A stretch of 33,289 nucleotides of DNA from Chiloscyllium plagiosum. Lineage: Eukaryota. The notes under the pieces were generated by a model. It made no database searches and was not told where the DNA came from. It saw only the letters and a list, made by a program, of their open reading frames with translations. Location: positions 14,117,078 to 14,150,366 of the forward strand of contig NC_057749.1 of NCBI RefSeq assembly GCF_004010195.1. The letters run 5' to 3'. A program made the translations under genes and the position numbers. This document shows positions 1 through 33,289 of this stretch, piece after piece. Each line of letters begins with the position of its first letter. The first letter of the stretch is position 1.

Positions 1-399
1 TGCTTAAAAATTCAGGTAGTGGTTAGGATTGTAAATAATGGCAGCCTCAAAATCTATGATAAAGGTTAAGGTGATGGGGGTGTGGGGGGCTAATATTTGA
101 TTAAACACTGTGGAAAGAGAGAATTTTTGCCACAATCCTTAAATACCTGCAAGATTGGACAACTGAATATTTATCTTGTTTTAGGCTTAAACAGCATCAG
201 CTATACTAAACACTATTCATTGTTAAGAACTATGGTTGATAAATAATAGAGAGTCATTTGTGGCATGACAGTTCCTGGAAATTCAGTTAGACCATGCCAA
301 CGCCTTGTATGTAAATATCAGGAATACCAGAGCTAAGTAGAACACTCTCCCTGTTGTCTGGTCGAGACAGGCACTAGCTGGAGATAAAATTAAAGACTA

Positions 400-470
400 T
401 ACTTATGTAATACCCTTTACCATCTTGGAATATTCCAAAGTGCTTTACAGCCAATGAAATACTTTACACA
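400..470 (-). mobile_element. Degraded L2-type 3' tail remnant
   Basis: ccaaagtgctttacagccaatgaaatacttt resembles the reverse of an L2/SINE tail; short and diverged. Confidence 0.35.
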
Positions 471-1254
471 TTTATATTTGGTTACAAGATGTGAAAATCA
501 AATGGCTTCAAACTACTTTGTAGTTCCAAGCTCCTCTTGCAGGTTTAAAATTTACTTGTAATTAGTTTAGAGATTTACCATTTTTGTTTTGACTGTTTTC
601 TCAATATCTTTGGCTGAACATCTATAAATGCGCCTTGAGACTACCCCAAAGCTCTTTACTAAACAGAGTACAGTATGAAGCAAAAATTATTTGTAGCACA
701 GGACGCATGACAGCTAAATGTGTCTCCACTCAAGGCAAAAAGGGCATTAAGTGACTAGTTGGATCCTTTGATGGCTAGGCATTCTAGATAACTCCCCTGT
801 TCTTTGAATCATGCCACAGGACAGTTTTATTGGTTTTTGTCGCATCCAAAAAGGCACTTTGCAAAGAGTGGAATTCCCCAGGTTGTATCAGCTTAGATTT
901 CGTACCCATGTTTCTGGGTTGAACTTCAGACTGTGCACTACCAATAGGTTTAATATTCTAGATAGTTCACAGTCCCTGGTTAACTACCTTCTGCATGAAC
1001 CCGATGCATGCTATATTGTCTACCATGAATGCAGTGCTCTTTTCACTGCAAATATAGGTAACAGGCACAAAATGGGTTTGTAAGAAGATAGGGGTGTTGT
1101 TGTAATGTCACTGGATTACTAATCCAGAGGCCCAGGCTAATGGTCTGGAACTACTACTTCTAGTCCTACTATAGCAACTGGTTCATTTGATTAAAACGGG
1201 AATTGAAAACTAGCAATTGTTGTGGCTCTGTTCGCCGAACTGGAAGTTTTTGTT

Positions 1255-1294
1255 GCAAACGTTTCGTCCCCTGTCTAGGTGACATCCTCAGTGC
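1255..1294 (-). ncRNA. Minimal hammerhead ribozyme motif, mirror copy
   Basis: Exact reverse complement of 1450-1489. Confidence 0.65.
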
Positions 1295-1449
1295 TTGGGA
1301 GCCTCCTGTGAAGCGCTTCTGTGGTGTTTCCTCCGGCATTTATAGTGGCCTGTCCCTGCCGCTTCCAGTTGACAACCGGAAGCGGCAGGGACAGGCCACT
1401 ATAAATGCCGGAGGAAACACCACAGAAGCGCTTCACAGGAGGCTCCCAA

Positions 1450-1489
1450 GCACTGAGGATGTCACCTAGACAGGGGACGAAACGTTTGC
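1450..1489 (+). ncRNA. Minimal hammerhead ribozyme motif (PLE type)
   Basis: gca-CUGAGGA-U-[GUCaCCU agac AGGgGAC]-GAAA-CGUU-ugc: core boxes, stem II, palindromic ACGU in place of stem III, and a 3-bp stem I gca/ugc. Confidence 0.65.
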
Positions 1490-2099
1490 AACAAAAACTT
1501 CCAGCTCGGCGAACAGAACCACAGCAACGAGCCCCCGAGCTACAAATCTTCTCACAAACTTTGAACTAGCAATTGTAACTACAAAACCCATCATTGATTA
1601 TCCAAAAAAAAAAAAAATCAGATTCACTAATGGAAGGAATTTGTCAATCTTACCTGGCCCTTCCATGTGACTGCACACACAGCAATGTGGTTGACTCAAC
1701 TGCTGTCTGAAATGGCCTGTCAAAATAATTCAGTTCTAGCACAATTAGGGATTGGTGACAGCTATCCCTTCAAAAGAATTTTCAAGTTGTCCAAGTTATA
1801 ATCACCCCCACAAGTTTTCTCTTTTAGTTTCAGAAAGGATTGATTCTTGCATATCATACAAATAACACTAACAAATGATGAGATAGTTTTATAGTGATAT
1901 TTGTTGAAGATGATCACATTCAAGTGATTGTGAACAATTTAATTGTTATACTTCCCATTCACAAGGGGTCGAAGAACTGTACTAAAATATCCCAAGATCA
2001 GCAGACATTAGAAAACATGAAACAAATAGGTGCATGTGAACTACCTAGCTTGGTGCAGAACAATTTTATAAGTACTGTGTTTGTTCACCTAAATCACAC

Positions 2100-2149
2100 T
2101 TAAACCAACAAAGAATACAACAACAACTTTGGTTTCAACAATCTTTATT
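2100..2149 (-). terminator. Polyadenylation signal with GU-rich downstream element
   Basis: AATAAA at 2149-2144 on the minus strand, followed about 20 nt later by gttgttgttgtattctttgttggttt. Confidence 0.8.
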
Positions 2150-2691
2150 TTCATTAATTCAGTTCACATACCCGATCCTTGCTAAAAGGCTGCATTATTT
2201 CAAGGGACAACATAAAACTTCTCATTATAACTCACTACACAGACAAACTGGAAAAAATACTATACAATGTAAAATATTTTGATAGTACACAGTAAAACTA
2301 AAACAAAATTCAGTTGATAGGTTAAGGACAAGAAAGTTAATGCATAAATCTTGGAAGATCAGTTTCAAAATGATCAGTTTGCAATTAGAGTTTCCTTGAT
2401 TGCTACAGTTTTAGTAGTCATTTTTGTACAGTTTAATCTCTACTAGTTATACAGGGTCTCTCAGTGCACCCATTGAGTGTGCACTTTTGTGCGAATTAAA
2501 CCCAGCAGCTTGGACTGTGAAATGTGCTTTAGATTTACTTGATATATACAAAAGAACCACTTCAATGCCAGAAACCCAGTCTGAGCTTTCCAATGATGGA
2601 AACGGCAGGCTGATCGAGGGGATGGTTGGGGGAGGGGGGGCGGGGGGGAGGAAAGGGGGAGAAGGGGAGAACAGAACACCCAGGCAACAGC
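2128..2691 (-). other. TSPAN3: TSPAN3 3' UTR (3' end approximate)
   Basis: Repeat-free sequence between the stop codon and the AATAAA/GU-rich signal. Confidence 0.75.
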
Positions 2692-2784
<93 letters not shown>

Positions 2785-3914
2785 CTAGGAAGAAAACAGT
2801 AATTACTGGTGCGAGACATAAAAGCAAGAGAACTTTCTGCTAAGGTTCATTCAAACACAAACTTTATAATCAGTTCATTTTGCTTTCCATTACAGTGGCC
2901 TCCTGCTTATATGCGCGTACAATACCCTCCCACAAAAGAATAGTGTATAAAACTGCAAGGACAGTTACACAGCTCAATTCCACTATCTAACCAAATAAGA
3001 CCGTAAGGAACAGGCAAGGACAGACATTTGGCCCAACTTAATTCAACCAAAGTCCGCCATTGAAGCATCTAATCAGCTCTAGAATAAAATCAAAAAAACA
3101 TGTGTGTCTACTTTTATGCCCATTTCTAGATGTGACCATGATCAGACAAGTGTAAAATTTTCCAATCCATCCTAAATTTGTCTTTTAGAACATTGTAGTG
3201 ATTTGGTTTTCCCAAAGAAATGCTATGTATAGGCCAGAATGTTTCTTGTGCCTAAGAGCACCGTTTGAGGGACTGGGTTGACATTATCTAAAAGGTGCAA
3301 TAATCTATTACCTATCCAACATGGGGATGTTAGAAAATGGAAAAGACCAATTTTGTTTCAAATACAGATGACAGCATTGCAGAGGAAAGTCACATTTTTG
3401 AGCAACATGAAAAATTTGCATTTTCCTTGAACTTCTGTAACACTGCACACAGGCTGGAGAGCTCATTATCAATAAACATAATGCAATAGGACAGGGCTTC
3501 CAAGAGTTAAATAAATTATAAACATCACACAGGGGAGTGTTCACCAGCAGGATATAATAAACAATGCTGGCTAGAGTACACAACCGGGTCCATTATGCAC
3601 TGAACTGAACGATGCCCAATAAAATAGTATCATTTGTACGTTCTTTACTTTCACTCCCATCTGGTAAAAGGGAGAAAGTTATGGAAAGGCTATTCAACTT
3701 AATCTCCTGTTTTTATGATCACAAAATTTGCAATGCCAGGCTTTTCTCAACTATACAGACCCCATCCACATTCAGGTACCACCTGTTCCTGTGTGCCATT
3801 AAAAATCTTACCAGGTTGATTAAAATATCTACACAATTAAGAATATTGGTGCCACCAAATATAATGTAATACAAGGTTAGCTTGAAAAGGTTTGCTTCAA
3901 AAATCTATGGTACA

Positions 3915-4080
3915 GATTTTTATAGCACCTTTACTATAGGAAAACTGTCAAAGATGCATCACAAGGACATTAACAGAACTTGACATCATGCACAGGAGAT
4001 GGCAAGTTCATTTAAAGAAAGTCTTAAAAGGAGGTGAGAGTACCAAGATGGTAAGCTTCAGAGGGTTAAACGCCATAGCT
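3915..4080 (-). mobile_element. Degraded L2-like LINE 3' end
   Basis: tttatagcacctttactataggaaaa... is similar to the copy at about 15985-16260. Confidence 0.4.
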
Positions 4081-4379
4081 TAGAGTTTAGACTGCTAAAT
4101 GAGATTTTACTAAAATCAAATCGCAATCATGTTTTGTCTTTGCCTTCAAATTTTGTCTTTGGGCAGGGGACAGTGTAAGTAAAAAGAAAAAGGAGAGATT
4201 GCAAGTGAGGAGAACAAACAGCATAAAAATTAGTAGTGAGGGGGTGGATGTCCAGCATCTATGACCTGCACCCATAAATTAGCAACATCAACATGTTGCA
4301 GAGAAGATCAAGGTGGTTTCATTAAGAAAAGACATTCAACAGATGGAGTTTGTGTCATGGTTGAACTTATTCATGTAAA

Positions 4380-4563
4380 AAGGAGAAAGTGAGGACTGCA
4401 GATGCTGGAGACCAGAGTTGAAGTGTGGTGCTGGAAAAACACAGCAGGCCAGGCAGCATCCAAGAAGCAACGTTTCTGAAGAAGGGCTTATGCTTAAAAC
4501 GTTGATTCTCCTGCCCCTCGGATGCTGCCTAGCCTGCTGTGCTTTTCCAGCATCACACTTTTC
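4380..4563. mobile_element. Short fold-back Penelope-like element with 16-bp target-site duplication
   Basis: Direct repeat aacttattcatgtaaa at 4364-4379 and 4564-4579. The left arm (gttgaagtgtggtgctggaaaaacacagcaggccaggcagcatcc) is inverted relative to the right arm (ggatgctgcctagcctgctgtgcttttccagcatcacacttttcaac). Same terminal sequence as the PLE at 6343-6586; decayed hammerhead starting at 4476. Confidence 0.85.
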
Positions 4564-5660
4564 AACTTATTCATGTAAAGCCAACATGTAGCAGTCATCC
4601 AGATTTGCAGGGGTAGCCTGGAACTGAAAGACCTTTGATCACAGTATTTACACCCTCTCTCCACATTTCAAACAGCAACCACGATATCCACCTCCAAATC
4701 ATCAGTATGCTCAAGGGTCAGTGCAGTTCAGAATGAGGGATATTTCAACTGAGCTTTGAGCGGATGCCATAATACCACAGCTCAATTTGTACCAGTATGA
4801 AATAATGTCCTAAAAAGGTACACAACAATTTGGCTTAGAACGCTCAAGTCTGAGCCCCCAAACTCTGGATTCTGAATTGTTTGAAATCTTTCTAACTTAT
4901 TAGGAGGACACGAAACCTCTGCATTCAATTACAGGATTCACTGAGTACATACATAAATATTCCAGGATTTTACACCACTAAGACCACTCAAGAGTATATA
5001 AACATTCTTTCATGTCTGCACTACAATCAAACTAAGGGTTAGCCAAATGAAGACTATTAAATGAAATGAATTAGATGTTTCAGAAATCTTCATTTCCTGA
5101 AAATGCCACGTTAACCTAATTGTGGAATCGTGCATCAAACACATTACCACATCAAGTTAGCATCCTTATGGAGTAGCAGCTTCTGACAGCCAGAACACAA
5201 TCCATGCAAAACTGAAACTGTACTCAAATACTGGGGGTGGATAAAGACTAATAAAACAGGTAGCTTCCCTTCCTCCAAACGAAAGGAGTACCCGCATGGG
5301 CCCCAGCTATGCCTGCCTCTTCGTAGGATATGTGGAACAATCCATCTTCCGCAACTAAACTGGCCCCACCCCCTACCTTTTCCTCCGCTACATCGATGAC
5401 TGTATCGGCGCCGCCTCGTGCTCCCACGAGGAGGTTGAACAGTTCATCCACTTCACCAACACCTTCCACCCCGACCTCAAATTCACCTGGACAGTCCCAG
5501 ATTCCTCCCTCCCCTTCCTCGACCTATCTATTTCTACCTCAGGCGACCGAATCAACACGGACATCTACTACAAACCAACCGACTCCCACAGCTACCTGGA
5601 CTACACCACCTCCCATCCTGCCCCCTGTAAAAACGCCAACCCATTCTCCCAATTCCTTCG

Positions 5661-6342
5661 NNNNNNNNNNNNNNNNNNNNNNNNNNNNNNNNNNNNNNNN
5701 NNNNNNNNNNNNNNNNNNNNNNNNNNNNNNNNNNNNNNNNNNNNNNNNNNNNNNNNNNNNNNNNNNNNNNNNNNNNNNNNNNNNNNNNNNNNNNNNNNNN
5801 NNNNNNNNNNNNNNNNNNNNNNNNNNNNNNNNNNNNNNNNNNNNNNNNNNNNNNNNNNNNNNNNNNNNNNNNNNNNNNNNNNNNNNNNNNNNNNNNNNNN
5901 NNNNNNNNNNNNNNNNNNNNNNNNNNNNNNNNNNNNNNNNNNNNNNNNNNNNNNNNNNNNNNNNNNNNNNNNNNNNNNNNNNNNNNNNNNNNNNNNNNNN
6001 NNNNNNNNNNNNNNNNNNNNNNNNNNNNNNNNNNNNNNNNNNNNNNNNNNNNNNNNNNNNNNNNNNNNNNNNNNNNNNNNNNNNNNNNNNNNNNNNNNNN
6101 NNNNNNNNNNNNNNNNNNNNNNNNNNNNNNNNNNNNNNNNNNNNNNNNNNNNNNNNNNNNNNNNNNNNNNNNNNNNNNNNNNNNNNNNNNNNNNNNNNNN
6201 NNNNNNNNNNNNNNNNNNNNNNNNNNNNNNNNNNNNNNNNNNNNNNNNNNNNNNNNNNNNNNNNNNNNNNNNNNNNNNNNNNNNNNNNNNNNNNNNNNNN
6301 NNNNNNNNNNNNNNNNNNNNNNNNNNNNNNNNNNNNNNNNNN
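5661..6342. other. Assembly gap (682 N)
   Basis: Run of N. Confidence 1.
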
Positions 6343-6469
6343 ACCTCTCCGCCCCCACCCCAGTCTGACCTATCACCTTCACCTCTTTCCACCTATCACA
6401 TTTCCGACGCCCCTCCCCCAAGTCCCTCCTCCCTACCTTTTATCTTAGCCTGCTGGACAAACTTTCTTC

Positions 6470-6505
6470 ATTCCTGAAGAAGGGCTTATGCCCGAAACGT
6501 CGATT
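6470..6505 (+). ncRNA. Minimal hammerhead ribozyme motif in PLE terminal repeat
   Basis: CUGAAGA (6474-6480)-A-GGGC uuau GCCC-GAAA (6494-6497)-C-GUC; palindromic ACGU; weak stem I. Confidence 0.7.
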
Positions 6506-7139
6506 CTCCTGTTCCCTGGATGCTGCCTGACCTGCTGCACTTTTCCAGCTCTGATTTCCAGCATCTGCAGACCTCACTTTCTCCTCAAAGCTTCAGATAG
6601 CAGTCAACCTGATTTCGCTTTACTCAGGCAGCTGACAAAAGTACACAAGAACCTTCCAATCTTGCCTTGTAATCACTAACCAACCACGATTTTACATTTT
6701 ATTAATGTAAAAGCAAATTCCATCAAAATGGCAGTCATAGCTCATCTCGTCAGTAATTCAAAGAAAAAAATTACACATGAAAGGATTTAAAAAGTTACAG
6801 CTTGAAAACCATTTATAAAATATCATTTGGCGTACGAATAGGCCTTTACAACATGGGCTGGGTCCGGTTTATTTTCCAAAAGTCAGTTTTTTGACTAACA
6901 ACTTAATGACTGCAATTTCAACTTGTGTGTGTGGGGCAAGAGAGTGAATTAGTGAAGCATATCTTTCCTATTATAGGAAACCACACAAATAATAACCACA
7001 AAATGGAACTGTAGGTTAAGACAAGTCTAACCAACAAGGATATCTGTTGCTCCATTTTATAATGTTTTCACAATCTGGTTTAACTACTCATTCTCAATGC
7101 ATTTGCCACAACCTGTCAAAAAATAAGTTTTGCAAAACA

Positions 7140-7353
7140 GACTGGTTAATCTGTGGAACTCATTGCCACAAAGTGCTGTGGAGGCCAAGTCACTGAATGT
7201 ATTTAAAACAGATAGGTTCCTGATTGGTAAGTGGATCAAGAGTTACAGGGAAAAGGCTGGAGAATGGGCTTGAGAAACACATTAGCCACGATCGAATGAC
7301 AGAGCATACTCAATGGACCAAATAGCCTACTTCTGATCTTACATCTTATGGTC
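7140..7353 (+). mobile_element. CR1 LINE 3' end (older subfamily)
   Basis: gttaatctgtggaactcattgcca encodes VNLWNSLP, the CR1 ORF2 C-terminal motif, and is followed by a CR1-type 3' UTR ending tcttatggtc. Confidence 0.75.
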
Positions 7354-8276
7354 ACAGAGGTTCTGCACACAGATTGGAATGGCGATGCACTAACTTCCAG
7401 TTTTGGAGAACTTGGAGGTCCACGCATCAAAAATGAAATATAGAGAAAGTACTAGCATTACTGCCCCATCTCTCATTGACCTCAAGGTTATGATATGTGA
7501 ACTTCTTGAATTGTTGCTGTCCGTGTGGTGTTGGCACACAAAGGAAGTCAAAATTAGTCAGTAAAAAGCAAACTTGGGAGACGAAACCTGAAGGAGACAA
7601 TTCAGATAATAATTTGTCAAGTATAGGCATGAAAATATCTGGAGAAAAGGACAAATACAAAGAGAGAAGGCATAGCTAATCAAATGGCAATATGGGATAA
7701 ATAACAACTTATTTCCCATTGTTGGTGCTGGATAAGATGTATTTTAAAACTTCAAGGCTTTTCATATCAGCTTCCATTGAAATACTTCTAAGGTCAGAGC
7801 ATTTGCCATACAGGCTTTGAGATTTTATTGTAAAGTTTTATCTCCATTCCACATTAAATGAGCAAACGATTGGATTCAGTTCACAAAGTACCACTCATAA
7901 ATAGCACTTAAATAAAACTCCTTTCAACATTTGGACACAAATTAGAAAACCATTCTATTAATTCTGCCAGCTGACAATCTCATAAATAGCTCCTCAAACC
8001 ACCATCTATTTTTGTAAATAGGTCCAGCACTTTGCAGCCTAACATTAACTGCACTAGTTCAATACATATATTACAAGTGAGTTCCAAGCAAAGCAGATTA
8101 GGTAAACCAACTGTAGTGTTACCTAGAGCAGTGAGAGATTCATTCTTAAGTGTATAATTTTATGCTGCATCACAAGTCATCTTCTCCTGTCTTGATCGGG
8201 AACAAAGTCACTACACAAACTATGAAGCTAGGCCAGATCTAAAGTTGGAAGACCGTGTGTAAATTCATGGCTGTCT

Positions 8277-8332
8277 ATTCTCCTGCTCCTCGGGTGCTGC
8301 CTGACCTGCTGTGCTTTGAGCACCACACAACT
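8277..8332 (+). mobile_element. PLE terminal-repeat fragment
   Basis: attctcctgctcctcgggtgctgcctgacctgctgtgcttt matches 6503-6545. Confidence 0.75.
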
Positions 8333-8339
8333 CTACCAA

Positions 8340-8585
8340 CCTGCATCCCCATTTTAAGTGATTAAAGACTTAACAGCAATCTAGGTTTGTTCAATACATT
8401 GCATCATGAATGATGCTTTGATCTTTTACTATAAATTCTGCGTCCTATGATCTTGCCCCACTAGCTACCTGACAAAGGAGCAATGCGCCGAAAGCTTGTA
8501 CTTCCAAATAAACCTGTTGGACTACAACCTGGTGTTGAGATTTTTGACTTTGTCCACTACAGTCCAACACTGGCACCGCCACATT
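8340..8585 (+). mobile_element. Terminal repeat of a second PLE family with decayed hammerhead
   Basis: TATAAAT at 8430-8436, ctgacaa-aggagcaatgcgcc-gaaa-gctt at 8469-8497, AATAAA at 8507-8512. Confidence 0.6.
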
Positions 8586-8894
8586 ATGTCTCCCAACCCA
8601 ACAGGGTCACATTGCACATGCCAGAAGCTCTGTGCATGCACACTGAGAAACACTTGACTGATTTTAAAAAGGCAGCGTCCAGATGAGCACAAATAAATAT
8701 GAGCAAACAGGATGGAATGACTTCACTGGCAGGGGTACTGCACAATCTACTGAGGTTTTCAGGGTGTCAGCATTCTCTCAAGGAACCAATGTTACACAAA
8801 ACTACTATATTTGATGCTCACATGATAGTTGCACGTATAACCTCCACATACAGAGTGCAATGAAGATAAAAAATGTTTGACATAATCAATCAAG

Positions 8895-9060
8895 TCTGGC
8901 TGATTCCATAGAGGGAAAGCAGTAATGCTCCAGGTTGATAATCCTGAATCAGAATCTGATAAGTTAGATCTGCTTCCCTCTATAGATGCTGCATTACTTA
9001 AGTATTTCCAGAATTGTTGTTTATATTTCACATTGCCAGCACCACAGTATTTTAATTTTG
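8895..9060. mobile_element. Highly degraded fold-back PLE-type remnant
   Basis: atagagggaaagcag and ctgcttccctctat are inverted; the tail gatgctgc...agtatttccag...ccagcacc resembles the other PLE tails. Confidence 0.45.
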
Positions 9061-10099
9061 TATGTGCACACTGCAAGTTGTGCAGTATTCACTATTGGAA
9101 CTGAAATGCATGCAAATCAGATCAACCACCATGCTGCAATAAACATGGGAAGTCCGTTTATCACAGGTCTTGTCATTCAGTTTCAGGGAAACTGCCAGAG
9201 TTCCAACAAAAACAAAATCATGCTTTGTGAGCAACGTAACATAAATAGAGCCACCTAATTAGATAGACCAAACAACCTACCTTAAGATCCCATGAACCCA
9301 TTCAAGGAGCAAATAAATCAACATTCCTGCTTCAACTCATGCTATAATATATTACCTAATCATTGTATCCTGGAATTTGCTACATGTAAATCAATGACAG
9401 AGGCCTGAAATTTGAAAGTTATTGTTTCTGAGGTGCATTAAGATCCCTTTTGGACATGGCAAGGCACAATTGATGCAGTTTTTTTTCCTCATCAGCATTT
9501 GGGAAAAAATCTGTAAATCAAAAGGAGATTCCTCTATGAGAGAGGAAAACAAAAGCATTAGAAATTGGTGGGGGGAGGGTGATGAAAAACTACAAAGCCA
9601 CCAGAGAGAGAATTTCCAATTGTTCCATGCAGAGTTATTCATTTGCCCAAGGGTGAGTCACACAAATCAAACTGGTAAATAACGGAGTAGACTACAATGC
9701 TAAAGGGATACTCTTTATGCCGTCTCATGACAACCTTTCCCACACCCTGAATCAAATTGCAAAGTAGAAACTACTGCAGGCCAGCTGCCCATCAGCAAAG
9801 CAGTCACTGGAACAAAAGATCCACTTTTGAAGGCCATTGCATAAATGACAACTTTACTGCCACATTTTTGACCAAGCTTGGGGTCAACAAGTTTTGCAAA
9901 AACTACAGAAATAAATTAAGATCAACTGTTACAGATCCAGAAAAAAAAGCAAAGATGTGAAGTGAAAAGGACAACTTTTAAAACTAGTGCTTTAGGTTGG
10001 ATTTCTGAATGCCAACATCTAACAATTAGCTCGTTTCTTGTGGGACTGGAATAAAGGGAGCTGCATGAATAAACAGAAAATAGACCACTCAGCTCCCCC

Positions 10100-10143
10100 T
10101 AGGAGAAAGCGAGTACTGTTATGCTTTTCCAGTGCCACTCTTG
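10100..10143. mobile_element. 44-bp micro-insertion of PLE terminal sequence with 14-bp target-site duplication
   Basis: cactcagctccccc at 10086-10099 and 10144-10157. The insert is aggagaaagcgagtactg (reversed PLE 3' end) joined to tgcttttccagtgccactctt (forward PLE repeat). Confidence 0.75.
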
Positions 10144-10328
10144 CACTCAGCTCCCCCACCTTGTTCTGCTATTCAATAAAATCATGACCAATGATCTGAC
10201 CTCTATTTTTACATTTCGGCCTGCCCTCCCCGCAAAGGACTTCAATCAAGAAACCATTAATTTCTGCCCTTAAAATATTCAATGACCATGTCCCCACTAC
10301 ACTGAAGAGTTTTAAAGATACAGTAAGT

Positions 10329-10602
10329 GACAGGGTGGCTCAGCAGTTAGCACGACTGCCTTAGCACCAGGGACCTGGGTTCAATTCCATCCCTGGGTGG
10401 CTGTGTGGAGTTTGCACATTTTCCCTGTGCCTGTGTGGGGTTCTTCCCACAGTCCAGAGCTGGGCAGGCTATGTGGAATAGCTATGGGAAATGCATAGGT
10501 TGGGTGAGTGGGTCTGGGTCGGATGCTCTTCAGGGAGGTCAGTATGGACTTGACAGGCTGAAGGGCCTGCTTTCACACTGAAGGAATTCTATGATTCTAT
10601 GA
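10329..10602 (+). mobile_element. tRNA-derived SINE (HE1-like)
   Basis: A-box-like tggctcagcagtt, B box ggttcaattcc, core tgtgtggagtttgcacatt and CR1-type tail ggctgaagggcctg...attctatgattctatga. Confidence 0.85.
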
Positions 10603-10605
10603 CAC

Positions 10606-12290
10606 TCCATAACAGAACACACAGCGCAGTACAGGCCCTTCGGCCCTCAATGTTGCGCTCAATATATCACTCCTCAATTTTAAGCTATGTCCCCTCATGC
10701 TAGCCATCACCATCCAAGGAAAAAGGCTCTCACTGTCCATCCTATCTAACCCTCTGACTATCTTATGTGTCTTTAAGAAGTCACCTCTCAACCTTCCCTC
10801 CAAAGAAATCAGCCAAGTCCCCCACAGCCTTTTCCTCCATACCAGGCAACATCCTGGTAAATCTTCCCTGCATCCTTTCCAATGCTTCCACATTATTCTT
10901 ATAATGTGGTGACCAGAACTGCATGCAATATTGCAAGTGCAGCCGCACCAGAGCTATGTCCAGCTGCAAATGACCTCATGGCTCAAACTCAATCCCTCTA
11001 CCAATAAAACCTAACATACCGTACACCTTCTTAACAACCCTAAAAACCTGGTGGCAACTTTCAGAGATCTATATACATGGACACCAAAATCTCTCTGCTC
11101 ATCCACACAACCAAAGCCTTACCACTAACTCCAGTAACCTGTTACTCCTTCCAGAGCGAATCACCTCACTTTTCCACATTAAATTCCATTTGCCACCTCT
11201 CAACCAAGTTCATCTACATCTCTCCAACCCGCAACATCCTTCGGCACTATCCACCAACCTTAGAGTCATCCGTAAACTTATTACCCCATCCTTTTATGCC
11301 CTCATCCAGATCATTTATAAAAATGAACAGCAGTGTCCAAAAAGAGATCCTTGTGGTACACCACTAGTAATTGAACACCAAGATGAATGTTTCCCATCAA
11401 CCACCACCATCTTCTTTCAGCTAGCCAATTTCTGATCCAAACCACTAAATCACCCTCAATCCCAATGCCTCTATTTTCTGCAATAGCCTACCATGGGGAA
11501 CCTTATCAAATGCCTTACTGAAATCCACATACACCACAATCGCTTTACCCTCATCCACCTGTTTGATCACCTTCTCAAAAGACCTCAATAAGGTTTTGAG
11601 GCACAACCTACCCGTCACAAAACCGTGTTGACTATCCAGAATCAACTTATTCCTTTCTAGATGATTATAAATCCTATCTCTTACGACCTTTTCCAACACT
11701 TTACCCAGAACCGAAGGCTCACTGGTCTATAATTACCAGGGTTATCTCTACTCCCGTTCTCGAACAAGGGGACAACATTTGCTATCCTCCAGTCTTCTGG
11801 CACTATTCCTGTAGACAATGACGACAAAGATCAAACCCAAAACGTTCTGCAATCTCCTCAGATTCCCAGAGAATACTAGGATAAATCCCATCCATTCCAG
11901 GGGACTTATCTATTTTCACACTTTCCAGAATTGCTAACACCACTTCCTTATGAATTACAATCCCGTCTAGTATAATATCTCCGTATTCTCCTCGACATTT
12001 TCTTTCCTGTGTGAATACTGATGAAATTTAGCACCTCTCCTACTTCCTCAGACTCCACGCACAACTTCCCACTACTGTCCTTGACTGGCCCTAATCTTAC
12101 TGTAGTCATTCTTTTATCCCTGACATACCTACAAAGCTTTAGGGTTTTCCTTGATCTTACTTGTCAAAGATTTTTCATGTTCCCTCCTGGCTCCTCTTAG
12201 CTCTCTCTTTTGGTCTTTCCTGGCTAACTTCTAGCTCCCAAACGCCTTCACGTCTCATAAGCCTCTTTCTTCCTCTTGACAAGAGATCCA
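10606..12290 (-). mobile_element. CR1 LINE, 5'-truncated, disrupted ORF2 reverse transcriptase
   Basis: Minus-strand ORF fragments QHGF...VYVDFSKAFDKVPH, LVRLHLQYCMQFWSP and RLRGDF; 3' end with a reversed ggccgaagggcctg tail. Confidence 0.92.
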
Positions 12291-12343
12291 TAAAACATTT
12301 TTCCTCCTCTTAAATGGGAAACCCATTGTTTTTAAAAAGATGC

Positions 12344-13969
12344 CAAATGAGTATTTTGCATCAGTATTTACTGTGGAAAAGGACATGGAAGATATAGACT
12401 GTAGGGAATTAGATGGTGACATCTTGCAAAATGTCCATACTACAGAGGAGGAAGTGCAGGATGTCTTTGAAACGGGTACAGGTGGATAAACTCCCAGGTG
12501 CACCCTAGAACTCTGTGGGAAGCTAGAGAAGTGATTACTGGGCCTCTTGCTGAGATATTTGTACCATTGATAGTCACAGGTGAGGTATTGGAAGACTGGA
12601 GGTTGGTAAACGTGGTGCCACTGTTTAAGAAGGGTGGTAAGGACAAGCCAGGGAACTATAGATCGGTGAGCCTGACATCAGTGGTGGGCAAGTTGTTGGA
12701 GGGAATCCTGAGGGACAGGATGTACATGTATTTGGAAAGGCAAGGACTGATTAGGGATAGTCAACTTGGCTTTGTGCATGGGAAATCATTTCTCACAAAC
12801 TTGATTGAGTGTTTTGAGGAAGTAACAAAGAAGATTGATGAGGGGAGAGTGGTAGATGTGATTTATATGGACTTCAGTAAGGCGTTCGACAAGGTTCCCC
12901 ACGGAAGACTGGTTGGCAAAGTTAGATCTCACGGAATACAGGGAGAACTAGCCATTTGGATACAGAACTGGCTCAAAGGTAGAAGACAGAGGGTGGTGGT
13001 GGAGGGTTGTTTTTCAGACTGGAGGTCTGTGACCAGTGGAGTGCCACAAGGATCAGTGCAGGGTCCTCTACTTTTCGTCATTTACATAAATTATTTGGAT
13101 GAGAGCATAAGAGGTACAGTTAGTAAGTTTACATTTGACACCAAAATTGGAGGTGTACTGGACAGCAAAGAGTGTTACCTCAGATTACAACAGGATCTTG
13201 ATCAGATGGGCCACTGGGCTGAGAAGTGGCAGATAGAGTTTAATTCAGATAAATGAGGGGTGGCATTTTGGAAAAGCAAATTTAAGCAGGACGCATACAC
13301 TTAATGGTAAGGTCCTAGGGAGTGTTGCCAAAGAGACCTGGGAGTGCAGGTTCATAGCTCCTTGAAAGTGGAGTCATGGGTAGATAGGATAGTGAAGGTG
13401 GTGTTTGGTATGCTTTCGTTTATTGGTCAGAGTATTGGGTACAGGAGTTGGGAGGTCATGTTACGGCTGTACAGGACATTGGTTAGGCCACTGTTGGAGT
13501 ATTGCATGCAATTCTAGTCTCCTTCCTATCGGAAAGATGTTGTGAAAGAGTTCAAAAAGATTTACAAGGATGTTGCCAGGGTTGGCGGATTTGAGCTATA
13601 GGGAGAGGCTGAACAGGCTGGGGCTGTTTTCCCTGGAGCGGAGGCAGAGGGGTGACCTTAGAGGTTTACAAAATTATGAGGGGCATGGATAGGGTTAATA
13701 GGCAAAGTCTTCTCCCGAGGGTGGGAGGGGAAAGAGTTAAGACCTGAGGGGCAACGTTTTCACACAGTGGATGGTACGTGTATGGAATGAGCTGCCAGAG
13801 GAAGTAGGAGGCTGATATAATTGCAACATTTAAGAGGCATTTGGATGGGTTTGGAGGGATATAGGCCAGGTGCTGGCAGGTGGGACTAGATTGGGTTGGG
13901 ATATCTGGTTGGCATAGATGGGTTGGACCGAAGGATCGGTTTCCATGCTGTACATCTCTATGACTATGA
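12344..13969 (+). mobile_element. CR1 LINE (HER1-like), 5'-truncated, inactive reverse transcriptase
   Basis: ORF 12498-13256 has PGNYRSVSLTS, YMDFSKAFDKVPH and SGVPQGS, but the catalytic FADD reads FTFD. Downstream frameshifts; tail ctctatgactatga. Confidence 0.95.
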
Positions 13970-14559
13970 GTGCTGGTCTTTCCCATAAAGGCAACATCCT
14001 TTCAGTATCCACCTGTGAAGTCATCTCAGCATCTAAGTTTCATCAAGGTTACCTCCCATTCTTCTAAAATCCATTTGATATAGGCCAGCCTGCCCAACCT
14101 TCCCCCCCCACTGGATAGCTCTTCACATCCAAGGTGCCAGTTGACTGAGTCTCCTGAACTGCTTTAACATACTTGGATTATTTTTTAAACAAGCAACCAA
14201 CTGTACACAACTCCAGATGTGGCCTCACCACCCCCTATACAACTGCTGCAAAACATGCCGAATTTATTTTCCATTCCCTGTGGAAAAAATAACAGCATTC
14301 AATTTGCCTTCTTGATCACTTGCTGTACCTGCACACTAAGTGATTCATGCACCATGATCCTTCTGTATTTGTTAAGAATTTCTCTCCATTTAAAATGTAC
14401 TATTTTTCTATTCTCCCTGTCAAAATTGACAAGATCACTTTATATTTTTCCTATAATACTCCACTTGCAAATTTGGTTCCTTTATTCATGTCATTGATAG
14501 AAAATTGCAAATAACTGAGGTCCCAACATTGTCCCACAGCATACTACTTATATCCTGTC

Positions 14560-14612
14560 AGAGTAGGGTGCTCGAAAAGCGCAGGTCAGGCAGTATCCAA
14601 GGAGCAGAAGTC
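14560..14612 (-). mobile_element. PLE terminal-repeat fragment
   Basis: gtgctcgaaaagcgcaggtcaggcagtatccaaggagcag is the reverse complement of the PLE tail; it contains no hammerhead. Confidence 0.65.
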
Positions 14613-15299
14613 TATTTTTTGGGAATCCTGCCAACCCACTTAAAACAAGCTATTTGTACCCACCCTCAACTTCCTACTAGCCAGCCATCCTCTTTCCACT
14701 TTCTTTACCTCATGAACTCTTATCTTGTGTAAGAACTTTTGATGAGGTATCTTAGCAATTACTTTCTGGAAATCTCAATAGATAACACCTTGTAGTTCCA
14801 CTTGTTGCTGGTTATTTCCTCAAAGGTGGCTCATACATCAAGCCATGATTCCCCTTTCATCAAATTATGGTAACTGCCCAATTGCAGAGAGATTTTTTAA
14901 GTAACCTGAAATTACTGCTATAATAAAACCCAGCAATTTCCTGAAGACAGATGACAGGTTAAATGTACTGAATTTGCCTGCTTTCTAGCACCCTTCTTTC
15001 TTAGATAGGAGAGTTACAATCACTATTTTACTATCTGATGAGACTTCTGTCGGAGTCTAGGAAATCCTGTAAAGTTAAAATCAGCAGGAGCTACCACTTT
15101 TAGAGCCTTCAGTTAAGTCAGTCAACACCAGCTGACTCATTTGGTTCTAATTCTCAGCACCTCTCCCTGGTCATAATTGCTGTATGTACTCACTCCCTTT
15201 CACATTCAGATTCATAATTATGTTTCAGATATTACCTGCAGTCAGTACAGAAGATAGATGTAAAATGTTGCCGTGGATGTTATCCTCCAGAACATCCAC

Positions 15300-15570
15300 C
15301 GCACAGTGGTTAGCACTGTTGCCTCACAGCACCAGGGACCCAGGTTCGATTCCAACTACGGGCGACTGTGTGGAGTTTGCACATTCTCCCGATATCTGCG
15401 TGGGTTTCCTCCCACAATCCAAAGATGTGCAGGTTAGGTGAATTGGCCATGCTAAATTGCCCATAGTATTAGGTTCATTAGTCAGGGTAAATGTCAGGGA
15501 ATGGGTCTGGTTGGGTTAGTCTTCGGAAGGTCAGTGTGAACTGTTTCCACACCGTAGGGAATCTAATCTC
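15300..15570 (+). mobile_element. tRNA-derived SINE (HE1-like)
   Basis: gcacagtggttagcactg head, B box GGTTCGATTCC at 15343-15353, core tgtgtggagtttgcacattctccc, tail aatctaatct. Confidence 0.9.
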
Positions 15571-15984
15571 ACTCAAGATAATATTCTTGAATATTCCAAA
15601 ACAGTCTTAAAAGGTCTGCCGCTCAATCCTTATTGACCTATCCCGTAACCCGACTTTCCCAGTTCACTTAAATTCAAAATACTGACTTTCAACCTCTTTT
15701 CGCCCTTAACCGGAATGCGAAATTCCATCATAATGTAAGCAGGCTACCTTTACTCAGCCAACTAATCTTGTCTCATTGCAGATTATCAGATCCAGTATGC
15801 CTGCTGTGTATCCTAAACAACAGGAATCAGTGCATGGACACAGCACTTCAAGAGCCCAAAATAAAACAGCCTTGATAAAGTGGCTTTACATTATTGAACT
15901 GCAGCAGTGCAAACTCCATCGAAATATTAACTCCTGAATAACACCATTCATGTTCCCCAGATGTCCAAAGACCTCAAAAAACAA

Positions 15985-16260
15985 ATAGCAACATTTACAC
16001 AGCACCTTGAATATAGGGAAATGCTACAAGACATTTCACAGGAGCAGTAATCAAACAATTTTGACACTGTCGCACACACGGCCAGCTGAGCAAAAGCTTG
16101 GTCAGAGTATTTTTACAGAGCAAAAAAGGAGAGCAAGAGCATGAGCGAGAAATGAAGTAGTTTAGAATGGAAGTCCCAGATCTCTCAGCTGAGGCAATTG
16201 AGAGCATAGTAATCAACATTGGAATGAGTAATAGCTGGAGAGAATGAAGTGCGAAGAACT
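15985..16260 (-). mobile_element. Degraded L2-like LINE 3' end
   Basis: catttacacagcaccttgaatatag...caaacaattttgacactg; related to 3915-4080. Confidence 0.45.
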
Positions 16261-16847
16261 AATGGTTGCCAAAGTTGTGAGCGCAAGAGCTCAAATCCAT
16301 TAAGTGGAAAATGTAGGTCACCTAGGAGGATCAGTTATCTCAGAAATTCAACTTAACTATCAGTAAACTCAGTATGGCATATAGAGTCAGATCTTAAGAA
16401 CTGATGACTTTGCGGAGATATGAAAAGGGCAGGTTTATAATTCTTCACAGCAAGGAAGAATGCTTCAGGTACATTAACACAAACTCAGTTAGAAGTGGAA
16501 TATATCTACTAAAAGTTGAGTCATGCAGGGAGATTCTTTAATTCTTCAATTTTAAACATACAGGTAAACACAGTTAATCAGTGGTCCTAGTTTAGCTTTC
16601 TGTGAGAAGCCAAAAATCTTAAATCAAAACCCTTTGAAAACATCCCAGGAAGCAATTTCAACTCCCGACTTTCTTACTAATACAAATATCTATTTGGCGA
16701 AACCAAAATCAGCACAAAGCCCACCTCCCAAGCTCCCGCATTGCCACAGCAAATCATTTTTCCCATCTCTTGAGATTTCAAGTTCTCACTGGAATACATC
16801 TACATTGGGATTTAACTTGATCCTACTGCTATAAGAAATGACAAGAA

Positions 16848-17935
16848 GTTTGCAGTTGGCATGAAAATTTGTAGGGTGGTAAATAATGGAGGAAGCTCTA
16901 AACTGGGCCTGCTCTATCACCAAACCCTTAACACCCTACGCCTGAAGAACTCCTCATTCCACTTTAAGATCCTGCAAACACACAGGATCAATGTGGATTT
17001 CACCAGTTTCCTCATTTCCCCTCCCCCAACATTACCCCAGTCCCAAGCCTCCAACTCAGCATCACCTTCTTGACCTGTCCGTCACCTTTCCCATCTATCC
17101 ACCACCCTCCTCTCCGACCTATCACCTTCTCTCCTACATTCATCTACCTATCACATTCCCAGCCCCATCCCCCTCCCATTTTCTCAGCCCCTCTGACCCA
17201 CAAGCCTCATTCCTGAAGGGCTGAATGCAGAAACATCAATTCTCCTGTTCCTCGGATGCTGCCTGATCTGTTGTGCTTTTCCAGCACCATATTCTCTACT
17301 CTGATCTCCAGCATCTGCAGTCCTCACTTTGTCCGAGCTGTAAACTACAGAATGATATCAGACTGATCAGCTGAGTAGAGGCAAATGGATTCAATCCAGA
17401 AAAAAAAAATTGTAGAAATGGACTGCAGGAAAACTATCAAAGCAAGAGGATACACTATGAAAGATAGGACCCCAGAAAGTACTGAAGATCAGAAGGACAT
17501 TGGTGTCCACGTTAACAGACTGGATAAAGTCACAGGAAAGGTGGTGAAGTCGTCACATGGAATACGTGCCTTTATAAGCAGAGATACAAAATGCAAGTGA
17601 TTATGCAGGAAATGTATAAAAACAATAGTTAGGTCACAATTGAGTCACTGGTTGCATCTCTGGTCACCACATTATAGCATGGACATGGCTGCACTGGGGA
17701 TGGTACAAAGAATTGCCAGCATGATTGCCTGGGCTGGAGCATCAGGGCTATGTGGAAAGATCTGATGGAATGGGTTCTTTACTGGGGTTCAGCTGGAGCT
17801 GTGAAGGTTAAGTGTGAATCTGATAGAAGTGCATAAAATTGAGGGGCATAGGTAGGGTGGAGAGGAAGACACTTTCCCCATTAGTAGAGGGGTCAATAAT
17901 CAGGGAGTGTAGATTTAAGGTCAGAGGTAGAAGGG
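16848..17935 (+). mobile_element. Old CR1-like LINE fragment interrupted by a PLE
   Basis: gtttgcagttggcatgaaaatt is a decayed FADDTKI. After the PLE, decayed RT C-terminal motifs continue (gttaggtcacaattg, tctggtcaccac). Confidence 0.65.
16905..17335 (+). mobile_element. PLE 3' fragment (end of ORF plus terminal repeat) with imperfect 11-bp target-site duplication
   Basis: Encodes ...INVDFTSF (PLE ORF end), then a pyrimidine-rich tract, a decayed hammerhead at about 17213 and the tail ccagcatctgcagtcctcacttt. Flanks agctctaaact (16894-16904) and agctgtaaact (17336-17346). Confidence 0.85.
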
Positions 17936-19271
17936 GAAGGAAGGAGAGAAGTCTGAGTCATTGAGCCATCAGTATATCTCAATTCACATCAGGTGCATAC
18001 TTTTGGGAATCACTGGGTGATGTTGGAAGAAAGACTGGCTTTTTGTCTCAATGAACCAGAACCTTTGAAACAGGGTTATCTGAAATTAATAAGCTATGAA
18101 TAATGATTGCATCTCTCGAAAGGATTTGGTTGAATTAGGGGGGAGGGGCTCAGCAGAAAGCCAGAAGTGACTTTTGTTTAAAAAGTCCCTCTTCAAAATT
18201 TTCTGACTGCAGATTCCAGGCCAACTGAAGTATACAATTCCAGAGCACAGCCTAGCTAATTAGTTGGAAAACACGATCCTTTGCCTCCTTCGTTCCCCCA
18301 CCCTAATGAACCTGGTACTCTTCCAGTCAGTAACTGACGAAGCAGTTTGACTCTCTCAGAACAAGTGACCTGCCATGGCACATGACCTTGTGAATTTCTA
18401 AACATTGTATTGTAACAACAGGCACTACACAAAAGGGAGGCAGTAAAAATACTCAGCAAATTTAGTCCTGACATATCATTCTTGCTAATATTGCAGCATG
18501 GTCTTCTGACAGTATTAGTGTTAGGTTCATGATAGCTGTTATTTTGAAGCCAAATAAAAGATGCAAATAGAGGAGTTGAGTGACAGTGCACATCTGCTGC
18601 TTGTTCTCATAGTTCTACAGCAGTTTATGCAAGGTATCATCCCTCAACCTAAAAATGCATTTTCAAAGTACTAAAATAAAGATTTCTTACTGCTCGAAAT
18701 ACTTAAAATTTGAACATTGAGTATTTCAGCACATAGTTCCAGGTCTGGAATTCTCATTCATTGACCACCATTGAGATAAATGACCTACAAAAGGCAGATG
18801 ACTGCAATGACATTGCTTACTCTGCATGCTAGAAGCACTGCTTGTCCTCGAATGTTGCCAAAACAGAATTTATCAACTCAGACCAAGTCAAAATATTCTA
18901 CTTCTCATGTTGAGAGAGGGACTGAATATTGTAAATTGTTAAATACTGGTAAAGTTAAGACTTGTTCACATTTACCTTGAAATTCACTTTGTCACATTCA
19001 AAATTAGTGATCATTTGCAAACACATTAATCTTTCTGCAAAGGCATAGTCATTGGAATGCAACTGTGGAGAAACCTTGAAATGGAGTCTATGAAGTTTAT
19101 GTCCTGTCAAGAGCCAAATGCTACCTGCAGCCTGAAATCACTACTCCTCTGCCCTGGCTGGAGCCCAAATAATAGCATCGCACTCATTAGGAAGCCAGGA
19201 CTCACTACAGTGATGAAAAGCAACAACCAATCCACAGTCAGCTAACTTGCGGCACTACAAGTTACAAGAAC

Positions 19272-20433
19272 ATCAGTAAGGCATTTGACAAGGTTCCCCA
19301 TGGGAGACTGATTAGCAAGGTTAGATCTCACGGAATACAGGGAGAACTAGCCATTTGGATACAGAACTGGCTCAAAGGTAGAAGACAGAAGGTGGTGGTG
19401 GAGGGTTGTTTTTCAGACTAGAGGCCTGTGACCAGTGGAGTGCCACAAGGATCGGTGCTGGGTCCTCTACTTCTTGCCATTTACATAATGGATTTGGATG
19501 CGAGCATAAGAGGTACAGTTAGTAAGTTTGCAGATGACACCAAAATTGGAGGTGTAGTGGACAGCGAAAAGGGTTACCTCAGGTTACAACAGGATCTGGA
19601 CCAGATAGCCAATGGGCTGACAAGTGGCAGATAGAGTTTAATTCAGATAAATGCGAGGTGCTGCATTTTGGGAAAGCAAATCTTAGCAGGACTTATACAC
19701 TTAAATGGTAAGGTCCTAGGGAGTGTTGCTGATCAGAGATCTTGGAGTGCAGGTTCATAGCTCCTTGAAAGTGGAGTCACAGGTGGATAGGATAGTGAAG
19801 GCAACGTTTGGTATGCTTTGCTTTATTGGTCAGAGTATTGAGTACAGGAGTTGGGAGGTCATGTTGCGGCTGTACAGGGCACTGGTTAGGCCACTGTTGG
19901 AATATTGCATGCAATTCTGGACTCCTTTCTATCGGAAAGATGTCGTGAAACTTGGAAGGGTTCAGAAAAGATTTACAAGAATATTGCCAGAGTTGGAGGA
20001 TTTGAGTGATAGGGAGAGGCTGAACAAGCTGGGGCTGTTTTCCCTGGAGCGGAGGCTAAGGGGTGACCTTATAGAGGTTTACACAATTATGGATAGGGTA
20101 AATAGACAAAGTCTTTTCCCTGGGGTCGGGGAGTCCAGAACTAGAGGGCATAGGCTTCGGGTGAGAGGGGAATTATATAAAAGAGACCTATGGGGCAACG
20201 TTTTCACACAGAGGGTGGGACAGCTATGGAATGAGCTGCCAGATGAAGTGGTGGAGGCTGGTACAATTGCAATATTTAAGAGGCATTTAGATGGGTATAT
20301 GATTAGGAAGGGTTTGGAGGGATATGGGCCAGGTGCTGGCAGGTGGGACTAGATTGGGTCGGGATATCTGATCGGCATGGACGGTTTGGACCAAAGAGTC
20401 TGTTTCCATGCTGTACCTCTCTATGACCCTATA
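19272..20433 (+). mobile_element. CR1 LINE (same subfamily as 12344-13969), 5'-truncated
   Basis: SGVPQGSVLGPLL, KFADDTK, LVRPLLEYC and RRLRGDLIEVY with frameshifts; highly similar to 12875-13965; tail ctctatgaccctata. Confidence 0.95.
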
Positions 20434-20649
20434 ACATGATTTACCAGCTGTACCTATTACTACATTACATGACTTGAGGCCAACCTGCGTCTAAGAACTC
20501 TGAAAACACAAATGAAATTGAAACAGTCACCAAGCCATAATCTAAGTATAATTATTAAGTTATACCAACACCACTTTTTGTGATTATTCCATGGAATGGA
20601 AGCATTGTCGTCAAGGCCATCACTTTGTTATTCACCCCCCCAAATGTCT

Positions 20650-21010
20650 AAGTTGGCAGTAAGTCATCTTCTTGATTGGCTATAATCCATAATATAGTCA
20701 TAATACACTCATATTGCTTTAAGGGAGTGTGTTCCAGGACTTTAACCCCGTAAGAATGAAGAGGCAATGATATAGTTCCAAGCCAGGATGGTGAAAAACC
20801 TGCACGAGGTTGCAGGTGGTGGCATTCCTTCTTATCTACTGACCCTGTCCTTCTCGGTGGTAGAGGTCTCTGGTTTGGAAGGTACTCTTGAAGCCTTGAC
20901 AAGTTGCTGCAGTGCATCTTGTATTTAGTACACCACTGTCATTACAGTAATGGAGGAGGAAATGAATGGTTAAGCTCATGGTCACGATACCGAACAAGCA
21001 GACTTGTATG
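20650..21010 (-). mobile_element. Degraded LINE 3' region (L2/CR1-group)
   Basis: The minus-strand ORF remnant LPNQRPLPPRRT and the following sequence resemble 26455-26840 in the opposite orientation. Confidence 0.5.
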
Positions 21011-22659
21011 AAGTGAGAATGAAAGTTTTAATTAAAGCAGTAAGCTCCAACACTATGAACTAACAGAGATGAACTACAAAGCAAACGTCAAACATACCAA
21101 GATCCAAGCAGCTATCAGTAATGACATGCACGACCACAGCAACTTCAGGTTCAGGCTACAACATGCTTCAACAGGTTCCATTTTTGGGTTCCTCCCCAGT
21201 TTACTTTCCACAAGCTAGACCCACAGTGCAGTTACAACTGATCAAATTGTGCACATGCACACAAGTATTGCAATTAACTATTCCATACAGATCTGGGATA
21301 TTTTGGCTACAGAGGTATCAGAATAGTGTATTTCCCAAATTCAGCAACTCCATAAGCCAGGCATGTCCTCTACCCATAGAGACAGAATGCACAATTAATA
21401 AAACAGACGAAATTTCACTCAGTTTTGTAAGGTATTTTCAGGTGCAGCAAAATGGCCTTTGTAAACAGATCTGCTCTGCAGATTAAATAAATTGTTAATG
21501 AGTTTTATAAGCCAAGTGGCAATTTGTAAGTAAAAAGCAACATTCGACTTTTATAGTAAAATATCTTTATTTAAGAGTTGTATTCTGATTTAATGAGGGA
21601 TGTGTCAGGGAATTATTGACAAATACAAAAACAAATTGAAATTTTCCAGTGAATTTTCACTGAGGAATTATGACTAATATAGAGTCTGAATACTGCCCTT
21701 CCTTGGAGATCAATTTCAATCCAGTTATTTCTTTCTAGTTGCTTGGTTTGAGTCATTGCCACAGGATACTGTGTATTGTGAGAACATGACAATGAGGTCA
21801 GTGTGCACTGCACACTCAAATGCACAAAGTCAATAATAAAACAAAAGGTAGCCCCAGCCTTAAACATTCAATGCTTTGCTTTTGGAGCTAGTAGTTCATC
21901 AAAATACATGATATTTAAAAAGTTGAAATTGACATTTTCAATGGTCTTAAATTTTAAGTAGTAGGATAAAGCTTAGGTGGTGTTTGTATGAGCAGCTGAA
22001 GTATGGTTACAGGTTTGTGGCTGTGATTCAATCTCAAGCATACACAAGCACTTACTGTCCACTGTTAATTTTCAGAAGAGCAGAAGGGATGTCAGGTGCT
22101 TCCCCCATGGGGAAGAATAAGGTGAATCACAAGTATCATGCATAGAGCATTGACAGCAACATTGCTGCTTTGGGAGCACTGTGCAATATGGGGGAGGGGT
22201 ATATTAACACAAGGACATTTTCTTAAATCCTTCCAAGCACCATTTGTTACTACAAGATGCAGTGAGAGAAAAAAAACGGGAAGAAACATTTTGTATTTAA
22301 AAGTGGAGAGAAAAGGCTATCAAATCTAAGCCTAGAGAAGCTACAGTCATCGTCTGTAAATTTTACAGACAGAAAGTTAGCATTTTTTTTTAAAAAAACA
22401 CAGACCATGAATACATCTGCAAAACTAAAAAGCTACCATCATGCTGACTTTCATGTGTATGAAAAGAGCTAGCCAGATTTTAAACAGCACCAGATAGCAA
22501 TACTGTACGCCACCTTTTGGCAATGTGAATAGGCCCATAAAGTACATGGTGAATAGGCTTCATCCAAAATATAATAGACTTGTGCGGATGTCAATAGGTT
22601 GCTGACAAATTGCCAACATTCACAGCTTACTTTTAATTTCTACAGATTTCTACTCAACT

Positions 22660-23005
22660 GTGGCACAGTGGCAAGCTCTGCGCTCTCAGCACCAGGGAGC
22701 AGGGTTTGATTCCAGCATCAGGTAACTGTGCAAACTCCACACAGACATTCTCCCTGTGCCTGCATGGGTTTCCATCAGGTGCTTCAGTTTCTTCTAGACA
22801 AAGGATGTGCAGGCTTGGTGAACTGGCCATCCTAAACTGCCCTGTAGCATGTAGATTAGGTTGATTAACCAGGATAAATGCAAGGTTATGAGGATTGGTA
22901 GTGGTGGTGGTGGTGTGGGGGGGGGGGGGGGGGGCAGGGTGATGCTCTTCAAGGAATTGGTACAGACTTGATGGGTTGAATGGTCTCTTTCTGCCCTCTG
23001 AAACA
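22660..23005 (+). mobile_element. tRNA-derived SINE (HE1-like) with internal micro-inversion and expanded G tract
   Basis: tggcacagtgg A box, gggtttgattcc B box, aaaggatgtgcagg core and gggttgaatggtct tail. Confidence 0.8.
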
Positions 23006-23104
23006 GTGACCATAACATTATAGAATGTCCAATTCTATGCTATTGAGTGCTAGAAATGGGTTAGAAATAATGGCCTTAAACTGAAAAGGTAATTACAAAA
23101 AGGA

Positions 23105-23262
23105 ATGAAAAACCAAGAACTGTAGATGCTGGAAACCAGAAACAGAAATTGCTGGAAAAACTCCACAGATCTGGCAGTCAACTGACATTCTGAAGGGTCA
23201 TCGCACCCAAAACATTAACTATGGCTCTCCACATGCTGCCAGACTTGCTGAGTTTTTCCAGA
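23105..23262. mobile_element. Fold-back PLE-type element of another family, cut by the adjacent SINE
   Basis: ctggaaaaactccacagatctggcag is inverted relative to ctgccagacttgctgagtttttccag. Decayed hammerhead ctgaagggtcat...cccaaaacatt at about 23189. The tail appears to resume at 23572 (tttatgtttttgtt). Confidence 0.65.
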
Positions 23263-23571
23263 ATCCTAGAATCCCTACAATATGAAACAGGCCCTTCGGC
23301 CCAACAAGTCTACACTGACCCTCTGAAGAGTAACCCACAACCCCCAAACCCATTCCCCTACCCTATTTTTACCCATGATTAATGCACCTAACCTACACAT
23401 CCTTGAAACCTATGGGCAGTTTAGCATGGCCAATCCACCTAAACTGCACATCTTTGGATTGTGGGAGGAAACCCATGCAGACACAGGGAGAATGTGCAAA
23501 CTCCACAGACAGTTGCCCAAGGTTGGAATTGAACCCAGGTCCTTGGCACTGCGAGGCAGCAGTGCTAACCA
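23262..23571 (-). mobile_element. tRNA-derived SINE (HE1-like)
   Basis: Minus strand: tggttagcactgctgcctc head, B box GGTTCAATTCC (23535-23525), core and ggccgaagggcctgtttc tail. Confidence 0.9.
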
Positions 23572-24039
23572 TTTATGTTTTTGTTACAAAGGAATGACTG
23601 CAGTTAGCTGGTGCAGACTAGGACAGGAGTTTAGCAGCAAAGACACCTGAAAAACAACATACTTTTAAATAGTTCATGGCTCAAAGATATACCACAATAA
23701 GGAAGAATGATTCTTGCACAGGGATAACCTAACAATGGTTAGCCAAGTTAGTTAAGGAAAATAGCAAATTGAAAAAAGGGGCATGGATTACTGGTAACCT
23801 AGAGTTTTTCCAGAAAAAGAAACAACTTTCAAGGGTAAAAATGCAATTTAACTTCATGGCTAAATTTGTAGTCTAGTAACTAAAAGCTGATCTGTTTGAC
23901 TGGGTGTAGTTATAGTCACATTTCTGAAACAGAAGCCAGCTGAGACACACTGGTGAAGCTGGTTAACTGAACAACTGGTTGTTTCCAGCTTGAATTGAAT
24001 AGCATTTCAAGCCCCATTCTAAATAAATCCAGGGGCAAA

Positions 24040-24600
24040 AAGGAAATAAATACATTATCTCAAGAAAAAAAGGTGCTAGGGAAATAATGGGATTAAGTGC
24101 TGACAAGTCTCTTGAACCTGACTGAATGCTGATGTTCAACCTGATCTGCTAATGTAGCAACTAGAGAAATAGTGGATGTATTGGCAATCTTCCAAGAATC
24201 CTTAAACTCTGGAAAAGTCCAAGAGGATTGTCAAAATTCATATGTAACACCCATATTCAGAAAAATAGGCAAAGTTAAGCCATTAGCTTAATCCTTGTCA
24301 AAATATTAGAGTTGATTTTAAAGGGATATAATAGCAGAAAATTTAAAACTAGATCAACTAATCAAACAGATTAGCGCGACTTTGTGAAGGGAAAACTCTA
24401 CCAAAGTTAATAGAAAGAAGATAACATGCAGTATAAAGGTGAACCAGTATTATTTTGTTTTCTGAAAGATGTTTGATAAGGTCTCATCTTTGGTTACTTA
24501 GGAAGTTAAGAGCCTATGACGTTGGAGGTAGTCTTTTACTAAGAGGATTGGCAAATTAATAGAGGCAGATAGTTGGGATAAAGGGCCCATTTTCAGGTTA
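24040..24600 (+). mobile_element. Heavily degraded CR1 reverse-transcriptase fragment
   Basis: Decayed motifs: gacaagtctcttgaacctgac (KSPGPD-like), gtaacacccatattcagaaaa and tttgataaggtc (FDKV). Confidence 0.55.
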
Positions 24601-24719
24601 AACTGCTGACACTACATGCTGATTGGTTGGCATGTTACATATATTCATGGAAGCACTTTCTGTCTAATATACCTTACTAATCAAACTTCAAAGAGTTCAT
24701 TTTCTCCTCAAATGAACCC

Positions 24720-24960
24720 AGCAGAAGTGACTGAAATATTTGCAACTGTCTGTCTACAGACTGAGTACCAAGAGGATGATCCATCTCATCTTCCCAAGGT
24801 CATTCCCATGCCAAAATTCAACCAATTCAATTCACTCCACTGCTATCAAAAACAGCTGCACATACACGACACAAAGGTAATGGGCCCTGACAACATTTCA
24901 TCTCACCTAAAAGATTTGCACTCTCAAATAGTTGTGCCTTTGGCAAACTCTTCCCAGAGT
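24720..24960 (+). mobile_element. Degraded LINE RT fragment (L2/CR1-group)
   Basis: ORF remnant TKVMGPDNIS...VVPLA resembles the K-x-x-GPD-x-I motif of non-LTR RT domain 0. Confidence 0.55.
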
Positions 24961-25039
24961 TACATTAGGATCAACCCAATTAATAGCCCATTTCCAATCC
25001 ATTCTATTGGATGAGTAAGCTTTTACCATAGGACACAGA

Positions 25040-25340
25040 AGACACTGGATAGTCTTGGGCCAGTTTTTCCCAGGTAGCTACCCAAATGCTGCACTTTGCC
25101 AAAGTGGAGGAGCAGCATCCAGGAAGGTGTGGAGCAACTAGAGATTTGCCATCAGGGGACAAAAAAAAGCAAGCCAGGCAAAAACAGCAAAAAGGAGCAC
25201 CCTGCCACACCAATGCCCCACTCCATTCCCATGACCACCACCTGCCCCAAGTATAACACTGCCTGCAGCAGCATTGGTCTGTACATCCACCTACAGACTC
25301 AGTGTGGATAACAATCATCCTCGCTAAAAATAGAAGACTG
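25040..25340 (+). mobile_element. RTE-like LINE 3' end
   Basis: ORF remnant KWRSSIQEG...TCPKYNTACSSIGLYIHLQTQ resembles the RTE C-terminal WR motif and C2H2-like IGLxSH motif. Confidence 0.65.
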
Positions 25341-25409
25341 AGCAAAACAAGCAACAAGCCAACTCTACCTAATCATATCCAATGCATTAGGCATTGAGCT
25401 GGTTTTAAA

Positions 25410-25530
25410 AGGGTGTAAACCTGAAAATATTCAAAAATTCTTTTTCTTCTTCTTCACAGATGCTACCTGGTCTGCAAAGTATTACTAGCATATTCACTTT
25501 TATTTCAGTTTCCAGCATCTGCATTTTGTT
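25410..25530 (+). mobile_element. Degraded PLE terminal-repeat remnant
   Basis: cacagatgctacctggtctgc...ttccagcatctgca matches the PLE tail pattern. Confidence 0.45.
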
Positions 25531-26454
25531 GAATACGTTGTGGCTAAACAGTATTACTTTTTACATTGAAACAAGATTAGAATTTCCATGAGAAAACATC
25601 AGCAGCAATGTGGCCATTACAGAGGGCTTTCAGAAGGTTGAAATTATTACATAATGTATTTAGCTCAAGATTAAATGCATACTCCAAATTCCTTTACAGC
25701 AAGTCAGCAACATATCACATCAGGATAGTACAACCCCTAAAATTATCAAGGCACTTGCTCCTTTCCAAGATCCAGTAGGACCAAGATAGTCCCTTGCACA
25801 ATGCCATTGCAGTAAGTAACAAATCAACTGACATCTAAGGACATATATTACTGAGAGAATAACCAAAACATGCAAGCACTAATTTCTTGAAAGGAACAGC
25901 ATGTCACTTGAATACATAATGGCTTATTTGCTGTCTACAAAATAATGGATGAGGAGAATTATGAGGAGAATTCTATACAGGTTTCAACTGCAAAAGGATA
26001 GGCTAGTCAGCAGATGCCTTTAGCAACCAGTGTGTTTCCTTTGAGATTATCATTGATTGAAAGGTTGAGAGATACCAAGTGTAGGAAGTTGGCAACTCGA
26101 GCAGTCCACTCAGAAATACAAAGTAACTTGCAACTCCAGCCATTCCCAAAACTGCAGTATAGACCAACTACCGGGCAATCAATTTATGGTCAAAGAACAC
26201 AATTTCATGGAATTACAAATGCTACAGAGTCTATGCTGACAACTGGAGATCGTCCCAAGGGGCATGCACAAGATGCTTTAAGCGCTTGCGACTTAATTCA
26301 TAGCGAGGCTTTTAAAAAAAAATTTAGTACATGGTTTTATTAGCTTTCTTATGCTTTATAGTGTCCACGGTTGTAAATCAATTGATTTAATGCTAGATTG
26401 GTACTCCTGAAGACAGACAAGTGGTCTTCTTGTCTTGCTTACAAATCTATCAAA

Positions 26455-26840
26455 TTCCTATCAACATCTTGGGACTCATCATTGGCCAAGAGCTGAAATG
26501 AATCAATATAAATAGGGCAAGAGCAAAAACATATCACACCAGATAACCTGCCGTGGGCGACTCACCTCCCAACTGCCCAAAGTCACTCCATCTCCAAGGC
26601 ACAAGTTCAGAGTGTGAAGGCATCTCTACGTGTCTAATTGGTATATCTCAATCCTCCCACCCAATTAAAAATGACCTTGATTTGAAATATTAACATTTCT
26701 TCAATATCACTGGGTCAAAATCCTGAAACTGCTAAAGCATTGTGAAAGCTCTTCCAAAACAGGGATTGCCTTGAGTCAAGCAGTTGACTTTTCATCACCT
26801 TTGAGGAAGATAGCCTTACCAGCAGCTTACATTCCACAAA
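26455..26840 (+). mobile_element. Degraded LINE 3' region (L2/CR1-group)
   Basis: caaggcacaagttcagagtgtg...tcactgggtcaaaatcctg; related to 20650-21010. Confidence 0.5.
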
Positions 26841-26979
26841 TTAATTAAAATACACTTCTACACACAAGTCCAAAAAAAATGTAAAGCTTATGATCCCTGA
26901 TATTGATCAAGGACCACATCATTATAGTAAAAACCTCTTCAGAATAATGCCTAAAGTACTTCTGGTATTCTTTGAAGAA

Positions 26980-27432
26980 ATGCCATGTTTGGAGGATTTG
27001 AGCTATACGGTGAGGTTGAATAGGCTAGGGCTGTTTTCCCTGGAGCATCAGAGGCTGAGGGGTGACCTTTTAGAGGTTTACAAAATTATGAGGGGCATGC
27101 ATAGGATAAATAGACAAAGTCTCTTCCCTGGGCTGAGAGATTCCAGAACTGGAGGGTATAGCTCTAGGGCGAGGGGGGAAAGATATGAGAGAGACCCAAG
27201 GGGCAACTTTTTCATGCAGAGGATGGTATGCGTATGGAATGAGCCTCCAGAGGAAATGCAGAGACTAGTAAGATTGCAACAGTGAAAAGGCATTTGGATG
27301 GGTATGAGAATAGGAGAGGTTGGGAGATATGGGCTGGGTGCTGGCAGGTGGGACTAGATTGGGTTGGGATATCTAGTCGACATGGATGAGTTGGACCAAA
27401 GGGTCTGTTTTTGTGCAGTACTTCTCTGACTA
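26980..27432 (+). mobile_element. CR1 LINE 3' end (same subfamily as 12344 and 19272 copies)
   Basis: RLNRLGLFSLEHQRLRGDLLEVYKIM and the shared 3' UTR gctggcaggtgggactagattggg. Confidence 0.92.
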
Positions 27433-28009
27433 AGTTTCAAAGAAATGCACCCATGTTACTTATGATGGGTTACTGGTACCAAGAATTGAGATATTGGGAC
27501 ACTACCCTCAAACACATGAGTTTAACAATCTTAACTTCTGACTGGAAGCAATGACAGACATTAACATAGAAAATTCATCATTTTAAAAGACAACTTGTAA
27601 CAGTGCATTTATTGCAATCTTCACTATACATCCAAGCAAAATGTTGAGGTCCTGGAGACTGCTCAGAAGTGACCATGAGCTCTATCCATGCTCAATTCTG
27701 ATGCTTGGATATGTACATTTTTGAGCTTTGACAAGCAGCCAATAGAATAGGTAGTGGGTTAGGAGAGGGATGAAGAGATGAAAGGAGAATCCTACAGATA
27801 TGGTGCACAGTATCATAGAAATGCCCAAGGCGCTGCATTAAGCCTGAATAAACCATCCTGGAATCAAGGATAGGCTAATTTCTGGGTGGTCTGCAATACT
27901 TCAGCATTTCCTTTGTGATTTAAACAGATTCAAAATTGCTGAAGGGCAAATTTAGAAAAATGTGGAAGGTTTTCTGTATAGAAAAAGTTTAATATAGGAA
28001 GAATAATGA

Positions 28010-28379
28010 GGCCATTTAATTACATAAAAGTTTATAATATCACGAGGGGTATAGATAGGGTTAATGGTAGGTGTCTTTTCCCTACGACAGTGGATTTCAA
28101 GAGCAGGAAGCATATTTTTAAGATGAGAGATTTTTTATTTAAAAAAAAAGACAGGAGGGGCAATTTTTGTTTTTTTTTGTAAAAAGGTGGGTCGCATGTA
28201 GAATGAGGAAGTAGTGGAACAAGTAGAGTTACAATGTTTAGAAGACACGTGGATAAGTACTTGAAAAGGAAAGATTTGGAGAGATATTGGCCAGGAGCAG
28301 GCAGGTGGGACTAACTTGGGATTATGCTTGGCATCGACAATTTGGACCAAAGGGTCTGTTCCGGTGCTGTGTGACTATA
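28010..28379 (+). mobile_element. CR1 LINE 3' end, diverged
   Basis: gtttataatatcacgaggggtatagatagg...gcaggcaggtgggacta...ggaccaaagggtctgtt...gactatag. Confidence 0.75.
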
Positions 28380-28429
28380 GGTGCGAGATCAAATAGAATG
28401 AAGAGGTATGGGAGAGAAGGGAATTTCAC

Positions 28430-28895
28430 TTTTTTATATCGATGTACCATTGAAAGCATCCTATCCAGATGCATCACAGAATGGCAACTGCACTACCCAA
28501 GACCATAAGAAATTACAAGGAGTTTTGAACACAACCCAGTCCATCACAAAAACCAGCCTTCCTTCCATTGACACCACCTACACTTTCCACTGCATTTGGA
28601 AATAGCCAACATAATCAATGACCACTTCAACCCATTATACTCTTTTACTCACTTCCATTAGGAACAAGATACAAACATTTGATAACACATACCAACAAAT
28701 TTAAGAACAGCTTCTTCCCTGCTGTTATCAGACTTATGAAAGGACCTCCTGTATTAGGAATTGATCTTTCTCTGCACCTTCTCTGTAGCTATAACACTAC
28801 ATTCTGCATTAAGTACATTATGGTATTTGTCCAATTAGCATGCAAAGCAGGACTTTTCACTATCTCAACACATGTAACAATAACAAATCAAAAAC
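28430..28895 (+). mobile_element. Rex1/Babar-like LINE 3' end
   Basis: ORF remnants YRCTIESILSRCIT, GNCTTQDHKKLQGV and TNKFKNSFFPAVIRL are typical of the Rex1-type ORF C-terminus. Confidence 0.75.
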
Positions 28896-29369
28896 TTTTT
28901 AAATAGGAATAGAGAGCAAACACTTCTCCATAAACTCAAAATGCAGTTCTATATGTGACCAGTGCACAGAAAAAAAGGAATACCCTGCAACAGGCAGCCT
29001 CAAATACAAAATTGCCTTACATCAGCAACCTGATATAGTACATTCATAACGAATGAAGTAAAAGATAAAAGCAGGATATGATTAACATTAACACACACAG
29101 ATTATGACCTATGAAACATGACTATAACCCTGTACGAGATCAACCACTTACCAGATGGTTTTATCATAAACTACACCTGTGTCTCTTATAAGAGTAGGCA
29201 AGTCAACAATTACAGGGCAGTTGAAAGGGAGCATACATGGTATCTTTGAAGTTTCAATTCTCACCAGCGTGAAAGATTTACATAGCATGTGCACGGTGTT
29301 AAAATCTTGTTTAAAAAACTAACGTACTCCATTTCTACATGATACACCAAAGTAATTATTTTAAAATAA

Positions 29370-29468
29370 CCTGTTTAGACATCTTGACATACCTCCAGAG
29401 CAGGTAGGACTTGCACATAAACTTCTTGCCCAGAGGTAGGGACATTGACACTGCACCAAAAGACCCTT
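29370..29468 (-). mobile_element. Short tRNA-SINE head remnant
   Basis: The minus strand reads ggtgcagtgtcaatgtccctacctctgggcaagaag...aagtcctacctgctc. Confidence 0.45.
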
Positions 29469-29584
29469 CTACTCATCTAATAATGCTATTTTGAATAAAA
29501 GCAGAGGAGCGAGTGCTTCTACAGAGCCGGCAAAGGCTTGATTGGCCACACGGCTCCACTGTGTTATGAGACTCAATGACTCTA

Positions 29585-31886
<2,302 letters not shown>

Positions 31887-32789
31887 CTATAAAACAGCAA
31901 CACACATTTTGTTAGAACTTGTCACAATATACATTACAAATGGTAGTTCTTAAAATTGATGCCCGCAAATCCCTGAAGAGGCCAAAAATCAGATTTTGTA
32001 ACTTTGACAACTTGCTGTCATAATTTCTGTAACTGCATATAAAAATATTTGCAACAATTCTTTTAGAAGGGAAACCCACCCTGTCAGACCTTACAATAGC
32101 AGAAATCCAAAAGTAGTTATTAACGTTTGCCCTTCCACCACCCAATCTCATGCAGAGTTTCCATTAGGGACAATATATAAAACAAGAATACTGCTGTTTC
32201 AGCCTCTTTCAGCCAGGGGTTTAGGAAGTAAATTGCAACATCTCAACTGCTGCCACAGCCTCTTGTCACTTACCTTTGCAGAAACCATGGATCAAAAGGA
32301 AGGCTTTTCACAATTCTTCAATCCTCCATATATTTTAAGAAACTACCACAAAACATTTCGTAATGATATATAAATTGGGTTAACTGACTGTTCCATTAAT
32401 TTAGTTTTCTTCATTTAAAAGAAAAACAGTAGGATTATATTGCAAGTGGTACAGTAACATTAGAGGGGTTTGAATCACAAGCTACAAGAGCAGCCAGTAG
32501 TCATCTGAAACCTGAGGAGCAAGTTACCATATATTTACAGAAAAAAATCTATCGTACTCTGCTTCGGATGTTTAGGAATCAGGTCATATTGTTCACTATA
32601 CATTATAAATTACAATTATCAATCTTGCCTGTTCAAGACAAGTGATTACAACATATATAATTACACATGTAGGAGGATACAACTTCCACTGTGCCAAATT
32701 AGTAACTGTATTGCAATTAAACTAGCTTCAAAGGCAGTGGCCTGGAGGCAGTTGGGAACATTGGGTAAGGCTTCCTATTGCTGACTGTT

Positions 32790-33289
32790 ATCCAATGTGT
32801 GCAGGAGGGTTTCCTGACACAATATGTAGATAGGCCAACAAGAGGGGAGGTCATACTGGATTTGGTTCTGGGTAACGAACGAGGGCAGGTGTTAGAATTA
32901 GAGGTAGGTGAGCACTTTGGGGACAGTGACCACAATTCGGTGACTTTTACTCTAGAGATGGAGAGGGATAAGTGTGCACTACAGGGCAAGAGTTATATCT
33001 GGGGGCAGGGAAATTATGATGCGGTGAGGCATGACTTAGGATGTGTGGCTTGGAAAAGTAAGCTTCAAGGCAAGGGCGTAATTGATATGTGGAGCTTGTT
33101 CAAGGAGCAACTATTGAGTGTCCTTGATAAGTATGTACCCGTCAGGCAGGGAGGAAAGGGTCGTGCGAGGGAGCCGTGGTTTAATAAGGAATTGGAATCC
33201 CTTGTTAAAGGGAAGAGGGCGGCCGATGTAAAGATGAGGCGTGAAGGTTCAATTGGGGCGATTGAGAGTTATAAGGTAGACAGGAAGGA
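32790..33289 (+). mobile_element. CR1 LINE ORF2 fragment (end of endonuclease plus linker), running off the window
   Basis: Stop-free frame IQCVQEGFLTQYVDRPTRGEVILDLVLGN...GDSDHNSV...EPWFNKE, containing the PTR, LDL and SDH motifs of the APE endonuclease. Confidence 0.92.

Follow-up and report, generated by a model that had tools for sequence, protein, structure and literature searches.

The analysed window is a stretch of 33,289 nt of the Chiloscyllium plagiosum genome (RefSeq assembly GCF_004010195.1, contig NC_057749.1, positions 14,117,078 to 14,150,366, forward strand), and positions below refer to it unless another locus is named. A tetraspanin gene is located on the minus strand, with its last coding exon at 2784-2692, followed by the 3' UTR and poly(A) sites at 2128/2131 (2128-2784 in all). 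The domain match (PF00335, E 4e-07) scores 30.3 bits, below the cut-off of 32.1; we take the gene to be TSPAN3. Its poly(A) sites are 565 nt away from the tail end of a short insert, and the gene lies outside this insert, which is the subject of our study. Elsewhere in the window, 5661-6342 is an assembly gap of 682 N, and the minus strand of 10784-12163 holds broken frames which presumably resemble a LINE-type reverse transcriptase.

The insert is bracketed by a 13-nt direct repeat on the plus strand (1208-1220 and 1564-1576). Between the two copies, the arms 1221-1371 and 1373-1523 form a 151-bp mirror pair centred on A1372 and disagree at three positions only (1367/1377, 1239/1505, and 1226/1518). 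An earlier note, made from the letters of this DNA, had described such a palindrome with its 13-bp repeats, and comparison of the repeats and arms bears it out; the TATAAAT motifs at 1400-1406 (plus strand) and 1344-1338 (minus strand) and the motif CCGGAAG at 1376-1382 are likewise in place. A whole-window repeat comparison revealed no second copy of the insert elsewhere in the window.

The left arm is an inverted, tail-less copy with the sense of a Penelope-like element (PLE) on the minus strand. Its true end lies 3 nt further out, because TGT or TGC precedes the arm in 18 of the 19 copies sharing the same joint; hence, the duplication and the end of the element overlap in 1218-1220. The inverted arm consequently spans 1218-1371, and its outer end, the last 3 nt of the left target-site duplication (1208-1220), represents the second priming site of the element. 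Also on the minus strand, it carries a TATAAAT at 1338-1344 and, at 1255-1294, a minimal type I hammerhead sequence motif mirroring the one at 1450-1489. Both arms meet in the joint 1368-1376, a GTTG-A-CAAC turn centred on A1372, at a site where joints recur in this PLE family. The forward arm (1370-1563, plus strand) is a 5'-truncated PLE end module with a tail. It comprises the last 32 codons of the PLE ORF, from the C-terminal part of the putative endonuclease region, with the stop at 1467-1469 (1371-1469; CCGGAAG and TATAAAT included), the right-arm hammerhead motif (1450-1489), and the first 35 codons of the ORF (1459-1563). The overhang beyond the symmetric arms, 1527-1563, is the 37-nt PLE tail, bounded by two priming sites (after PMC11167929). 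The right target-site duplication (1564-1576) opens with 3 nt that agree with the parent RNA immediately beyond the tail. AC-rich motifs of the ACAA type hold the joint (1372-1376) and both priming sites (1520-1526 and 1553-1559), which is a possible reason for the favoured turn. A MITE or fold-back DNA transposon was considered and rejected, as the duplications differ in length and sequence and one end bears an unpaired tail.

The parent element and its hammerhead motif

What was inserted here is the end module of a PLE that is abundant in the genome, in the order ORF end, hammerhead, ORF start, and tail. An exact search for the uninterrupted parent motif gave 13,553 matches in the 3.56-Gb assembly, to which all genome-wide pattern counts refer. 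At other loci, the terminal peptide of the arm closes open frames of 200-256 residues, in which a VVY...YIG motif, a CxxC, and two His were seen (locus L032). The GIY-YIG profile PF01541 matches the ORF end with E 0.017 and 15.8 bits, below its cut-off of 22.6, and PF01541 is present in 15-24% of the members of atlas neighbours of the ORF end. Neither a solved-structure search nor PHROGs nor a single-sequence model (pLDDT 38.6, the model being unusable) confirmed the endonuclease. Upstream of the same end module, one of seven proteins scanned (L055) contains the reverse transcriptase domain PF00078 with 30.4 bits at a cut-off of 29.6. Together with the ORF layout, this bears out the PLE origin that had been suggested for the arms; judged by the layout, the element would belong to the Penelope/Poseidon clade.

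The second frame starts from the ATG at 1459, inside hammerhead helix II, and continues beyond the tail in tandem copies such as L032. At 19 loci, ORF end, tail, and ORF start follow each other uninterrupted, as partial tandems in a pseudo-LTR layout. L032 itself is a partial tandem composed of a tailed inverted arm, a 5'-truncated ORF end, and an ORF start with stops, followed by a gap. Long host-like open frames adjoin PLE insertions at L035:1714-2598 and L056:2105-3190. The features of a PLE insertion unit, namely an inverted 5'-truncated neighbour copy, a one-sided tail, and a target duplication, are all present in the window. Inverted 5'-truncated copies, one-sided tails, and palindromic joints have already been published for PLEs (PMC3846280, PMC8557442, PMC2377424). 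The window insert is thus a real and ordinary short PLE insertion, and its head-to-head shape is already known.

The right-arm hammerhead motif is composed of the core 1453-1459, an extra U1460, helix II (1461-1478), GAAA (1479-1482), and the self-complementary ACGU (1482-1485), with the predicted cut after U1486; helix I has 3 bp and helix III lacks a loop. It was assigned by hand reading and by column counts over 59 arms. The core columns are conserved in 54-59 arms, the six helix II pairs in 54-59, and three helix I pairs in 58-59, while a fourth helix I pair is found in none of the 59; covariation is low because the arms are close kin. The cleavage triplet reads GUU in 42 of the 59 arms (position 17 being U in 42 and C in 17). 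Rfam gave no hammerhead match in the window at the gathering score, and none among 17 weak matches in 1000-1800 (E 10); its hairpin-type matches were dismissed as an effect of the palindrome. The predicted monomer fold of 1436-1510 is not a hammerhead (z +0.83). As sequence motifs, the minimal hammerheads of dimer type that the earlier note had read from C1453 and from GUU 1484-1486 are supported by the column counts, and their positions are as claimed. The free ribozyme it envisaged is a different matter: with a helix I of 3 bp, a loopless helix III, and GUU as its site, the motif is unlikely to cut alone. In published experiments, a single minimal PLE hammerhead showed no cleavage and dimers little (PMC4209133), and the motif of a lizard element cut only with protein (PMC11167929). 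The right-arm TATAAAT (1400-1406), a candidate promoter motif by its letters, encodes Thr-Ile-Asn within the ORF end; it is intact in 32 of the 59 arms and changed to TATAAAC or otherwise in 27.

The informative RNA is a single run, X19, a poly(A) single-cell library which cannot show 5' ends. There, 1,172 of 12,955,460 records map to the window, 400 of them with poly(A) at 2128/2131. Reads on the arms represent the whole PLE family and are mostly sense (110 versus 13 at 1449-1509); 42 extend past 1370 into the parent ORF, and no accumulation of read starts or ends was listed in this library type, which is blind to 5' ends. The depth is at most 0.9 in 1571-1753 and drops to 0 in both orientations between 1754 and 2119. 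In this one run, the antisense transcript predicted to enter the TSPAN3 3' end therefore has no reads in 1754-2119. Run X20 has 0 reads on the window. In runs X15 and X16, whose kind is unrecorded, the left flank is joined to the arm. X15 also contains a 920-nt contig (1574-2495) from the 3' UTR of the gene to the right edge of the element, a possible read-through product, with a depth of 147 versus 10.5 on the left flank. No empty-site joint was listed in the four runs, which is not a measure of fixation. A regulation of the neighbouring gene by the insert finds no support.

Recurrence and descent of the joint

The earlier note had proposed a genome search with the junction, and the joint proved not to be unique: a strict joint pattern occurs at 18 loci genome-wide, with different duplications. 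A looser pattern listed 66 turn-bearing joints, compared to 3 for the control. Sorted by eye, these comprise 27 symmetric joints, 6 of a family with a spacer, 5 of a second family, about 17 in which a turn of 4-11 nt is joined elsewhere, and 11 in which the turn abuts the flank. Twenty further turn-bearing loci contributed 3 symmetric joints, 6 with the common spacer, and 11 in which a turn of 5-10 nt is followed by the other arm or by flank elsewhere. At the loci read (21 of 40), all flanks are distinct. From 24 distinct loci examined, L007, L013, and L029 were set aside as lacking the exact joint and L067 and L074 as not being full palindromes, which leaves the 19 same-joint copies used here. 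A target duplication of 13-17 nt with at most one mismatch is present in 17 of the 19 (overlaps with the element end included), and AA follows the tail in 13.

The outer ends of the arms are fixed across the family, and the centres vary. With a three-letter filter, the genome contains 6,775 tail-bearing ends and 2,254 tail-less arms that stop at the second site. Among 28 other loci found by the right arm alone, 16 possess an inverted partner upstream, and 11 of these 16 partners end within 1522-1529; none of the 28 shows the centre of the window copy. Inserts with an inverted partner range from 211 to 1666 nt. Among 62 close two-arm loci, with arms meeting within 34-64 nt, the window joint appears in 7 of the first 50, and most of the others differ. 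The variant at 1226 was tried as a general marker of inverted arms and discarded (0/100 and 1/100 among the arm ends listed).

The pairing strength at the joint, about -2 kcal/mol at the window joint (18 loci), was rejected as a predictor of joint frequency. Other sites of -8.6, -8.0, and -14 kcal/mol gave 2, 1, and 32 loci, respectively, and a site of -6.6 kcal/mol gave 1 locus with a search pattern less tolerant of CpG decay, so that the prediction fits position 1429.5 only. The latter is the centre of a perfect 10-bp palindrome (1425-1434), and at other places in the genome a further 32 symmetric joints are centred on it, in shorter inserts that lack the TATAAAT. This palindrome lies approximately 25-30 nt after the TATAAAT; hence, pairing and start site are confounded there. 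Arms beginning at TGACA number 88, versus 33 and 39 at two other sites, and nearly all of the excess consists of turned ends. A pile-up of arm ends at GAC was dismissed (33 versus 39 at the control site).

The centre base is mixed. For the 27 symmetric copies (the 19 and 8 added ones, among which L093 and L101 may be one locus), it is A in 15, T in 11, and unresolved in 1. Within the 19, A and T occur in a ratio of 6:5 in subfamily A and 4:3 in subfamily B, and both bases occur in each sampled subfamily that has more than three copies. Subfamily differences are present on both arms of the 19 palindromes, and the allele at 1524 is concordant between the arms in 18 of them. The same-joint copies are polyphyletic: for 38 same-joint arms and 21 others, a single clade is rejected (p-AU 0.0024), and one same-joint arm is identical to an ORF-bearing copy over 151 nt. 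L027 combines arms of two subfamilies, and arms with different subfamily marks were also seen at G000 C22:41289763 and C1:119355469; such combinations point to two RNA templates.

Other observations fit an inheritance from few sources. Within subfamily A, the centre base follows the 1524 allele (6:1 versus 0:4, Fisher p 0.015, post hoc), and in subfamily C a change at 1378 occurs on the same arm, with centre T, in 3 of 3 copies. Non-CpG differences held in common fall on the same arm in 6 pairs and on opposite arms in 2; four of the six same-arm pairs stem from one three-locus and one two-locus set, both including the window copy. Of the left-arm differences of the latter, one recurs in L003 and another in L005 and L017, and these sets do not nest. 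In the inner 12 nt, a window chosen post hoc, 8 of 19 loci have private changes on the turned arm, and 0 of 19 have them on its counterpart (p 0.008).

Two small sets of dispersed loci, and probably a third, share a joint together with variants of one arm. Six loci (L076, L078, L084, L085, L094, L095) have in common an 8-nt turn and a 53-nt non-PLE spacer, which a genome search found at these six places only. Their flanks are separate, the left joint is common to five of the six and a one-arm variant to three, the tail is on either side, and two loci show clear separate duplications. L096-L100, located on five chromosomes and belonging to an older subfamily, have an asymmetric joint and inner-arm variants in common, and the shorter arm bears the tail in each of them. 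At L100, both arms carry a tail and the flanks mirror each other, which an assembly effect might explain. A third set would be given by a symmetric joint at parent position 1384, where a one-arm transversion is common to four of five loci on four chromosomes (G000 C1:87398362, C2:135611440, C6:54793820, and C16:29236212). Taken together, these micro-families show that RNA can serve as a template even when it spans an inverted joint. The GTTG-A-CAAC turn running on into the ORF start gave 0 matches genome-wide and is absent from all 19 ORF-continuing copies. N runs are present in 6 of the 11 loci of the spacer and L096-L100 families; ORF-bearing sources may thus be missing, because the assembly is gapped at such hairpins.

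Origin of the palindrome and rival explanations

We consider it likely that the insert is a short insertion product in which two nicks of the target each primed a cDNA and both cDNAs were joined by a turn at TGACA. An active, endonuclease-bearing PLE protein would nick both target strands approximately 10-13 nt apart. Reverse transcription would start from each 3' end within the PLE RNA, at the tail end (1563) for one and at 1526, 37 nt further upstream, for the other. The two cDNAs, both of them antisense copies of the same module, could be joined head to head only. At TGACA, one of them would gain a turn of a few bases, either by fold-back of its 3' end or because the source RNA already crossed a joint. 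The turn would then pair in register with the other cDNA, and fill-in would leave an almost perfectly symmetric insert that is tailed on one side. This complementarity in register would account for both the perfect palindrome and a centre of A or T, with A marking a turn on the tail-side cDNA and T a turn on the other. Changes in the inner 12 nt of the turned arm are what a separate, error-prone copying step would be expected to leave. TATAAAT and hammerhead would be passengers of the duplicated module. The two-cDNA step is borrowed by analogy from the protein of another species: in vitro, a lizard Poseidon protein introduces nicks into the two target strands and extends them, starting at two RNA sites which bound the tail, and hammerhead cleavage is unnecessary (PMC11167929). 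For the window copy, the chance that its joint was made anew may be put at about even, an inherited joint at somewhat less, and any other route would be improbable.

Several rivals address the joint itself. A single cDNA might have folded at TGACA and copied itself up to the second site (after PMC3846280), which would be in line with the frequent short turns at TGACA, the concordance of the arms in subfamily and 1524 allele, and the private changes confined to the turned arm in the inner 12 nt. However, the centre is T in 11 of the 26 resolved copies, where the tail sits on the very arm that self-priming would have made as the copy; chimeric arms as in L027 need two templates, and thousands of arms have the same fixed tail-less end regardless of the centre. 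Self-priming is contradicted for centre-T and chimeric copies and could fit only some centre-A copies, that of the window included; as a general account we regard it as quite improbable. Hardly better placed is a PLE RNA starting at or just before TGACA, with the ETS motif behind it, whose run-off cDNAs would join symmetrically. TGACA is favoured beyond its pairing strength and is the start of 88 arms, but the excess is almost wholly made up of turned ends, none of the 19 ORF-continuing copies starts at TGACA, and the 42 RNA reads continue upstream at 1370, with no start pile listed in a library blind to 5' ends; we think this origin improbable. By far the least probable reading is the working bidirectional promoter-ribozyme unit of the earlier note, which would send antisense RNA into the tetraspanin 3' end. 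Its motifs are intact in both arms, a bidirectional TATA has been suggested for a rotifer pLTR (PMC3846280), and 1571-1753 has a depth of 0.5-0.9 in plus-RNA orientation. Against this, the depth is 0 in both orientations from 1754 to 2119, compared to about 400 on the 3' end of the gene, the insertion is young (3 mismatches in 151) and belongs to a repeat with thousands of copies, and the known promoter of the D. virilis element is internal and TATA-less (PMC2377424).

The remaining rival concerns the source of the RNA. ORF-less palindromes might serve as sources themselves, with the PLE protein binding read-through RNA from across the centre in trans and regenerating the palindrome; they would then make up a small non-autonomous fold-back family. 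Three dispersed sets of 6, 5, and 4 loci with joint and one-arm variants in common argue for it, as does the finding that no turn-bearing copy enters the ORF start. The N runs at 6 of the 11 micro-family loci could, however, hide ORF-bearing sources, the shortest active lizard RNA requires 172 nt of ORF (PMC11167929) where the insert has 105, and the micro-families count 4-6 copies versus more than 13,000 parent matches. We therefore judge this origin of the window insert unlikely. The related proposal for the family, which we put forward tentatively and rate only slightly higher, is that some ORF-less head-to-head PLE stubs, possibly the window copy, act as sources, namely as hammerhead-bearing fold-back mini-elements whose joint is reverse-transcribed in trans, starting at both priming sites; since one RNA may supply each arm, such a joint could pass to newer subfamilies. 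The mobile ORF-less unit of the earlier note thus stands in part: inverted joints do appear to be re-copied within the PLE family, in micro-families with other joints, but the many centres, the rejected single clade (p-AU 0.0024), and the mixed A/T centre base speak against a dedicated unit.

Under the preferred two-cDNA reading, thousands of young copies offer testable marks, namely fixed ends, an A or T centre, chimeric arms, and short turns. The relatives of the insert, whose mirror joints repeatedly fall on one preferred spot and have in some cases been re-copied between places, thereby bear on the origin of PLE inverted repeats and tails, an open question in the literature.

Comparison with known systems

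In LINE-1 twin priming, another cDNA is started on the RNA from the second nick of the target, and short matches join both cDNAs, which copy successive parts of the RNA. Here, in contrast, both cDNAs would copy the same part from two fixed sites, with a palindrome as the proposed result. A search by title and abstract found neither a palindromic non-autonomous PLE nor twin priming of PLEs; most subscription journals and repeat databases lie outside its scope.

Endonuclease-bearing PLEs of the Penelope/Poseidon type (PMC3846280, PMC8557442, PMC2377424) share with our insert the head-to-head inverted copy, a one-sided tail of 30-40 nt, the target duplication, the palindromic inverted joint, and an ORF start within the terminal repeat. 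Unlike the units in the accessible parts of these papers, the arms here measure only 151-194 nt, the palindrome is perfect down to a single central base, this centre is found again at tens of loci, and small dispersed sets have some joints in common. The Poseidon element PAc of Anolis carolinensis (PMC11167929) is similar in that the ATG opens helix II, the cut site follows 26-28 nt later, and two internal, AC-rich priming sites bound the tail, which ends at +105 here and at +111-118 in PAc. Inverted arms and their joint are not treated in the accessible text of that paper, and PAc priming is reported there to proceed without homology, whereas a match of 2-3 nt between target and RNA is common in our copies.

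With the metazoan PLE hammerheads of PMC4209133, the motif shares the extra base after A9, the pair G10.1-C11.1, a long helix II, a short helix I, and a loopless, self-complementary 15.2-16.2. Pairs of PLE hammerheads on opposite strands, 100-700 bp apart, were already noted there. As far as that source's available portion describes them, the differences are a helix I of just 3 bp here and the GUU triplet in 42 of 59 arms. Non-LTR retrozymes (bioRxiv 10.64898/2026.07.22.740005) are likewise ORF-less, hammerhead-bearing, and derived from PLE terminal repeats. They are, in the part of the preprint at hand, head-to-tail tandems with hammerheads on one strand, whereas our insert is arranged head to head with one hammerhead motif per strand. 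If ORF-less palindromes do act as sources, they would be the head-to-head counterpart of the retrozymes.
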